Virus record (IMG/VR): IMGVR_UViG_3300044609_000721
Reading direction: 5' to 3' (one strand)
Length of the DNA stretch: 64,000 nucleotides
DNA from: a virus
Under the pieces are notes generated by a model. It saw only the letters and a list, made by a program, of their open reading frames with translations. It ran no database searches and was not told the DNA's origin. A program made the translations under genes and the position numbers. This document shows positions 1 to 64,000 of the stretch, piece by piece. Numbering within the stretch: the first letter of the stretch is position 1; each line of letters starts with the position of its first letter.

Positions 1-1050
1 GTACAGTTTCTTCTGGAAGTACTTAACATCTTCGAGTTCTCCAAGATTCTGACCGCCAGGAAGAGTTGTGATCTCTGTACCACGCCCACCTTCTCTACGA
101 GGCAACCAGAAGTCCTCAAGCATACTCATGAACTTACGGTCATCTTTAATCTCGCCAGTGTTAGCGTCATACACTAACTTGTTTCTGTAACGAGACATGA
201 CCTCACGGAGGTATTGTTCTGCTTTGATCTTTGGTAGATTACCAACATCGATGTAGAAAATTCTACGCTCAGGAGCACGCGATAGGCGGTAAATAACCAG
301 AGAGTCTTCAATCATGCGGAGTTGGTTCACCGCTTTGATTGCTTTGTGTAGATGCGAAAGCACCATGTTTTTGTTCATATCAAAGATTCCAGAATGTACA
401 AATGTGATTGCATCTGGAGCGACTTTAATACCTTGAGTATCTCCTGCCTTTAATCCTTTTCCGTTATAGATGAAATAATCAACGGTCTTTTGAGTGAATG
501 CTTGACTTGGATCACTTGGATTCACTCTAGAAGGTGTAGTTTCAATCTCAAGAACTTTACGAATCTTTCTTGGGTCAATATATCTAAGTTCAATAATACC
601 ACCAGAAGGATTTTTGGGATCAATCATTTTATGGTAAAATAGTCTTCCGTCAATATACCAACGACGGAAAATATCATATGATTTATTTTCAAAATCCAGT
701 AAAGTTAGAACGTAATCGAATTCTTCTCTAATAAGTTTTTTAACTTTATCGCTTACACTCTTTAAATTTGATAGGTCTATTTCAATTGGAACATCATTAA
801 AATTACCGCAGATTGCTTCGTTAACAACATCGTCAACTGCAGCATCGCATTCTGGTTGCAGCACCATATCACGGTATCGAGTGATCAATTCCCACTCGTT
901 CTTTACCGTTCCATCGATGTCAACATAATGACCATAATAACCGCCTGCGGCAATAGGAGTAGCGCCATCGCTATTATCTTTCTGCACAAAAGAAGGCCCT
1001 TTCGGAACCTTCTTTGCTCTCTCTATGGAGTATCCAAATAATTGTGACAT
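1..1050 (-). CDS. gp20: Portal vertex protein (truncated at window start)
   Basis: Not in the ORF track; manual translation from ATG at 1050: MSQLFGYSIERAKK...RYRDMVLQPECDAAVDDVVNEAI...FRRWYIDGRLFYHK...QLRMIEDSLVIYRLSRAPERRIFYIDVGNLPKIKAEQYLREVM...LEDFWLPRREGGRGTEITTLPGGQNLGELEDVKYFQKKLY, which are hallmark T4 gp20 motifs; follows gp19. Confidence 0.98.
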   Translation of the reverse strand, partial: MSQLFGYSIERAKKVPKGPSFVQKDNSDGATPIAAGGYYGHYVDIDGTVKNEWELITRYRDMVLQPECDAAVDDVVNEAICGNFNDVPIEIDLSNLKSVSDKVKKLIREEFDYVLTLLDFENKSYDIFRRWYIDGRLFYHKMIDPKNPSGGIIELRYIDPRKIRKVLEIETTPSRVNPSDPSQAFTQKTVDYFIYNGKGLKAGDTQGIKVAPDAITFVHSGIFDMNKNMVLSHLHKAIKAVNQLRMIEDSLVIYRLSRAPERRIFYIDVGNLPKIKAEQYLREVMSRYRNKLVYDANTGEIKDDRKFMSMLEDFWLPRREGGRGTEITTLPGGQNLGELEDVKYFQKKLY

Positions 1051-1086
1051 TCTAAAAACCTACAGTAGCAAATATTCCTTTGCTAC

Positions 1087-1093
1087 TATTTAT
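1087..1093 (-). promoter_or_regulatory. T4-like late promoter (ATAAATA) for gp20
   Basis: ATAAATA on the minus strand ~37 nt upstream of the gp20 ATG. Confidence 0.7.
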
Positions 1094-1098
1094 CAACT

Positions 1099-1833
1099 TT
1101 ATTCTAGTTCAATTAGAGATGCTGCGCCACCCGCTGCAGTACCACCAGAAGCACCACTGCTAATGGGGATTGGTCTCCAGTACTGAACCTGAAGTTCAAC
1201 GGTGTACTCTTCAATTGCATCATTCGAACTGTAGTCGAGATCAATTGCGGAGATGTTTGAAGGCCATACGTCAACGAAGTCGTAGGATCTTACTGCATTA
1301 CCTCTTCTATCTAACTGAGAAACTCTCATTGGAGCCATATACTTGAGGTACTGGGGATCTCCAGAAGGAAGTTGACCGTAATCGAAGTCGGTTGCATTCT
1401 CATCATATAGTTGAATTGCTTCCATCCATCTTTCGAAATATGATCTTAGAACGAACGAAGTATCGTTGTGGACAGTGATGGTCCAAGGTTCAAATGTACG
1501 ATCTCCAGCGATCTTAAGCATTCTTCCACGGAAAGGAACTTCAATAACTCCAACAGTTGATGCTGGGATTTGTGCTGCCTTAATTGTGAATGCGCCTAAA
1601 ATTCTTGCTGAGTCTGCAGATGAAGGTGTTGAACTAGCAGTTGAAGAAGCAGCAAGTGCTCCTACAGTTGTTCCTGCAACTACATTCTGTCCAGTATCTC
1701 TTGAACCAGAAGCGATTAGTTGAACCAGTGCAGGTGGCCAATCAATGTCCACCTGGAATAGATTTGGTCTTGCATAATCAAGTTGTGAGTTCGCTTTGAA
1801 TGTACTAATTCTAGCGCGATTGTTAGTTGACAT
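1099..1833 (-). CDS. gp19: Tail tube protein
   Basis: ARPNLFQV, VPFRGRMLKIAGDRTFEPWTITVHND, YDFVDVWPSNISAIDLDYSSNDAIEEYTVELQVQYW motifs; lies between gp18 and gp20. Confidence 0.97.
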   Translation of the reverse strand: MSTNNRARISTFKANSQLDYARPNLFQVDIDWPPALVQLIASGSRDTGQNVVAGTTVGALAASSTASSTPSSADSARILGAFTIKAAQIPASTVGVIEVPFRGRMLKIAGDRTFEPWTITVHNDTSFVLRSYFERWMEAIQLYDENATDFDYGQLPSGDPQYLKYMAPMRVSQLDRRGNAVRSYDFVDVWPSNISAIDLDYSSNDAIEEYTVELQVQYWRPIPISSGASGGTAAGGAASLIELE

Positions 1834-1872
1834 GGTTGTTATCCTCCGTTATTTGTTGGTCCTTTAATAGAA

Positions 1873-4113
1873 TTAAGAAGCGATTTCTTCAAAAGCAACC
1901 CCAGTTCTTGTTGCAATAAAGGAGATCGAAATGTAGTTAATTGTTCTGGTTGGCTTCAGGTAAACTTCAGCATAGAACTCACCTCTATCGATTGCATCAG
2001 GAGGATTGTTTGAGGCATCACACTTCACTAGGAAGTCACTTACTCCTCTTCTACCTTGGATATTTCTTAGGTATGGTTCAACTGCATTAATAAAGGAGGA
2101 TCTTGCAGTATCATCATTCTGCTGGAACAGTACATTTTGTGCTGCTCTTGAAACAGTCTTCTCAACAACCAAGAAGAGACGACGGACGTTGATTCTATCG
2201 AATGCAGATTGATAACCTAGCGCAGTCTTGTCACCGAATAGTACGATACCTTGACCTGGGAAAGAAACAATAGGATTGATTCTTTCTACATATAGTTGGT
2301 CTCTTTGAGCCTTATTTGGAGAGTATGCAAGACGAATTGCATTTCTCAATACACCTCTTTGGAATCCAGCAGGAGAATACCAAGGATCTTGATTGATTTG
2401 AGTAGTTAGACATAGACCAGCCATGTCAGCATTGCAGGGGATATAACGGAATGTATCGTTATATCTATCGTAGATATACTTGTAACCGCTATCGAATGCA
2501 GCGTATGAAGTGCTTGGAAGCTTCGAGAACCAGTTTACTAGGTTGGTTGTTACAACACTGGTATCGGTAATTCCAATAACCTGATCGCGGATTGGCGAGA
2601 AGAACGCCATGCAATCCTTTCTTGTTTCTAGGATGTTGTTAATCGTTGAAACTCTTGCTAGTGCTTCGGTTTCAGTTGCTCCCATTCCGCCAGGAATGAT
2701 GAAATCTAGAACCTCAGTTTCAGGATCAGATAGAAGACTATATGCTTCAGAGTAGTTACCTGAAGAAGGATTGTATGCAGAAACACCAGCAGTTCCAGCA
2801 GATGCTCCTAGTTCATACTGTTGGGTTGCTCCTAGAGTAGAACCAACGAATACTTCACCATTTACTGCGGAAGTTACTTCCGTACCCTGAACTAGGTTGA
2901 ATGCAGTATTTGCTGCAGTCTGTCCCCAATCACCATCGGCTTCAACAGCACCTACTGAGAATACTTCGTTAGAATTGTATGCACCAGCATATAGATATGC
3001 TGACTTATTCTTGAGAGCAGTCTTGTAGTAGTTATTTTCGCCATTTGTGGTCTTAGCATCAGATGCCTTTGAGAGACCAACAAACTTCTCTAGAATTGTA
3101 TTTGGAGTTCCAGTTACGGTTCCCTTCGAATCTACAACTACAACGTGAAGTTCATCTCTAAATCCATTCTTCGAAGCAGCAAAAGGTGAAGTTCCAGGAC
3201 GGGTTCCGATTGAAGTCCATCTTAGACCAGGGAATACTTCTCTTACTTGATATTCCTTTTGAGCAGAATTGATATTTACTGAACCTGAGTTGTCATCGGA
3301 GACATCATTGCCAGCAGCAAAATCGATGGAACCTTGATTGAGAACTGTTAGTAGTTCTCTTCTAACACCATTGGTCGATACAACACCAGAAGCACCTGAT
3401 GAAGTCTGAGTTACTGTATCTGCTGCAGCAACAATACCAGCATAATCTGTTGCTAGTTCGATCTCAAGTACTCTTGTTGATGCATCATATGCCAATACGG
3501 TAGCATCATCGCCTCCTACACTAGCAGCACCAGGAACAAACTTACCTACAACTCCAGCATTTAGAGTTAGTTTTAGTGAATACTTATAAACCTTACCTGC
3601 GGCACCAGTAGATGCTGCAAGATCAGCACCTGCAACAAACTGCCACTCGTTACCTGAAGCGGGAGCGTCTAAGGTTAGTACTTGATCAGGACCAGCATCG
3701 GTTACATATACCTTGATGCCATTTGCATACTCACCAGCAGTCTTAGCAGCAAAGTACCATGTTGGTGAACTTGACTCAAAGGTTGTTTCGTATACAACAT
3801 TGTTCTGGATCTTTACTGCTGATCCATTACTTACAGCGTTCTTTAGATCTGCTGCATCTGTTCTAATAACTTTGATTGTTCCACCATATAGGAGGTACTG
3901 AGCAGCGGAGAACCAGTACTCATAGTTATTATCGTTTGGCTTTCCAAACACCTGTTCTAGTTGCTGTTCAGTTGAAACAACACGTACTTCATTAACTGGA
4001 CCCTTAGCAAAAGGACCAACTAAAGATGCATATGTTGGGGTTGAAGATGTACTTACTGTAGTGTTATCAATCTCTCTGATAACAACACCTGGGGAAAATT
4101 GACTTAATGCCAT
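1873..4113 (-). CDS. gp18: Tail sheath protein
   Basis: SPGVVIREID N-terminus; WYSPAGFQRG, LFGDKT, AFDRINVRRLF, YLKPTRTINYISISFIATRTGVAFEEI C-terminus. Confidence 0.98.
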   Translation of the reverse strand: MALSQFSPGVVIREIDNTTVSTSSTPTYASLVGPFAKGPVNEVRVVSTEQQLEQVFGKPNDNNYEYWFSAAQYLLYGGTIKVIRTDAADLKNAVSNGSAVKIQNNVVYETTFESSSPTWYFAAKTAGEYANGIKVYVTDAGPDQVLTLDAPASGNEWQFVAGADLAASTGAAGKVYKYSLKLTLNAGVVGKFVPGAASVGGDDATVLAYDASTRVLEIELATDYAGIVAAADTVTQTSSGASGVVSTNGVRRELLTVLNQGSIDFAAGNDVSDDNSGSVNINSAQKEYQVREVFPGLRWTSIGTRPGTSPFAASKNGFRDELHVVVVDSKGTVTGTPNTILEKFVGLSKASDAKTTNGENNYYKTALKNKSAYLYAGAYNSNEVFSVGAVEADGDWGQTAANTAFNLVQGTEVTSAVNGEVFVGSTLGATQQYELGASAGTAGVSAYNPSSGNYSEAYSLLSDPETEVLDFIIPGGMGATETEALARVSTINNILETRKDCMAFFSPIRDQVIGITDTSVVTTNLVNWFSKLPSTSYAAFDSGYKYIYDRYNDTFRYIPCNADMAGLCLTTQINQDPWYSPAGFQRGVLRNAIRLAYSPNKAQRDQLYVERINPIVSFPGQGIVLFGDKTALGYQSAFDRINVRRLFLVVEKTVSRAAQNVLFQQNDDTARSSFINAVEPYLRNIQGRRGVSDFLVKCDASNNPPDAIDRGEFYAEVYLKPTRTINYISISFIATRTGVAFEEIAS

Positions 4114-4157
4114 GTTACTTATTCTCCTGAGAGATTTTCGTGGTTGGTTTCTAGAAA

Positions 4158-4165
4158 TATTTATA
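4158..4165 (-). promoter_or_regulatory. T4-like late promoter (TATAAATA) for gp18
   Basis: Perfect T4 late consensus 45 nt upstream of the gp18 ATG. Confidence 0.85.
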
Positions 4166-4176
4166 ATTTGGGTTTT

Positions 4177-5826
4177 TTAGATGTACTCCCACATAAATGC
4201 TCGATCTCCATATTCATCCAAGTGCCACCTATCTCCATCGACATCAACAAAAGTCTCATCTTCCGTTCCGTCTACAATAAAACCAAATGGAGCCATATCC
4301 GCTTCAATCGCTTCTCTTTGGTCATCATAAATTCTCTGACGAACATCATTATTCGTCATTTCCCTAAAGTAGGGTTGCATCGCCAACCATGAGAATATAA
4401 CCAAGGACATCGCTAAGTCATCGTTACATCCTTCCTCTGCCTCAAATGAATTTCCTTTTTGGATGAAGGTCGTCAATTCACTAATAATATCGTAGTCTTT
4501 GACAATTAACTTGTCTTCTTCTATTAGTGCTTTTAAGTTGGAACATCCAACCTTCTTCACAGCAGAAGTCATTCTAACTCCAAGCGAAGCCTTCTTACCG
4601 CTGAATCCAGATCCAACTAGTTGTCCAGCACGACCTCGCATGGAACACATTAACAAGTTTTCATATTCTAGATCATATTGTAGAATATCAGCGACTTGTG
4701 CGCCAATGTCATTAACCTCTATTAGTATATATGACTTGTTATAGTTTTGTGCTACTTTGTGGATAATGTTTGGAAGTAAGATTGGTTTGATATCATTATT
4801 GCGATATTTTCCAACTATAGTATATGGAATGGTTGTGATATCTACAATAATAAATGCTGAGTAGTCCTGACTAGTTCCTCTAGAAGTATCTACTGTCATT
4901 AAGTATTGATGGTCTGCTTTGACTTCTTCGTAGATGTCCAATCCTTCATGAGATTGAATTGGATCGTCATAGACCATGTTTCTGAGTTTCGCTGGATTGA
5001 TTAGAGTATCAACCGATCCTAGGAACTCACACTCAAACTCCTGAGTGAACTGTCTAAGGGAAGTGTTAGCGATAGTCTCTTCTTTCCACTTAGCATCTCT
5101 GCCAGGAACTTGAGACCAATGAACTTCTAGTGGAATGTAAGTGTTCTTTCTCCTCTCAGCATCATGCCAAAGTTTATAGAACATGTTCATCCCGTTTGGA
5201 GTAGAGATGATGATAACTTTGGTTGACTTACCAGACGAAATAGTAGGATACACAGAGGAGAAGAACTGCTCTGCAATGTTGTTTGGAATGAACGCAAATT
5301 CGTCCAGGAAGATGATGTTGAATGAGTTTCCTCGGACTGCGCTAGAAGACGTTGAGGCAGCGATGATCTTGGATCCATTCTCCAGTTCTACCGAACCCTT
5401 GTTCCACGATATAACGCCATGCTGCATCCACTTAGGAAGGTTCTCATAGGAGAGTTGAAGACGCGATAACAATTCTCTAGAAGTCTCTGCCTTGTTTGCT
5501 AGAATTGCGATCTTGATGTTGGGATTGAAGATTGCATAGTGTAGCAAATAAGAAACTACCGTCGTAGATTTTCCAGTCTGACGCGGTAGTTTTGCGATAT
5601 TAAATCGATTGTTATGAAAGTTCTCGATTAGTTTCTCTTGGAAGTCCCACATCTTAAATGGGACAAGGCCTTCGTCAAGAGAAACAATCTTGATGTATGT
5701 CTTGGCAAAGTAGACAGGATCTTTCGAGCATTTGATAAATTCCTCAACTTGATCTTGAGTAAATTCAACAGATACGTTTGCCTTTTTTAGGTTGGGATTA
5801 CCAAGATAAATGTCATTCGGATTCAT
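4177..5826 (-). CDS. gp17: Terminase large subunit
   Basis: YLGNPNLKK N-terminus, Walker A LPRQTGKST, Walker B IIFLDEFAF, ISTPNGMNMFY, RNase H-like nuclease DTSRG...DYSAF and NDDLAMSL; no intein seen. Confidence 0.98.
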   Translation of the reverse strand: MNPNDIYLGNPNLKKANVSVEFTQDQVEEFIKCSKDPVYFAKTYIKIVSLDEGLVPFKMWDFQEKLIENFHNNRFNIAKLPRQTGKSTTVVSYLLHYAIFNPNIKIAILANKAETSRELLSRLQLSYENLPKWMQHGVISWNKGSVELENGSKIIAASTSSSAVRGNSFNIIFLDEFAFIPNNIAEQFFSSVYPTISSGKSTKVIIISTPNGMNMFYKLWHDAERRKNTYIPLEVHWSQVPGRDAKWKEETIANTSLRQFTQEFECEFLGSVDTLINPAKLRNMVYDDPIQSHEGLDIYEEVKADHQYLMTVDTSRGTSQDYSAFIIVDITTIPYTIVGKYRNNDIKPILLPNIIHKVAQNYNKSYILIEVNDIGAQVADILQYDLEYENLLMCSMRGRAGQLVGSGFSGKKASLGVRMTSAVKKVGCSNLKALIEEDKLIVKDYDIISELTTFIQKGNSFEAEEGCNDDLAMSLVIFSWLAMQPYFREMTNNDVRQRIYDDQREAIEADMAPFGFIVDGTEDETFVDVDGDRWHLDEYGDRAFMWEYI

Positions 5827-5971
5827 GAGGTAGATTTTGCTCTCTATAAGTCTTCAACTTATTTATGAGATGCTGGTATTCTTCTACCATGTATTCCGAT
5901 CCTGTTTCCTCCTTATATAATTCACATGCTCTAATTAAGCGATTGATATCATTTGCATTTAGAAGGTACAT
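5813..5971 (-). CDS. Small hypothetical protein (52 aa)
   Basis: Manual translation MYLLNANDINRLIRACELYKEETGSEYMVEEYQHLINKLKTYREQNLPHESE; fills the gap exactly, start overlaps the upstream stop (TAATG), end overlaps the gp17 start. Confidence 0.8.
   Translation of the reverse strand: MYLLNANDINRLIRACELYKEETGSEYMVEEYQHLINKLKTYREQNLPHESE
5860..5866 (-). promoter_or_regulatory. Late promoter (ATAAATA) for gp17
   Basis: ATAAATA 34 nt upstream of the gp17 ATG. Confidence 0.6.
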
Positions 5972-6711
5972 TAGCAGTTCCAAGCCCTCAACGATTTATT
6001 TATTCTCGAATCTGGATCGCTTGCTGTCTTCTTAGAAGTCAGTTTAGATTTCATGCCCTTCATTCTAGCGCAGAATGACGACCTGCGGGAATTTCCAACC
6101 TCTTTTGAAGGTGCTTTAAGGTCGCTTCCAGGATTTTCACGTTCATATGACTTACGACCCTTTTCGTTGAGTCCGCCACTTTGATTCTTTCCCTCCTTAC
6201 GTTGCCATGCAGCAACTTCTTTAATGTATTGACCGAATGATCTCATTTCAGTTTCTTCATTCTTAGTCATCAAATACATTGCAGCAGCATTTAGATTATG
6301 TGCTGATAGTGCTAACTTTGCTTGAACCCAACCAGGAAGTTGATAGTCTGGAGATGTGATAGTTTGACGGAGCATTTTGATGTAATGCTCAATCTCATCA
6401 AGTTGTCCTAGTGCCATAGCACCTTCGTCATCTAATTCAGTACCATTATTGATGGCAATGTGATTTTCTTTGATGGGTTTTTTCTTTTCCCATTCGTTCT
6501 TAAGTTTCTTTTCCATTGATAGCAAGTGCTTATAGTAATCGGGAAACTCAGCAATATGTTGGAGAGCAATACCGTATGCTGCTTTGTGATCCGTTACATG
6601 CTCACGCTCTACAGTAGAACCGATTTCTGCTTGACGGATCACGTAGTCAACGTCAACGCCATGTTTAGTGGCAATTTCTTTTTCAGTAGGTACTCTCTTT
6701 TTCATGATCAA
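5971..6711 (-). CDS. Modular hypothetical protein (DUF5661-like N-terminus; basic C-terminal domain), possible internal head protein
   Basis: EREHVTDHKAAYGIALQHIAEFPDYYKHLLSME resembles DUF5661; C-terminal AWQRKEGKNQSGGLN...RRSSFCARMKG...SLRAWNC domain recurs in phages; internal MRSFGQYIKE motif. Confidence 0.75.
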   Translation of the reverse strand: MIMKKRVPTEKEIATKHGVDVDYVIRQAEIGSTVEREHVTDHKAAYGIALQHIAEFPDYYKHLLSMEKKLKNEWEKKKPIKENHIAINNGTELDDEGAMALGQLDEIEHYIKMLRQTITSPDYQLPGWVQAKLALSAHNLNAAAMYLMTKNEETEMRSFGQYIKEVAAWQRKEGKNQSGGLNEKGRKSYERENPGSDLKAPSKEVGNSRRSSFCARMKGMKSKLTSKKTASDPDSRINKSLRAWNC

Positions 6712-7259
6712 CCACCAACAATTTGAACTTCAGTAACATGTCCAGTAGCAGCACCGTTACCATCTGGAATTACTGAGAACTTAATAGAATTTGAAAGAGT
6801 TGCAGTGCCAGTAAAAGCAGAATAACCAGATGAATTATGTGCAACTGTAATAGTTGTATCGGTTACTGCTGTTACAGCAAGGTGAGCAATACCAGTATTA
6901 TATGCAGCAACAGAGGAGCCTGTGCAAGTCACATAGTCACCAACGTTGAATGGGTGAGATGGTTTTCTACCATCTTGATCACAGGTAATTACTGTATTTG
7001 TTGCACCAGTAGTAATTGCTGTAATTTTTGCGTTCTTTGGAGAAGCACACTTTACAAGTTCGGAGTTCTCTTTTGGGATATGGAAATCATTTCCCTTTAC
7101 TGCTGTTGGGTTTCCTCCCCAAGCAACGTGAATAGCATCAGAAGCATCAGCAGTAAAACGATAGATACCAGTTCTTACAATGACGGCAGAAGATTGTGAT
7201 GCGTTACCACCTGTGCATTCTACTGCTGCAATATTTTGTACAACTTTTAAAACGGACAT
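6708..7259 (-). CDS. Putative virion structural protein (beta-rich)
   Basis: 183-aa ORF with its own late promoter in the neck/terminase cluster; T/A/G/V-rich beta-strand composition. Confidence 0.75.
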   Translation of the reverse strand: MSVLKVVQNIAAVECTGGNASQSSAVIVRTGIYRFTADASDAIHVAWGGNPTAVKGNDFHIPKENSELVKCASPKNAKITAITTGATNTVITCDQDGRKPSHPFNVGDYVTCTGSSVAAYNTGIAHLAVTAVTDTTITVAHNSSGYSAFTGTATLSNSIKFSVIPDGNGAATGHVTEVQIVGG

Positions 7260-7292
7260 AGTAAACTCCGAAGTTAATTTCTTTCCTATGTT

Positions 7293-7706
7293 TTATTTAG
7301 TTTCTTTGGTACTTTGCTTGAGGAGTTTTGCCAACTCTGATGTCGATCCAACAAACATAGTATTATTAACTGTAGTAGGACCTGATTTAGTTGCTGATTT
7401 CTCATCGATGTCTTTCATCTTCTTCTGGAGGTCGATTAGTTTGTCAGCAACATCCGCAACATTCTTGATAAGTTGTCCAGCAACTTCATATGCTCTTGGA
7501 TGGTCTGAACTTCTTGCAACATCAAGAATACCGTCGATGGCTTCTTGACCTTTCATCACAAGATTATGAAGTTGTGCTCTTGTTACTTCATAGTCTTGTT
7601 GTAGTTCTGGTTTCTGCGATAGTGGGACAATTTCCTCTCTAGGTGTCTCAATAATTTCACTTGGTTCCACATTAAAAACTTCATCTAATCCATCAAACGT
7701 ACTCAT
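7293..7706 (-). CDS. gp16: Terminase small subunit
   Basis: DYEVTRAQLHNLVMKGQEAI...SDHPRAYEVAGQLIKNVAD...TTVNNTMFVGSTSELAKLLK. Confidence 0.95.
   Translation of the reverse strand: MSTFDGLDEVFNVEPSEIIETPREEIVPLSQKPELQQDYEVTRAQLHNLVMKGQEAIDGILDVARSSDHPRAYEVAGQLIKNVADVADKLIDLQKKMKDIDEKSATKSGPTTVNNTMFVGSTSELAKLLKQSTKETK
7294..7300 (-). promoter_or_regulatory. Late promoter (CTAAATA)
   Basis: CTAAATAAAACATAG on the minus strand; the same downstream context (AAATAAAACATAG) occurs at the 29534 promoter. Confidence 0.65.
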
Positions 7707-8506
7707 ACGGGTTCATCCTCTCCAGTAGCAGGGTTCCATTTTTGTGCATCAGTAAATTCGGAGAAAACTTCATTAAAACCAAAATCATCATCAGCATCTG
7801 CATCGGATGGATCTGGTTGAACTGTATATCTTTGAACTCTTGGTGCCTCTACTGTATCTATAGATGAATAAGTATCCACTATAGATTTCCTAATGACAGA
7901 AGGTTCTCTTACAGGACCATATAGATAAGATTTTGCGGTGAATGTTAAATTATATACTAACGATCTTCTCTTATCAAGTTCTCCATCATAATCGTCATCG
8001 TAACTCACGTCATCCAAATTAATTATAATATCTTTAATTTCTCCAATTTCTGGAATCATTTCTATAGTTAAGTTGTAAGATGGTTGGAAATATGGTAGAA
8101 TCTGTTCTAGAATCTGAAGACCATCATCTTGATTTTTTGATATTATTGAGAGAGTAAATCCGATATTATATGGTACTGGCATATATGATGTATACATGCC
8201 ATCCTGAGCCTCTGGATTTTTGTATTTTATTTGTTGAGTTGGTGCTACCTTCCTATCACCATCATATTTGATACTTGTAATCTCAAACGATAATCTTGGT
8301 AAGGTAATCTGAATCTTAGATTGTGTAGGATCTGGAGTCTGCCTCAACCTTGCTAGAAATTTTTCTGCAGGTCCATATGCTAAGGGAACTTTCATTACCT
8401 CAGTTTTATTATTTGATGTACGACGAATCTGAATGTTGTTGAATAGAGTACCGAATCCAACAACAGTCTTCTTAATGATTTCGTGGTAAGTGTAAGTTCC
8501 CAACAT
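7703..8506 (-). CDS. gp15: Tail sheath stabilizer / terminator
   Basis: YHEIIKKTVVGFGTLFNNI, KVPLAYGP.EKFLARL, ITLPRLSFE, PVPYN, QILEQILPYFQP motifs. Confidence 0.96.
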   Translation of the reverse strand: MLGTYTYHEIIKKTVVGFGTLFNNIQIRRTSNNKTEVMKVPLAYGPAEKFLARLRQTPDPTQSKIQITLPRLSFEITSIKYDGDRKVAPTQQIKYKNPEAQDGMYTSYMPVPYNIGFTLSIISKNQDDGLQILEQILPYFQPSYNLTIEMIPEIGEIKDIIINLDDVSYDDDYDGELDKRRSLVYNLTFTAKSYLYGPVREPSVIRKSIVDTYSSIDTVEAPRVQRYTVQPDPSDADADDDFGFNEVFSEFTDAQKWNPATGEDEPV

Positions 8507-9414
8507 TAGAATCTATCTCCCATATTTCCAATATCCCCAAATGGATTTTGTTCACTAAAGTCTAAGATCATATCTCCCTGAACTTCAAAGTATTTGTTCT
8601 GAGCTCCTTCAAATGTTTCCATATTGAAAGAATCTAGAACATTGATAGCCCATGAAGCATTTGAATCTTCTCCGACAACAATTTCGTTATCTCGAAATAT
8701 GCCAGTTAATTTATTTAGTACAAGTTTTCTTGTGGTTGGATTCCAAGATACAACCTCACCAGTAGCACCAGAAGTAGATCCAGTAACAACTTCATCATTA
8801 GAGAAGTTACCAGTTCCACCAGGAGCAAAGGTGAGATCTAGAGTATATCCATCTTCATCTTCAATCTCATCTACTGCTAAGATACCAGTATCAAGATCCT
8901 CATTGCTGTACTGGAATAGTTCACACTTCATTTCCCAAACATAACCTTTACCTAGTTGGTAAAAAGGTTTTTCGTGTTCAACAAACTTGATTTCATATAA
9001 GTCACTTGAGAATGGTGCCCAAATCAAATCACCTTCATTTGGACGACCCTCAACAATTAGGGATGCGTTATCATCAACAGCACTGGTGAATCTTTTTCTG
9101 GACACCACAAAGGTAGTCTTATCTTCGATCCTGATTCCAAATTTAGTTAGAAGGTCTCCCTGTCCTTCCCATCCATCTACAGTATTGCAGTATGCTCTGA
9201 TTGGATGGGAACTCTCAAACTTAGACATAGTATCTTCTTTGAAAAGATCATCCTCCTTCACAAGAGTTCTTGGAATGTAATAAACATCTTGACCATAGAT
9301 ATCGATTGATTCTGTGATCAAATTCTCAAGTAAATTCTGCTCTGCTGTAGTTCCGTTTAAACGAAGCCTACAGGATGGTGATGGATCTGGAGATTGGTTG
9401 CAGGTATCTGGCAT
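8506..9414 (-). CDS. gp14: Neck protein
   Basis: EQNLLENLITESIDIYGQDVYYIPR, GWEGQGDLLTKFG, RPNEGDLI, FEIKFVEHE-like YEIKFVEHEKPFYQLGK, LDFSEQNPFG. Confidence 0.96.
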   Translation of the reverse strand: MPDTCNQSPDPSPSCRLRLNGTTAEQNLLENLITESIDIYGQDVYYIPRTLVKEDDLFKEDTMSKFESSHPIRAYCNTVDGWEGQGDLLTKFGIRIEDKTTFVVSRKRFTSAVDDNASLIVEGRPNEGDLIWAPFSSDLYEIKFVEHEKPFYQLGKGYVWEMKCELFQYSNEDLDTGILAVDEIEDEDGYTLDLTFAPGGTGNFSNDEVVTGSTSGATGEVVSWNPTTRKLVLNKLTGIFRDNEIVVGEDSNASWAINVLDSFNMETFEGAQNKYFEVQGDMILDFSEQNPFGDIGNMGDRF

Positions 9415-9418
9415 GGCA

Positions 9419-10225
9419 TTAACCGATCATGTCTAGTGGTGGTAATTCGTATGTATCTCTTAGAGTTTCCTTGAGATCCTGGAGTTCCTGTTTTGCCTCT
9501 TCTAGAATCTTTCTTCCATTTAGGGTAACACCACCTAACATTTGAATTCCATCATACTTACTTAGGTTCTGCCCCCACTGCTCTTTGAATAATGCAGTTG
9601 CATATTCTTTCAACCAAGTTTCATCCCAGGTTTTTGGATATAATGTTGGATCTACTCCCATCAAACAATCAACAACTACAAATTCTCCTACACCCAATTC
9701 CGACCAATCGATATCAACATATAGTCTATTTGTATTTGCAGTATATCTCAATCTCTTGTATAATCTTGAGTTAGTAACCCAGTCAAGAGTTTCGAGATAG
9801 TTCTGAACCATATAATAATGTAGAATCTGGTTATTCGTAAATGCGTAGATATCATTCAGGAATAACTGATATTTGATGTTGAAAATGTTTCCTGGAATTG
9901 ATGATGAAGTACTTACTTGTGTATATACGTTATCTACTCCAAGAACTCCAGGTGGGAGTTCAACATACTGAGTCGATTCGCTCCATGCGGTATTTGCAAT
10001 TGGAGCAGTCCCAGCCGCAGCAGTTTTCATCTGCTCAGTAACTTCAATTTTAATGATTGCTCTGTAACTACCTTCATAATGAAAATCTTGGTAGTATGTT
10101 AATGCTCTATCAATTAGGTCATCCAGTTGCTCATCGCAAACGTTGATGTCAATTGCAGGATAACCTAATCTTCTTAGGCAATAATTTTTGAACTCTGTTC
10201 TGGTTGCTGGTTTTGATGCTGACAT
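9419..10225 (-). CDS. gp13: Neck protein
   Basis: FKNYCLRRLGYPAIDINV.DEQLDDLI, WLKEYATALFKEQWGQNLSKYDGIQMLGGVTLNG, YELPPLDMIG. Confidence 0.97.
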   Translation of the reverse strand: MSASKPATRTEFKNYCLRRLGYPAIDINVCDEQLDDLIDRALTYYQDFHYEGSYRAIIKIEVTEQMKTAAAGTAPIANTAWSESTQYVELPPGVLGVDNVYTQVSTSSSIPGNIFNIKYQLFLNDIYAFTNNQILHYYMVQNYLETLDWVTNSRLYKRLRYTANTNRLYVDIDWSELGVGEFVVVDCLMGVDPTLYPKTWDETWLKEYATALFKEQWGQNLSKYDGIQMLGGVTLNGRKILEEAKQELQDLKETLRDTYELPPLDMIG

Positions 10226-10235
10226 GGTAGATCTC

Positions 10236-13200
10236 TTATAGTGGTAGATATCTTACGGTTACATTATTACTACCCGCTGTTGGAGCGGAAGTGAATTTGA
10301 CAATTGGTGAGAATGTAGCAGTTGTGGTAGTTGTGCTTGTGGAGGATACGGTAAACGTAATATTATCTGTAGGCGCTGATCCACCAACGTTAGTACCAGG
10401 AATCACAACAGTATCTCCGATGGAGTAGTTAGTACCACCGTTATTTACTGTAACCGAAGTAATAACACCAGCAGTTCCTCTCGAAACGTTAAATGTTGCT
10501 CCAGATCCAGCACCTGATGTTGTAGATGAAACATTAGTGTATGTTTGGTTACTCGCAGATGGAACGTTAGCTCCAATTGGAGTACCAATTGTTGCAATAG
10601 TTGCTCTCTTCAGGAACGATGTATTCGCTGCAGAAAGAGTAATAGTATTTCCAGAAATATTTGTGATCTCTGCACCAGAACCAATACCGTTACCAGAAAC
10701 TGGCATACCAGTAGTCAATCCAACGTTGGATGGTACTGTAATAGTGCTTTCACCAGTATGACCACCAACAGATCCGTATGATACTTGATCAAAATAGTTA
10801 TAATCGACAACTGGTGTCTGAAGTAGACGATCAGCAACAACTAATAAATCTGCTGTATTTCTTCCCGAATTTGCTTGGAATGCAACTCTTGAACCAGTAC
10901 CACTATAGTTCTGATATGTATATGAAAGAGTATTTCTGCTAATATTGATTGCATTTCCAGCATCATTGTATGATACTGAAATTCCATTATGTGATGCGTT
11001 TGTTGTGAGAGCAGTTGCTACAGCATCTTGAACTCTTTCATCAGTGAAGTATAGATTGGAACCCTCGGAAATATCAGAGGTACTTGCTTGAGTAGCAGAG
11101 GTAACTCTTCCCTTAGTATCTACAGTTACCTTAGTGTAAGTTCCTGAAGATACTCCAGTGTTGGATAACGTAGCACCTAGAGTAACGTTTGATGATCCAT
11201 CAATGGAAACGCTTCCTGATAGGTCAGTTCCAAGTGAAATTGTCCTTGCAGTAGTCCACTTTCTTGCATCTCTTGCAGTACCAACAATATCCGCATTATT
11301 TGCTGTTAGAGTTCCTGTAATAGTTACGTTATCTTCAATCTGTACAGTACCTCCAGCAGAATCTAAAATTAGGTTTCCTGAAGAGGTATCAATTTCATTA
11401 ACTGCAGTTAGACCAACTCTTACGTTCCTGATTAATGCACCACCATTTGCAGTCAACTGGCCAGTTAGCGTAGTTGTACCAGTTACACCTAAAGTGCTGG
11501 ATAATGTAGTTACACCAGTTACTCCTAATGTTCCTCCAATAGATGCATTGTTAGTTACGCTTAGTGCTGTTCCTGCCTTTGATAGAGTTAGTGAACCAGC
11601 GAATAGTGAAGCATCTGTACCAGAGAATACTTCAGAAGTGTTGGTTGCGTTCTCTAAGAATCTATAACCAGCAGATGAATCATCCCATCCGAAGAAACCC
11701 AACTTAGCCGATAGATCGAAGTATCTAAACTCAATACCACGATCCTTATTATCGTCGGATGCAGGAGCAGTATCTCCACCCAAAGTGATGATTGGATCAT
11801 CAACAGTAATAGTTGTTGAGTTTACTGTAGTTGTTGTTCCGTTGACAGTTAAGTTTCCAGTGATAACTGTATTGGCATTTCTTACAGTTAATGTACCTGT
11901 TGTGGCACCAATTGAAATAGTAGTTGCTGCCTGACCAATATTTAATGTTGTCGCACCAGAATTGAATAATGTGGCAGTTGAGGAAGTGGTGGTAATATCT
12001 CCACCATTTACAGCAAGATCGCTAGTTAAGGTTGCATTACCTGTTACTGCTAGAGTACCACTAATTGAAGTGTCACCAGACTCACCAAGAACGGAGAACT
12101 TAACTGTATCACCAGAATTTAATTTTCCAACATACAAATCATCACCAACATAAAGGTCAGTTTGAATACCAGCACCACCAACAACTCTTAAGTTAGTAGT
12201 TGTATCTGATGCATGTGTTGGAGTATATGCAATTTGGGTTCCTAGAGTTGCTTTATAGCGAACTGAGATGTTGTTAACAGTAGACGCAACGCCAGTGTCT
12301 CCAGAGTCCTTAACGTTAATTGCACCGTTAACAAATACATCGCTTGCGAACAGTACATCGCCAGAAATATATCCACCACCATCATATCTAAATGACCCAT
12401 AATCACCACCAGAAATGATGTAATTATTGCTTCCATCGACGGCAATTGTTGGAGTGTTGTTATTCTGTGAGTACAGATATGAAGCGTTTTGTAGAGTTAC
12501 ATTTCCAGTTAATGTTGTTGCCCCAGTTACACCTAAAGTTGAACTTAGTGTAGTTGCACTAGTAACACCAAGAGTTCCAGAAATAGTGGTATTACCACTA
12601 GATGAATCTACAACAAATTTATCAACAGCAGAAGCATTTTGAATCTTGAATAGTTCTGTAGCCGCGGTATTAGAACCTACTAAGGTAACGTTGCTATTGA
12701 GAGTTGTATTACCAGTAACAGAAAGAGTTCCTACAATAGATGTATTTCCAGTAGCAGAGTCTACAGAGAATTTATCAACAGAGGAAGCATTTTGGATCTT
12801 GAATAGTTCTGTGGAGGCCGTGTCAGATCCCACCAAGGTTACATTACTATTCAGGGTTGTATTTCCAGTGACGCTTAGAGTGCCTTGTAGAGTGCTGTTG
12901 GTTGCAATATTGAGATTACCACCCACCCATAGGTTTTGACTGATTCCAGTGCCTCCTGTGACTACCAGGGTGCCTGTTGTAGTGCTAGTTGATCCAACGT
13001 TACTACTGAGGGCAAGGTTGCCAGCAATAACACCAGCATCAGTACCAGAAAAGACTTCAGAAGTATTTGTTGCATTGTAGAGGAAGCGATAACCACCAGT
13101 AGTTCCTGCTAGAGTTGTGTAACCAGAATCCCAACCATAGAAACCTAGTCTTGCTTGTGTGTCGTAGTATCTGAATTCAACACCACGATCCTTTCCATCG

Positions 13201-14990
13201 GTAGATGCAGGAGCAGTATCTCCACCCAAAGTGATGATTGGATCATCAACTGTCATTGTTGTTGAATTGACTGTTACTGTTGTACCATCAACTAATAGAT
13301 CACCTTTAATTTGAACAGTACCAGTATTGTTTCCAACTCCAGCAGGATCTAGAATAATTGTAGAATTGGTTGAACTGATTGCATTATCAGAGAAATATAT
13401 ATCTTCTACTCTGACATCTGCTCCACTAGAAATTAGTGAAATTTGCTGAGATGAAGAAACACTTATTGTTGAGTTTGTCGATTGGAGTAAGATGGAATCG
13501 TCTGCGGTAATCTCCATCTTAGCTTCACCAGTTCCAGCATTATTTGCTGTAAATCTTAGGAAGCGGTTAGATGCAGTATTTGCATCCATTAAAATAGTTA
13601 AAGAACCAGCACGATTAATAGTCTGTACTGTAGTGCTGGTTTTATCTAGAGTAATATCCGAGAAGATATTTGCAGTTACAGTATTGATATCAACATTACT
13701 AGTTGCTGGATTGTCACTATTGATACTGCGTATTAGTGGATTTCCAGATGTATCATTTACTGATAGATCATTAATTGTAGTTAAACCTCTATAACCAGTA
13801 GATGCTGTTAGTTCATTATCCAGTTCGTATGCGGTATATGTGGATCCGTCTGCAAAACGAACTTGATTATTTTGTAGTTGTGTATTATCAACACCATTAA
13901 ATGCAATACTTACGTGACCGTCTGCATTAACATCAAAGTCTTCTTGTGCAAATGATGCTAGTCCCTTTTGACGAGTAGTTACTACACCTTGATGTCTCCA
14001 CAGGATAACACCATCGGTAATATCTCCAGAAGTATGCGTTGGTGGTGTTGCACCTGATGTACCAGAACTTAGTGCTTCGTATAATCTACCATTATAGACA
14101 ACTTTATCATATCTTGAATATGTATTACCCGTTGCCCAAGTTGGTGAAATAGTTCCTTCTACTGCAGTAGCAATTGGGAAATCTTCTGCATATGTAAATC
14201 TTCCCCACTGGTCAACAGTAAATCTTGTTGCCTTAATTGTTTGTGTGTTACCAGCAATAGTGGGAGTATTATATGTACCCTGAGTAACAGTTGTGTTAAT
14301 TAGATCTAGAGTTGGGTTTCCAGCAACACCAGAACCATTAACTACTGAAATTCTTCCAGGTGTACCAGTAACAGTTCTGGTTGCAACATTACCGTCAGAG
14401 ACGCGAGCAAGAATACCAGTTGTAGATAGATCGGCAATCGCTTGAAGGTCTCTATCAAATGCTTGTGCAGACTCACCTTCTATGGTTCCATCAAGGCCAA
14501 AGTCTGCAATATTGGTTGGGTTTTCTCCGTCTGTAATTCTTCCCTTTGCGTCAACAGTAACTCTGATGTAAGTACCAGAACTGTTGACTGTTCCATCATA
14601 GTGTGGTAAAGTTGGGATTAATCCAAGAGCAGATGATAGGTTTAGGTTTGCAGAACCGTCAAAGGTTGCTGAACCAGTAACGTCACCAGATAGTGCAATT
14701 TGACGAACGTTTGCTAATCGAGTTGCGGTAGCAGCGTTACCAATAAGTGTACCTGTAATAGATCCTGCTGAGAAATTTCCATCAGCATCTCTCTGTACAA
14801 GAGTGTTTGCACTGTTTGCTACTGACTCTAGTGGTCTCTCATATCTTAACGAGTTCCATGATGTAACACCATCACCGATCTTAATACGTCCAGTATCGAT
14901 TTCAATGCCAAGCTCTCCAATCGCTAATGTGGGGTTAACGTTGGACCATTCTTGGGCAGATCCTCTTCTTAATTGAATTCTATTTGCCAT
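10236..14990 (-). CDS. Fibre/whisker-like protein with Mtd_N-type N-terminal anchor, CBM5/12-like module and repeated shaft segments
   Basis: MANRIQLRRGSAQEWSNVNPTLAIGELGIEIDTGRIKIGDGVTSWNSL (Mtd_N/hyaluronidase-type N-terminus); TWATGNTYSRYDKVVYNGRLYEA module; GTLxVTG shaft repeats; occupies the wac/fibritin position just upstream of gp13. Confidence 0.85.
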   Translation of the reverse strand: MANRIQLRRGSAQEWSNVNPTLAIGELGIEIDTGRIKIGDGVTSWNSLRYERPLESVANSANTLVQRDADGNFSAGSITGTLIGNAATATRLANVRQIALSGDVTGSATFDGSANLNLSSALGLIPTLPHYDGTVNSSGTYIRVTVDAKGRITDGENPTNIADFGLDGTIEGESAQAFDRDLQAIADLSTTGILARVSDGNVATRTVTGTPGRISVVNGSGVAGNPTLDLINTTVTQGTYNTPTIAGNTQTIKATRFTVDQWGRFTYAEDFPIATAVEGTISPTWATGNTYSRYDKVVYNGRLYEALSSGTSGATPPTHTSGDITDGVILWRHQGVVTTRQKGLASFAQEDFDVNADGHVSIAFNGVDNTQLQNNQVRFADGSTYTAYELDNELTASTGYRGLTTINDLSVNDTSGNPLIRSINSDNPATSNVDINTVTANIFSDITLDKTSTTVQTINRAGSLTILMDANTASNRFLRFTANNAGTGEAKMEITADDSILLQSTNSTISVSSSQQISLISSGADVRVEDIYFSDNAISSTNSTIILDPAGVGNNTGTVQIKGDLLVDGTTVTVNSTTMTVDDPIITLGGDTAPASTDGKDRGVEFRYYDTQARLGFYGWDSGYTTLAGTTGGYRFLYNATNTSEVFSGTDAGVIAGNLALSSNVGSTSTTTGTLVVTGGTGISQNLWVGGNLNIATNSTLQGTLSVTGNTTLNSNVTLVGSDTASTELFKIQNASSVDKFSVDSATGNTSIVGTLSVTGNTTLNSNVTLVGSNTAATELFKIQNASAVDKFVVDSSSGNTTISGTLGVTSATTLSSTLGVTGATTLTGNVTLQNASYLYSQNNNTPTIAVDGSNNYIISGGDYGSFRYDGGGYISGDVLFASDVFVNGAINVKDSGDTGVASTVNNISVRYKATLGTQIAYTPTHASDTTTNLRVVGGAGIQTDLYVGDDLYVGKLNSGDTVKFSVLGESGDTSISGTLAVTGNATLTSDLAVNGGDITTTSSTATLFNSGATTLNIGQAATTISIGATTGTLTVRNANTVITGNLTVNGTTTTVNSTTITVDDPIITLGGDTAPASDDNKDRGIEFRYFDLSAKLGFFGWDDSSAGYRFLENATNTSEVFSGTDASLFAGSLTLSKAGTALSVTNNASIGGTLGVTGVTTLSSTLGVTGTTTLTGQLTANGGALIRNVRVGLTAVNEIDTSSGNLILDSAGGTVQIEDNVTITGTLTANNADIVGTARDARKWTTARTISLGTDLSGSVSIDGSSNVTLGATLSNTGVSSGTYTKVTVDTKGRVTSATQASTSDISEGSNLYFTDERVQDAVATALTTNASHNGISVSYNDAGNAINISRNTLSYTYQNYSGTGSRVAFQANSGRNTADLLVVADRLLQTPVVDYNYFDQVSYGSVGGHTGESTITVPSNVGLTTGMPVSGNGIGSGAEITNISGNTITLSAANTSFLKRATIATIGTPIGANVPSASNQTYTNVSSTTSGAGSGATFNVSRGTAGVITSVTVNNGGTNYSIGDTVVIPGTNVGGSAPTDNITFTVSSTSTTTTTATFSPIVKFTSAPTAGSNNVTVRYLPL
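11758..11804. repeat. 47-nt perfect direct repeat, copy 1
   Basis: gatgcaggagcagtatctccacccaaagtgatgattggatcatcaac is identical to 13204-13250. Confidence 0.9.
12576..12881. repeat. Two tandem 153-nt (51-aa) repeats in the fibre gene
   Basis: TLSVTGNTTLNSNVTLVGSDTASTELFKIQNASSVDKFSVDSATGNTSIVG followed by TLSVTGNTTLNSNVTLVGSNTAATELFKIQNASAVDKFVVDSSSGNTTISG. Confidence 0.9.
13204..13250. repeat. 47-nt perfect direct repeat, copy 2
   Basis: Identical to 11758-11804; encodes VDDPIITLGGDTAPAS. Confidence 0.9.
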
Positions 14991-15038
14991 CGGTGATTAT
15001 CCCAAATTTGTTAGATATACTATATGATTCTCTTTATG

Positions 15039-15046
15039 TATTTATA
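15039..15046 (-). promoter_or_regulatory. T4-like late promoter (TATAAATA) for the fibre gene
   Basis: Perfect consensus 49 nt upstream of the ATG at 14990. Confidence 0.85.
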
Positions 15047-15075
15047 AAAAACAAATGGGGGTTATTAACCCCCAT
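15045..15075 (-). terminator. Rho-independent terminator
   Basis: Minus strand ATGGGGGTT-AAT-AACCCCCAT followed by TTGTTTTTT. Confidence 0.8.
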
Positions 15076-15094
15076 AAAGATAACTTAGATTATA

Positions 15095-15292
15095 TCAATC
15101 TTCTTTGATCACTGGTTCTTCAGTCTTTGCTTCAAGAAATTCTAGTGTTTCAATAGCACCTAGTAATTTTAGTGCTTGTACTTCATTTTCCTTAATCTTT
15201 TGTGCTAGTTGTTGATTCTCTGTGACCAAAGATTGGTAACGAGTACGGAAAGAATTAAGTAGTTCACCAGAATCAGTTGTCTCAATCGTCAT
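15095..15292 (-). CDS. Small coiled-coil hypothetical protein
   Basis: 65 aa, heptad-like; co-oriented and overlapping the upstream gene. Confidence 0.75.
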   Translation of the reverse strand: MTIETTDSGELLNSFRTRYQSLVTENQQLAQKIKENEVQALKLLGAIETLEFLEAKTEEPVIKED

Positions 15293-15524
15293 GTTGTTTT
15301 ACCTCAATCAATTTTGTTAATAAATTTTTAATATCACCAATATCAGATTTTAGGGATTCTACATCATCTTTTAGATTATGTAACTCTTCCTTCTCTCTTT
15401 TCAACCTTTCGTAGTTTCTAAGATAGTTCTGATATTCGGTTTCATTCTTATTTATGATAGCATTGGTAGAGGGATCTCTGACCAAATCATTATGATTCTC
15501 TATTTTTAAAAAATTATTTTCCAT
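15282..15524 (-). CDS. Small coiled-coil hypothetical protein
   Basis: 80 aa, LVRDPSTNAIIN...LKSDIGDIKNLL; start overlaps the stop of the 2420-aa gene. Confidence 0.8.
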   Translation of the reverse strand: MENNFLKIENHNDLVRDPSTNAIINKNETEYQNYLRNYERLKREKEELHNLKDDVESLKSDIGDIKNLLTKLIEVKQHDD

Positions 15525-18500
15525 TATGAAGCAGTCGCAATTGTTCTGAAGTATTTGATTTTAGGTACCTTTGCCTGATTTGTTGAAGACATGGCGATTT
15601 TGATCTGGAACTTGACAAATTCGAGTCCAGAAGCAGTGTATTCATACTGTTTGAAGATCTCGTCATTTACTGGGAGAACTGGGTTATCAGGACTTCCATC
15701 AGTATTGAAGAAACTCCAAGCAATATCTTCTTCTGCTCCAGCAAAACCTACTGGTACTGCTCTGTAAAGAACTCTAATTGTTGCGTTTCCAGGTCTATAA
15801 GCATCAAAGTATACTTTGATCGATCTTGACACCTGATTATCCAGAGAAATCATTCTAGTAATATACGCAGCATCATGAGGATCGCCAGTAGCAAGAGCAG
15901 CATCCTGCCAATTTGATGGATTATTAATTCTGCTTGTTGTTGTGATTGCGCTACATCTATCCAAATCAATCACTGGAGATACTAAGTTTGAATCTGAATT
16001 CAATAGACATTCTAATGTCATTGACTTATTACCAGATAATTTAGCATTCTCATTGACTTTAGATAGTACCAAGAACTGTGAACCTAAGTTATTTGATTCA
16101 TTGATATCTACCTGTCTATAGTCTCCAGTGTTAACAAATGATGGCTCCGATGTAGCATCACCGCCAATTGACGTTCCAGTTACACTATTTAATCTTGCCT
16201 TAATATCAGTTCCATTAACAGTAACATGTCCAATCAGAGGTGTTAATACTTCATAGCAAACATTTTGTGAAGCAGTTACATTAGAACCACCGCCAGAAAT
16301 TCCAACGGATGAGATGGAACTAGTTTCAATTTCATATGTATCCAATGTTGTATCATATACAGCATCGTGAGATTTATTGATTTCAATCAATGGAATACCA
16401 TCTAAGTTATAGCATTCGACTAAATCACCCTCAGTATGGTTTGAAATAGCAGCGCCTCCCGAAATACCTCGGCCATTCACACTCTTGATCGTGATTGAAG
16501 TATTCTCATCAGTAATGGCAGTATATGCCATAATTTCACCATTGATTCTCAAATAACCTGGGTTGTCGCTACCAATAGGCAATCCATTGATTGTTTTATG
16601 GAATGCAGTAGCATCAGCAACAGATAGAGTGAGATCTGTTGTAGTAATTGATGTTCTTAATGTTGTTGGTGAAACTTCAGATACCGCATTTGAGATGACT
16701 ACAGAGTTTGTGATATCATGCATACCATGATTACTATGTAGAATCTTAACTCTTCTCTCCGAAGATGCAAATGATGGTGGGGTAGAAATGTACTTATTGT
16801 AGGAATCTCCTGCATACACTGGCGCCGCTGGAGATGAAAGAATTGTACTATCTACAACTGGATTTGATTGTCTTAGTACTTCACCAACTTCAAATTGATC
16901 TGAAATATAGTTCAATTGTAGTTGACCATTACCAATATTCCATCCAGTAATGATTGCTGTTGCACCAGATGTTTGACCAGTTACTGTCTTACCAATAGCA
17001 TAGTTGCCAGTTAGAACACCTACTTGAGTAGAAACATATAATGTTGATGTTGACTGACTACTTACGATTGGATATGTGATAACATCACCGACTTGATCGC
17101 CCTGAACAAATTGACCTTCAATATCAGTTACTGTAATTTGATTTGGTGATGCATTAGTATTAACTTCAATAATTGTAGCAGAAGCGTTGGTTGTCTTTTG
17201 GTAAATTCTAGATCCGAGAGTGTATGATGCAAGATCATCATTCATCGTCAATGTTAGATTCGCCTTCTTGGTCTCAATTGGATTTTCTCTCAAGTTGATG
17301 ACACCTCTATTTCCAATATCGAGATCCGCATTGTTTAGAGTCAACTTACCGCCAGAGGTATCGAAGTTAGCTCTGTATACATTAAACTTGAGATCCTGCA
17401 GTTGATTTGGTGACCATGTGGAAGCATTTTGAGATTTGAATAGAACACCAGCATATGGTTGTGCTGAGATTGTTCTATCTCCAGTGATATCTACCTGACC
17501 CATTTCAGAAATCCAAATAGTATATTCATTAGAATCTGATAGAATTGCAAAACAATACTCCTGTGTATCAGTTAGGTATACAGGTGCTGGGAATTTGAAT
17601 GTAGTTGGAATTGACGCATTCTCTGAGATCTCTACACTTTCTGGATATACAGTAACTGTAGACATTGGTAGAATCTTGCTGGTTGGGGAACCATTCTCCA
17701 TTGTTCTGATCTGACAAGTGACAGGAATATTTTGATCTTTACTTGCGAAAAATACTTCAACCTTAGAGATGAAGCAACCACCCCTTTCCTGAACAATGAA
17801 TGATTGAGCTAGAGGGTCATACCAACCAAGGGTTACTTGTTCATTTCTTGTTCTACTTGTAGTAATTTGTTGACGCAGTTGATCAGTTACAATCTCAGCA
17901 TTTCTTACCGCCAGAATTGTTTCCTGATTTGTCTCAAGAATACCAGTTGCCTCGTATCCAATTTGAGCGTTGGAAATTGTTGTACCACCTGGAATTCCTA
18001 CCTGGTTTGTTGAACTATTTGAAAGAACAAATGTTCTTCTTCCAGTTGCCCAGCGAGGATTTGTGGGACCATCTGCTCTTGGGATAAAGAATGATCCCTT
18101 AACAGTTCCCTTCCTATCTGTAAACAATCTTCTATCTCTTACAATTGCTCTAGCGTTCGATGTCTGACCAATTAAAATGCAACCAATCTCAATATTACCA
18201 AAGTAAGTACCATTTGCTTGGGAGGCAAGAGCGTCGGTATCAATGTTTAGATATGCAGTAGTTGAAGAATATTGCTCCGCTAATTCAATGTCAGTATATG
18301 GGTTGAATCTGTATCCATCATTAAGAGCAGCAACTTTTGCTCTAAAGATGGGAATAGATTCTGTAATTGCACCACCAGTAGCATTTCTCGATGTGATTCT
18401 ATATGCAAATACATTTTCTCCAACTACAAATGGGTTGTTTGTGGTTGCAGCATCTTCCGATGGATTTTTAATTAGTTCAATAATCTTTGGAGTTATATTA

Positions 18501-21500
18501 GTTGATACTGGAACATTATCGAAGAATCCAAAGAATTGTGAAGATGGTTTGAGTCTTTCACCAATAAATGAAACGTTTCTTGATCTAATAAAAGGTACGT
18601 TTTGTCTTGAAACGATACGTGATCCTAGACTTCTGTTATCGAATCTGGTGACTAGTCTCTGTTGAGTACCTGTTCTTCTCTCGATGATACCAGTGGTTGT
18701 TACAGTTCTGTTAACACCCCATGAGTTACCCCAGTTCCAAGAACTAGTATTAGTTACTGTAGTTCTTGAACCAGACCAATCTTCAACCCAAGCATTCCAC
18801 ATAGCAGGACCAAGACCATTCTGATCTGCTCTGATTTTTTCTGCCTGGTACTGGAAGTTACCTTCAATCTGAGTCACTAAGGCTGGTGCAACCTGAGTTT
18901 CTACCCAGTCATCACTAGATGGATTTAGTTGAATTGAACCAAGGAAAGTAAAGACATTAAATGGGTTAACGTTCTCAACCTGTGAAGCATATGGCTGCTC
19001 AATAAGCAACTGATCAGTAAATGGAAGAGTTACAATTCTATTATTAATTGAAATGTTGCTGGACTGTGATAGATTAATTTGCAGAGGAATATTGGTGGTG
19101 TAGTGAGAAGGTCTCATCTGTCTGTTGGTCAAGTCAACAGAGGCGTTATAATCAGGATTCTCCAAATCTGCAACGTCTTGGTTTTCAAAAGTATCAACCA
19201 AATATCCATTCTTAAACTTATCGTTACCAAACTCATCCTTAATAGTTAATGAATTTGTTTCTTGCTCAAGTAAGTTGAGTGCGCTGTAATATTCAACGTT
19301 CTTGATTCTCTTATCTAGAAGTGCAATATCTTTCATGGTGTATCTTCTGATATCTTCTTTGAAGATAAATGAATCCACTTCAGGATTGAAACCGTATGCC
19401 TCATGAGCAATAACTGCTAAAAGCATTGAATTGTCAACTTCTGGTGGTACTGTTGGATATTCTGCTGGAGTACCAATCGTCACGAAGAATGTACCTAAAG
19501 TATCTACGGATAATGTATCCATTCTCCTTAGATAGAAACAATAATCACATCTAAAATCAGAATTTACTTTGGGAATATCAAAAGTAGTTGCCTGAGCATC
19601 ATACACTCTACTATTGAAATCTAAACTAGAGCACTGTAAATAGAATGGATTTGATACAGTACCACCACCACTTACAAGATCTTTAACACCAGGTCTAAAA
19701 TCAAGCACGTCTCTCAGATTTTTTTCCTGAGAATCTGAAGTTGATACTGACGTAATTGGAGAAACGTATGTTGGGATATTATCGTATCCAATACCAACAT
19801 AAGAGTCGATATTAAAATAATCACCCGTAGATTCATGTGTGAAATAATCTGCAACGATCTTTAATTTTCTGATAGGTGCAGATGAACCAGGTCTTCTCTT
19901 TAAATATGAAATACCATAGTTGAATGATGACTCTCCAGTGTGCAATTCAAACGAAGATGTGATATTTCTGCTTCCTGCGAAGATTGATCCATCAGCATCA
20001 CTAACCAGACCTTGAATTGTAATGCCTAGTCCATTGACACCAATGATTGTTTCGTTCTGTATAAATTGATTTGATGTTTGATATACTACAGATAGTTTTA
20101 GTGTTGTTGAACTGAAATCTACAACGATACCCTTAGCACCAGATGTTTTTCCTGTAACAAGAGATCCAATTTGGAAGAACGCTGATTCAACCAGTGTCAC
20201 ATAAGGAACTTGAGCCTCATTATCGTCATACGATTCGTATATAGCATGAAGTTTATATACGTCTTTGGTACCAAGAGAGATTTCTTTATCTTCAATTCTA
20301 GTGCCATATAGATTGGTGTATGACAGCCCAAATGGAATTTGATCGCTGAGTTTGGAAGTTCTATTTACCTTCCAAACGGTCATCTTGTTGGAATTTTTAA
20401 TTTTTTCAGTAACAACATTCTTAGAAATAGATGCAATCAATCTTACTGAAGTGATCCCAACAAGATTACTTACGGAAATAGTAGATCTTGGAGTTCCAGA
20501 TGTATTGAATGTTGCATATCCAGCAGATCCAGATAGTGCTGTCTGTAGAGGAATTACATTACCAACTGCATACGAGCTTCCACCAGAAACTCCAGTTACA
20601 GTTAGATTATAGTTCTCAAACTCAACAGAACCGAACTGTTCATTTTCAGCAAGAGAGATTGAGAAACTATTACTGATGACCTGAGACTCATATGTTCTCC
20701 TGACCACCATACTTTCATCAGTTATCTGCTTAATTGCTTTCTTTGGCATCTCAGTGAAGAGATCACCATTCTGCTTACCTTCTAATTGTGGACGTATTCT
20801 AACAACAGTTTGGTATTGACTGTTGTTAGATGGTGAGAATCCAGCAGAAGGAGTTACCTTAATTGTTTGAGATGAATAGTTGAAAATCGTGGATAGGTTA
20901 TATGATGATGGGATACTATCTACTTTGAAATACTGAGTTGCACTAATGTAGAGAAGATCTCCAGGTTTTACCTCTGGTGCAATGTTACTGTTAAAACCAG
21001 TTAAAATACCAGTACCACTAGTATAAGTAAAGTATGTTCCAGTTAATCTATATTGTTCAGTTGCTCTTGCGTCACATGAGAAGATTATGCTAGAACCAGC
21101 ACTATTTCTACCTAGAATTTGCTTAGTGTCTGAGAAATTGAACGTATATGGAGCAGCCGATACTGTTCCCTTATCTCTTCCGTCTACCTGAATAACTTCA
21201 CCAATTCTGAAAGTACCCTGAACATCCGTAAGAGTTAAAGTATCTCCAGTATATGAAGCTTCTCCAGGAGACACTCTGAGTAAACCAGTAGCTCCACTAA
21301 TTCTGCCAACTACTTGAGAACCTGCTTCGATTGTAGTTGAGGCAGACAACTTCAACTTAGTGTGAAGTGAAATATCGAATAGATATAAGTTATATGTATC
21401 ATTGCTATTTGCATCAATCAAATCTCCACCAGAACCAGAATACTCCCAGTTCATTACTCTAGCAACACCAATTAAGTTGCCAGCAGCAACACCAGGAGTT

Positions 21501-22786
21501 GATGAAAACTCGCTTCGTAGTTCTACAATTTGGTATGATGATGTGATATCTGGACCAGTAATTACTGGAGCTCCATAAACATTTTGTACTGATGTATAAT
21601 TACCAAGTTCGAATGGGATAATATTATTCTGCAGGCAATTGTATTCTCTTGATTTTGGGAGATCTAGGAAAGTTGCTTGAGTTGTTTCTACTGAATATCC
21701 CTTTAGATATACTTTTCCTGGTGAAATTTCTACCGCATATAGTTCTGAAGACGCAACAACTTTAGTATCTTGAGTTACTTCTCCAGGGAGATATACACCA
21801 TTATTGAAACCATCATTGAGAGATTCTCTTACCTTAATATCAAATGGTCTGATCATGAAATCACCCACTTGGTCGTAGGTTCTTCTAGCTAGTTCCTTCT
21901 CTAGTTCATTGTAAACTGTTCTATCTACGTATTGTTGTACCTTACCTTTTACAATACGAATTAATTCTAAGAAGTTTTTATCTGCAGTATCGTCTAGTGT
22001 CTTTTTAATTAGTGTTGTCTTGATCCTAAAACGATGACCACCAGGAGCAGCGTAGTTGGATGATCCAGCAGCATTATCATTTAGTGAAGGATCATCTTCA
22101 GAAGTGATAATTGATTCCGAAACTTCCAAACCAACTCTATATGATGGATCCTGACCGTATTGATCTAGGATAACATACTGATAAGGAACATCAATGAAGT
22201 AACCCCTAATAAAATATACGCCAGTATTCACATATGCAGTAGAAGCAATAGTAGTTCCACCATTGGGGAGTAGTTGTGCAAATGGACTTCCAATCTCAAG
22301 GAGACTGTTACCAAATGTCAACTCTCTATCTGCAACCAATTGTTCATTATCTAAAAATCTGATGATGGTCTTATCATCTCCACCTGCCTCAATATATTTC
22401 ACATAGAAAGTGATAAATCCCTTCTCCGATTCATCTGATGAAATGGAGTAAATTACCTTTGCTTTTACCCCAGTCGTCAGACCAGTAATGATTGCTCCAT
22501 CGAGTTGAGTCCTATACTCTTCTACGTTAGTTCCCAGGAAACTGGATTGAACCAGAATACCATCTACGTTATTGTCAAAACCAACCTGACCAGGGATAAC
22601 CATGGCCCCATCTTTAAAGAAGTGAGTACCTAAACTCTCTACCTGATTTTGCAGAATAGACTGCATTGTGGTAAGTTCTCTTGCCTGAATGGGGAATCCA
22701 GGTCTAAAAAGAACCTTGTAAAAGTTCTTAAACTTATCAAAATCGTCATAATATGGGCTGACGTTCAGGTTGGTATTTTGTGGCAT
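15524..22786 (-). CDS. Large baseplate-associated virion protein (DUF4815 / VrlC-like)
   Basis: TNLNVSPYYDDFD...VLFRPGFPIQARELTTMQSILQNQ N-terminus, ARRTYD..GDF, DEFGNDKFKNGYLVDTF, YDPLAQSFIV, FKSQNASTWSP.Q..DLKF; immediately downstream of gp8. Confidence 0.88.
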   Translation of the reverse strand: MPQNTNLNVSPYYDDFDKFKNFYKVLFRPGFPIQARELTTMQSILQNQVESLGTHFFKDGAMVIPGQVGFDNNVDGILVQSSFLGTNVEEYRTQLDGAIITGLTTGVKAKVIYSISSDESEKGFITFYVKYIEAGGDDKTIIRFLDNEQLVADRELTFGNSLLEIGSPFAQLLPNGGTTIASTAYVNTGVYFIRGYFIDVPYQYVILDQYGQDPSYRVGLEVSESIITSEDDPSLNDNAAGSSNYAAPGGHRFRIKTTLIKKTLDDTADKNFLELIRIVKGKVQQYVDRTVYNELEKELARRTYDQVGDFMIRPFDIKVRESLNDGFNNGVYLPGEVTQDTKVVASSELYAVEISPGKVYLKGYSVETTQATFLDLPKSREYNCLQNNIIPFELGNYTSVQNVYGAPVITGPDITSSYQIVELRSEFSSTPGVAAGNLIGVARVMNWEYSGSGGDLIDANSNDTYNLYLFDISLHTKLKLSASTTIEAGSQVVGRISGATGLLRVSPGEASYTGDTLTLTDVQGTFRIGEVIQVDGRDKGTVSAAPYTFNFSDTKQILGRNSAGSSIIFSCDARATEQYRLTGTYFTYTSGTGILTGFNSNIAPEVKPGDLLYISATQYFKVDSIPSSYNLSTIFNYSSQTIKVTPSAGFSPSNNSQYQTVVRIRPQLEGKQNGDLFTEMPKKAIKQITDESMVVRRTYESQVISNSFSISLAENEQFGSVEFENYNLTVTGVSGGSSYAVGNVIPLQTALSGSAGYATFNTSGTPRSTISVSNLVGITSVRLIASISKNVVTEKIKNSNKMTVWKVNRTSKLSDQIPFGLSYTNLYGTRIEDKEISLGTKDVYKLHAIYESYDDNEAQVPYVTLVESAFFQIGSLVTGKTSGAKGIVVDFSSTTLKLSVVYQTSNQFIQNETIIGVNGLGITIQGLVSDADGSIFAGSRNITSSFELHTGESSFNYGISYLKRRPGSSAPIRKLKIVADYFTHESTGDYFNIDSYVGIGYDNIPTYVSPITSVSTSDSQEKNLRDVLDFRPGVKDLVSGGGTVSNPFYLQCSSLDFNSRVYDAQATTFDIPKVNSDFRCDYCFYLRRMDTLSVDTLGTFFVTIGTPAEYPTVPPEVDNSMLLAVIAHEAYGFNPEVDSFIFKEDIRRYTMKDIALLDKRIKNVEYYSALNLLEQETNSLTIKDEFGNDKFKNGYLVDTFENQDVADLENPDYNASVDLTNRQMRPSHYTTNIPLQINLSQSSNISINNRIVTLPFTDQLLIEQPYASQVENVNPFNVFTFLGSIQLNPSSDDWVETQVAPALVTQIEGNFQYQAEKIRADQNGLGPAMWNAWVEDWSGSRTTVTNTSSWNWGNSWGVNRTVTTTGIIERRTGTQQRLVTRFDNRSLGSRIVSRQNVPFIRSRNVSFIGERLKPSSQFFGFFDNVPVSTNITPKIIELIKNPSEDAATTNNPFVVGENVFAYRITSRNATGGAITESIPIFRAKVAALNDGYRFNPYTDIELAEQYSSTTAYLNIDTDALASQANGTYFGNIEIGCILIGQTSNARAIVRDRRLFTDRKGTVKGSFFIPRADGPTNPRWATGRRTFVLSNSSTNQVGIPGGTTISNAQIGYEATGILETNQETILAVRNAEIVTDQLRQQITTSRTRNEQVTLGWYDPLAQSFIVQERGGCFISKVEVFFASKDQNIPVTCQIRTMENGSPTSKILPMSTVTVYPESVEISENASIPTTFKFPAPVYLTDTQEYCFAILSDSNEYTIWISEMGQVDITGDRTISAQPYAGVLFKSQNASTWSPNQLQDLKFNVYRANFDTSGGKLTLNNADLDIGNRGVINLRENPIETKKANLTLTMNDDLASYTLGSRIYQKTTNASATIIEVNTNASPNQITVTDIEGQFVQGDQVGDVITYPIVSSQSTSTLYVSTQVGVLTGNYAIGKTVTGQTSGATAIITGWNIGNGQLQLNYISDQFEVGEVLRQSNPVVDSTILSSPAAPVYAGDSYNKYISTPPSFASSERRVKILHSNHGMHDITNSVVISNAVSEVSPTTLRTSITTTDLTLSVADATAFHKTINGLPIGSDNPGYLRINGEIMAYTAITDENTSITIKSVNGRGISGGAAISNHTEGDLVECYNLDGIPLIEINKSHDAVYDTTLDTYEIETSSISSVGISGGGSNVTASQNVCYEVLTPLIGHVTVNGTDIKARLNSVTGTSIGGDATSEPSFVNTGDYRQVDINESNNLGSQFLVLSKVNENAKLSGNKSMTLECLLNSDSNLVSPVIDLDRCSAITTTSRINNPSNWQDAALATGDPHDAAYITRMISLDNQVSRSIKVYFDAYRPGNATIRVLYRAVPVGFAGAEEDIAWSFFNTDGSPDNPVLPVNDEIFKQYEYTASGLEFVKFQIKIAMSSTNQAKVPKIKYFRTIATAS

Positions 22787-22803
22787 TTTCTCTTACTACC
22801 TTA

Positions 22804-24336
22804 TTAGAATTCGATTACAATTTTGATATCTTCGATCTGGTCGTTTGCACGGGAGATCGCTCTTCTATTATCTATATAGATGACTTGTCCAGAGTTCTTT
22901 TCAATCTCCGAAAAAGCATAACCAGATGTAAATCTCATACCCAAGTCATATTCTGTGTTATTGATAGTTCTTGTGGATGTACCAGGAACTGATGGGAAGT
23001 TTACATCGGGTTCTCCTGATGATCCAGAAGAACTACCAGTAATAACATTACTGCCACTAAAGTCATTCAGTGAACCTGTAATTTCTGGGTAAATACCATC
23101 AACTTTATTCTGATAGTACTTCAATACTTTAGTTGTGGAATTCCATGAAATCACTCTTCCTCTAGAAGTAACTTGTTGACCACCAACAATTTTTGTTTGG
23201 GTGATAATTTCATCAACAAAGAAATTACCTTGGAATGATGGTGGGAAAATTGCAGCCTTCGTAGCACTCAATGTTAAATCTGAGGCAAGTTCAAAAGTAT
23301 TAAACTTATTGGGATTGATTAGCAATCCAATTCTACGATAATCATTATCTGTCGGGAAGTCTCCTGCACCTTCAGAATATTGTAGTTTGGCATTTACCAT
23401 AACACGATATCCACCCAACTCAAACGCAGGATTATATCCATGACCGCCCTGAGGGGGAATGATAACGTCAATTAAACCACCAGATCCAGTACCAATACCA
23501 TTAATTTGGTCTACTATAATTTTACCAAAAGTATATCCAATACCACCAGAAGTAACAGTAGCATTAACAATTTTACCACCATCAACGATGATGGAAACTC
23601 TTCCTCCAGTACCATCACCATTAATGGGAACGTTATCATAAGTACCATTATTATATCCAGTTCCAGATGAGTTGATTACTACAGTGTCAATTTCTCCAGA
23701 AGATGCGTTTGATCTGATTGCAGCATCAACTAGTACTGGGATATAATCTGACGAGAAAAATTTGAGAACCTGTGCAACAGGAATTGTGTACATGTATTTC
23801 CAACGATAACCATCAGATGTGGTGATAATTGACGTTGAAGTTCCAGTTGGTTCTACTGTTGATGGTTTTCCATTTGGATCTGATGGTGAAGTACCATTGT
23901 AGATACACTTATATACTTGATATGTTGAGTTAACTACATAGAAATCTGCATCATATAGTCGGGTAGATCCAGATGCAGCAGTTTTGGTTGGGGAATAGTC
24001 ATGACGATACATGTCATAGATATAACCTAGTCCACCAGTTGTCTTTTCTGGTGGAATCCAATCAATTCTACGAACAACTTGGATCGTATCATTTGCAAGA
24101 ACTCTTTTCAAAGAGATCATGTCATCATACAAATCGCTATACTCCGAAAAACTATCAATAGCTTGTGGAGGATTGTTTTCATCTTCCCAAGTTTGTGGTC
24201 TTCCAATAAAAACGTAAAGACGATCTCTATCAGCACCTGCAGATAAATCAGTCGCTTGAGGATCTGGACCTTCTAGCGATTTGATGAATTTTGTTGCTGC
24301 GTATATTCTAAATTGATCCGTAAGGAGTGCAGACAT
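22804..24336 (-). CDS. gp8: Baseplate wedge subunit
   Basis: LYVFIGRPQTW...P, YDDMISLKRV, YDMYRHDY, VYKCIYNG, DGYRWKYMY, IYIDNRRAISRANDQIEDIKIVIEF. Confidence 0.95.
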   Translation of the reverse strand: MSALLTDQFRIYAATKFIKSLEGPDPQATDLSAGADRDRLYVFIGRPQTWEDENNPPQAIDSFSEYSDLYDDMISLKRVLANDTIQVVRRIDWIPPEKTTGGLGYIYDMYRHDYSPTKTAASGSTRLYDADFYVVNSTYQVYKCIYNGTSPSDPNGKPSTVEPTGTSTSIITTSDGYRWKYMYTIPVAQVLKFFSSDYIPVLVDAAIRSNASSGEIDTVVINSSGTGYNNGTYDNVPINGDGTGGRVSIIVDGGKIVNATVTSGGIGYTFGKIIVDQINGIGTGSGGLIDVIIPPQGGHGYNPAFELGGYRVMVNAKLQYSEGAGDFPTDNDYRRIGLLINPNKFNTFELASDLTLSATKAAIFPPSFQGNFFVDEIITQTKIVGGQQVTSRGRVISWNSTTKVLKYYQNKVDGIYPEITGSLNDFSGSNVITGSSSGSSGEPDVNFPSVPGTSTRTINNTEYDLGMRFTSGYAFSEIEKNSGQVIYIDNRRAISRANDQIEDIKIVIEF

Positions 24337-24372
24337 TTATTTTCCCTATAACTGTAATTAATCTACCTGTTA

Positions 24373-24379
24373 TATTTAG
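24373..24379 (-). promoter_or_regulatory. Late promoter (CTAAATA) for gp8
   Basis: 37 nt upstream of the gp8 ATG. Confidence 0.65.
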
Positions 24380-24382
24380 TTG

Positions 24383-26491
24383 TTAAAAATTATCGTTTCT
24401 AACTTGTACGTCATAATTTAAAGTTTTTATCTTCCACAACGCACCATTTTGGCCCTGTAACTTTTCTCCACCCAAGATTGCTTCAGCGATAGCATCTTGT
24501 CCACCTCCATTGGTAATAGTAACAGTTGGTTTGGTTGAGTATCCATATCCACCATTAGTTACAGCAATTGATGTAACTTGGTCTGCAGTAATAGTTGCAG
24601 TAGCGGTTGCTTGGAATGTTCCAGTATCGGATATAGTCACAGTTGGTGCTGAAGTATAATTATATCCAACTGAATTGATTCTAACTTCAATAACAGTGGA
24701 ATTTTGTGAGAATTCGTAAATTATTCCATCTTCAATTGAACCAGTATCATATGGTACGACATCTTCGAGTACTAGAATTTTATTGATTGGATCCCAAGAC
24801 TTGACAGTTGCCTGAACCTGAGAATTTGTACCAGTGACTACCTCACCAACAGTATAATCTATATTATTATAATAATTTGGATTTGAAGTATCCATCTGTA
24901 AAGTGAGAGTAGCAAAATGATCAACTCCTTCATCCAACGCTCCAGCATCCTGAATTTGCGCGATCTTAAATGGTAGACTAGAATCTTTAATTTTGTCTCC
25001 CACTACAAATAGAGTCGTATTTTGTCCACCCTGAGTCTCTTCAATACCATATAATGTGGATGGGATACCTCCATCGAGATTGATTTGATTTGCAAATCCA
25101 GTATTAGTATTAAACAAATCGGGAAGACCATTACCCAATCCATCAAATTCTTCAGTGTCCTGGAAAGAGAAACCTGTTAGTGTAGATAATGGAGTTGTTA
25201 ATTTATACACAACACCAAACTCATCGTCAACTAGTACGTGCGGTAAATCTCCAGAATCTGTAGTATCAGAAACACCAGCATCAAAAACAACGTTAGTTTT
25301 TTCGCCAGGAGCACCAGCATCAATGAATGCTAGTTCATCAACTTTAAATACGACAAACAGTTCTTTAGTTGTTGGGTTCCAATCATATACAATTGCAATC
25401 TTATTATCAGCAGATTCTGTCAATCTTACAATTCTGTCTCCAATATTAAATTGATATGAAGTTACTCCGCTTTCATTATCCTGTAAATCATCAAGTACTA
25501 TTCTTTGATCATATCTGAAGTTTAGTCCTCTAGTGCAACCAGTTAGTCTATTGCTATCCTTACCAGTGTATCTAATCAATTCTTTTTCTAGAAGAATTAC
25601 TCCACTTCCTGGGAATGGTTGGGTTGTACTTAGGTAGATATTGCTATCTGCCCTTCCAATATTCTTTGTGATACCACTAATATTGTATATCTCTGGATTG
25701 TATGACTGTCTATTTCTGGACTTTCTCTTTACCTTTACATTCCTAGCAAATACAACCTTTGGTGGACTGATGTAATTGCTTCCAGGATCTATCAATTCTA
25801 TATTTACAATTTCACCTTGGTCTACAACAGCCTTTGCTTTTGCACCACGGCCTCCACCTCCAACAAGAAGTACGTATGGTTCTTTGAGGTAAAATTGACC
25901 AGGATTGCTAACTTCTATATTTGGAGAAACCACACCCCTATTATCAATATCAGCAACACCAGTAGCACCCCTACCATTACCTCCACTAATACTAATGAAT
26001 GGTGCAGTTTCATAATTTCTTCCTGGGCTCAGTAGCACCAATCCAGTCACAGATTTTGATACTGCTCTAGCTTCAGCACCAGATCCTTCTCCTCCAAGTA
26101 TTTCCACATCGACATCATAAAAATGACTATCTCCAGGTTGAGTTACTTTAATGTACTCTAATGATCCGTCATCTTTTAATATTGGTTGTGCTTTTGCTGG
26201 AACTGGTACTTCTGTTGCCCCTTCTGGTACTCTGGGTATTAAATTAACTCTGAGTGGATCATAACCCTCACCAGAGTCTAGTACTATCACTCCAGTTATT
26301 CTTCCATTGTGTATCACTGGTTTTAATACAGCATCCCTAATTGGGTTACCACAATTACCAATTCTTAATTTTGGTGGATTAATTTCACTATATCCAGAAC
26401 CACCTTTTTCAACCACGACAGAATCTACTCCCAATGTTTCTTCATTGAAAATTGGTCTAATGACTGCGCCAGATCCAGGTACTAATGCCAT
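24383..26491 (-). CDS. Baseplate-associated structural protein with gp7-type GxGY beta repeats
   Basis: Repeated GxGAxA...I.xI.V.xxGxGY units as in gp7; EKELIRYTGK...LTGCTRG module. Confidence 0.8.
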   Translation of the reverse strand: MALVPGSGAVIRPIFNEETLGVDSVVVEKGGSGYSEINPPKLRIGNCGNPIRDAVLKPVIHNGRITGVIVLDSGEGYDPLRVNLIPRVPEGATEVPVPAKAQPILKDDGSLEYIKVTQPGDSHFYDVDVEILGGEGSGAEARAVSKSVTGLVLLSPGRNYETAPFISISGGNGRGATGVADIDNRGVVSPNIEVSNPGQFYLKEPYVLLVGGGGRGAKAKAVVDQGEIVNIELIDPGSNYISPPKVVFARNVKVKRKSRNRQSYNPEIYNISGITKNIGRADSNIYLSTTQPFPGSGVILLEKELIRYTGKDSNRLTGCTRGLNFRYDQRIVLDDLQDNESGVTSYQFNIGDRIVRLTESADNKIAIVYDWNPTTKELFVVFKVDELAFIDAGAPGEKTNVVFDAGVSDTTDSGDLPHVLVDDEFGVVYKLTTPLSTLTGFSFQDTEEFDGLGNGLPDLFNTNTGFANQINLDGGIPSTLYGIEETQGGQNTTLFVVGDKIKDSSLPFKIAQIQDAGALDEGVDHFATLTLQMDTSNPNYYNNIDYTVGEVVTGTNSQVQATVKSWDPINKILVLEDVVPYDTGSIEDGIIYEFSQNSTVIEVRINSVGYNYTSAPTVTISDTGTFQATATATITADQVTSIAVTNGGYGYSTKPTVTITNGGGQDAIAEAILGGEKLQGQNGALWKIKTLNYDVQVRNDNF

Positions 26492-26495
26492 AGTT

Positions 26496-28178
26496 CTATC
26501 TTCTATTTCTTACTCTTGGAAAAACTTGACCAGTTGTAGGTCTTTTCTTGAATGTTGCTTTTGGTGAAGTCAATCCATTAAAAGGTCTTTCAATTTGGTA
26601 ATAAGCAAATCTATTATTTGAATCCTCACTCAATGCTGTATATGGTGATTGTGTAGGTATCTTTGCACCAGAGTCAATCCAATCCTGCTGCCCAACTTGC
26701 AATCTGATTTGATTTTGCTTGGAATACTTAACTATGTAGTCTCTAACATCTTGTTGTGTTATTGATGGATTTTGTTCTGCTAAACATGCGATCATTCCAC
26801 ATACTTGAGGAGTTGCCATACTGGTACCAGATATTGATCCCAATTTATATGATGAACTCCTAGGATCATTCAGTAGTGTAATACCAAACTCAGAACTAGC
26901 GGAAGCGTTATACACTGATGATATTATATTTGCTCCAGGGGCCCAAACATCAACTCTACTTCCCCAATTACTAAAATCTGATTTAGTTTCTACGTGAGAT
27001 GAGTCAATACTTCCTACACAAATTACCCCAGGACATGCTCCTGGACTGGAACCTCTAGAGTGATATATTTGCTGAGAAGTAGTCAATTCGATATAGTTGT
27101 TGTAGTCCTGGGAAGTTTCAGCAGCACAATTCCAATATGAATTTCCAGCAGATGAAATCACTATAATACCATCATTAATAGCATCTTGAATATCCGCATC
27201 TAAGGACGTATATCTTGCTGGAATTCTATACAGAGTATTTCCCAAAGGAACTGGAACTCCATTTGCTTCTAAAGTATTCTTTTTCTGTGTTGGGTCAAGG
27301 ACTGACAAATTGTTAAGTATGGATCTATAACTAACCGATGATACTGTATTCAAATCTATATTTGCATAACTATAACCCCAACTGTGATTAGTTATAGTTG
27401 GATTTCTTCTGCCAGTAGCAGGATTTACTGGTTTGTTATTATGAAATGCTCTCAGATAATCAAATAAAATCAACGCCCAATCAGCAACTGGAGAACTTGG
27501 ATAGTTAAATTCTATAGTGTAAATATTTGCATCTCTTGCCCATCCTTGAGTATTACCACACGCAGTTCCAGCAACGTGTGTTCCATGATTACTTGATAGA
27601 GTGGAATAATCATACGTATTTGGAGTATTTACTCCAACGATATTACTATACTGAAACCAGTCAATAGTATTAACTCTTCCACCACCAGATCCATCTGGAT
27701 TTACTGCAAATTCTGGGTGGTTTGGATTTACATGAGCGTCAACAATAACTACATCAACATCCTTTCCTGAACTTGTAGTTTTTATTGTTGCATTTGCTTG
27801 TTTTGTGAAAGCACCTCCGCTTGTACCCCATCCAGATGTTTGTACCCCATTGATGCACCTAAGTAATCCCCAGTTCTTATCATTAATTCCAAATGTTGAT
27901 GACTTTTGGAAATCTCCAGTTTGAGTCCAATATGATATTGGTTCAATACCTAATTCTGATGGTAACAGTTCTACTGCTAAAACTCTAGGATCTTTTCTTA
28001 GTAAATCTGCCTCTTCCTCAGTCAGCATGTAGTGAGTATTTCTACTGATATTTCTCCTCAGCGGAGATTCGACTGCTCTACCTGGAATATATAAATTTCC
28101 TCCAGGAGTTTCCATATCATCATAAAATTCTTCTAAATCCTCAAACCTTTTAAGTGTTACTATGTACTCTTTTTCCAT
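26496..28178 (-). CDS. Subtilisin-like serine protease (peptidase S8)
   Basis: Catalytic triad in S8 order and context: DVDVVIVDAH (Asp), NHGTHVAGTACG (His), ISGTSMATPQVCG (Ser); oxyanion SSAGNS; SDFSNWGSRVDVWAPG; N-terminal YIVTLK prodomain-like segment. Confidence 0.93.
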   Translation of the reverse strand: MEKEYIVTLKRFEDLEEFYDDMETPGGNLYIPGRAVESPLRRNISRNTHYMLTEEEADLLRKDPRVLAVELLPSELGIEPISYWTQTGDFQKSSTFGINDKNWGLLRCINGVQTSGWGTSGGAFTKQANATIKTTSSGKDVDVVIVDAHVNPNHPEFAVNPDGSGGGRVNTIDWFQYSNIVGVNTPNTYDYSTLSSNHGTHVAGTACGNTQGWARDANIYTIEFNYPSSPVADWALILFDYLRAFHNNKPVNPATGRRNPTITNHSWGYSYANIDLNTVSSVSYRSILNNLSVLDPTQKKNTLEANGVPVPLGNTLYRIPARYTSLDADIQDAINDGIIVISSAGNSYWNCAAETSQDYNNYIELTTSQQIYHSRGSSPGACPGVICVGSIDSSHVETKSDFSNWGSRVDVWAPGANIISSVYNASASSEFGITLLNDPRSSSYKLGSISGTSMATPQVCGMIACLAEQNPSITQQDVRDYIVKYSKQNQIRLQVGQQDWIDSGAKIPTQSPYTALSEDSNNRFAYYQIERPFNGLTSPKATFKKRPTTGQVFPRVRNRR

Positions 28179-28179
28179 A

Positions 28180-29505
28180 TCACAACTCTAATTGAATAAT
28201 GGATAGTGTTACTGTAATTGCAGCAGTAGAACCAGATTTATTTACTACCTTCGCATATATGTTTTGAGTTGGAGTACTATCATTATTGAATCCAATTGTC
28301 GATGGAGTGAACAATATAGTTTGACTTCCAGTAGTAATTGCTTCTGCAACTACTCCAGATCCTGGTTGTGGATCGGTGGTTTCCTCCCTGGCCGTATCAT
28401 TGGAACGAGAGTTCGTGTCAACATATAATGTTACCCAAGCAGCTGCAGAAGTTTGTAATTTCAATAGTGCATAAGATCTAAATCCAGTAATGGTTAGATT
28501 TGCAGATGCCCCATTTGCTAGTGATGTAGTAGTCGCACTTACATCGGTTCTTGCTGGTAAAAATGATGATGGTTTATCCTCAAGGTCGTCATATGAACCA
28601 GTTATAGCTACAGTAGATAAATTTGGTTTATTGGTCAAATCCAAATAATCTAGTTGAATTCTGCTTCCAGATCCTAGATTGTCCCAATATGAAGCACTTG
28701 TTGGGAGAATGGCATCATTATTTGCCTTTGCTTTGTATACGTTACCGTTGTAGTAAACGATATCTCCAACTAAATATGGATTACCATTTGAGGTTGAGTG
28801 ACTTTGTGTGAATGGTGCTGCAGATAATGGAGGAACAGTGGGTTTGTTTGTTAGGTCATTGTATGAACCAGATAAGGCAACTGTTGATAGTGCAGGCGCA
28901 TCATTTAGATCATCATAACTACCGCTTAATGCTACATCAGATAAGACTGGGGCACCTGTCAGTGATGAATAGGATAAAAATCCATTAGAAAATCCAACCC
29001 CATCAAATTTCACAACATGTCCACTTTGTGGAGATGTAATTGTAACATCAGTCAAATCAGTTAATGCTTCTACTGAAGATTCTTCTACGGATTGATTAAT
29101 CCAACCATTTCCATTCCATCTAATTGTTTGACCTACTGATGGAGCTGTAATATCAACATCTGTTAAAGTGCTGAGAGTAGTTGTAATACCTGGTTTATTT
29201 TTGATGTAATCCAGTGCATTAATATCAGATTGATTCCAGTCTGTTTGAACTGGTGGTTGTGGAATAGTTGGTCTGTTTGAAATATCTGTATAATTTAATG
29301 TTGCGGGAATGAAATTGGTACCATCGGATCTCAACACTTGCCCTTGAGTGAAGTTCCCACTGATATTGATTTGTAAATTTGTACCATTACCGAGATCATT
29401 ATAAATTTCGTTAATGGTAGAATTTACTTTTTGAGCACCAGTGCGAAGAGTATCCCCAGTACCATCATTCGATTGTGATCCCACATTGATGGTTTGTTTT
29501 GCCAT
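28180..29505 (-). CDS. gp9/gp10-type baseplate-fibre connector / short fibre
   Basis: MAKQTINVGSQSNDGTGDTLRTGAQKVNSTINEIYNDLGNG matches the T4 gp9/gp10 N-terminal motif; LxDLTDVxIT and VALSGSYxDLxxKP fibre repeats; CBM5/12-like YLVGDIVYYNGNVYKA. Confidence 0.85.
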   Translation of the reverse strand: MAKQTINVGSQSNDGTGDTLRTGAQKVNSTINEIYNDLGNGTNLQINISGNFTQGQVLRSDGTNFIPATLNYTDISNRPTIPQPPVQTDWNQSDINALDYIKNKPGITTTLSTLTDVDITAPSVGQTIRWNGNGWINQSVEESSVEALTDLTDVTITSPQSGHVVKFDGVGFSNGFLSYSSLTGAPVLSDVALSGSYDDLNDAPALSTVALSGSYNDLTNKPTVPPLSAAPFTQSHSTSNGNPYLVGDIVYYNGNVYKAKANNDAILPTSASYWDNLGSGSRIQLDYLDLTNKPNLSTVAITGSYDDLEDKPSSFLPARTDVSATTTSLANGASANLTITGFRSYALLKLQTSAAAWVTLYVDTNSRSNDTAREETTDPQPGSGVVAEAITTGSQTILFTPSTIGFNNDSTPTQNIYAKVVNKSGSTAAITVTLSIIQLEL

Positions 29506-29533
29506 TTGTCTGTAACAGCTCCTTTCTATGTTT

Positions 29534-29540
29534 TATTTAT
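29534..29540 (-). promoter_or_regulatory. Late promoter (ATAAATA)
   Basis: Overlaps the gp7 stop, 29 nt upstream of the 29505 ATG. Confidence 0.7.
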
Positions 29541-32500
29541 GATTGATCAAAGGTCACCGCAGTACCATCAAATGATACAGATGTTGAATCGAATAGGAAA
29601 CTCTCTTCATTTTCATCTACTTCATTTATAATTTCAATAGTGGGATATGCATAATTTGATCCACTATTCACTAGATCGACTCTGGATACACCAACTAATG
29701 CTTTGATTTGAGCATCAAATCCAGTAGCAGAGTCAATACTTACCGAAGGTCTTGATGTATATCCGTCCCCACTTGATGTAACCGAAAGAGTTTTAATTCT
29801 TCCCTTAATAATGTCTACTAATGCCGATGCATTTCTTCCAAATACAGATCCAGTATAATCGAACGTGACCAGAGAGTTTGATGACTCAATAATAGCAACT
29901 GTTCTATCTTTATCTTCACCTTCAATTTCCAGTTCATCTCCAGTTTCGATTGGAGGAACAACGTCAGCAGCGATAACGTCAGCATCAGAACCAATGTAAG
30001 AGAATGCAACAAAACTGGATCCAGATCTAGGAATTTCTGCAAAAATAATTCTAGAACCAACTAGTTCAAATGCAACTCCAGGTTCCTGGATAACACCATT
30101 CAGTGAAACAATCAAGTTATTTTCTGGTTTAATATTTGAGGACTCGGAACCAGCAGTAACAGTTAGTGAGTAGAATACTTCATCTAACTTGAGGTTGAAA
30201 CTATTTCTGAGTGAGTCAAATTCAAAACTAATATCGTCAAGTTTCCTCAATTTACCAATGTATGAAGAGTGGAATGTTGCCCCAAGTTCTGGGGGTTCTG
30301 AAAACTCAATGATGTCACTGAATGTGGTATATGATTGGCCTGGTGGTTGTAGAATACCATTTACGAATACTAATAAATGACCATCTGGATTTGGATAATA
30401 TGCAGTTCCATTATTGATAGTTACCTTGAATGTACTTTGTACGCCATCAAATCCTCTGAAACTCCTATCAATTCTACCAACAACTTCTCCAACTGAACTA
30501 ATTATAGATCTATATCCAGACTTGGAAATAGTCTGTGCATATTGATTGAATGTTCCCTTAACTCCACTTAGATATAGTCTGTACGCAGTACCAATAGGAA
30601 TAATTCTCTCAACAAATCCATAAGCTTCTGATGAGATTATTTCTGCGTTGGCGATTTGCGCTACACCAACTGGGAAATTGTTATTTGGTTCATAGTATAG
30701 GATGGTGTCTCCGATAGCAAATAGATCTTCAGTTAAATTTCCAACATATAATTCAACTGTACTACCCTCATTGATATAATCAATGATTCGTGCAGTCTGA
30801 GTCAAAATTGCTTCATTATTGACAACTCCACCAATCTCAAATACTGTAGTTTCTTCATCAGGTAAAGTTAGAGTCAATTTATAGATATTTGTCGTTTGAA
30901 TTATATCAGCAAGACCAATTTGAGTACCCTCATAATACTCAACATCAATATAGATATCACTAGTGCTTGAGTAAATTACAGAAGAAACATCAAAATTGCC
31001 TTCATAAAACTCAGTATCTAAAGTTAACTTGGATCCAGAATTGTCAAGTACTGGAGCAGATACACTATAGAAGTTACTAATGGTTGAAATTGCACTAGTT
31101 TTAAATCCTTTTACTTTTTGACCATTTGTGAATGAACCAGTTAGATCTGATACCTGTACTTTACTTGAGACTGATACCACAGTTGCCACATATCCATCAT
31201 CATTTATTAGTATATTTCCGATTGAAAATTGACCAGAATTCATAACAATATCTACATAATTAAAGTTTTCACTGTAACTATATGAATATACAGTTCCATT
31301 AATTGATGCAAATCCTTGTCTGGTGATTGTTTCGCCAACTTTAAAGATCTCAATTGGATTGCTGAAGTTTACTCTAATTCTAGTGAGTAATTTCTTTATT
31401 GTTGCACGGTTAGTAGTGATAGACTTAATCTCACCATTAATTTGAGATGTCAATCCATAGATATAGTCACCAGAATTTAATCCTCCTAGAATACCAGTAT
31501 CATCTATTCTGGATGGGTATATTGAATTTGGTACTGTGATTCCATTTTCTGCAATAATTTCATTGTCTTCAATATATGATGAATTGTTTAGTGTATTGAG
31601 TAAGATTGACATCTTGCTATCAATAAACGCATTAATCTCAGATATTTCAGATGCAGTTAAAGCAATACTAGTATCTGTATATGAATAGAATCCAGTATTA
31701 GGTGCTGGTGATACTAAACTCTCTGCTATGGCCTGCTTCATGTAATCCCTAACTTTAGTGTAGGCAAAGAGACTTTGTACTAACTCACCTTGTAGGGAAA
31801 TGATAGTACCAGTTGCAGCATCAATATATGACTGAGTTGCGAATAGGATTGCACTATTTCCATTTGTCAATAGATCATATACAATCGCATCCATGATATA
31901 CCCCATATCACGTAAGCACTTATCATTTCCACCAGGGACAGAGAATGTTGGGTAATTCTGTAGTGTCACTAGCATTGTCTCTGCCTTGATATAGTTCTTA
32001 TTGAACATAATCAGTTTAGCAGCATTTCTATATGCAATATTTGAAGCACTGTCAGTTGTTCTAGTAATACCAGTTAGGTTTCCATTCTGTACTGCTTGTG
32101 ATAGGATTGCGAATAGAGTAGTAATAGCGGAAGCAACATTAGCACATTTTGGTGTGCTTGTGTCTACAGTTACATCGAGGTCTTTGACTTGAGTTTTGGT
32201 TGTATATCCACCTAAAGTAATGGTCTCATTACGCATGGCCTGAATTGCCATGTCCCTTGCCTGATTAAATGCATATACTGCTTGTACTTCCTCTCCAGCA
32301 AGATATCCATTAGTAATGTACAACTGAGCAGCATCATACATCTTATGGTTTCCACCATAACGAATATTGAAAGACAACTCACCAAGAATCGCAATGATAT
32401 CATCAATACAATTCTGATTGCCATTTGGAATAGTGAACGTTGGATACTGATTCAACATTCTTCCTACTGCAACTTCTGCAATTAGTTGCTTGTTTGCTTC

Positions 32501-35500
32501 AATTAGATTTGCTGCATCAAAGTTTCTATTCTGGTATTGATCTCTCTCTGGTAGAAGAATAGAGATTGCCTTTGTGAATAGAGTATCAATTGCGGATTTA
32601 ATATTTGCACATTGACCACCATAGGTACCATCATCTAGAGTAATTGTATTGTCAGTGTACTTAGGTGTAGACGACCATTGTGCAGAGTATATTGTATTTG
32701 TTCCAGTAATTCTCCAATTATCTACAGCATATTGGCAAAGTCTATTTGTTTGCTCAAGAGCATAGATTGTTGGTAGAAGTTCATCCTTCACATATAGGAT
32801 ATCATTCACAGCATTGATATAATATGTCATAGCATCAATAGTATTAGCATCACCACCAGAAATCAAGTCTGCGATGATTGATGGGATGATATAATCTTTA
32901 ATGTCTCTAATGCAAGTATTTTTACCTTCTAGTCCGTTTGGATAAACAAACGCATTATATGGAACTCCATTCAAGTAGTATGTGAAATAATTAGTAGTTA
33001 ATCCTACAGATTCCTCTGCAATAAATTTCCTGTTGAACCAGAGAGCATTTGACGCATCCTTATATACATCACCAGTTGTGCATAGTACTTCATTGATCAA
33101 TGACCACAAAGTATCAATTTTGGATCTAACGTCAGCGCAATCTCCAGGATCTGTGGTAATGTCAAGAGGCTTAATAGGACTTTGATTTGTGTATTGTGGT
33201 GTTTGTGATAGATCTCCAATAACAGCTTGCTGACATAGAAGATTCATTTGCTCATGAGCATATAGACTTTGCAGAACCTGCTTAGTAATATATCTCAAAC
33301 CGCCATTTTCATCAATATAGAATCTTGCTCCAGTTAAGGTATTATAATTTCCACCCTTTTCAATATCATCAGCAACTGCTTGTAGTAGAAGATTTAGGTC
33401 AAGTTTGCATCTGCTAGTTCCATCACCTGTTCCATCCTCATCTCCTGGAATAATCAAATCAGAATATAGATTCTTCATTCTTCCAGCAGCTTCTTCGATG
33501 ATATAAGTTGCATTCAATCTAATTAAATTAGCTGCATCTCTAAATCTGTGATGTGTATCATCATAGAATTGATATGTGATAATTTTATCAGTTGCAGAAT
33601 ATACTTGCTCCACATCAAATGGGATATCCAAGTATGTGGAAATTATCGCAGTAACTGTTCCAATATTAGTTCTTGTTATAGAAGAAATTGATCCAGTGCT
33701 AATACCTTGGGTTACTATCGCAAATAATGTGGTGATAGAAGATGCAACGTCAGCACAATCTCCAGGGATATAAACTCCTGGTTCTCCAGATTGATCTCCC
33801 TCTACAGTCAGATCCTTCACTTGAGTTCTGGTTGTATAACCACCTAAAGTGATGGTCTCATTACGCATGGCCTGAATTGCAAGATCTCTTGCCTGATTAA
33901 TTGCATAAACAGACTGAGTTTCTTCACCTGCCAAATATCCATTAGTGATGTATAATTGTGCTACATCATACGCTCTATGGTTTCCACCATATTTTACGTT
34001 AAAGCACAATTCATCCAAGATAGAAATGATATCATCAATGCAGTTTTGATTTCCATTTGGTACAGTAAATCCAGGGAAGTTTGCTAGCATTCTTCCTACT
34101 GCAACATCCGCAATTAGAAGTTTGTTAGCAAGAATTAAATCAGAAGCATCTGCGTATCTTCCTGATACAATGTCATCATTTGAAACAAATGACTTATCAG
34201 TTGAAATTGTATCTCCAATAGAGAATGAACCAGACTTCTCACCAAGGAAAACATATTTTAATGCATAGTTAACTCCAATAACCTCTGCTGTGAATCCGCC
34301 ATTAGTTACAATTTGATCTCCTGCCTGGAAGTTTCCTCCCAATAGAGATTTGTATGCCAATTTCTGAACCATTGCAGTTTCATTAGCAGTAAAATCACCA
34401 GTTGAATTGATATATTCAATTTCTAGATTTTGGATAAATTCTCCATTTTGGAAAGTTGTGGAATCATCATATACATTTTCGAATGTTGTTGATGAAACAA
34501 TTTCAAATTCTGGGAATTTACCTTCGACCTTTAAAGTGGAATCATCTAAATCTACAACTTCAATACTAGACTTACTGATATCATCAATGATGACATTGGG
34601 GTATTCTGGTTGTATAATTCTGTTGTATAGCAGAGCAGAGAAAGTACTTGGATCACTAATTGAAATTGATGAAAGTGGTTCACCAGTTGTTGGATCAATG
34701 TATGGACTGATACTTGTTACTCTAGCAAGAATTCCTGTTTTAGCAGAGATGATGTAATCATTAAACTTAATATCCAATAGTCCAGAAGGACTTTCATAGG
34801 TACCAGAAGTTTTACTAACGATAATTTCATTAGTTACTATACTTGTAGTAGAATCTAGGTTGATTTCTTCAACAACAGCAGTTTTTCCGCTGGTGTTTGT
34901 GATAGATTCTTGGAATTGGAAGGTATTTGTATTTTCTAGTTCTGTTACAGAAACTAAATTAGCACTCAATCCTGTTGCAGATGCAAGAATGATTTCACCT
35001 TCTTGGAAAGTTCCATTGATATTGAATACTCTAATGGTGGAAGTTGTTGACGAAATTACAGTCGCTGTAGCAAGGCTCAAAATACCTCTAATTGTCTGAC
35101 CAAGTTCTGGTAGAATACCACTAGAATCTTCAATTGCAATCTCATATGATGGTAGGAATTGCAATGTTAACATTGCATAACTTACCTTTGTTGGTGCAGG
35201 AGGTGGCTCTTTAAATACGATGCTTCCTTGAATGATCTCATATGATTCTACTGGTGATTGTGCAATACCATTCAGAATTACTTGTACTTGACTGGTATTG
35301 GCAATAATTGTAGAACCATCAATAGTTAGTGGGAAAGAAGTTCTTTCACCATCAAATAGATTTGAAATATCATCAATTTTCTGTACATATGAAGTGAGAA
35401 TTTCTTCCGATGAAGTTAGTCTCTTAGTTCTGAATAAAACTTGAGTATTATCAAACTCTTTGTATACAGGTTCAACGAGACCAAAGTTGTCAATATTTGC

Positions 35501-38500
35501 AACTACTGAACTCTCAATCAAATTAACACTCTTTGTCAATTGGAAATCTGTTTTATCAGTCAGTCCTTTTTCTTCATTGTAAACTCCAATTTCACCAAAT
35601 AATTTAAATCCAGTTGGGTGAGTGTTGTCTAGTACAATAGTCTTCCATTGGTCGATTGAAACTGGGCTCTTAATGTTATATGAGAAGGCCTGATATAGAT
35701 AAGAGTCCTGTACCTTCTGTACAATCTCGTTGGTTTTACCAACGTCATCGAGGAACTTACCAGCAGTTTTTGTGATTGAATCGACCTGAATAACTCCTTT
35801 CGCAGCATTGATATTATTGATTGTTCCACTAGATTTAGAAATTGTTCCAGTCACAATCTGACCTTCTGCGAAGGTACCTTCGGTATCGATTAGTTTTAGT
35901 AGTCTAGGACCAATTTGCCATCCATCATTTCCAGAAACATATCCTTTTGCAGAAGAGTTTTCCAGAGAATCTCCCTGATAAACCAATTCACCAGAAAGGA
36001 ATCTACCAGTTTCTACAACTGCTTCTGCAGATCCACCAAATGAATTGGTTAGTAGAATCTGTCTACCACTACCAGTATTCACGAATGAAATATAGTTACC
36101 AGATTCTGCATCTCCTGGTGTCAGAGCAATTCTCAACTGATCATTTTCAAGACCAGCAGTAGTTCCAGAAATAGCATAGTAAATTTGACCAGGAACAATG
36201 TATCCAAATGAAGTGATTGGGAATGCTGCACCCTCACCCAAATCTTGAATGTCAAATGTTATTTCAGACCCATTTCCAATACCATGTGGGAATGGTAGTT
36301 GGAATAGACCAAGATCTAGGTTGATTACGTAGGTAAATGTAGATTTTAGTTCAATTGTTGGTTCGGTACTATATCCAAATCCAGGATTTTTGATTAGAAT
36401 ACCGCTAATTCTACCGTTTCTAATTTCTGCCTCAGCAGTAGCGCCAGATCCACCGCCACCAGTGATTACAACTTCAGGGATAGAAGTATAACCGCTTCCT
36501 GGATCAATTACTTTAATATTGCTCAGTACACTAGTATTGATTAATTGTAAGTTTACTGGGAAAGTGATTTCTGGTCTAAGTGTATAGTCATGGGTATAAT
36601 CGAAACCAAAGTTATTGTTTCTTAATTTTTTGATTTTACCTACGTTCTCACCCTTAACGAAAATAGAAGCTCCAGTTCCTTTTGGTGGAATGATTACCTC
36701 AAGAACGGCACCAGAACCAGCTAGATTTGGACCAAGAATACCATCAATAGCATCAACATCAACAAATGCCTCAGTGTATCCCTTTCCAGGATCCGTAACA
36801 ACAACCTCAATGATTTGGCCAACTGGATCACTATTTCCATCTACTCTAATTCTAACCTTACCTCCGTTACCATCTCCAAGAATTGGTACACCAAAGTACT
36901 CACCTGGTTCATATTCAGTTCCAGGAGTTCTAATTTCAACTCTCTCAATCTTTCTAGATGATTGGATGTCAGTAATGATTGGTAGTTTTTTGTAGAATCC
37001 ACCACCACTGATCAGACGAATCGATGAAATCGATCCAGCAACTTTTGTTGACTCTGTTGAGTATGATGATGTGAATGACTGTGCATTCTTTTCTGGGTCG
37101 ATATCCAATTTAAACTTAAACTTATTAGCACCCGTAGTGACAGTAGCTCCTTCCAAAGAACTAATTTCAAATCTTCCAATGTATGGACTTCTAACTACGT
37201 CAATGTAGGAAGATTTTGCTACTGGACTGAATTCATTAATTCTGGATGGGTCTGCATAGTAACTGATATTAGAAACATCATCCGTAACCTTAAACGAAAT
37301 GAATGGAGATACCCCAGGAGCATCTAATCCAGGAGTTCCTCTTCTTACAATATTTTTGAATGTGTATTCAATCTTGTTGAGATTATCTCTATAGAATGAT
37401 AGGTAATATCCTTGGTTTGATGGATCTGATACATCAAACGTATACTGTTGCCCATAAATGAATTTAAATACTGGATGCTTGACGTAAATTAAGATTTGCG
37501 TACCAGATCCAATAAACGATCCTGGAACTTCCCTTATTTGGAAAATAAATTCTCTCTGAGAAAGAACCTGATCTACGTAGAAAGATCCATCTGCATAGGT
37601 ATATTGTGGACTTGTTGATCCAAAAATATTATCTCCAGCATTTAAGTAATGTGAAGTTGCACTTCTAATGTAAATTCTGTTTGTATTTGAAATTTCATCA
37701 ATTTGAAGAGTCTTCTTGAGATTTGTGATTAGAGTAATCTTAGTTACAGAGGAAAGACCTGCAATAGTGACACTATTTCTTGCAGTATTGAAACTAAAAT
37801 ATGAACTTCCTAGAACAACTACAGAACCTTTAGCATACGGAGATCCTGCAATAATTTCATCAATTCTTACTGCATAGTCATCATCACTATATGGTTTAAA
37901 TGTTGCCTCTACTTCTACTGGGATATTAATTGCAAAAGTTCCTGGAGAAGTATTTACTACGCCCTCAAATCCATAATTTACAATTTCATTGATGGATTCA
38001 TCCGAACTTCCTAAAGTGCCAGAATCAACTACAAAAGAACCAGTAGTATCAGCAACATAGATGTAATTATTGGAATAATCGATATCTACAATTTTTGCAG
38101 ATGCAATGATAGCATTCAGACTATTTCTTTGAAGAAGATTTGTACCAACATTGAATCTAAAATCTTGATTGATGTGTAATTGTCTAATGTTATCTAACTT
38201 CGATACATTGAAGTAATTGAAGAAGAATTTGCCAAATGCTTTAGATGAAAATACTGCCTTTCTTCCACCTGGAGAAGGAACTGTAGCAGTTCTTGTACTC
38301 CAAGAATCATATACTGTGGTAGGAATATGATAATCTTGTGTCAATCCTGATGTAGCAGCATTGAAATCTAATATTTGAAGTCCATCTGGACCAAGTGCAT
38401 ATGGGATATTGATGAGTTCTAAATTATTAACTACAGGAATAGTAATATTGGATCTGGTAATATCAAAACTATTATTTGTCAAATTGATAGTACCCATTCT

Positions 38501-41500
38501 CTCTGAGTCTGCATTCTTATCAAACTTCATTATGAAACCACTAGGATTCGCATAGTCAAAACCACTAAATTCTGCAGTAGGAGCACTGGTGTATGCTATA
38601 GCGTAATTACTATATCTGAACTCATCCAACTTGACTGGCCAAGAATTATATGATGTAGTTGATCCAATTTCTACTGTTGATGGATTTAGATTGAAACCAG
38701 TGGTAATCTGTGCAACAGATGAACCATTAAAATATAAAGTATAAGTTGCAATCGAAGAAGATGTGTTATAAGATTTGCTTACTGAAATGTGTCTATATCC
38801 ACTACTCAACAGAGTCACTGCGTTAGTGATAGTAGTAAACTGTGAAATGGTAGCCCCACCATTGGAGATTCTTAATTTTCCAAAAGTTGATGGTGAAGAA
38901 CTATCAGCAAATACCGAAACTTTAATTGAATTTGTTCCATCGGTTATGGTCAATAAATCTGGAACTTTTGCAGATGCTGCAGTATCCCACTTAAACCATC
39001 CTTCAATGGTCCAAACGTTTGACTGTGTTGTTAGTGCTGTTGCAGATAATTTTGCATTTTGTGAAATAGTGTAGGCATTGGTGCCGAACTTGGGATCAGT
39101 GTTTACACTAACTGTTCCTGTGGATGTTAGGTTTGCATATCTACCTACAGTATCTGAATATGAAGATCCCTTATATAAGAACTGTGTTCTATTTTCAATG
39201 ATATTACCAACTAAAGTAGGATCTCCAGAAACATCAGATGAACACTTGGAAATTTCTACTCCTTCTAGAGAGGTCATCTCATAAGAATTCAAGATATCAC
39301 CATTAAACTTACACTTAATGATACCAGAATGCAATTGCGATGTGATATCCACTGCAGTATATCCGATTGCAATTTCACCAAATATATCGATGGATGATTT
39401 TGCTGCGGATAGTGAAGTGATACTTGGGATTGAATATTCTTTATTGAAGATTAAATCTCCATCTGCATCAACTTTAATTAGTGCTAGTTTTGTTTTTGTT
39501 GATGTGGATGAGTTCTCTAATGCAGATGTGATGTATAACTCATCATACTCATCGATAAGCAGGCTCAGATCTTCGAACTTGGTATTTGAATATGATATTT
39601 CCTTTTGCCAAATCGTGTTGATCTTAGATCCATCAATCTTACACTTCACTAGAAGAATATTATCTGCTGCGGTTGACTGACCCAAAATATAAATGTTATT
39701 GTCACTATCAACTTGAATTGACTGTAGTTTTTCTGATGAAGATGTTGAAGTAATTTTTCTCTTGATTAGGACATCACCACCATTAGAAATATAGAATACA
39801 ATTCCGTCGTTTACTCCATTGCTATTTGTTGTGGTATATCCACACGCAACTACATTCTCTCCATATGCTGCAATATCTGTGATGTAATCATTTCTGTTTA
39901 CTCCACTAATACCAGCAAGTTCTCTTTGCCAAGATAGAGATACTTCAGTGCCACTAGAATTTTCAGTATATTTTGCAATGAAAATATCTGGGTTGAATGC
40001 AGATGCTGAAAGTGGATTTGGGTAAGTTTGTCCAATTACATAAACATCTAGTCCATTTTTAGTTACGGATAATAATTGACAACGCTTCGCCTGTGCCGAA
40101 GGTTGAATAGATGTTAGTGATTTTGACCATAGTGTAGTACCCTCAGCATTTAACTTACTGATGTAACCATGGATATCACCATTTGTTGAAGTCACTGATC
40201 CAACATAGTATAGATTTTTGTTCTGATCTACAAATGAATTGTTAATGTTTACTCCAGATTGATACTTTTTGTTTACTGAATAGTATACTGATCTCTTTTG
40301 GATTTGTGGGTGAGATATTCTAATTTTTGGATTGTCAACATATCCTCTACCAGAATTTGTGATATTGATTTTATCGAGGATACCTGTTTTTCCTACTACT
40401 GCCTTGACCTCGGCTTCTTGACCACTAATACTATCGATAAATGCTTCAACTTCGATATTTGGATCATATCCAATACCACTTACTTCTACACTTACTTCCT
40501 CTAAACCTTTTACGGTAATGACCTTGAGTGTTTTACTTGTAGGTTCCATGATTGGAGTTGTATCAACACTCACAAAGTCACCGATTTCCATATTGTGTGG
40601 TACAGCGGTCTGTACTACACCAAAATATTCATCCTGTGCGGTATTGTATTCGTATGTGTATGAAGTGATCTGTTCTCCTTGAATGGATTTAATTGATGCA
40701 GATGCACCATATCCTTCTGTACCTTCATCATCAAAAATCAGTCTATCATTGACTTGATAGTTAATACCTGGGTTTTCGATCAAGAAGTCTGAAATTTTTG
40801 CTTCTTCAAACTTTGTTGTAGTTTCAACTTCAATATCAACCTTTGATGAAATATCAATCTTGGGGAAATAATCGAAGAGTTCTAACTTAGATTCTTCGAA
40901 AATTTGATCAGGATCACTCGCCTCAGATGAATCGATGAAACCATCTCTATTTTCATCCTCAATTTCAAACGTTAGGACATCACCATTCTCTAGAGTTAGA
41001 GCATTTGTACTTTCATTTGGATCTCTTTCTACATCAATATCAACATTTTCAAATGGTGCTCTGTATCTAACAATACCAGTAGGGATGTTAGACTGGATTG
41101 CAAACTGCGTTAGATTCCAACTATCTGGAATTGAGTAGAAGTTTGGTCCAATGATATATGGGAAAGCAGCACTTCCATCTGCATTTAAAGTTACGAAATA
41201 AGCATACGTACCTTCTGGGAATTCAGGAGTTTTGGTGAATCTGCCATTATATTGATCGAGATAAAATGCCTCACTTCTGAATACATACTCATAATCTTGA
41301 ATGAAAGTTCCTGCAGGGAAGTCTTGTAAAGATGGACCTGCAATTCTATATGGTTCTGGGTTAGTTACACTATTGAATACCAGATTCGTCTTAAGGCTGT
41401 AACTACTTTGGATTGGTACAATGTTGCTACTTAGATTTGTTGGGTCAGACAGTCCATATGGACCATAAATGGGATTGCCATCAAATGCCCATCCAATGAT

Positions 41501-44500
41501 TGGAGAGTGAACAATACCAGACTGCTTCTCTACAATAACTCCATTTTCTACAGTTAAGTTATCGCCAAGTACATATCTTAGTTGCTTTGGATTTGATACG
41601 TGCCCATATTCTCCACCAAATTGCTTGTTAAATCCTTCGAAGATAGAACCGTTTGCATAATCAAAGTTTGTGTTGCTGTTTAAGTTATAAGTCCACTCAA
41701 AAATTTCAGTTTGGAAATCTGCTCCTTCTCCAATAGATTCTAGTCTAATTTGAGTAGTACCTGGTTTATACCCAATACCTCTATTCAGAATAGTGATGGA
41801 AATCACTCTTCCTGCTTCTAGTCCTTCGGATTGAATATTTGCTCTTGCTACAGCACCATAACCATCACCAGTAATAATGACCTTAGGAGCGGTAGTATAA
41901 CCGTTACCAGAGGCGATAACTGCAATTGATACAATCCTGCCATTATTTACATACGCCTGTGCTGCAGCGCCTTCTCCGCTGCTTAGAACGACTTTAGGCT
42001 CTGATGTGTAATCTTGACCAGATGATACTACAAGTACTTCTTTGATTGGTCCTCTAACAAACGCCTCAGCAGCTGCTCCAGACCCTCCTCCACCAGTAAT
42101 TGTAATGGTTGGTTTTGATGTATATCCTGAACCTGGGGTATTTACTAAAATTCTAGATACAACTCCTTTTGTGACGATAGCAGTTGCTGATGCACCCTCT
42201 CCGTCGCCACCACCAGAAATTGAAACTAGAGGAGATGATGTGTATCCAGAACCACTATTTGTTACAACAATCTCAGAAAGAGATCCATTTACGACAACAC
42301 TACCAGATGCACCAGTACCATTTCCACCAACAAAATCAAGTACTGGTGGATTTGCTGCGTCATAATTCTTTCCATAATTTAGTATATTTACTTTAGTTAC
42401 TCCACCATATTTGTAGGTGGAATCTGATTTGTAGTTCCATACAGAAATACCATTCACAAATGAACCAACAGGACCATATTGTGTTTCTGGTTTTAGTGAG
42501 ATTGTTGATGGTACTTTGGGGAATCTATATAATTTTCTTTGGTTGCCTGGAAGTAATGAAGTACCTACAAAGGGACCAATCTTATAGTTTGGAATACCTG
42601 ATGTAGCTACATAGACATACTTGCCATTAAAGAAAGTATTCTGAATATTGGTAGCAAACTTATTAATTGAGTTGTTGATTGATGGAACATCACTCTTTCC
42701 TTTGTTCAAGTCAATCGAGATTAGGATATTGCCTTGAGGATTTAGAGTTGCTGGTTGAGGAAGTTCGTATTTGAATACAGTTGCGCTTTCTCTTGAAGTT
42801 ACTAGGAACGTTCCATTGTATACAATTGGGTTTGCACCATATACAGTAACTTGATCTCCAACTAGAAGACCGTGAGCAGATGTGCAATTGACAGTCGCAG
42901 TTTGATCATTGATACCACCATATGTGATACTATCGATCTGCAGTAGTTTTTTGACGTTATACAACCAAGATCTGATTAGATTGTTATCTTCAATAGATCC
43001 TAATTTAGATACTGAAAGTTTATCTCCAGGTAGATAGTAACTACTTTCATCAGTTAGTTGGGTATTACCAGACTCAACGATACCAAGAACTGATAGAACT
43101 ACTTCTTCGGTAGTTCCCTGATTCGAATAGATGTAGAAGTTTGATGTACAAATAGTTCCAGAATCCCAAGACGCTGGTTCCTGATTAATGCCTCTAGTAC
43201 ATTCAATAAATTGAGTTAGTGATTTCTCCTTATAGCGAATTATCTCAGTACCAATAATAACTTCTCCGTTCTTTTCTGGCCATCCAATTGTGGAGTCTAC
43301 AGTAATAATAGAATCTTGATCTGATAGTGGTTCTGCAAGTCTAGTCTTATATGGAATGACGAATTTACCATTAATGGATTCTTCAGAAAGAATCAATTCA
43401 TATACGTCAAAGTTTGCAGTCTGAATTGCAGTGAAGTTCTCTACTGTTGCAGATGCATACAGAACATTAGTATCCACTACATCCGCATTTTGCTCTAGAA
43501 GAGAGTCTTTTAGATTTTGGGGATTTCCAGAGATTAGTTTAGCACGAAGGATGGTATCAATAGACCAAGTTGCTGCAGATGGTTTAATGATCTGGTCTTT
43601 TGGATAGGTGATATCAATTTCAACACCGTATAGAATTTTAAATAGGTATGCAATTGAATTCTTAGTACCCTTAGATGCATAGAAATCTTTTATAGTTCTA
43701 AGAACATTTGAGATGTCAATAGAATCAATATCCAGTTGAGGCATTCCTGGAAGATACTGAGATGTAATCTTCTCCATGATTTTTCTGAGGAATACCGCAT
43801 CAAGTCCTTTAACATCGCTACCACTGATGTGAGATGCTTTGATGGATTCTGATTCTGATTTAAATACAGCATTATCCTCAGAATCATATTCTACGATTCC
43901 ACTAACTCCTCTGCTACACTGAGCAAATTCTGACTTTGTATAGTTTTTACCTGGGTTAATTACACGAAATCCAGTAATTTCACCAATTCCAATTTGAGCA
44001 GAAGCTTTTGCTCCAACTGGAGAAGAGATGAATACCTTTGGTGGAAACTCAATCGAATAATTTTCTCCAAATTCAGTAATATTGATATCGATAATCTGCC
44101 CGTTGAAAACTGTCGCTACAGCCTTTGCGCCAGTTCCTCCAATTGGGTTACCTAAGTTATCTACTCTATCATCAACGATGTATACGCTAGGAACGTCATC
44201 ATATCCAAAACCTCCAGATAGAAGTTCAATACCAATAACTCTTCCAAAACTATCAACTTCAACATCCAAAATTTGAGCACCAGTTGGTTCAATTACCGAA
44301 ACTCTTGGAAGTTCTGTTTGACTGTATCCAACTCCACCAGAGATGACAGTGATTGAAATGAGTTCACCAGAGGCGTTTATATTGCCCTGTAGGAGTGCTG
44401 TAATTCCATTTGCGGCGTCTGGGGCATCAATGTAGATTTGAGGCGCTGTAGAGTATCCAGAACCACCTTCTAAGACTTGTACAGATAGAACTACACCATT

Positions 44501-45805
44501 CTGATTAACGACAACATTTCCTACTTTTGCTCCAGATGGATTAACAAACTGAATTCTTGGTACGAAATCATATCCACTTCCACTATCGATAATATGGATT
44601 TCGTCAATACCACCATTATCGTTTACTGTAACGAGTCCTTTCGCAACAGATCCTTCACCATTAGTGGGAGCTTGGATAGAAACTAGTGGAGGATTTTCCT
44701 TGGAGTATCCTTTTCCAGAGTCAATCAGTGTGACTGTTTTGACTCCACTTACTAGAGCTTCTGCAGTTGCATTAGTACCAGTACTCTTAACGAGAGAGAC
44801 TTTTGGTGTATTTTCTACTTTATATCCAGATCCACCATTTTTAACTAGGATAGATTCTAGTTGACCAGAATCATTTACTACAGAAACTGCAGAAGCATCG
44901 CTACCAACATTAAGTAGAGGTGCATTGATGTATGCTACAAAAACCGATTCTGTTGGATACTGTTTAAAGATGATAGTGTCAGAATACAGACTAAAATCTT
45001 TAATTGGTGTTAGTAAATTTCCATCTACAATTGCAATAACTAAACTTGTAGATGAAGGAGAAGATGCAACTCCATTCACCTTAAGTTTGAAGTCATATCT
45101 AACTTCTTCTACGTTAGTATTGAGAATTGGTAATTGGTCAAATACCGCAATTTCAGATTCTTGGAAACCCTTTAGATAGATAATTTTAATATCTTCACTA
45201 GTATCTCCAAGATTTATTGGATCATATTGTCTTGGTGGATTAGTGAATCTAATTTTGTCACTTAAGATTTGATAATCAACGCCAGGAATTAAGTATTCAT
45301 TGTATAATTTTACAATGACATGCTCATTTGATGGTGGATAAACTGGTTCGTTATTTACCGTTAAATCGAACTCGAAGTTTATACCATCAAATTCTCTATA
45401 TGGATTGAATAGAGGAACTAGTTTTTTATTGAATTCTGCATATGAAATATCAGGAGTTAGGATGACATTTGGAGACTTCCTGACAAATTCATAATAAATT
45501 ACTTCATCATCAATCAGTAGAGTTCCATTTTCTTCTGGAAATCCATCTGTTGTTTCTACTTCAATATTTCTGATATCTGCAGAGATGTCAGAAATCAACT
45601 TCGTATTGCTTCTTAACTGAGATACTTCATACTTAGAAAGATTGAAGTAGTCTGGTAGATTATTTAAAATGCCAACAGGCCCGCCACCTCTCTCCTGAGA
45701 ACTATAATATGCTCTCAGAAATTTCTCGAAGAGTGGATTTTCCTCTTTAATGAAATCTGGTACTTGATTTAGTACAGAAAGGGATGCTGATGCTAAGTTA
45801 TGCAT
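29537..45805 (-). CDS. gp7: Giant baseplate wedge initiator (5422 aa), multidomain
   Basis: QVPDFIKEENPLFEKFLRAYY N-terminus, IKDFYASKGT.NSIAYLFKILYG, QDSYLYQAFSYNIKS, HPTGFKLFGE motifs; lies between gp6 and gp8 as in T4; contains YHYH-like, beta-propeller-like, LamG-like and phycobiliprotein-like segments. Confidence 0.92.
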   Translation of the reverse strand: MHNLASASLSVLNQVPDFIKEENPLFEKFLRAYYSSQERGGGPVGILNNLPDYFNLSKYEVSQLRSNTKLISDISADIRNIEVETTDGFPEENGTLLIDDEVIYYEFVRKSPNVILTPDISYAEFNKKLVPLFNPYREFDGINFEFDLTVNNEPVYPPSNEHVIVKLYNEYLIPGVDYQILSDKIRFTNPPRQYDPINLGDTSEDIKIIYLKGFQESEIAVFDQLPILNTNVEEVRYDFKLKVNGVASSPSSTSLVIAIVDGNLLTPIKDFSLYSDTIIFKQYPTESVFVAYINAPLLNVGSDASAVSVVNDSGQLESILVKNGGSGYKVENTPKVSLVKSTGTNATAEALVSGVKTVTLIDSGKGYSKENPPLVSIQAPTNGEGSVAKGLVTVNDNGGIDEIHIIDSGSGYDFVPRIQFVNPSGAKVGNVVVNQNGVVLSVQVLEGGSGYSTAPQIYIDAPDAANGITALLQGNINASGELISITVISGGVGYSQTELPRVSVIEPTGAQILDVEVDSFGRVIGIELLSGGFGYDDVPSVYIVDDRVDNLGNPIGGTGAKAVATVFNGQIIDINITEFGENYSIEFPPKVFISSPVGAKASAQIGIGEITGFRVINPGKNYTKSEFAQCSRGVSGIVEYDSEDNAVFKSESESIKASHISGSDVKGLDAVFLRKIMEKITSQYLPGMPQLDIDSIDISNVLRTIKDFYASKGTKNSIAYLFKILYGVEIDITYPKDQIIKPSAATWSIDTILRAKLISGNPQNLKDSLLEQNADVVDTNVLYASATVENFTAIQTANFDVYELILSEESINGKFVIPYKTRLAEPLSDQDSIITVDSTIGWPEKNGEVIIGTEIIRYKEKSLTQFIECTRGINQEPASWDSGTICTSNFYIYSNQGTTEEVVLSVLGIVESGNTQLTDESSYYLPGDKLSVSKLGSIEDNNLIRSWLYNVKKLLQIDSITYGGINDQTATVNCTSAHGLLVGDQVTVYGANPIVYNGTFLVTSRESATVFKYELPQPATLNPQGNILISIDLNKGKSDVPSINNSINKFATNIQNTFFNGKYVYVATSGIPNYKIGPFVGTSLLPGNQRKLYRFPKVPSTISLKPETQYGPVGSFVNGISVWNYKSDSTYKYGGVTKVNILNYGKNYDAANPPVLDFVGGNGTGASGSVVVNGSLSEIVVTNSGSGYTSSPLVSISGGGDGEGASATAIVTKGVVSRILVNTPGSGYTSKPTITITGGGGSGAAAEAFVRGPIKEVLVVSSGQDYTSEPKVVLSSGEGAAAQAYVNNGRIVSIAVIASGNGYTTAPKVIITGDGYGAVARANIQSEGLEAGRVISITILNRGIGYKPGTTQIRLESIGEGADFQTEIFEWTYNLNSNTNFDYANGSIFEGFNKQFGGEYGHVSNPKQLRYVLGDNLTVENGVIVEKQSGIVHSPIIGWAFDGNPIYGPYGLSDPTNLSSNIVPIQSSYSLKTNLVFNSVTNPEPYRIAGPSLQDFPAGTFIQDYEYVFRSEAFYLDQYNGRFTKTPEFPEGTYAYFVTLNADGSAAFPYIIGPNFYSIPDSWNLTQFAIQSNIPTGIVRYRAPFENVDIDVERDPNESTNALTLENGDVLTFEIEDENRDGFIDSSEASDPDQIFEESKLELFDYFPKIDISSKVDIEVETTTKFEEAKISDFLIENPGINYQVNDRLIFDDEGTEGYGASASIKSIQGEQITSYTYEYNTAQDEYFGVVQTAVPHNMEIGDFVSVDTTPIMEPTSKTLKVITVKGLEEVSVEVSGIGYDPNIEVEAFIDSISGQEAEVKAVVGKTGILDKINITNSGRGYVDNPKIRISHPQIQKRSVYYSVNKKYQSGVNINNSFVDQNKNLYYVGSVTSTNGDIHGYISKLNAEGTTLWSKSLTSIQPSAQAKRCQLLSVTKNGLDVYVIGQTYPNPLSASAFNPDIFIAKYTENSSGTEVSLSWQRELAGISGVNRNDYITDIAAYGENVVACGYTTTNSNGVNDGIVFYISNGGDVLIKRKITSTSSSEKLQSIQVDSDNNIYILGQSTAADNILLVKCKIDGSKINTIWQKEISYSNTKFEDLSLLIDEYDELYITSALENSSTSTKTKLALIKVDADGDLIFNKEYSIPSITSLSAAKSSIDIFGEIAIGYTAVDITSQLHSGIIKCKFNGDILNSYEMTSLEGVEISKCSSDVSGDPTLVGNIIENRTQFLYKGSSYSDTVGRYANLTSTGTVSVNTDPKFGTNAYTISQNAKLSATALTTQSNVWTIEGWFKWDTAASAKVPDLLTITDGTNSIKVSVFADSSSPSTFGKLRISNGGATISQFTTITNAVTLLSSGYRHISVSKSYNTSSSIATYTLYFNGSSVAQITTGFNLNPSTVEIGSTTSYNSWPVKLDEFRYSNYAIAYTSAPTAEFSGFDYANPSGFIMKFDKNADSERMGTINLTNNSFDITRSNITIPVVNNLELINIPYALGPDGLQILDFNAATSGLTQDYHIPTTVYDSWSTRTATVPSPGGRKAVFSSKAFGKFFFNYFNVSKLDNIRQLHINQDFRFNVGTNLLQRNSLNAIIASAKIVDIDYSNNYIYVADTTGSFVVDSGTLGSSDESINEIVNYGFEGVVNTSPGTFAINIPVEVEATFKPYSDDDYAVRIDEIIAGSPYAKGSVVVLGSSYFSFNTARNSVTIAGLSSVTKITLITNLKKTLQIDEISNTNRIYIRSATSHYLNAGDNIFGSTSPQYTYADGSFYVDQVLSQREFIFQIREVPGSFIGSGTQILIYVKHPVFKFIYGQQYTFDVSDPSNQGYYLSFYRDNLNKIEYTFKNIVRRGTPGLDAPGVSPFISFKVTDDVSNISYYADPSRINEFSPVAKSSYIDVVRSPYIGRFEISSLEGATVTTGANKFKFKLDIDPEKNAQSFTSSYSTESTKVAGSISSIRLISGGGFYKKLPIITDIQSSRKIERVEIRTPGTEYEPGEYFGVPILGDGNGGKVRIRVDGNSDPVGQIIEVVVTDPGKGYTEAFVDVDAIDGILGPNLAGSGAVLEVIIPPKGTGASIFVKGENVGKIKKLRNNNFGFDYTHDYTLRPEITFPVNLQLINTSVLSNIKVIDPGSGYTSIPEVVITGGGGSGATAEAEIRNGRISGILIKNPGFGYSTEPTIELKSTFTYVINLDLGLFQLPFPHGIGNGSEITFDIQDLGEGAAFPITSFGYIVPGQIYYAISGTTAGLENDQLRIALTPGDAESGNYISFVNTGSGRQILLTNSFGGSAEAVVETGRFLSGELVYQGDSLENSSAKGYVSGNDGWQIGPRLLKLIDTEGTFAEGQIVTGTISKSSGTINNINAAKGVIQVDSITKTAGKFLDDVGKTNEIVQKVQDSYLYQAFSYNIKSPVSIDQWKTIVLDNTHPTGFKLFGEIGVYNEEKGLTDKTDFQLTKSVNLIESSVVANIDNFGLVEPVYKEFDNTQVLFRTKRLTSSEEILTSYVQKIDDISNLFDGERTSFPLTIDGSTIIANTSQVQVILNGIAQSPVESYEIIQGSIVFKEPPPAPTKVSYAMLTLQFLPSYEIAIEDSSGILPELGQTIRGILSLATATVISSTTSTIRVFNINGTFQEGEIILASATGLSANLVSVTELENTNTFQFQESITNTSGKTAVVEEINLDSTTSIVTNEIIVSKTSGTYESPSGLLDIKFNDYIISAKTGILARVTSISPYIDPTTGEPLSSISISDPSTFSALLYNRIIQPEYPNVIIDDISKSSIEVVDLDDSTLKVEGKFPEFEIVSSTTFENVYDDSTTFQNGEFIQNLEIEYINSTGDFTANETAMVQKLAYKSLLGGNFQAGDQIVTNGGFTAEVIGVNYALKYVFLGEKSGSFSIGDTISTDKSFVSNDDIVSGRYADASDLILANKLLIADVAVGRMLANFPGFTVPNGNQNCIDDIISILDELCFNVKYGGNHRAYDVAQLYITNGYLAGEETQSVYAINQARDLAIQAMRNETITLGGYTTRTQVKDLTVEGDQSGEPGVYIPGDCADVASSITTLFAIVTQGISTGSISSITRTNIGTVTAIISTYLDIPFDVEQVYSATDKIITYQFYDDTHHRFRDAANLIRLNATYIIEEAAGRMKNLYSDLIIPGDEDGTGDGTSRCKLDLNLLLQAVADDIEKGGNYNTLTGARFYIDENGGLRYITKQVLQSLYAHEQMNLLCQQAVIGDLSQTPQYTNQSPIKPLDITTDPGDCADVRSKIDTLWSLINEVLCTTGDVYKDASNALWFNRKFIAEESVGLTTNYFTYYLNGVPYNAFVYPNGLEGKNTCIRDIKDYIIPSIIADLISGGDANTIDAMTYYINAVNDILYVKDELLPTIYALEQTNRLCQYAVDNWRITGTNTIYSAQWSSTPKYTDNTITLDDGTYGGQCANIKSAIDTLFTKAISILLPERDQYQNRNFDAANLIEANKQLIAEVAVGRMLNQYPTFTIPNGNQNCIDDIIAILGELSFNIRYGGNHKMYDAAQLYITNGYLAGEEVQAVYAFNQARDMAIQAMRNETITLGGYTTKTQVKDLDVTVDTSTPKCANVASAITTLFAILSQAVQNGNLTGITRTTDSASNIAYRNAAKLIMFNKNYIKAETMLVTLQNYPTFSVPGGNDKCLRDMGYIMDAIVYDLLTNGNSAILFATQSYIDAATGTIISLQGELVQSLFAYTKVRDYMKQAIAESLVSPAPNTGFYSYTDTSIALTASEISEINAFIDSKMSILLNTLNNSSYIEDNEIIAENGITVPNSIYPSRIDDTGILGGLNSGDYIYGLTSQINGEIKSITTNRATIKKLLTRIRVNFSNPIEIFKVGETITRQGFASINGTVYSYSYSENFNYVDIVMNSGQFSIGNILINDDGYVATVVSVSSKVQVSDLTGSFTNGQKVKGFKTSAISTISNFYSVSAPVLDNSGSKLTLDTEFYEGNFDVSSVIYSSTSDIYIDVEYYEGTQIGLADIIQTTNIYKLTLTLPDEETTVFEIGGVVNNEAILTQTARIIDYINEGSTVELYVGNLTEDLFAIGDTILYYEPNNNFPVGVAQIANAEIISSEAYGFVERIIPIGTAYRLYLSGVKGTFNQYAQTISKSGYRSIISSVGEVVGRIDRSFRGFDGVQSTFKVTINNGTAYYPNPDGHLLVFVNGILQPPGQSYTTFSDIIEFSEPPELGATFHSSYIGKLRKLDDISFEFDSLRNSFNLKLDEVFYSLTVTAGSESSNIKPENNLIVSLNGVIQEPGVAFELVGSRIIFAEIPRSGSSFVAFSYIGSDADVIAADVVPPIETGDELEIEGEDKDRTVAIIESSNSLVTFDYTGSVFGRNASALVDIIKGRIKTLSVTSSGDGYTSRPSVSIDSATGFDAQIKALVGVSRVDLVNSGSNYAYPTIEIINEVDENEESFLFDSTSVSFDGTAVTFDQS
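31590..34160 (-). repeat. Five tandem ~150-170 aa helical, phycobiliprotein-like repeats within gp7
   Basis: Each begins [YF]xDAxxLIxxNxxxI; conserved Cys-x-x-Asp (NCIDD, RCKLD, TCIRD, NCIDD, KCLRD) followed by GGN/GGD/NGN; repeats 1-4 end in CA[DN][VI]xSxIxTL. Confidence 0.85.
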
Positions 45806-45830
45806 TTTGTATTACTATCTCCTATACTTA

Positions 45831-45837
45831 TATTTAA
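45831..45837 (-). promoter_or_regulatory. Possible late promoter (TTAAATA) for gp7
   Basis: Variant hexamer/heptamer 26 nt upstream of the gp7 ATG, before a GGAG RBS. Confidence 0.45.
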
Positions 45838-45842
45838 CAGAG

Positions 45843-48251
45843 TTATGCGAAGCAGGTATCAGATGTTGTTGAATCTGCCTGTGTTAGGGATGGGTATGAT
45901 ACGACTGTTGGAGTTGATGTTATTGCCGTTGCTGGTGCAGATGCAAGACTTCCTGGAGCAAATGCTGCCACTGTAGCACTTCCTGGGGCCACTACAGTAA
46001 TTGATGGTGGTGTAAGCGAAATCAACGTTCCTGGCGATCCAGCAGCGCCTGGAGTTGCTATAGCAGCAGTTGCAGTTACGGTAGTACCATTAGAAGTTGC
46101 CGCCGCTGCTGTAGATGAAGTACTGGCAGTTGTTGATGATGTCAACGATGCAGTTGTGGATGTTGTGGATGAAGTTAGTGAAGTAGTTCCACCAGATGTT
46201 GTTACACCACCAATAGTTAAAGAACCTCCAGAGATACCTGTTCCTGCCGCTCCACCAGAAACAATTTGACCATCAATTGTAATGAGACCAGAACCCTGAC
46301 TTGATGTAGTTGTCTGACCCCCACCAGTTGCTGATGTACCAGAGACCAATGCGCCAGAAGTTGATAGAACTTGCGTTGTATTTGGATCTGCAGAAATTGA
46401 CTTTCCTGGTGTTAGTAGGCTCTTTGCAATTAACTTCCCACTAACTTCTCCAGGAGCAATGTTTGCTGGGTTCTTAGGTTTAATTGATAATTGGAGATAA
46501 TTGACATCTCCTACAGGTGATATTGGACCAACTCTAACAATACCAGTAGAGCAATCATACAATCCAGCATTGTTGTTTGTGTACACCTTTTTATTATTTG
46601 AGATGTAATATTGTCTTAAATTGCCAATACCATCATCTTCTAGATATTGTAAAGTGCTAGGGCGGTCTGCAGTGTAGAATCCACTGGATTTAATTACATC
46701 GCCAGGAGAAGATGAGCATGAGCAATCTAACTCAATACCATAGTTCACATCCCAAGTAGTTGGAAATCCTTTTTGTTCCTCTGATGGGTATCCAAGTAAT
46801 TTAAATACAGAAACCTGAAGCATCACATCAACAATACTCTTGTCTGCTTGTAAGATTTCTTTTTGTATTTTTGATGTTGATAGTGTTTTATTGAAATTAC
46901 CAAGGTCTTCTAAAGCACCAAATCTCTTGATAGCATTCAATGCTTTCTCTTTAATGATATCTGCAGTTCCTTCAGGTAACGCTTGAGATGTAGATGAACC
47001 AGATGTAAGAGCACTTTTAAAAGTATCTGCGACGACTAGGATATTTAAATCCACAAAAATGTCTTCTGGGTCCTGAACCACAACCTCAATAGATGCCATT
47101 GAGTATGGTCTTAGGTCTTCGATTATTTGCTTTTTCGATAAGTTGTTTAATCTGGTGTTGTTTTTTGTTTTTACTGAGATATAAATTTTGCCGTATACTG
47201 GAGGACTTAGTGTTTCTCCTCCAGTTGCTAGTACATATCTAGCGTTTGGGTAGATTGATTTTACAATATTTTCGTAGTCTTTTGTAGTTACTGCTCTATT
47301 CTGAGAAGCATAATATCTTGGAGCATTGAATTTGATGGACTTTAGAGTTTCTGGTTTATCTCCAAGTTGAGTTTTTTGATTCAATTCAAGTCTAACTCTA
47401 GATGGAGAGATTACTCTATCATCGGAATCAATGATCGACCCATTGAATGCCATAGTGGAAATATTGTTTCCATCAGGCCCATTTGTTCTGATATACTCAA
47501 AGATTACAATATTACCATCTTCTAATGCTTTACCTACAACGCCATCACCAAAAGTAATTTCATATCTTCTGTCCTCAAACTCACTAAGGAAGTATGCTCT
47601 TGATGTACTATCAATGTTGGTGATATTTTTTACTAGATTGTATCTATCTACAGTTGTAGACTGGGCATTTTGCTTTACATACACTTGCAAAGTATCAATA
47701 TCTACCCAATCGTTAGGAACGATGAATTTTTGATTTGTTGTCGTATCAACTGTATATGTGTAACTTAATAGATCACCTTCATAAACTTTAAATGGTCCTA
47801 TGGTAGCAATACCAGTTGTCTTATCTACTTCTGCTGTTTTATCTTGTGTGATGGAAAAGGTGAAATTCTGTCTACCATTATTTCCACCAGCAACCGTACC
47901 CTTTTTAATCGTGACAGTTCCAGGGTATGATTGGGTCTGATTGAATTCTGTCTGCACCTGAAGAGTCACACACCCCCAAGCAGCCTTTGCTGATCTAGGT
48001 ACGTAATTTAGCATTCTTGCTAGACTCGCAACATTGTCTCTAATGGTTGCGGTATCCAAAAATAGTTCATTCAATGCCATATTCGCATTAAATGAAGTGT
48101 AATACGTATTATAAGCTAGAACATCGAGCAAATACGATAGAGTTGAACCATTGAAGTCATAATCAGAGAACTCTGGTCTGGTTCTCATGTATGATTTAAT
48201 GGATTCCCTTATCTCATTAAAATCTAGAGTAGTTAAATTTGATGGTTTCAT
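45843..48251 (-). CDS. gp6: Baseplate wedge subunit with S/T/G/A-rich C-terminal extension
   Basis: LDFNEIRESIKSYM...EFSDYDFNGS.LSYLLDVLAYNTYY, IKFNAPRYYASQNRAVT..DY, PPVYGKIYIS. Confidence 0.96.
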   Translation of the reverse strand: MKPSNLTTLDFNEIRESIKSYMRTRPEFSDYDFNGSTLSYLLDVLAYNTYYTSFNANMALNELFLDTATIRDNVASLARMLNYVPRSAKAAWGCVTLQVQTEFNQTQSYPGTVTIKKGTVAGGNNGRQNFTFSITQDKTAEVDKTTGIATIGPFKVYEGDLLSYTYTVDTTTNQKFIVPNDWVDIDTLQVYVKQNAQSTTVDRYNLVKNITNIDSTSRAYFLSEFEDRRYEITFGDGVVGKALEDGNIVIFEYIRTNGPDGNNISTMAFNGSIIDSDDRVISPSRVRLELNQKTQLGDKPETLKSIKFNAPRYYASQNRAVTTKDYENIVKSIYPNARYVLATGGETLSPPVYGKIYISVKTKNNTRLNNLSKKQIIEDLRPYSMASIEVVVQDPEDIFVDLNILVVADTFKSALTSGSSTSQALPEGTADIIKEKALNAIKRFGALEDLGNFNKTLSTSKIQKEILQADKSIVDVMLQVSVFKLLGYPSEEQKGFPTTWDVNYGIELDCSCSSSPGDVIKSSGFYTADRPSTLQYLEDDGIGNLRQYYISNNKKVYTNNNAGLYDCSTGIVRVGPISPVGDVNYLQLSIKPKNPANIAPGEVSGKLIAKSLLTPGKSISADPNTTQVLSTSGALVSGTSATGGGQTTTSSQGSGLITIDGQIVSGGAAGTGISGGSLTIGGVTTSGGTTSLTSSTTSTTASLTSSTTASTSSTAAAATSNGTTVTATAAIATPGAAGSPGTLISLTPPSITVVAPGSATVAAFAPGSLASAPATAITSTPTVVSYPSLTQADSTTSDTCFA

Positions 48252-48670
48252 TAATTTACTGGTCTCTCTAATAGGAATTTGTTATTAATGATTTGAGGTT
48301 CTCCAATAATTCTATATGTCAGAGTAACTACTATTGCACTATCATCATCTTCTATAGCAGTCACAAGAACATCTAAAACATCAACTCTAGGTTCAAAATT
48401 TCTAATAGTATTTAGTATCCTATCCTTCAAATCTATAGCAGAAAATGCATCAAGAGGTTCGAATAGCATATTATATACATCAGAACCAATTGATGGATCC
48501 ATTAATTTTTCACCAAACTTGGTCATAATCAAGTTTTTAATAGATTGTGTAACGGCAGATTCGTCTCTGAGAGAGATTACGTCGTTAGTTAGGGGATTTT
48601 TGCTGAAATTTGTGCCTACATCTCTAAAAGATCTAGGCGTAGCCCTAAAAATACTATCGGAATCTGCCAT
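48251..48670 (-). CDS. gp25: Baseplate wedge subunit (gp25/GPW family)
   Basis: AVTQSIKNLIMTKFGEKLMDPSIGS...LFEP...IRNFEPRV. Confidence 0.96.
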   Translation of the reverse strand: MADSDSIFRATPRSFRDVGTNFSKNPLTNDVISLRDESAVTQSIKNLIMTKFGEKLMDPSIGSDVYNMLFEPLDAFSAIDLKDRILNTIRNFEPRVDVLDVLVTAIEDDDSAIVVTLTYRIIGEPQIINNKFLLERPVN

Positions 48671-48698
48671 TATATGACACTATACTTCTATTTTGTAT

Positions 48699-48706
48699 TA
48701 TTTATA
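48699..48706 (-). promoter_or_regulatory. T4-like late promoter (TATAAATA) for gp25-gp6
   Basis: Perfect consensus 29 nt upstream of the gp25 ATG. Confidence 0.85.
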
Positions 48707-48715
48707 TGGGATATC

Positions 48716-48895
48716 TTAGTGCCATCGCTCCACATAATCATCAAAACCACCCTTACCTCCACATGGTCGTGAGTACCTATCGATGGGTGGGTCATTTTTT
48801 CGCATTTCGGGAACGTAATCGGTAACTAATCTAGTAGTACCCCACATTTCCTTCATGTATTTGGTGTCTCTGTCAGGATTTGAGTTCATTGCCAT
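48716..48895 (-). CDS. Small hypothetical protein (59 aa)
   Basis: Manual translation MAMNSNPDRDTKYMKEMWGTTRLVTDYVPEMRKNDPPIDRYSRPCGGKGGFDDYVERWH; GGAG RBS. Confidence 0.8.
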   Translation of the reverse strand: MAMNSNPDRDTKYMKEMWGTTRLVTDYVPEMRKNDPPIDRYSRPCGGKGGFDDYVERWH

Positions 48896-48950
48896 CTGTT
48901 TTCTCCTAAGAATAGATTAAAACAGAACTTTTTACGGGGTTGCTATCCCG

Positions 48951-48990
48951 AAAATAAAAGGGTACTACACTCAAATGAGCGTAATACCCT
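48951..48990 (-). terminator. Rho-independent terminator
   Basis: Minus strand AGGGTATTACGCTC-ATTT-GAGTGTAGTACCCT (14-bp stem with two G-U pairs) followed by TTTATTTT. Confidence 0.8.
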
Positions 48991-49021
48991 GCATGTTAGC
49001 AAAAATTAGTGTAAAAGTTGA

Positions 49022-49162
49022 TCATCCCTGACCCCTGTAACGCTTTCGAGCCTTATTTCGACTGGTAGAAGCATATTTAGTGTGCTTGCCAAGACCTTGA
49101 CGAGACTTTTTGGGTTTGGATTCGATGATATCTTTGTTTGTCAGTGAAGGACGCTTTGCCAT
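49022..49162 (-). CDS. Small basic protein (46 aa)
   Basis: Manual translation MAKRPSLTNKDIIESKPKKSRQGLGKHTKYASTSRNKARKRYRGQG. Confidence 0.8.
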   Translation of the reverse strand: MAKRPSLTNKDIIESKPKKSRQGLGKHTKYASTSRNKARKRYRGQG

Positions 49163-49189
49163 ATTCGGATATCGGTTAAAGACTTGAGT

Positions 49190-49218
49190 AGTATACCATA
49201 TTTTGGGTCATTTGCCAA
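49190..49218 (-). promoter_or_regulatory. sigma70-type promoter (TTGGCA-N17-TATACT, extended -10 TG)
   Basis: Exact 17-nt spacer, TGn preceding the -10, 28 nt upstream of the 49162 ATG. Confidence 0.65.
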
Positions 49219-49729
49219 CCATTACATTGATTGAACCGCTAGCAATTACTGATCTACAAGGCGGTCCTAGTGGATCTCCTACCGTTGCAAGTGGTCTACC
49301 ATTGACTAGAACCGATTTTCCGCTCGCATAGACCTTCCTATCATGCCCCCTGCCATTATAAATCATGTCTTCAGTTGATAATTTGCCACATGGAATCGAT
49401 TTTTGGTCCAATCTTGCACAACTATCACCCGAAGGGACCAATCTTGTAACTAAATTTGTACATGATGAGGGATGAATGGTCAATAAATCACCATGAAGGA
49501 GCGGAACTTGACCATTAATCAGTACATTTCTGGCAATAGGTACCTTTAAACGAGTATTTAAGGGAGGCCAATTACAAGTTGCGTCTTTAGTTGAGACTGG
49601 TTTTGGTATAATTGGGAATGGTGAAGTATATGGAGGGGAGCAAGCACCTAAAAATTGGTGAATGTGCTCTGGAATGCACACTCCATGACCACTACAAGTG
49701 CCCGCTACAGTTGCTGCTAGTCCTGGCAT
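49208..49729 (-). CDS. PAAR-like spike tip protein (T4 gp5.4 analogue)
   Basis: CSGHG, NVLINGQVPLLHGDLLTIH, SVLVNGRPLATVGDPLG..C.SVIASGSINVMVG are PAAR-type repeats with His/Cys metal ligands. Confidence 0.85.
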   Translation of the reverse strand: MPGLAATVAGTCSGHGVCIPEHIHQFLGACSPPYTSPFPIIPKPVSTKDATCNWPPLNTRLKVPIARNVLINGQVPLLHGDLLTIHPSSCTNLVTRLVPSGDSCARLDQKSIPCGKLSTEDMIYNGRGHDRKVYASGKSVLVNGRPLATVGDPLGPPCRSVIASGSINVMVGK

Positions 49730-49730
49730 A

Positions 49731-52700
49731 TCAATAACCCTCTGGTACAGTCTCGCTTAATTGTGTTGGTGCTTCAGAATCATCATTATTCTGAGCGTCT
49801 TCTGTAATATATAGGTCTTCCTCACCCAAATCACCATATTGCCTGTTGCAAACAAAGTCATATGGATTTCCATATTTGTCAACAGACTCCGCAAATATTT
49901 TAGTCTCTTGAGTCAAGTCATGATAGATTTGCAATCTGCCATGAACTTCATAACTACGGCATCCATCCGAAACCATACGGTCACCAACTCTATATCCAGA
50001 AAGTTCCATTAGACTATTAATGTTGTTATACCAAACACCCCCAATGTATCCTCCTTTATCTGAGAATGGTACTGCATATGTAGTGGCGTTTTGCGTCACA
50101 CCAAGACCCATTCCACCATACCAACCTAGAGTTGGTAATCCATATTCACTGACACAAAAAGCATCTTCAATATCAAGAGTAGAATCTTCGAATGTATTTC
50201 TGATTTGCTGCAGAACTGTCTGTAGGGCTGGTTGATCTTCCAAACATTTTGTGCATACAGTTAAGTCGGGATTATTTGGATCTGGTGGATTTTTGATTAC
50301 ACCCAATCTTATTGTGATATGTGTCCAAGGCCTTGGATCTGGACAAAATCTTCTCATCAGATATAAATTCTCATCATCACGGCATGGTAATGCAAAGAAC
50401 GATTTCTCTGTGACCATCATGGACGTATTATTCCAAGTACCATACCTATAGTCTTCAAGATCTCTTTCCCACATTTCATCTAATGATTCTGTGAGTTGAT
50501 TTTCCTGAACTTGGATAGAGTTTGGTACAGAGTTCACATAGTCCTTTCCATATCGTACATTTGGATTTCCCTTTCCTAATTTTCTGGTGAAATCTTTGAA
50601 CTCTTTAGTGTAACTAACATTTCCTTCACTTGTTGATGGAACTTTACTCTTCACCAATGATGGATTTGATTTTGCTGAAATATCATTCACTACATCTTCA
50701 GTACCTTCTGGAGCAGCAGATGTATTGATTACTGTTCCAGTAGGACTCGATAGACTTATTGTGGATACTGAAGAATATGTACTGAAAGCACTTCTTTGAC
50801 TTGCAGAAAGTTTGTTGGTGATGTAAGTATTCACAGCACGAGTTTGTTCCTCGGTCCATTTACCAGTAGTGATATTCTGAGTGGTTGTATTTGCAATAGT
50901 AATATTTTCAGAATTGAATTTGGTCACTGATGGAATATTACTATACTCATCTCTTCTCTCTTTTAGTTTTTTGATTTGCTGCTGCTGGTCTGCAGTTAAA
51001 TCATTTTCACTGAATGCCCTAATGAAGTTTTTCTTGACACCACGATCTTCATATCTAAAAGATCTTTTGGTATTACTTTGACGCATGGAATCGACATCTG
51101 GTTTTAATCTAGATGTAATAACTTCATTATGAACATCGGACTGTTTCTTAGAATAACTCTGCCAGTCTAATCCAGTTTTGCTATATGATTGGAAAATTGG
51201 AGATTCTTTAAATACTCTATAATTATCTGCCTCAGCAATGTTTATATCTTTTGCTTCTCTGGCAACTGTATCTATCTTCCTCGCAATGTAAGGAACAAAT
51301 ACGTCAGGTGGATTTGTAGATGAGTATCCAGATCCACCATTCAATACTCTTACATCAACCAAACGGCCGCGAGAAATGATTGGTTCTAGTTGAGCAATGA
51401 CACCAGTACCCTTACATCTTCTTTTTGCTTTTGCTACAGACACTCCTTGATTGATTAGAGTGTTGTACAAATCGTGATTAAAGTAGGTTGGTGGAGGCGA
51501 TACTGAAAGTTTAATATTTTCGATGTTTTTATTTGTAAGACCCCTGCCCTTACTTATGATCTTTATTCTAGAAACACGACCATTTTCGATTTTTGCAACA
51601 CACTTTGGTTTGATGATTTTTGGTGCAAACGGAATCCCCTCATTTGGAATTGCTGTACCATATTCTATTTCTTTTTTCTTAAATTCGTACTTGCCAATTA
51701 ATATTGCTCTATCCTTAATGCCCCATCCAGCAACAACTTTGATATTCTGACCATTGCTTGCAGTATATACTGCATCCTTCGTAAAGTCTGCAGTTCCGTT
51801 AGAGAGTTCTGCCAAGTGCATATTGAACTCATTATCACTATGCTTTACATTTTTAATGGCCCATCCATTGACAGTCATATTGGTTGATAGGTAATCAACA
51901 TCGTCAACCACTTCTTGAGTATCCTGAGTTTCTGAGATAACCAGAGTGACTGATATTCTATCCTCAGCATCTTTATCTGGGAAGTACAATACAAACTTAT
52001 TTTGATCAACAAAGTCCACACCATTCCCAGGAGAATACCCATACCCACGATTGAGTATGCGATCTATCTTCCAAATTGTGTTATATTGATTTGTGTTACT
52101 ATCCCACTCAGAATTGATTTTCATTCTTATGCGAAGACCACCATTCATTGTGTAGTCTTTGAAGACGGTTGTATTATTTGATACCCAACAATCACCAGAA
52201 GTTGATTTAAATGCAACTCCTTCAGATCCATTCCATGAGTCTACAAACCCTGCCTGCTTGAGAGTCATACCTCTGAAGCAGTCTCCACCATTGATACCAT
52301 TCACAGCGTTCCTAGAGGTCCATACGATGGATCCAGCGAGGTTCTTGAGAACGATTGCATATCCAGCAGGATTGGCAGTCCAACTTGTATTAGTGCCACC
52401 ATTCCTCACCTTGATACGGAAATTGATATACCCTGCTTTCTGAACAGTAAAGGTACCAGTGATGGGAGATCCATTATATCCACCCGATACTGTAAACTGT
52501 TTATTCTCATCAGATGAGACTAGGATATAATCATCACCTTCATTGGTAACACCGTAGGAATCTACTGCAATCGTACCTTCATCATCGATTGCCATTTCTA
52601 GGGAATATGCTCCTGCAGAAACAGGAATCTTCTTATTGATGATATTGACTTCTCTACCAACAAGATTATTCTGCATGTTGTTGGTCCATACCATGTAGTT

Positions 52701-53939
52701 GTTGGCAAAAGTATTCCAACCAGAATTGCCACTCACAGCAAACAATCCACCAACAAACTTAGATTCCTTCAGCATGAAATCTACAGGTACACCACCAATC
52801 TTTCCACTTGGATTATCTTTATCTCCTACAGGAACAATAATGATGTCCCCCATAATCTCTTGAGTGATAATTGAGTTAGTGACCAAACTGGTTGGTTTCA
52901 CTGCAACTCTTGTTCTACTTGATGGCCATCCACCAGAAGGTAGTGATACAACTCCGTTGACCTTAACTTCAGTATTAGCGTGGTTTCTATCTGTTCTATG
53001 TGATCTGAATGTCATATCCAAGATCATACCATTTGAGAATGATACGTTCTGGCGAGATTCATATCCATTGGGATATTGAGTTCCATAGTCCTCTTTACTT
53101 CCCCACATCTTAATACCCCAGCGAGTATAGATGTAGTTCCCCAAGGATGCATTGTGTCTATAGACTAAATGACTTTCACTGCCTTCATTTGGTCTATAGC
53201 GAAGCATTACTGCTGAACTCTTTGTTGTGTAGCGAAATGCTACTGCTTGACGTTTTGTACCAACTGCCCAGAACAATGGATATGCATCTTCATCGTATGC
53301 AGGGTTGGTTATTCCATCTTCTAAGTTATATCTGATGTAGGTTTCGTCTGGATGGCAAGGACATTCAAACGGGGTTTTTCTCATCTGATAAGTCCAGCGT
53401 GGAGCCGTAGCACCATCACCAGATCCACCTCCAGCAAAATAAGTCACTGTGAAACACCAAGAGTGGCAAGGTGTTCCAGTGACTCCGTTGTAGGTATCAA
53501 ACATGTAATAGAACCAACTATCCGAGAAGTTTGGTTCAAAACTAATCTCTGATGGATAGTGATCCCAGTAACGAGTTTTTACAGGATTTACAATTGCACC
53601 AGGAACAAGAGCATTGGTACATGCAAATCCATTAGCCTCCCACCACTTCGTTGTGACGATGGGAGCATTTAATTTTCCTGCGTTATCTCCAATATCATTC
53701 TTATTGCCGAAGAGATAATCAGGTGTAGTTGTTGGACTTGTAGAATATGTGCTGTAACGATTGGGCGCAACAGACTGACACACATCATCAAAGTCATACA
53801 TCACACGATCACGTTCCCAAGTAGGAGCATTGATGTGATTCGTATTTCTCTTTGGATAGTTCTCTTTAGACATGAGGACCCCAATATTGGGATCATTCAG
53901 TGGACTAAAATCTGGACATGATTTACTGTTGCAAGGCAT
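49731..53939 (-). CDS. Large putative virion structural protein (1402 aa)
   Basis: Long ORF in the late module, 1 nt from the PAAR start; contains GxGY wedge-type repeats and a PA14-like segment (YSLEMAIDDEG...INFRIKVRNGG). Confidence 0.8.
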   Translation of the reverse strand: MPCNSKSCPDFSPLNDPNIGVLMSKENYPKRNTNHINAPTWERDRVMYDFDDVCQSVAPNRYSTYSTSPTTTPDYLFGNKNDIGDNAGKLNAPIVTTKWWEANGFACTNALVPGAIVNPVKTRYWDHYPSEISFEPNFSDSWFYYMFDTYNGVTGTPCHSWCFTVTYFAGGGSGDGATAPRWTYQMRKTPFECPCHPDETYIRYNLEDGITNPAYDEDAYPLFWAVGTKRQAVAFRYTTKSSAVMLRYRPNEGSESHLVYRHNASLGNYIYTRWGIKMWGSKEDYGTQYPNGYESRQNVSFSNGMILDMTFRSHRTDRNHANTEVKVNGVVSLPSGGWPSSRTRVAVKPTSLVTNSIITQEIMGDIIIVPVGDKDNPSGKIGGVPVDFMLKESKFVGGLFAVSGNSGWNTFANNYMVWTNNMQNNLVGREVNIINKKIPVSAGAYSLEMAIDDEGTIAVDSYGVTNEGDDYILVSSDENKQFTVSGGYNGSPITGTFTVQKAGYINFRIKVRNGGTNTSWTANPAGYAIVLKNLAGSIVWTSRNAVNGINGGDCFRGMTLKQAGFVDSWNGSEGVAFKSTSGDCWVSNNTTVFKDYTMNGGLRIRMKINSEWDSNTNQYNTIWKIDRILNRGYGYSPGNGVDFVDQNKFVLYFPDKDAEDRISVTLVISETQDTQEVVDDVDYLSTNMTVNGWAIKNVKHSDNEFNMHLAELSNGTADFTKDAVYTASNGQNIKVVAGWGIKDRAILIGKYEFKKKEIEYGTAIPNEGIPFAPKIIKPKCVAKIENGRVSRIKIISKGRGLTNKNIENIKLSVSPPPTYFNHDLYNTLINQGVSVAKAKRRCKGTGVIAQLEPIISRGRLVDVRVLNGGSGYSSTNPPDVFVPYIARKIDTVAREAKDINIAEADNYRVFKESPIFQSYSKTGLDWQSYSKKQSDVHNEVITSRLKPDVDSMRQSNTKRSFRYEDRGVKKNFIRAFSENDLTADQQQQIKKLKERRDEYSNIPSVTKFNSENITIANTTTQNITTGKWTEEQTRAVNTYITNKLSASQRSAFSTYSSVSTISLSSPTGTVINTSAAPEGTEDVVNDISAKSNPSLVKSKVPSTSEGNVSYTKEFKDFTRKLGKGNPNVRYGKDYVNSVPNSIQVQENQLTESLDEMWERDLEDYRYGTWNNTSMMVTEKSFFALPCRDDENLYLMRRFCPDPRPWTHITIRLGVIKNPPDPNNPDLTVCTKCLEDQPALQTVLQQIRNTFEDSTLDIEDAFCVSEYGLPTLGWYGGMGLGVTQNATTYAVPFSDKGGYIGGVWYNNINSLMELSGYRVGDRMVSDGCRSYEVHGRLQIYHDLTQETKIFAESVDKYGNPYDFVCNRQYGDLGEEDLYITEDAQNNDDSEAPTQLSETVPEGY

Positions 53940-53942
53940 TAC

Positions 53943-54290
53943 TTACTTACCCTGGTCAAATAGTTGGTTCTCAATTTTATTTAGACGTTCGTAAATAAGA
54001 TCGAGATTACCACCAAGACCAACGTAATCATCATTCCCAGGAGGTTTGTACTGTAGACTCGATTTACCAAGAAGTTCTGTAGTAACAAACTTCTCAATGT
54101 TATCCAATCGAGTCTCTACACTTTCTTTGATATACTTTTCAATATCACTGGTGCGTTCAATGAGTTTTGTAATGATATCATTAATGATCTCATGTGCTTT
54201 CTCATTATCTTTAAATTTAAAGTCCATGTATCCACGATCTTGTTGAAGTAATAGTTCCTTCAGTTTCGTGTTGGGATTTTCTTCAGTCAT
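53943..54290 (-). CDS. Hypothetical coiled-coil protein
   Basis: 115-aa ORF, co-oriented, with GAGG RBS. Confidence 0.75.
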   Translation of the reverse strand: MTEENPNTKLKELLLQQDRGYMDFKFKDNEKAHEIINDIITKLIERTSDIEKYIKESVETRLDNIEKFVTTELLGKSSLQYKPPGNDDYVGLGGNLDLIYERLNKIENQLFDQGK

Positions 54291-54345
54291 GCTATAATAT
54301 ACCTCTAAGTTTTACGCGGTAAACGGGCTACGCGGTTTTTTTTTC

Positions 54346-54510
54346 TCAAATGTCCTTAAACATTCTCACACCAGTTCCGTCGTCATCAATTTCGTACCTT
54401 AATACGTCTCCTTCCATTAATCCGAGTTCATCAATAATCTCTTGAGGAAACTCTAAAATTAAATCCCCTTCTGGGGTCTCTTCTAACTCTATGATAAACT
54501 TTCTTGACAT
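54346..54510 (-). CDS. Small AbrB/MazE/SpoVT-like protein (54 aa)
   Basis: Manual translation MSRKFIIELEETPEGDLILEFPQEIIDELGLMEGDVLRYEIDDDGTGVRMFKDI fits the swapped-hairpin pattern LxxPxxIxxxLGLxxGDxLxxxI. Confidence 0.65.
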   Translation of the reverse strand: MSRKFIIELEETPEGDLILEFPQEIIDELGLMEGDVLRYEIDDDGTGVRMFKDI

Positions 54511-54511
54511 G

Positions 54512-54745
54512 TCATACCTCTTCAAGTACTTCTGTGATATATCTATACTCGGAGAGTTTTCTAGCTACGCGGTGTGCTTCCTTCTCATCAAATAACAGGT
54601 ACTGACCTTTCGTATCACAACACTCCAAGTGTCCCTCCTCTTCGAGAAATTTGGATAAATTGTGAAAGATTGGTCCTGCCTGTTTTGTTTGATCGTAGGG
54701 TATCGCAACCCTCACATAATGCTTAGTAGTCATCATACCCACCAC
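54512..54745 (-). CDS. Hypothetical protein
   Basis: 77-aa ORF tightly packed with its neighbours. Confidence 0.65.
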   Translation of the reverse strand: MVGMMTTKHYVRVAIPYDQTKQAGPIFHNLSKFLEEEGHLECCDTKGQYLLFDEKEAHRVARKLSEYRYITEVLEEV

Positions 54746-55022
54746 TAGCGAGGCTTGCCTGAAACTCAGGACTCTCGTAGATTCTTTTGATACTTCTCTG
54801 AAAAGGTGTTAATTCCTCCTCTGTAATTTCATCGCGGTTCAATCCGTAGGCTTCACGAATATCTTTGAATTCCTCTAACGTGAGAACTTTGATAGAATCT
54901 TCAACGGCTTCCTTGACGAACCACTTGAAGGAATCCACTGCGCGTTCCTCAGATTCTCCTAGAATCCCTACGAACTTCGTCTCGTTCTTTGTGTCAGTAT
55001 AGCGAATTACCCAATAGTCCAT
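54723..55022 (-). CDS. Hypothetical protein
   Basis: 99-aa ORF with GAGG RBS; first gene after the late promoter at 55138. Confidence 0.7.
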   Translation of the reverse strand: MDYWVIRYTDTKNETKFVGILGESEERAVDSFKWFVKEAVEDSIKVLTLEEFKDIREAYGLNRDEITEEELTPFQRSIKRIYESPEFQASLASGGYDDY

Positions 55023-55137
55023 TTTATTCCTCAGAAAAATTTTTTATATTATAGAGACCCTAAAAGGGGACCCACTCTTATATATTCGGCGGCCGTTTTT
55101 ATTTTCTTGGAGTCCCTTGGAAAAATAAACAGAGATA

Positions 55138-55144
55138 TATTTAG
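55138..55144 (-). promoter_or_regulatory. Late promoter (CTAAATA) opening the structural module
   Basis: In the intergenic region between the early genes and the structural block. Confidence 0.5.
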
Positions 55145-55258
55145 ATGCCTTTCGTAACACTTTATAGATTACAAGGGACCCTTTTATTAATATAAGGGCG
55201 CCCCGATATCACGATAACGTTATATCATACTGCCTGTCCGCCCTAAGTTATATCGAGA

Positions 55259-55280
55259 GAGGGGCAATTGACTGCCCCTC
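55259..55280 (-). terminator. GC-rich hairpin, probable terminator at the end of the early block
   Basis: GAGGGGCA-N6-TGCCCCTC directly after the stop of 55296-55451; weak U-tract. Confidence 0.55.
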
Positions 55281-55295
55281 AGTATATCTAACTCA

Positions 55296-55451
55296 TCAGA
55301 AGTCGATCATCTCCATAGTGGGAACATTGTCGCTCTGAGTGTCATCATTGCCCTCGCTAATCGTGCCGCTGGTGATGGTATCGAGGATCGACAGAATCTC
55401 GTTGCCAGTGTTACCTTGACGGAGCATGGAGATGAGAACTTGCTTAGACAT
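55296..55451 (-). CDS. Small hypothetical protein (51 aa)
   Basis: Manual translation MSKQVLISMLRQGNTGNEILSILDTITSGTISEGNDDTQSDNVPTMEMIDF. Confidence 0.8.
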   Translation of the reverse strand: MSKQVLISMLRQGNTGNEILSILDTITSGTISEGNDDTQSDNVPTMEMIDF

Positions 55452-55525
55452 AGTAGGTCGGTTCGTTGTTAGTTAGGGGTTAAACAGTGAGTGTCTTTAT
55501 AGGGCGCATCTCATTCCCTTGGGTA

Positions 55526-55786
55526 TTATGGCAGATCTACACCTGTCATCTCAAAATCAAAAACAAGACGCTTTGCAAAGTCTTCTGCTTCTTGCTTTGT
55601 TGCGTATTTGGTGACAGTTCCATCAGCATATTTGACCAGTTTGAATACATGTCCAATCATGCAATCTTTCAAGACTTTTTTATGTGACCAGATGGCAGCA
55701 CGATAACCCGATCCGTCTTTAATTTTCTTTGCCATATAAGGACGGGGCAAAGATCCAGGGGCCACGCGAATAGTGAAGATGGACAT
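55526..55786 (-). CDS. Hypothetical protein (86 aa; start revised from the track)
   Basis: MSIFTIRVAPG...; the longer track start runs through the DnaA-box region and uses a non-ATG codon. Confidence 0.65.
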   Translation of the reverse strand: MSIFTIRVAPGSLPRPYMAKKIKDGSGYRAAIWSHKKVLKDCMIGHVFKLVKYADGTVTKYATKQEAEDFAKRLVFDFEMTGVDLP

Positions 55787-55829
55787 GTTTGTTGTTTCGA
55801 GGGGGGAGAATTGATGATTTTGAGAATAG

Positions 55830-55862
55830 TTTTCCACAGATTTGAGTATAACCTGTGGAAAA
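55830..55862. promoter_or_regulatory. Inverted pair of DnaA-box-like 9-mers (TTTTCCACA-N15-TGTGGAAAA)
   Basis: Boxes at 55830-55838 and 55854-55862. Confidence 0.6.
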
Positions 55863-55866
55863 CTTA

Positions 55867-56184
55867 TCAAGCGAGACGCATACCAGAGAAGAAAGGAATC
55901 GTCCCGTAGTCGTTAGAACTGAAGAACCATTGTCCCTTCTTCTGGAATACACGTTCATCGCCAATTCCATGCTCGGAGAGAATAGCATTCAGGCGAGACT
56001 TTGTGGTGTTTGACTGATACCCACCATCGAAAAGTTCGATCCAAGTCTCACCAATACGAGCGATCAGATTGCCATGGAGAAAGACATCAGTAACGAAGGA
56101 ACATGCAACGACTTCAGTGTTATCGAGTTTGAAGTCTTTGCCTGCAGTGATAGCAGCATTCATCAGACGTTCGATCTTACGCAT
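55867..56184 (-). CDS. Hypothetical early protein (105 aa)
   Basis: MRKIERLMNAAI...VFLHGNLIARI...GGYQSNTTKSRLNAIL; downstream of a class B promoter. Confidence 0.85.
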   Translation of the reverse strand: MRKIERLMNAAITAGKDFKLDNTEVVACSFVTDVFLHGNLIARIGETWIELFDGGYQSNTTKSRLNAILSEHGIGDERVFQKKGQWFFSSNDYGTIPFFSGMRLA

Positions 56185-56252
56185 GAGAGGCGATTGAAGG
56201 GGGTTTAGAGAGGTCGGAGGTAGTGGGAGATCCCCTCCCCTCCGATGAACCT

Positions 56253-56318
56253 AATATAGGGCATTCTGGGGGGTCTGGGAGATGGGGTGTGCCACTAAGA
56301 TTTCTGGTCGGTGACACT
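56253..56318 (-). promoter_or_regulatory. Early promoter class B (-10 TATATT with upstream GTG[CA]CACT half-sites)
   Basis: -10 at 56253-56258; GTGCCACT begins 30 nt upstream; a second half-site GTGACACT at 56311. Confidence 0.55.
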
Positions 56319-56431
56319 TGACAAATGCTCTGAGTCGTGGTAGAACGGGCTTAACTTGCATCTCTAGAGTACATTTATCTCTCAATACATTTCACGCACA
56401 TGTATTTTTTTGTACATTTTTAATTAACACT

Positions 56432-56476
56432 TTTTCCACAGGTTTTTCCACAATGAGTATATCTAACTGTGGAAAA
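56432..56476. promoter_or_regulatory. Three DnaA-box-like 9-mers
   Basis: TTTTCCACA at 56432-56440 and 56444-56452, TGTGGAAAA at 56468-56476 (again a 15-nt spacer), next to an AT-rich tract at 56401-56430. Confidence 0.6.
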
Positions 56477-56487
56477 CTACGCGGAAC

Positions 56488-56643
56488 TCAATCATAGATC
56501 CTTTGAGACCTTTCATACAGACGCCTATCCAAATGATCGAGATATTCATCTGGTTTCATTACATCATCCCAATCAAGATCATCTCGTTCAATGTAATCAG
56601 TGTTGTAGTAATCGTGATTCATCTTGTTAGTGGTAGTGTTCAT
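56488..56643 (-). CDS. Small acidic hypothetical protein (51 aa)
   Basis: Manual translation MNTTTNKMNHDYYNTDYIERDDLDWDDVMKPDEYLDHLDRRLYERSQRIYD. Confidence 0.6.
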   Translation of the reverse strand: MNTTTNKMNHDYYNTDYIERDDLDWDDVMKPDEYLDHLDRRLYERSQRIYD

Positions 56644-56657
56644 GATAGTGTTATTCT

Positions 56658-56912
56658 TCAGATGTAAATATCAGGATCAATGCTATACTCTTCTAGCAAT
56701 TCAGGATAATAGTCGTTTGCTTCTTTTACGAGTTCGTTATCAGTCATCTTCTCCATATTCTCTACTAGCATATCAAATGCGAATCGTACTAGTGTATCCA
56801 TGTCCATGCTATCTACGACTAGTTCAGCATAATCAGAGATGAGAGAATCACGATCGAAGGTGTTAGTCATTTGTTTGTGTTTGATGATTTCAGTGTAAAG
56901 GTCGATGCTCAT
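56658..56912 (-). CDS. Acidic helical hypothetical protein
   Basis: 84 aa, DYAELVVDSMDMDTLVRFAFD...YYPELLEEY. Confidence 0.8.
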   Translation of the reverse strand: MSIDLYTEIIKHKQMTNTFDRDSLISDYAELVVDSMDMDTLVRFAFDMLVENMEKMTDNELVKEANDYYPELLEEYSIDPDIYI

Positions 56913-57010
56913 TTGTGAGTCTTGTTTGTTGGTTTGTTGTTGAAAAGTATCGGCCTGATGGGTGTACTTTGTGTGCGAACTTGATTCAGTTTGCGTTGCT
57001 CTCGGGACAT
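56909..57010 (-). CDS. Very small basic ORF (33 aa)
   Basis: MSREQRKLNQVRTQSTPIRPILFNNKPTNKTHK; coupled at both ends (TGATG and ATGA overlaps). Confidence 0.5.
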   Translation of the reverse strand: MSREQRKLNQVRTQSTPIRPILFNNKPTNKTHK

Positions 57011-57177
57011 CAGTTAGCGTGAAGAATGGTGAGCATTTGATCGTAGAACTTATCTGCTTTCATCACTACATTATGCGACTCGGTTGCATCTTCGATGTCG
57101 TATTGTGTCATCTCTAGCGTTTGAATCACCTCAGAGAGTAGACTTTCCAGGTAGATTACTTTATCAGCATCACTCAT
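57010..57177 (-). CDS. Small hypothetical protein (55 aa; start revised)
   Basis: MSDADKVIYLESLLSEVIQTLEMTQYDIED...; ATG overlaps the end of the upstream gene. Confidence 0.7.
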   Translation of the reverse strand: MSDADKVIYLESLLSEVIQTLEMTQYDIEDATESHNVVMKADKFYDQMLTILHAN

Positions 57178-57328
57178 GAACTTGCCCTTGCAGAGTGTTA
57201 CCGACGAAGACAAATGCAGATCCTATAGTATAACGAACTTGAGGGGAAATGAGGCAGAGAACAATGATCAGAACAGTGAAAAGATTCATTTTGTCAGGTG
57301 ATTTGAAGGTCAGAGATTTGCGAGACAT
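57170..57328 (-). CDS. Small membrane-anchored protein (52 aa; start revised)
   Basis: MSRKSLTFKSPDKMNLFTVLIIVLCLISPQVRYTIGSAFVFVGNTLQGQVHE with a hydrophobic stretch. Confidence 0.65.
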   Translation of the reverse strand: MSRKSLTFKSPDKMNLFTVLIIVLCLISPQVRYTIGSAFVFVGNTLQGQVHE

Positions 57329-57332
57329 TGAA

Positions 57333-57584
57333 TCAGAGATCTTGCAGCATTTCGTTGATCTCAATATGATTAACTTTCTTGCTATTCCACTTCACACCAT
57401 CGGGAGTTTCTTTCTGACCACAATCATACAACAGTTCACAGAGTTCAGTATAATCAGCACAAGTCTTTGCCGCATCATACAGACTCTCATCATTCTGAAT
57501 CCAGAGACTAACATTCCAGGTCTCGTAATTCGTCCAACCGTTATAGGTGGTGTCAGTGATGTTGGTTTGGAAAGCGACAGTCAT
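57333..57584 (-). CDS. Hypothetical early protein (83 aa; start revised)
   Basis: MTVAFQ...YNGWTNYETWNVSLWIQND; ATG lies downstream of the class A promoter. Confidence 0.85.
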   Translation of the reverse strand: MTVAFQTNITDTTYNGWTNYETWNVSLWIQNDESLYDAAKTCADYTELCELLYDCGQKETPDGVKWNSKKVNHIEINEMLQDL

Positions 57585-57631
57585 TTGTTTGAGGTTTGTG
57601 GTGGGGATCTCTCTCAACCCCCGATGAACAT

Positions 57632-57707
57632 AGTATGGCAGGTCTGGCGGGGAAAGTCAAGCGTTTTTGGATAAGTGTTGCTTATGAGTGTGATAAGCAA
57701 CATTTAT
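57632..57707 (-). promoter_or_regulatory. Early promoter class A (TTGACT-N17-CATACT) with upstream palindromic operator-like site
   Basis: -10 at 57632-57637, -35 at 57655-57660; inverted repeat ATAAGTGTTGCTTAT-N7-ATAAGCAACATTTAT at 57671-57707. Confidence 0.8.
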
Positions 57708-57725
57708 GAGTTTTTACTTGACAAT

Positions 57726-57908
57726 TCACTCGTTTTCTTCATAATCGTATGGAGTCAAATCATCAGGCACATATAAACAATCATCGATCACATACTCATC
57801 CATAATATAATCTACTGTCACACCCATTTGTTCAGCGTACCACGAAACTTTGTGATAGAGGTCTAGATCAATCTCGTAGTATTCTGTTTCGATCATTACC
57901 ATTTCCAT
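57726..57908 (-). CDS. Acidic hypothetical protein (60 aa; start revised)
   Basis: MEMVMIETEYYEIDLDLYHKVSWYAEQMGVTVDYIMDEY... Confidence 0.65.
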   Translation of the reverse strand: MEMVMIETEYYEIDLDLYHKVSWYAEQMGVTVDYIMDEYVIDDCLYVPDDLTPYDYEENE

Positions 57909-57909
57909 G

Positions 57910-58035
57910 TCAATTCTTCTCGGTTTGAGTATAGACTGCGCGGAACAGTTCCGCATCACGTTGAATCAGAAATGCGTTCCATCCGATCATAATGGACAGA
58001 GTGATGATGCCTACACCAAAATACTTAATTCGCAT
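57910..58035 (-). CDS. Small membrane protein (41 aa)
   Basis: Manual translation MRIKYFGVGIITLSIMIGWNAFLIQRDAELFRAVYTQTEKN; start overlaps the upstream stop (TGATG). Confidence 0.7.
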   Translation of the reverse strand: MRIKYFGVGIITLSIMIGWNAFLIQRDAELFRAVYTQTEKN

Positions 58036-58295
58036 CACCATGTACCTCGTTGAACGTGAATGTTACGGATCTGAGTGTAAATGAAATTCTTGAGTTTTGG
58101 ATCTTCAGTGTTATCAAATGCAACATATAGACGATTCAGGTATTCGTCTTGTGTCATACATTTGATAGTCTTTGCCTTGCTAACTCCGATCTCGTTAAGT
58201 GTAGATCCTGCCTGCACTTTGTTCTTGCCGAAGTTACCTGAGACACGACCAGTTGTTCTCAGCTTGGGTTTAATCTTTGAGAGATTAGAGTTCAT
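58035..58295 (-). CDS. Basic hypothetical protein (86 aa)
   Basis: MNSNLSKIKPKLRTTGRVSGNFGKNKV...; coupled to its neighbours. Confidence 0.8.
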   Translation of the reverse strand: MNSNLSKIKPKLRTTGRVSGNFGKNKVQAGSTLNEIGVSKAKTIKCMTQDEYLNRLYVAFDNTEDPKLKNFIYTQIRNIHVQRGTW

Positions 58296-58561
58296 CAGAC
58301 GAGTGCAAGTTTACGGGCAGGTTGAACATGAAACTGGTCATTCTCAAACCAAACTGATGTGTTTGGGGGCATCATCTCATCTACAACAACCCAGGAAGTT
58401 TCACCAAACTCCTTTACAACAACGTAACCGAAAGTGCCTGCGATTGGAAGACAACTAAGACCAGCACGTTCAGCACTACGCTGCGTGTCATGTTTGGTCC
58501 GAGAGTTCCACCAACTCGTTGCGAGTTGTTTATCAGAACCGAATGTGATGAGAGTGTACAT
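58295..58561 (-). CDS. Hypothetical protein (88 aa)
   Basis: Co-oriented and coupled via TGATG. Confidence 0.75.
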   Translation of the reverse strand: MYTLITFGSDKQLATSWWNSRTKHDTQRSAERAGLSCLPIAGTFGYVVVKEFGETSWVVVDEMMPPNTSVWFENDQFHVQPARKLALV

Positions 58562-58591
58562 TTGTTTGGCAGAGTAAGAGTGAATCAGGAA

Positions 58592-58822
58592 TCAGAAGTG
58601 TGCTTCAGACCAGTCAAGTTGTGCAGAGTATTCTGCAATTTTATCGAAACACTTTTTACGGGTTTGTTCATCAGCACCAACAATAAACTCGAAGCAATAC
58701 TTCATCCGTTGCTCGGGATGTGCATTGATTCGATCAATCTCAGCACGTTGCTTTTCACGGTAGGAATTATAAGCAAACATCTCACGATCTTCGATGCTCA
58801 TGTTGTGAAACTGTCGGGTCAT
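58592..58822 (-). CDS. Hypothetical protein (76 aa; start revised)
   Basis: MTRQFHNMSIEDREMFAYNSY...; ATG follows the class A promoter and a GGGAA RBS. Confidence 0.75.
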   Translation of the reverse strand: MTRQFHNMSIEDREMFAYNSYREKQRAEIDRINAHPEQRMKYCFEFIVGADEQTRKKCFDKIAEYSAQLDWSEAHF

Positions 58823-58846
58823 GTGTTCCCTTTGGTTGATGAACTT

Positions 58847-58903
58847 AGTATGGCAGGGATCAGGGGGAAAGTCAAGCGTTTTCTGATCAGTGTTGCTTAT
58901 GAG
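58847..58903 (-). promoter_or_regulatory. Early promoter class A (TTGACT-N17-CATACT) with TCATAAGCAACAC upstream box
   Basis: -10 at 58847-58852, -35 at 58870-58875, box at 58890-58903 (same offset as at 57.6 kb). Confidence 0.8.
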
Positions 58904-58904
58904 T

Positions 58905-59090
58905 CTAACTCTCACCCATAACTTCTCTGCATACCTTAAATTGCTCCCATTCGCTATCATCAAAGTTGTCAGATGCGTATGGGATGCCAACTAGCATGGC
59001 ACAATACCGATCCACATATTCAGGATTTGGGATCATATTTGCCTGCTTGGCTGATAGGATGGCAGCAAGTAAAAACTCTAAAGTCATCAA
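58905..59090 (-). CDS. Hypothetical protein (61 aa)
   Basis: Coupled to the upstream gene via an ATGA overlap. Confidence 0.65.
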   Translation of the reverse strand: MMTLEFLLAAILSAKQANMIPNPEYVDRYCAMLVGIPYASDNFDDSEWEQFKVCREVMGES

Positions 59091-59305
59091 CCACCACCGT
59101 ACACATAGTCTACAATACCAGCAGGATGATTCACACCTTCGATAACAGTGAACTTGCCATACTTATCGAACTCATCAGCATGATATTCACTGAACTTTTC
59201 AATAAAGAACTCACGGGCAGATTCTTTAGACTCAGCAGCAATAACTACCATGCCAGAGGTATAATCAGACAGAACTTCGTTGATGATATACAGATTCATG
59301 ATCAA
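59087..59305 (-). CDS. Hypothetical protein (72 aa)
   Basis: LYIINEVLSDYTSGMVVIAAES...VDYVYGGG. Confidence 0.75.
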   Translation of the reverse strand: MIMNLYIINEVLSDYTSGMVVIAAESKESAREFFIEKFSEYHADEFDKYGKFTVIEGVNHPAGIVDYVYGGG

Positions 59306-59463
59306 GCGTACACAGTGGTGAAAATGATGCCAGTCTCGTTATAACGAAGATCTACGCCACACTGATACTCTTCAGAGAGATCATAGGCGAGATCATATGC
59401 ACGATCCTCGTCTGTGGTAGTGTTCTCCCACGGTGCTGAAGGACAGATGACATCGACTCGCAT
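59302..59463 (-). CDS. Small acidic protein (53 aa)
   Basis: Manual translation MRVDVICPSAPWENTTTDEDRAYDLAYDLSEEYQCGVDLRYNETGIIFTTVYA; first gene after a class B promoter. Confidence 0.8.
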   Translation of the reverse strand: MRVDVICPSAPWENTTTDEDRAYDLAYDLSEEYQCGVDLRYNETGIIFTTVYA

Positions 59464-59488
59464 TTGTTTGATTTCCGATTACTTTGTA

Positions 59489-59547
59489 ATCATAAGGGCC
59501 AGCGGTGCCCTGTGGGGAGAATGGTGGACACTTTGGGCAACTGTCAC
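59489..59547 (-). promoter_or_regulatory. Early promoter class B (-10 TATGAT; palindrome GTGGACACTT-N5-AACTGTCAC 29 nt upstream)
   Basis: -10 at 59489-59494, palindrome at 59524-59547; no recognisable -35. Confidence 0.7.
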
Positions 59548-59718
59548 AGTGGGGAATGATGCTAGGGTCTGGGGTCGCTGCTGATCTCGATTGCGTCTCG
59601 CCTGAGAACCCTTGCCACCACTGGGGTCAAAACCTCAAAAATCTGCAATTCTACAGAGAAGGGGCATCAGGTCATCCCCGACACCCCCGAAACCGAAAAA
59701 ATGAAAAGTGTAAAGAAC

Positions 59719-60951
59719 TCAACGAGTCATGGTAGAGATAGCAGGGAGACCTTGCACAAAGATGCAATCAACAACACCCTGCAATCGTTTGGCAATAGCA
59801 CTACCGTAATTGGTGAACACTGGCACAACTACACTACCAAACTGCTTGCGATAGAGGTGACAAGAACCAGCAGGAATCTTGCCAGAAGCAATATCCTTGG
59901 CATCATCTTTGTCCATACGGATAACACGGCCTACAGTCTGTGCCATCTCGATGATAGGCATCTGACGCAACATGATGCAGGTAGTCAGACCAGGAACGTT
60001 GATACCTTCAGACAGAATGCTATAGTGAAGAAGCACAAATTTCTTGCTAGGATCTTTGCCCCACTCGGTCAGAGTGTCAAAGAACACCTCACGATTCACC
60101 TTGGTACGATTAACATAAGCACCGTGCTTAGATGTAATGTGAAGGATGTTAAATCCACGATCCTCCAACTCTTTCAGGATGTCAGAGTTAGAGAGCATAT
60201 TCCACATCACTTTGGTGCTGGGAGCAGCAACGAGCACCTTAGGATTGTCCTGCTCCAGACTATCGAGAATGTCCACAATCATGTTGCGGTCTGCCTCTGC
60301 AGCAGTGCGTTTGTCACGGGTGATGTCTACTTTGTAGGTCGAGACTTGCGGAGGAATGATGCAACCACCGTCGATCAGTTCCTTAGCACGAACGGACTCA
60401 ATGATCTTGCCGTAGATACCAACGTTGTTCATGCCGTTAGCATTAGGATTGCTGTGATGCTTGGGAGTAGCAGTAAAGAAATACTTGCTATCTGCGGACA
60501 TCGAAGTAGCAGCAACCGCAATGAAGTGATTCTTTTGAGTAGAATTGTGTGCTTCATCGAAGTATGCCACATCGACATTCACACCAGCATCAACAACACG
60601 ACCCAGAGAATTGTAGGTCGTGAAGATGATACGATTAGTGTCCGCATGTTGAGTAACCCAATCCGCAATCTTCTCGGACTTGGTGGAAGAATAGTGATGA
60701 GTTTCACCACTATGAACGTGCAACACATTGGCACTGGTGATAAACTCTAGAAACTCTGCGGAGAGTTGCTCTGCCAGCAGGATTCGGGGTGCTACAACAA
60801 CAGCAACCTGACCAGGATTCTGCACAAAACGTTGCAGCAGATTCATGATCATGATAAGAGTCTTACCACCACCAGTAGGCACAATGATCTGACCGATCTT
60901 GTGCTGATTCATTGCATCGAGAGCACGGGATTGATGGGGACGGAGTTGCAT
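59719..60951 (-). CDS. Superfamily 2 (DExH, ResIII/UvsW-like) helicase/ATPase; start revised to MQLRPHQ
   Basis: Q motif LRPHQ, Walker A VPTGGGKT, Walker B FDEAH, motif III TATP, LSEGINVPGL, motif VI QTVGRVIR; the track start at 60978 falls within the promoter -10. Confidence 0.92.
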   Translation of the reverse strand: MQLRPHQSRALDAMNQHKIGQIIVPTGGGKTLIMIMNLLQRFVQNPGQVAVVVAPRILLAEQLSAEFLEFITSANVLHVHSGETHHYSSTKSEKIADWVTQHADTNRIIFTTYNSLGRVVDAGVNVDVAYFDEAHNSTQKNHFIAVAATSMSADSKYFFTATPKHHSNPNANGMNNVGIYGKIIESVRAKELIDGGCIIPPQVSTYKVDITRDKRTAAEADRNMIVDILDSLEQDNPKVLVAAPSTKVMWNMLSNSDILKELEDRGFNILHITSKHGAYVNRTKVNREVFFDTLTEWGKDPSKKFVLLHYSILSEGINVPGLTTCIMLRQMPIIEMAQTVGRVIRMDKDDAKDIASGKIPAGSCHLYRKQFGSVVVPVFTNYGSAIAKRLQGVVDCIFVQGLPAISTMTR

Positions 60952-60974
60952 AACGAATTGATTGGTATGTGAAT

Positions 60975-61030
60975 ACAATAAAGGATCAAGGGGCAGAAGT
61001 CAACCCCTTGATCCATCAGCGTTGCTTATC
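60975..61030 (-). promoter_or_regulatory. Early promoter class A (TTGACT-N17-TATTGT) with TGATAAGCAACGC box, overlapped by an 11-bp hairpin
   Basis: -10 at 60975-60980, -35 at 60998-61003, box at 61019-61030; GGATCAAGGGG/CCCCTTGATCC at 60983-60993 and 61004-61014. Confidence 0.75.
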
Positions 61031-61304
61031 AGACTGATTCAGTCAACTTATCTTTTAACTTTTGCATCGCACTGTAGGCAGTAGTTTTATTCAGATCAAC
61101 TACACTTCCCACTGTCTTACTATTAACTGGTGCGTGGAATTGTTTGGTCTTGGTGTTGTAGAATCCCCAGATCGACTTAATACCAGAGCACCCACAATAG
61201 TTAAAGTGATTGTCATTAACAATCCAAATTGCACTAATATTAGTCTTAAAATCGGTGCGTTCATAGTGATAACCTTCGGGGGCCTTGTGAAATAACAACT
61301 TCAT
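61029..61304 (-). CDS. Hypothetical protein (91 aa)
   Basis: HKAPEGYHYE...IWI...SIWGFYNTKT..FHAPVNSK..G; coupled to its neighbours. Confidence 0.8.
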   Translation of the reverse strand: MKLLFHKAPEGYHYERTDFKTNISAIWIVNDNHFNYCGCSGIKSIWGFYNTKTKQFHAPVNSKTVGSVVDLNKTTAYSAMQKLKDKLTESV

Positions 61305-61507
61305 GAGATTGCCTTAGGAAGACCTACAACAATGAAGAATGCTAGAAGTGCAACAATGTCCCAACACTTATTCTGAACCATGTAGGGGAGCGCCAGGATG
61401 TTGCCTGCAAGGTATAAACGAGCACCAATCACCTCATCAACATATAAGGTGATTACATATGCGAAACACAGTACAAAACTGGAGATGATTCGTGCTTTGT
61501 CAGTCAT
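61301..61507 (-). CDS. Small multi-pass membrane protein (68 aa)
   Basis: Three hydrophobic segments. Confidence 0.75.
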   Translation of the reverse strand: MTDKARIISSFVLCFAYVITLYVDEVIGARLYLAGNILALPYMVQNKCWDIVALLAFFIVVGLPKAIS

Positions 61508-61677
61508 CGAGTTTGATTGCGATACTTTCGTTTGGTATATTTGCTCACAATGCTATCAATAACAGGATACCATGGTTCTTTCTTGCTAGGGTATCCAAGT
61601 TGCCGTGCTTCAGTGAGCAGCAGCATGATACAATTCTCTTCATCTTGAGTGAGATTGATCTGGTTGATGATAGTCAT
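61504..61677 (-). CDS. Small hypothetical protein (57 aa)
   Basis: Manual translation MTIINQINLTQDEENCIMLLLTEARQLGYPSKKEPWYPVIDSIVSKYTKRKYRNQTR; ATGA overlaps at both ends. Confidence 0.7.
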   Translation of the reverse strand: MTIINQINLTQDEENCIMLLLTEARQLGYPSKKEPWYPVIDSIVSKYTKRKYRNQTR

Positions 61678-61832
61678 TTGATGTTGAGATAGGGTTTGTT
61701 GTTAATCATGTGATCGAGAATCTCACCAATAAATTGTCGGTAAGTCTCGTCATAATTCTTGGAACACTGTTCATACGCATCGTAGAGTTTGGTATAAAGA
61801 GTGTCCCAATGTTGCTGATTGATAACAGTCAT
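61674..61832 (-). CDS. Small hypothetical protein (52 aa)
   Basis: Manual translation MTVINQQHWDTLYTKLYDAYEQCSKNYDETYRQFIGEILDHMINNKPYLNIK. Confidence 0.7.
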   Translation of the reverse strand: MTVINQQHWDTLYTKLYDAYEQCSKNYDETYRQFIGEILDHMINNKPYLNIK

Positions 61833-61838
61833 TTGTTC

Positions 61839-61961
61839 TCAGTTGGATTGATCATCGAAACCGAAGAGATCCCATCCAGACTCTTCATTTTCTGCCTCAA
61901 TCTCCTTCCATTCAGTAATGTCGAAGATTTCACCAGGCATGTCAGCAATTTCGTCCCACAT
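61839..61961 (-). CDS. Small acidic protein (40 aa)
   Basis: Manual translation MWDEIADMPGEIFDITEWKEIEAENEESGWDLFGFDDQSN; first gene after a class A promoter, AGGA RBS. Confidence 0.7.
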   Translation of the reverse strand: MWDEIADMPGEIFDITEWKEIEAENEESGWDLFGFDDQSN

Positions 61962-61986
61962 GTGTGTTCCTTTGTTTGACTCTTAT

Positions 61987-62015
61987 AGTATGGCAGAGGA
62001 AAGGGCAGAAGTCAA
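61987..62015 (-). promoter_or_regulatory. Early promoter class A (TTGACT-N17-CATACT), without the upstream box
   Basis: -10 at 61987-61992, -35 at 62010-62015. Confidence 0.8.
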
Positions 62016-62065
62016 CCCCCTGCCCCATCATCTTATTTTATGAGTTTAATTGTAAATCATAAAGT

Positions 62066-62473
62066 TCACTTATTCATCTGAAGTGTTGGTACAGGCATTC
62101 CACCTTCAGTGGGAACATAGATGGTCACGTTACCTTTGTTCGATCCTTCTTCCAGACCAGTGATATAAAGGTACTGAAGATATTCACGATTATCTTTCAG
62201 TGAGTTGCCGATGATTTGGTTTGCTTTAGCAACACCAGAAGCACGAATCACCTCAGCATCAGCAAGTTGTTGAGCACTATCTTTCTTTGCTTGTGCTTCC
62301 AACACTGCTACCTGACGAGTATATTCTGCTTTCTGAAGTTCTGCTTTACCTTGTAGAGATTGTGCCCACACATTATAGAGAGGACCAACTACAGCATTGA
62401 TGATAAACAGAGAGAGAACAAACGAAACACCAATGATACTAGCATTACGGACAGTGTTATCTTGTTGCATCAT
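62066..62473 (-). CDS. Membrane-anchored protein resembling the SPFH/Band-7 C-terminal coiled coil
   Basis: N-terminal TM helix, then AEY.RQVAVLEAQAK...AEVIRASGVAKANQIIGNSL...YLQYLYI.GL...IYVPTEGGMPV. Confidence 0.75.
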   Translation of the reverse strand: MMQQDNTVRNASIIGVSFVLSLFIINAVVGPLYNVWAQSLQGKAELQKAEYTRQVAVLEAQAKKDSAQQLADAEVIRASGVAKANQIIGNSLKDNREYLQYLYITGLEEGSNKGNVTIYVPTEGGMPVPTLQMNK

Positions 62474-62475
62474 AA

Positions 62476-62634
62476 TCAGTTTGCGGGGAATTGAATGGGT
62501 TGATAGTCATAACCAAATCCTCGGGCAGATTTGGCATTGTTCTTTACAGCCTGACGCAGTTTCTTGCGTTTGTAAAGTTCTTTCTTGATGTGAGCATATT
62601 GCTCATTGGTCATCGGCATGTCTTCAATGTTCAT
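62476..62634 (-). CDS. Small basic protein (52 aa)
   Basis: Manual translation MNIEDMPMTNEQYAHIKKELYKRKKLRQAVKNNAKSARGFGYDYQPIQFPAN. Confidence 0.6.
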   Translation of the reverse strand: MNIEDMPMTNEQYAHIKKELYKRKKLRQAVKNNAKSARGFGYDYQPIQFPAN

Positions 62635-62643
62635 AATTAATTC

Positions 62644-62772
62644 TCAACGACGATAAGGAGAGTTCCAGTACCTACGATAGGCAGTAACCATAATAATAGC
62701 AGTCGAAACCACACCAATAAGACCAAGGAAGGTGGTAGCATCACCAGCGAAAGTGTAAGTGTCAGGGTTCAT
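62644..62772 (-). CDS. Small single-pass membrane protein (42 aa)
   Basis: Manual translation MNPDTYTFAGDATTFLGLIGVVSTAIIMVTAYRRYWNSPYRR. Confidence 0.75.
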   Translation of the reverse strand: MNPDTYTFAGDATTFLGLIGVVSTAIIMVTAYRRYWNSPYRR

Positions 62773-62900
62773 TTTTCAGTCTCCTCAAAGTCTTTAATAA
62801 TTTCATCAATTCGTTTGTTTGCCTGATATGTTTGGAAAATATCAGTCACACAATAACCAAATGCGAACCATGCCGCACCAATAGTAAGAAACGTGAACAT
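62769..62900 (-). CDS. Small membrane-anchored protein (43 aa)
   Basis: Manual translation MFTFLTIGAAWFAFGYCVTDIFQTYQANKRIDEIIKDFEETEK; coupled at both ends. Confidence 0.65.
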   Translation of the reverse strand: MFTFLTIGAAWFAFGYCVTDIFQTYQANKRIDEIIKDFEETEK

Positions 62901-63136
62901 TAGAGTCCTCCTGCTTGATTAACAAAAGATTTAGCATCGCAAACTGTATCGAAGTATGCGATAGTTTCGAGATCAGTAGTAACACCACTGTCTTCAATGG
63001 CAATTCCATTCACTTTACGGAGTTCAAATCCTTCAAGAACACCACCGTAGATCTCACCAATATATTGACCATCTTTGAAGATGTATTCCTGATACTTAGG
63101 ATCAGAATAATTCATCTCGTATTTGATGTCGGGCAT
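62900..63136 (-). CDS. Hypothetical protein (78 aa; start revised)
   Basis: MPDIKYEMNYSDPKYQEYIFKDGQYIGEIYGG...; ATG follows a class B promoter. Confidence 0.7.
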   Translation of the reverse strand: MPDIKYEMNYSDPKYQEYIFKDGQYIGEIYGGVLEGFELRKVNGIAIEDSGVTTDLETIAYFDTVCDAKSFVNQAGGL

Positions 63137-63159
63137 TGCCTTCTCTTGACTACCTTTAT

Positions 63160-63226
63160 AGTATTGCATGGGATCGGGGCGTTTGGGGGGAATGGTGGAC
63201 AGTTTGACCAACTGGCACAGTGTCAC
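63160..63226 (-). promoter_or_regulatory. Early promoter class B (-10 AATACT; palindrome GTGGACAGTT-N5-AACTGGCAC 29 nt upstream)
   Basis: -10 at 63160-63165, palindrome at 63195-63218, extra half-site AGTGTCAC at 63219-63226. Confidence 0.7.
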
Positions 63227-64000
63227 CAGTTCTTAGGGAGAGTGAAATTGTAGAACGAGAACTTTTGCCTCTTGACTAACTTAAATGCACCGTACTGGTT
63301 AGACATAACGAAACCCTCATGGCCAGGTATAACTTCGATGCCAGTATAGACGATCTCAGCAGTAACCTGCTCAACAGATTCCAAACCTTCCATGATCATT
63401 TCCTTTGCTTTGGTGATGAGATTGAACAGCAGCAACAAATTGCCAGAGATACAATCAACAGGACGATTATCACGGATGCACTTATTAATCAGAATCTGCA
63501 GTTTTGCTACTTCTTTTGCATCAGGGTACTTAACAAAATTACTAACCACACTTGCAAGAGCAAGTAGATAGTCAACTCTACGACGACGGGTGCTAACTGT
63601 TGCATCAGTATTTACAAAATAAGTGGACATGAAGTTATGTTTGAGATAGAACGGAACTCCGAAACTTGCTTCCAAAGTCTTCATCGTGTCACCATCATAA
63701 GAAGTATGACAAGCAAACACAATAGAAGCAGAATTGGGAATGGAATCGAAAGTATAAGTGATAGTGTTGGGAGTAAAAGTATTCGTACCACCAAAACCAA
63801 TAAAATCACCTTGATAAACGCCTTCGATCCTCGGGAAAGTTTCGAGACAAGTGTGGAGAATCCCAGCAACTTTAGGGTTCGTGCCGTGATTCTTTTCGAT
63901 GTCGGCATGAGTATAATTGATCTTGACTTTCACCTTGTTGAATACACTTTTAGTACCAACAAAGAACTTACCATTCTCAGGATTCGTGCCCCACACAATA
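63223..64000 (-). CDS. DUF6267-like protein (N-terminus outside window)
   Basis: IVWGTNPENGKFFVGTKSVFNK, GVYQGDFIGF, FTPNTITY, GHEGFV...GAFKLVKRQKFS; the frame is open to the window edge. Confidence 0.7.
   Translation of the reverse strand, partial: IVWGTNPENGKFFVGTKSVFNKVKVKINYTHADIEKNHGTNPKVAGILHTCLETFPRIEGVYQGDFIGFGGTNTFTPNTITYTFDSIPNSASIVFACHTSYDGDTMKTLEASFGVPFYLKHNFMSTYFVNTDATVSTRRRRVDYLLALASVVSNFVKYPDAKEVAKLQILINKCIRDNRPVDCISGNLLLLFNLITKAKEMIMEGLESVEQVTAEIVYTGIEVIPGHEGFVMSNQYGAFKLVKRQKFSFYNFTLPKNW

Follow-up and report, generated by a model that had tools for sequence, protein, structure and literature searches.

The giant gp7-like baseplate protein encoded in this 64-kb window (the whole stretch of viral DNA that was analysed) carries phycobiliprotein beta-type globin domains as built-in modules. 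Four of these, R1 to R4, keep a beta153-type second site, composed of a cysteine (Cys2) and an Asp of helix A, beside a beta82-type Cys1-x-x-Asp. The homology of the sites is solid, and R1 to R4 are a plausible acceptor, and thereby a plausible target for the long-unexplained phage enzyme CpeT. In a literature search, we found no earlier description of such domains in cyanophage baseplate proteins.

A giant baseplate protein with five tandem repeats

The virus is a T4-like cyanomyovirus, and its closest isolate is S-CREM1 (92% amino acid identity across the repeat region). The giant ORF is flanked by a gp6-like gene and a gp8/10-like gene, and both its wedge domain and its place in the baseplate gene block identify the product as gp7-type. 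The Pfam family Baseplate_wedge (PF23786) matches with 30.4 bits (cut-off 27), YHYH (PF14240) is a further Pfam match, and the orthologue in S-CREM1 bears the annotation 'baseplate wedge subunit'. As with T4 gp7, which has 1,032 aa, the gene stands after gp25/gp6 and ahead of gp8/gp10-type genes, and the annotation of its orthologues is gp7 or baseplate wedge initiator; however, the giant protein is fivefold longer, and its YHYH, phycobiliprotein-like and other inserted modules are missing from the T4 protein.

BLASTP and hmmsearch revealed five tandem repeats in the giant protein, with 67% identity between R1 and R4 and 24-33% for the others. R1 is supported by hmmsearch, its residues, an AlphaFold model, structural matches to beta subunits and hhalign -glob, R2 to R5 by hmmsearch, alignment and residues.

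29537..45805, (-): ORF for the giant gp7-like baseplate wedge protein, 5,422 aa, carrier of R1-R5
33677..34177, (-): R1, phycobiliprotein beta-like domain; Asp39-equivalent D3886 (34148-34150), Cys1 C3922 (34040-34042, NCIDD), Cys2 C4017 (33755-33757, PGDC)
33059..33562, (-): R2; Asp39-equivalent D4090 (33536-33538), Cys1 C4133 (33407-33409, RCKLD), Cys2 C4223 (33137-33139, PGDC)
32528..33073, (-): R3; Asp39-equivalent D4250 (33056-33058), Cys1 C4298 (32912-32914, TCIRD), Cys2 C4399 (32609-32611, GGQC)
32069..32539, (-): R4; Asp39-equivalent D4430 (32516-32518), Cys1 C4466 (32408-32410, NCIDD), Cys2 C4554 (32144-32146, TPKC)
31565..32053, (-): R5, first site only; Cys1 C4630 (31916-31918, KCLRD), Asn4594 in place of the Asp39-equivalent, Ile in place of Cys2

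According to the hmmsearch bounds, R2 and R3 as well as R3 and R4 abut with no linker between them. The first site has its Cys and Asp in all five repeats, whereas only R3 and R5 also have the Arg of C-x-R-D; this residue is Asp in R1 and R4 and Leu in R2. The second site is present as a pair or not at all, with the Asp39-equivalent and Cys2 both found in R1 to R4 and neither in R5. The Cys motifs and codon positions given for R1 to R4 in a preliminary description of this DNA are exact (aa 4017, 4223, 4399 and 4554), and the four cysteines fall into a single alignment column that holds Ile in R5. Because cysteine is scarce in the giant protein (22 of 5,422 residues, 0.4%) and clustered in the repeats (13 of the 22 lie inside the 874-aa repeat region), and because the column is also occupied by Cys in related proteins, we do not attribute it to chance. 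The spacing of 88-101 aa between Cys1 and Cys2, which had been noted as a caveat, is likewise correct, and the surplus length corresponds to a long G-H loop.

Relationship to phycobiliprotein beta subunits

The stretch from aa 3850 to 4750 passes the gathering threshold of Pfam PF00502 (E 2.4e-14, 54 bits, cut-off 22.2), with three of the five repeats matching singly; R5 is the best single match both to PF00502 and to a phycocyanin alpha chain in the PDB. When a profile of the five repeats was compared with the PDB using HMMER, phycocyanin beta chains ranked first in two collinear stretches, which pair Cys1 with C82 and PGDC with PGDC153. When 40 R1-type sequences were aligned globally with 22 CpcB sequences, hhalign gave a probability of 89.7% (E 2e-7) and paired D14 with D39, C50 with C82 and GDC145 with GDC153, with helix H aligned up to the C-terminus; this full pairing was seen in global mode, whereas local hhalign aligned the N-terminal half only.

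The AlphaFold model of R1 (pLDDT 87.9) has six helices, corresponding to helices A, B, E, F, G and H of the globin-like fold, and places Cys145 directly before the last helix (146-165). Foldseek matched it best to a phycoerythrin beta chain (TM 0.68), and its top 50 VIA-align matches are all beta subunits, with Z up to 17.6 and an rmsd of 2.5 A over 142 residues. In these alignments, model residues 1-164 correspond to chain residues from 21-24 through 172, 177 or 184. The X-Y hairpin lies at the edge of what the model covers: alignments begin at chain residues 20-24, residues 1-10 of the model are coil (pLDDT below 50 for 1-7), and the model itself starts at R1.

The structural ranges thus agree with HMMER and global hhalign in equating Cys2 with the beta153/155 bilin cysteine, as the preliminary description had proposed, and we consider homology with the beta153 site highly probable. 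A position away from helix H, which had been named as an observation that would count against the proposal, was not seen, as Cys2 sits at the helix H N-cap in the AlphaFold model. A coincidental PGDC match within unrelated helical domains would fit the rarity of the exact motif in the family, the restriction of local hhalign to the N-terminal half and the low score of the HMMER PGDC stretch by itself (4.5-9.7 bits). This explanation is ruled out for practical purposes, with a vanishingly small probability left to it, by the Pfam score above the gathering threshold, the structural matches, the global hhalign result and the conservation of the Cys2 column over hundreds of copies.

By sequence and by structure, the phage domains are therefore best matched by beta subunits (CpcB, CpeB and cryptophyte phycoerythrin and phycocyanin beta), with which they share the A-H helices of the globin-like fold, a first site of the Cys82 type whose Asp stands at +3, and, at the helix H N-cap, a second Cys that has its partner Asp at position beta39; the long G-H loop is also found in phycoerythrin beta. 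Nevertheless, they are just 15-22% identical to beta subunits, their G-H loop is 17-30 residues longer, and they show no clear X-Y helical hairpin in the modelled part and have no alpha partner. The Arg replacements in R1, R2 and R4 are a further difference, and bilins at the phage sites are putative. Moreover, beta subunits are free 19-kDa proteins, whereas the phage domains are fused in tandem into a 5,422-aa virion protein. AplA of Fremyella is another PF00502-type protein outside the antenna that takes no part in phycobilisome light harvesting, but AplA-like proteins are free cellular proteins and not tandem domains of a phage particle.

Conservation of the second site and its partner Asp

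The domain is limited to cyanophages, in which it was detected in 363 records among 50,697 phage records. Across about 1,440 copies, the first site is nearly invariant, with Cys in 98%, Arg in 92% and Asp in 99%, while 43% of 527 aligned copies, drawn from 157 related proteins, have Cys in the Cys2 column. In R1/R4-type orthologues from IMG/VR, which match R1 with up to 75% identity, C145 is conserved in at least 90%. PGDC occurs in R1 and R2 as previously quoted, but it is not the motif of the family: many phages have GDC in the first gp7 copy, and the general form is P-x-x-C-A-[DN]-V...I..L. A host-linked loss of Cys2 in P-RSM4 and P-SSM7 was considered and dropped, as a fuller search located the Cys2 motifs after large insertions. 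In P-SSM4, Cys1, Cys2 and the Arg-Asp pair are gone from all three domain copies, and the domain thus functions without cysteines as well.

In C-phycocyanin, the conserved beta-Asp39 forms hydrogen bonds with the pyrrole nitrogens of the beta-Cys153 bilin, and the beta153 pocket is completed by alpha-subunit residues (PMC6614406), for which the phage repeats have no counterpart. When about 500 copies with and without Cys2 were compared, the columns that differed most were the Asp39-equivalent, which is Asp in 98% of the copies with Cys2 versus 9% of those without, and the column three residues ahead of it, which holds Arg (77% versus approximately 0). This association between Cys2 and the Asp39-equivalent across the domain family is new here. 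Because the Cys2-bearing copies form essentially one clade, with six changes among 312 copies and two supported independent pairs in a tree-based test, we read the association as conservation and not as repeated co-evolution, which we do not claim from an underpowered test.

CpeT and the possible pigmentation of the baseplate

For about twenty years, the cyanophage genes cpeT, pebS, pcyA and ho1 have been labelled 'a mystery' or unresolved, and this includes what phage cpeT does (PMC3037559). Even phages whose Prochlorococcus hosts have no phycobilisomes carry these genes. A cyanophage-only candidate acceptor with both beta-type bilin sites would turn the cpeT puzzle into simple experiments.

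The preliminary description had stated that no lyase gene lies in the window, which is true of all 64 kb, and had named co-occurrence with phage cpeT as a check. In a sample of 26 cyanomyovirus genomes, the domain and cpeT were found together in 18, neither in 7, the domain only in 1 and cpeT only in none. Contigs from a gp6-based IMG/VR scan for near-complete genomes were mostly too short for counts of presence and absence. The co-occurrence therefore stands as a count, with all 18 cpeT phages having the domain and all 7 domain-less phages lacking cpeT, but it comprises just two or three independent evolutionary events, of which one is the clade P-SSM2/S-SM2/S-SSM7 and another is cluster C (PMC10665884). 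Two phages depart from the pattern: S-B43 lacks cpeT but has domain copies that bear both Cys2 and the partner Asp, and P-SSM4 has kept cpeT with no acceptor cysteine left in any domain copy. In S-PM2 and Syn1, cpeT lies 1-1.5 kb upstream of a giant gene carrying these domains, on the same strand, whereas in most genomes it is 40-60 kb away from gp7, among auxiliary metabolic genes. S-CREM1, the closest relative, has a 159-aa CpeT ORF. Because no bilin reductase and no haem oxygenase were found in the S-CREM1 genome, any pigment would need a host source.

Beta-Cys153 is served by T-type lyases (PMC10452541), and the acceptor geometry of Cys2 plus Asp in the repeats resembles the sites used by CpcT (CpcB Cys153) and CpeT (CpeB Cys158/165); the difference is that the candidate acceptor is a structural virion protein instead of an antenna protein. 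S-B43 and P-SSM4 are exceptions to the joint presence of cpeT and acceptor cysteines. Bilin attachment, the lyase responsible and a function of the pigment, e.g. in light sensing, are what we infer beyond the site homology. The explanation that we tentatively prefer, rating it at slightly less than even, is that the beta-type domains are chromophorylated before assembly. Newly made gp7 would receive its chromophores in the infected cell ahead of baseplate assembly. At Cys2, a T-type lyase of the phage (CpeT) or of the host (CpcT/CpeT) would join a host bilin (PCB or PEB) by a thioether; at Cys1, attachment would be autocatalytic or the work of a host S/U-type lyase. Each virion baseplate might contain a few dozen bilins. 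That a bilin is bound at Cys2 in virions is possible, with the balance tipping a little against it; that phage CpeT is the lyase for Cys2 seems rather unlikely.

It is also quite conceivable, though less probable than not, that the repeats are pigment-free descendants of beta subunits whose only present role in the baseplate is that of helical building blocks or of modules for adhesion; Cys2, the Asp and C-x-R-D would then be retained because they aid folding, cap a helix, take part in redox chemistry or bind another ligand. The three P-SSM4 copies, in which every cysteine and the Arg-Asp pair are replaced, fit such a relic, as do the lack of Cys2 in more than half of the aligned copies, the lack of the propionate-binding Arg at the first site of R1, R2 and R4, and the missing alpha-subunit residues of the beta153 pocket; in addition, no report of bilin, colour or fluorescence in cyanophage virions was found in a literature search. 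On the other hand, packing alone hardly explains why Cys and Asp reach 98 and 99% among roughly 1,440 copies whose remaining sequence is 25-35% identical, and the residues retained are exactly the bilin contacts of both sites. The restriction of the domain to phages of bilin-making hosts and the lack of cpeT in all seven domain-less genomes also argue against a relic.

Alternatively, a bilin could be bound but not via phage CpeT, which would act elsewhere, e.g. on host phycobiliproteins or as a bilin carrier, while Cys2 would be chromophorylated by host CpcT/CpeT or autocatalytically. S-B43, P-SSM4 and the usual distance of cpeT from gp7 are consistent with this route, but we judge it improbable given that none of the 18 cpeT phages is without the domain, that cpeT and the domain are jointly missing in two separate clades, and that cpeT lies beside a giant gene with these domains in S-PM2 and Syn1. 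Furthermore, CpeT of P-HM1, a phage whose gp7 domains bear Cys2, reportedly binds PEB with no transfer onto host CpeB.

If no pigment is bound, the repeats would be a clear case of reuse, in which the fold of an antenna protein serves to build the virion and the ligand residues are still conserved. If pigment is bound, as in the preferred reading, this would be the first chromophore-bearing phage particle and a molecular basis for light-dependent adsorption. In its widest form, which we regard as a long shot, cyanomyovirus baseplates would carry covalent bilins, and phage CpeT (with pebS, pcyA and ho1 where present) would be a virion-maturation enzyme and not a host-metabolism gene. Pigmented gp7 would then act as a photoreceptor in light-dependent adsorption or baseplate triggering. 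Light-dependent adsorption is on record for several cyanomyoviruses (PMC2984593).

Architecture of the repeat-bearing baseplate protein

The five tandem phycobiliprotein beta-like repeats, R1-R5, lie within a single open reading frame (ORF).

29537..45805, minus strand: giant ORF of 5,422 aa, carrying R1-R5

The closest isolate is the Synechococcus phage S-CREM1, to which the giant-ORF region is 82% identical in nucleotides and 92% in amino acids. Because gp25-like and gp6-like genes precede the ORF and a gp8/10-like gene follows it, because its S-CREM1 orthologue carries the annotation baseplate wedge subunit, and because its N-terminal part contains a Pfam Baseplate_wedge segment, it is a baseplate protein of the gp7 type, from a T4-like cyanomyovirus (Kyanoviridae). 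The N-terminal part of this baseplate protein also holds a YHYH domain (PF14240, E 1.6e-28) at window 41180-41790, corresponding to roughly aa 1340-1542.

BLASTP and a profile search delimited the five repeats at about 155-180 aa each, and the profile search of all 64,000 nt found no sixth copy elsewhere in the window. R1 and R4 are 67% identical, the others 24-33%. The four cysteine motifs reported in the preliminary description, with Cys codons at 33755, 33137, 32609 and 32144, are all present at these positions. Their cysteine (Cys2, of the beta153/155 type) occupies a single alignment column, in which R5 has Ile. A chance origin of the motifs is excluded by this shared column and by the scarcity of Cys in the giant protein (22 of 5,422 residues), 13 of the 22 nevertheless lying inside the repeat region.

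Sub-threshold matches to Pfam DUF2654 were observed in R1 and R4, scoring 32.3 bits over the whole region and 21 bits in R1 taken by itself against a cut-off of 25. Both cover residues 88-127 of the repeat, overlapping the phycobiliprotein-type helix G. Phage domains of this kind may be what DUF2654 was built from.

33810-33930: DUF2654 match in R1
32240-32350: DUF2654 match in R4

Correspondence of Cys2 to the beta153 bilin site

Pfam PF00502 scores 54 bits on the repeats against a cut-off of 22.2, and in the PDB the top matches of the five-repeat profile are phycocyanin beta chains, over two collinear stretches, which place Cys1, the beta82-type bilin-site cysteine, on Cys82 and PGDC on the beta-chain PGDC153. 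An AlphaFold model of R1 built on a 40-sequence alignment (pLDDT 87.9) has six helices, the last of which spans residues 146-165 with Cys145 (Cys2) immediately ahead of it. The top Foldseek match of this model is a phycoerythrin beta chain (TM 0.68), and the best 50 VIA-align matches are without exception beta subunits (Z up to 17.6, rmsd 2.5 A, 142 residues). These pair model residues 1-164 with the chain from residue 21-24 up to its C-terminal end (172, 177 or 184); stepping back 19 residues from that end leads to beta153 for phycocyanin and to beta158/165 for phycoerythrins. Against CpcB from 22 genes of cyanobacterial genomes, hhalign covered only the N-terminal half in local mode, and in global mode (probability 89.7%, E 2e-7) it paired D14-D39, C50-C82 and GDC145-GDC153.

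Because the profile, the VIA-align ranges and global hhalign place Cys2 at beta153, and the model puts it right at the start of the last helix of a phycobiliprotein-like fold, the concern that this cysteine might lie away from helix H of a globin fold can be dismissed, and its site is very probably homologous to the beta153 site, a conclusion that we consider solid. The greater Cys1-Cys2 spacing, raised as a caveat in the preliminary description, is accounted for in the R1 model by a G-H loop longer than that of phycobiliprotein beta subunits.

Copies with and without Cys2 diverge most in two columns, both on helix A. A helix-A Asp is present in 98% of copies with Cys2 versus 9% of those without, which mostly have Asn, and the Arg three residues ahead of it in 77% versus about 0. 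Both HMMER and hhalign align this Asp to beta-Asp39, the conserved residue to which, according to a crystallographic study, the bilin on beta-Cys153 is hydrogen-bonded through its protonated pyrrole nitrogens (PMC6614406). As the equivalent position is Asp in R1-R4 and Asn in R5, and thus accompanies Cys2, the entire second bilin-type site is kept, beyond the cysteine alone. In a tree of 312 copies built without the Cys2 and Asp/Arg columns, Cys2 changes state only six times, with only two supported independent pairs; we therefore do not claim repeated co-evolution, and the Cys2-Asp pairing is conservation within one old subfamily.

A search with the profile recovers 1,190 representative proteins; many are giant, and a single protein can contain as many as 34 matching stretches. 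In about 1,500 domain copies taken from 157 of these proteins, the first site is nearly invariant (Cys1 98%, Arg at +2 92%, Asp at +3 99%), and of the 527 copies that align at the Cys2 column, 43% have the cysteine. The PGDC context emphasized in the preliminary description is present in the window repeats, but exact PGDC is rare across the family; the pattern common to Cys2-bearing copies is P-x-x-C-A-[DN]-V..I..L, and GDC is seen again in gp7 copy 1 of Syn9, Syn33, S-SSM5, P-RSM4 and P-SSM7. Metagenomic relatives include proteins 3,000-7,900 aa long, in which as many as 34 stretches match the domain; one whose surroundings were examined lies next to Phage-Gp8-like and DUF4815 giant genes.

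Distribution and gene neighbourhood of cpeT

All 363 domain records and all 331 CpeT records in the phage collection belong to cyanophages. S-CREM1 has a CpeT of 159 aa, and neither a bilin reductase nor a haem oxygenase was found in its genome. We searched 26 genomes directly, using the repeat profile for the domain and PF06206 for cpeT; eight of these genomes were chosen from hit lists. Domain and cpeT occur together in 18 and are both absent from seven (P-SSM2, S-SM2, S-SSM7 and the cluster C phages S-CREM2, S-B68, S-N03 and S-CRM01); only S-B43 has the domain without cpeT, and none of the 26 has cpeT without the domain. The naive hypergeometric probability of this table, about 1e-5 (19 / 1,562,275), is not valid as a test because of the eight genomes from hit lists and because the double-negatives fall into clades: P-SSM2, S-SM2 and S-SSM7 form one clade in the gp6 tree (97% support), and cluster C is another (PMC10665884). 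The expected co-occurrence is seen, S-B43 excepted, but it amounts to two or three events. The marine members among these cluster C phages encode the S-type lyase cpcV (PMC10665884).

In S-PM2 and Syn1, cpeT lies 1-1.5 kb upstream, on the same strand, of a giant gene carrying the domains, separated from it only by tRNAs and a 2OG-Fe(II) oxygenase gene, and the positions of the hits point to this layout in S-WAM2, S-CAM1 and ACG-2014e as well. The full same-strand order, conserved between Syn1 (17-35 kb) and S-PM2 (151-170 kb), is small ORF, cpeT, tRNA genes, 2OG-Fe(II) oxygenase, a giant gene whose product of about 3,800-4,000 aa contains phycobiliprotein-like domains, and gp12, the short tail fibre. 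Syn1 is without cpeT according to Table 3 of Sullivan et al. 2010, which is contradicted by the annotation in its record (GU071105, 19938-20477, Syn1_028; PF06206 match, E 1.5e-35).

Pigmented site or structural relic

A bilin attached at Cys2 is a plausible prediction, which we hold tentatively. Phage CpeT, proposed at the outset as the T-type lyase for this site, is a fair candidate for that predicted role, although less likely than not. In the work of Gasper et al. in 2017, the CpeT of P-HM1 reportedly bound PEB but did not pass it on to host CpeB. Reviews describe beta-Cys153 as a target of T-type lyases (PMC10452541), treat the function of cpeT and the bilin genes in phages as unresolved (PMC3037559), and record light-dependent adsorption for several cyanomyoviruses (PMC2984593). 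No description of phycobiliprotein-like domains in phage structural proteins was found in the literature searched, which lay mostly outside subscription journals.

The main rival, that the repeats are a pigment-free structural relic, is a real though somewhat doubtful possibility, to be weighed against the retention of the Asp39 equivalent alongside Cys2. In P-SSM4 (69000-78500), Cys1, Cys2 and the Arg-Asp pair are replaced in all three gp7 copies while cpeT is kept, as is pcyA according to the literature. Because these copies lost all of the cysteines, they show that the phycobiliprotein-like fold also serves without them, and P-SSM4 provides a natural cysteine-free control. S-B43 has Cys2 copies with the partner Asp, yet lacks cpeT. 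One phycobiliprotein-like copy of S-B43 (MN018232, 137343-137768) contains an in-frame TAA and is possibly a decaying duplicate.
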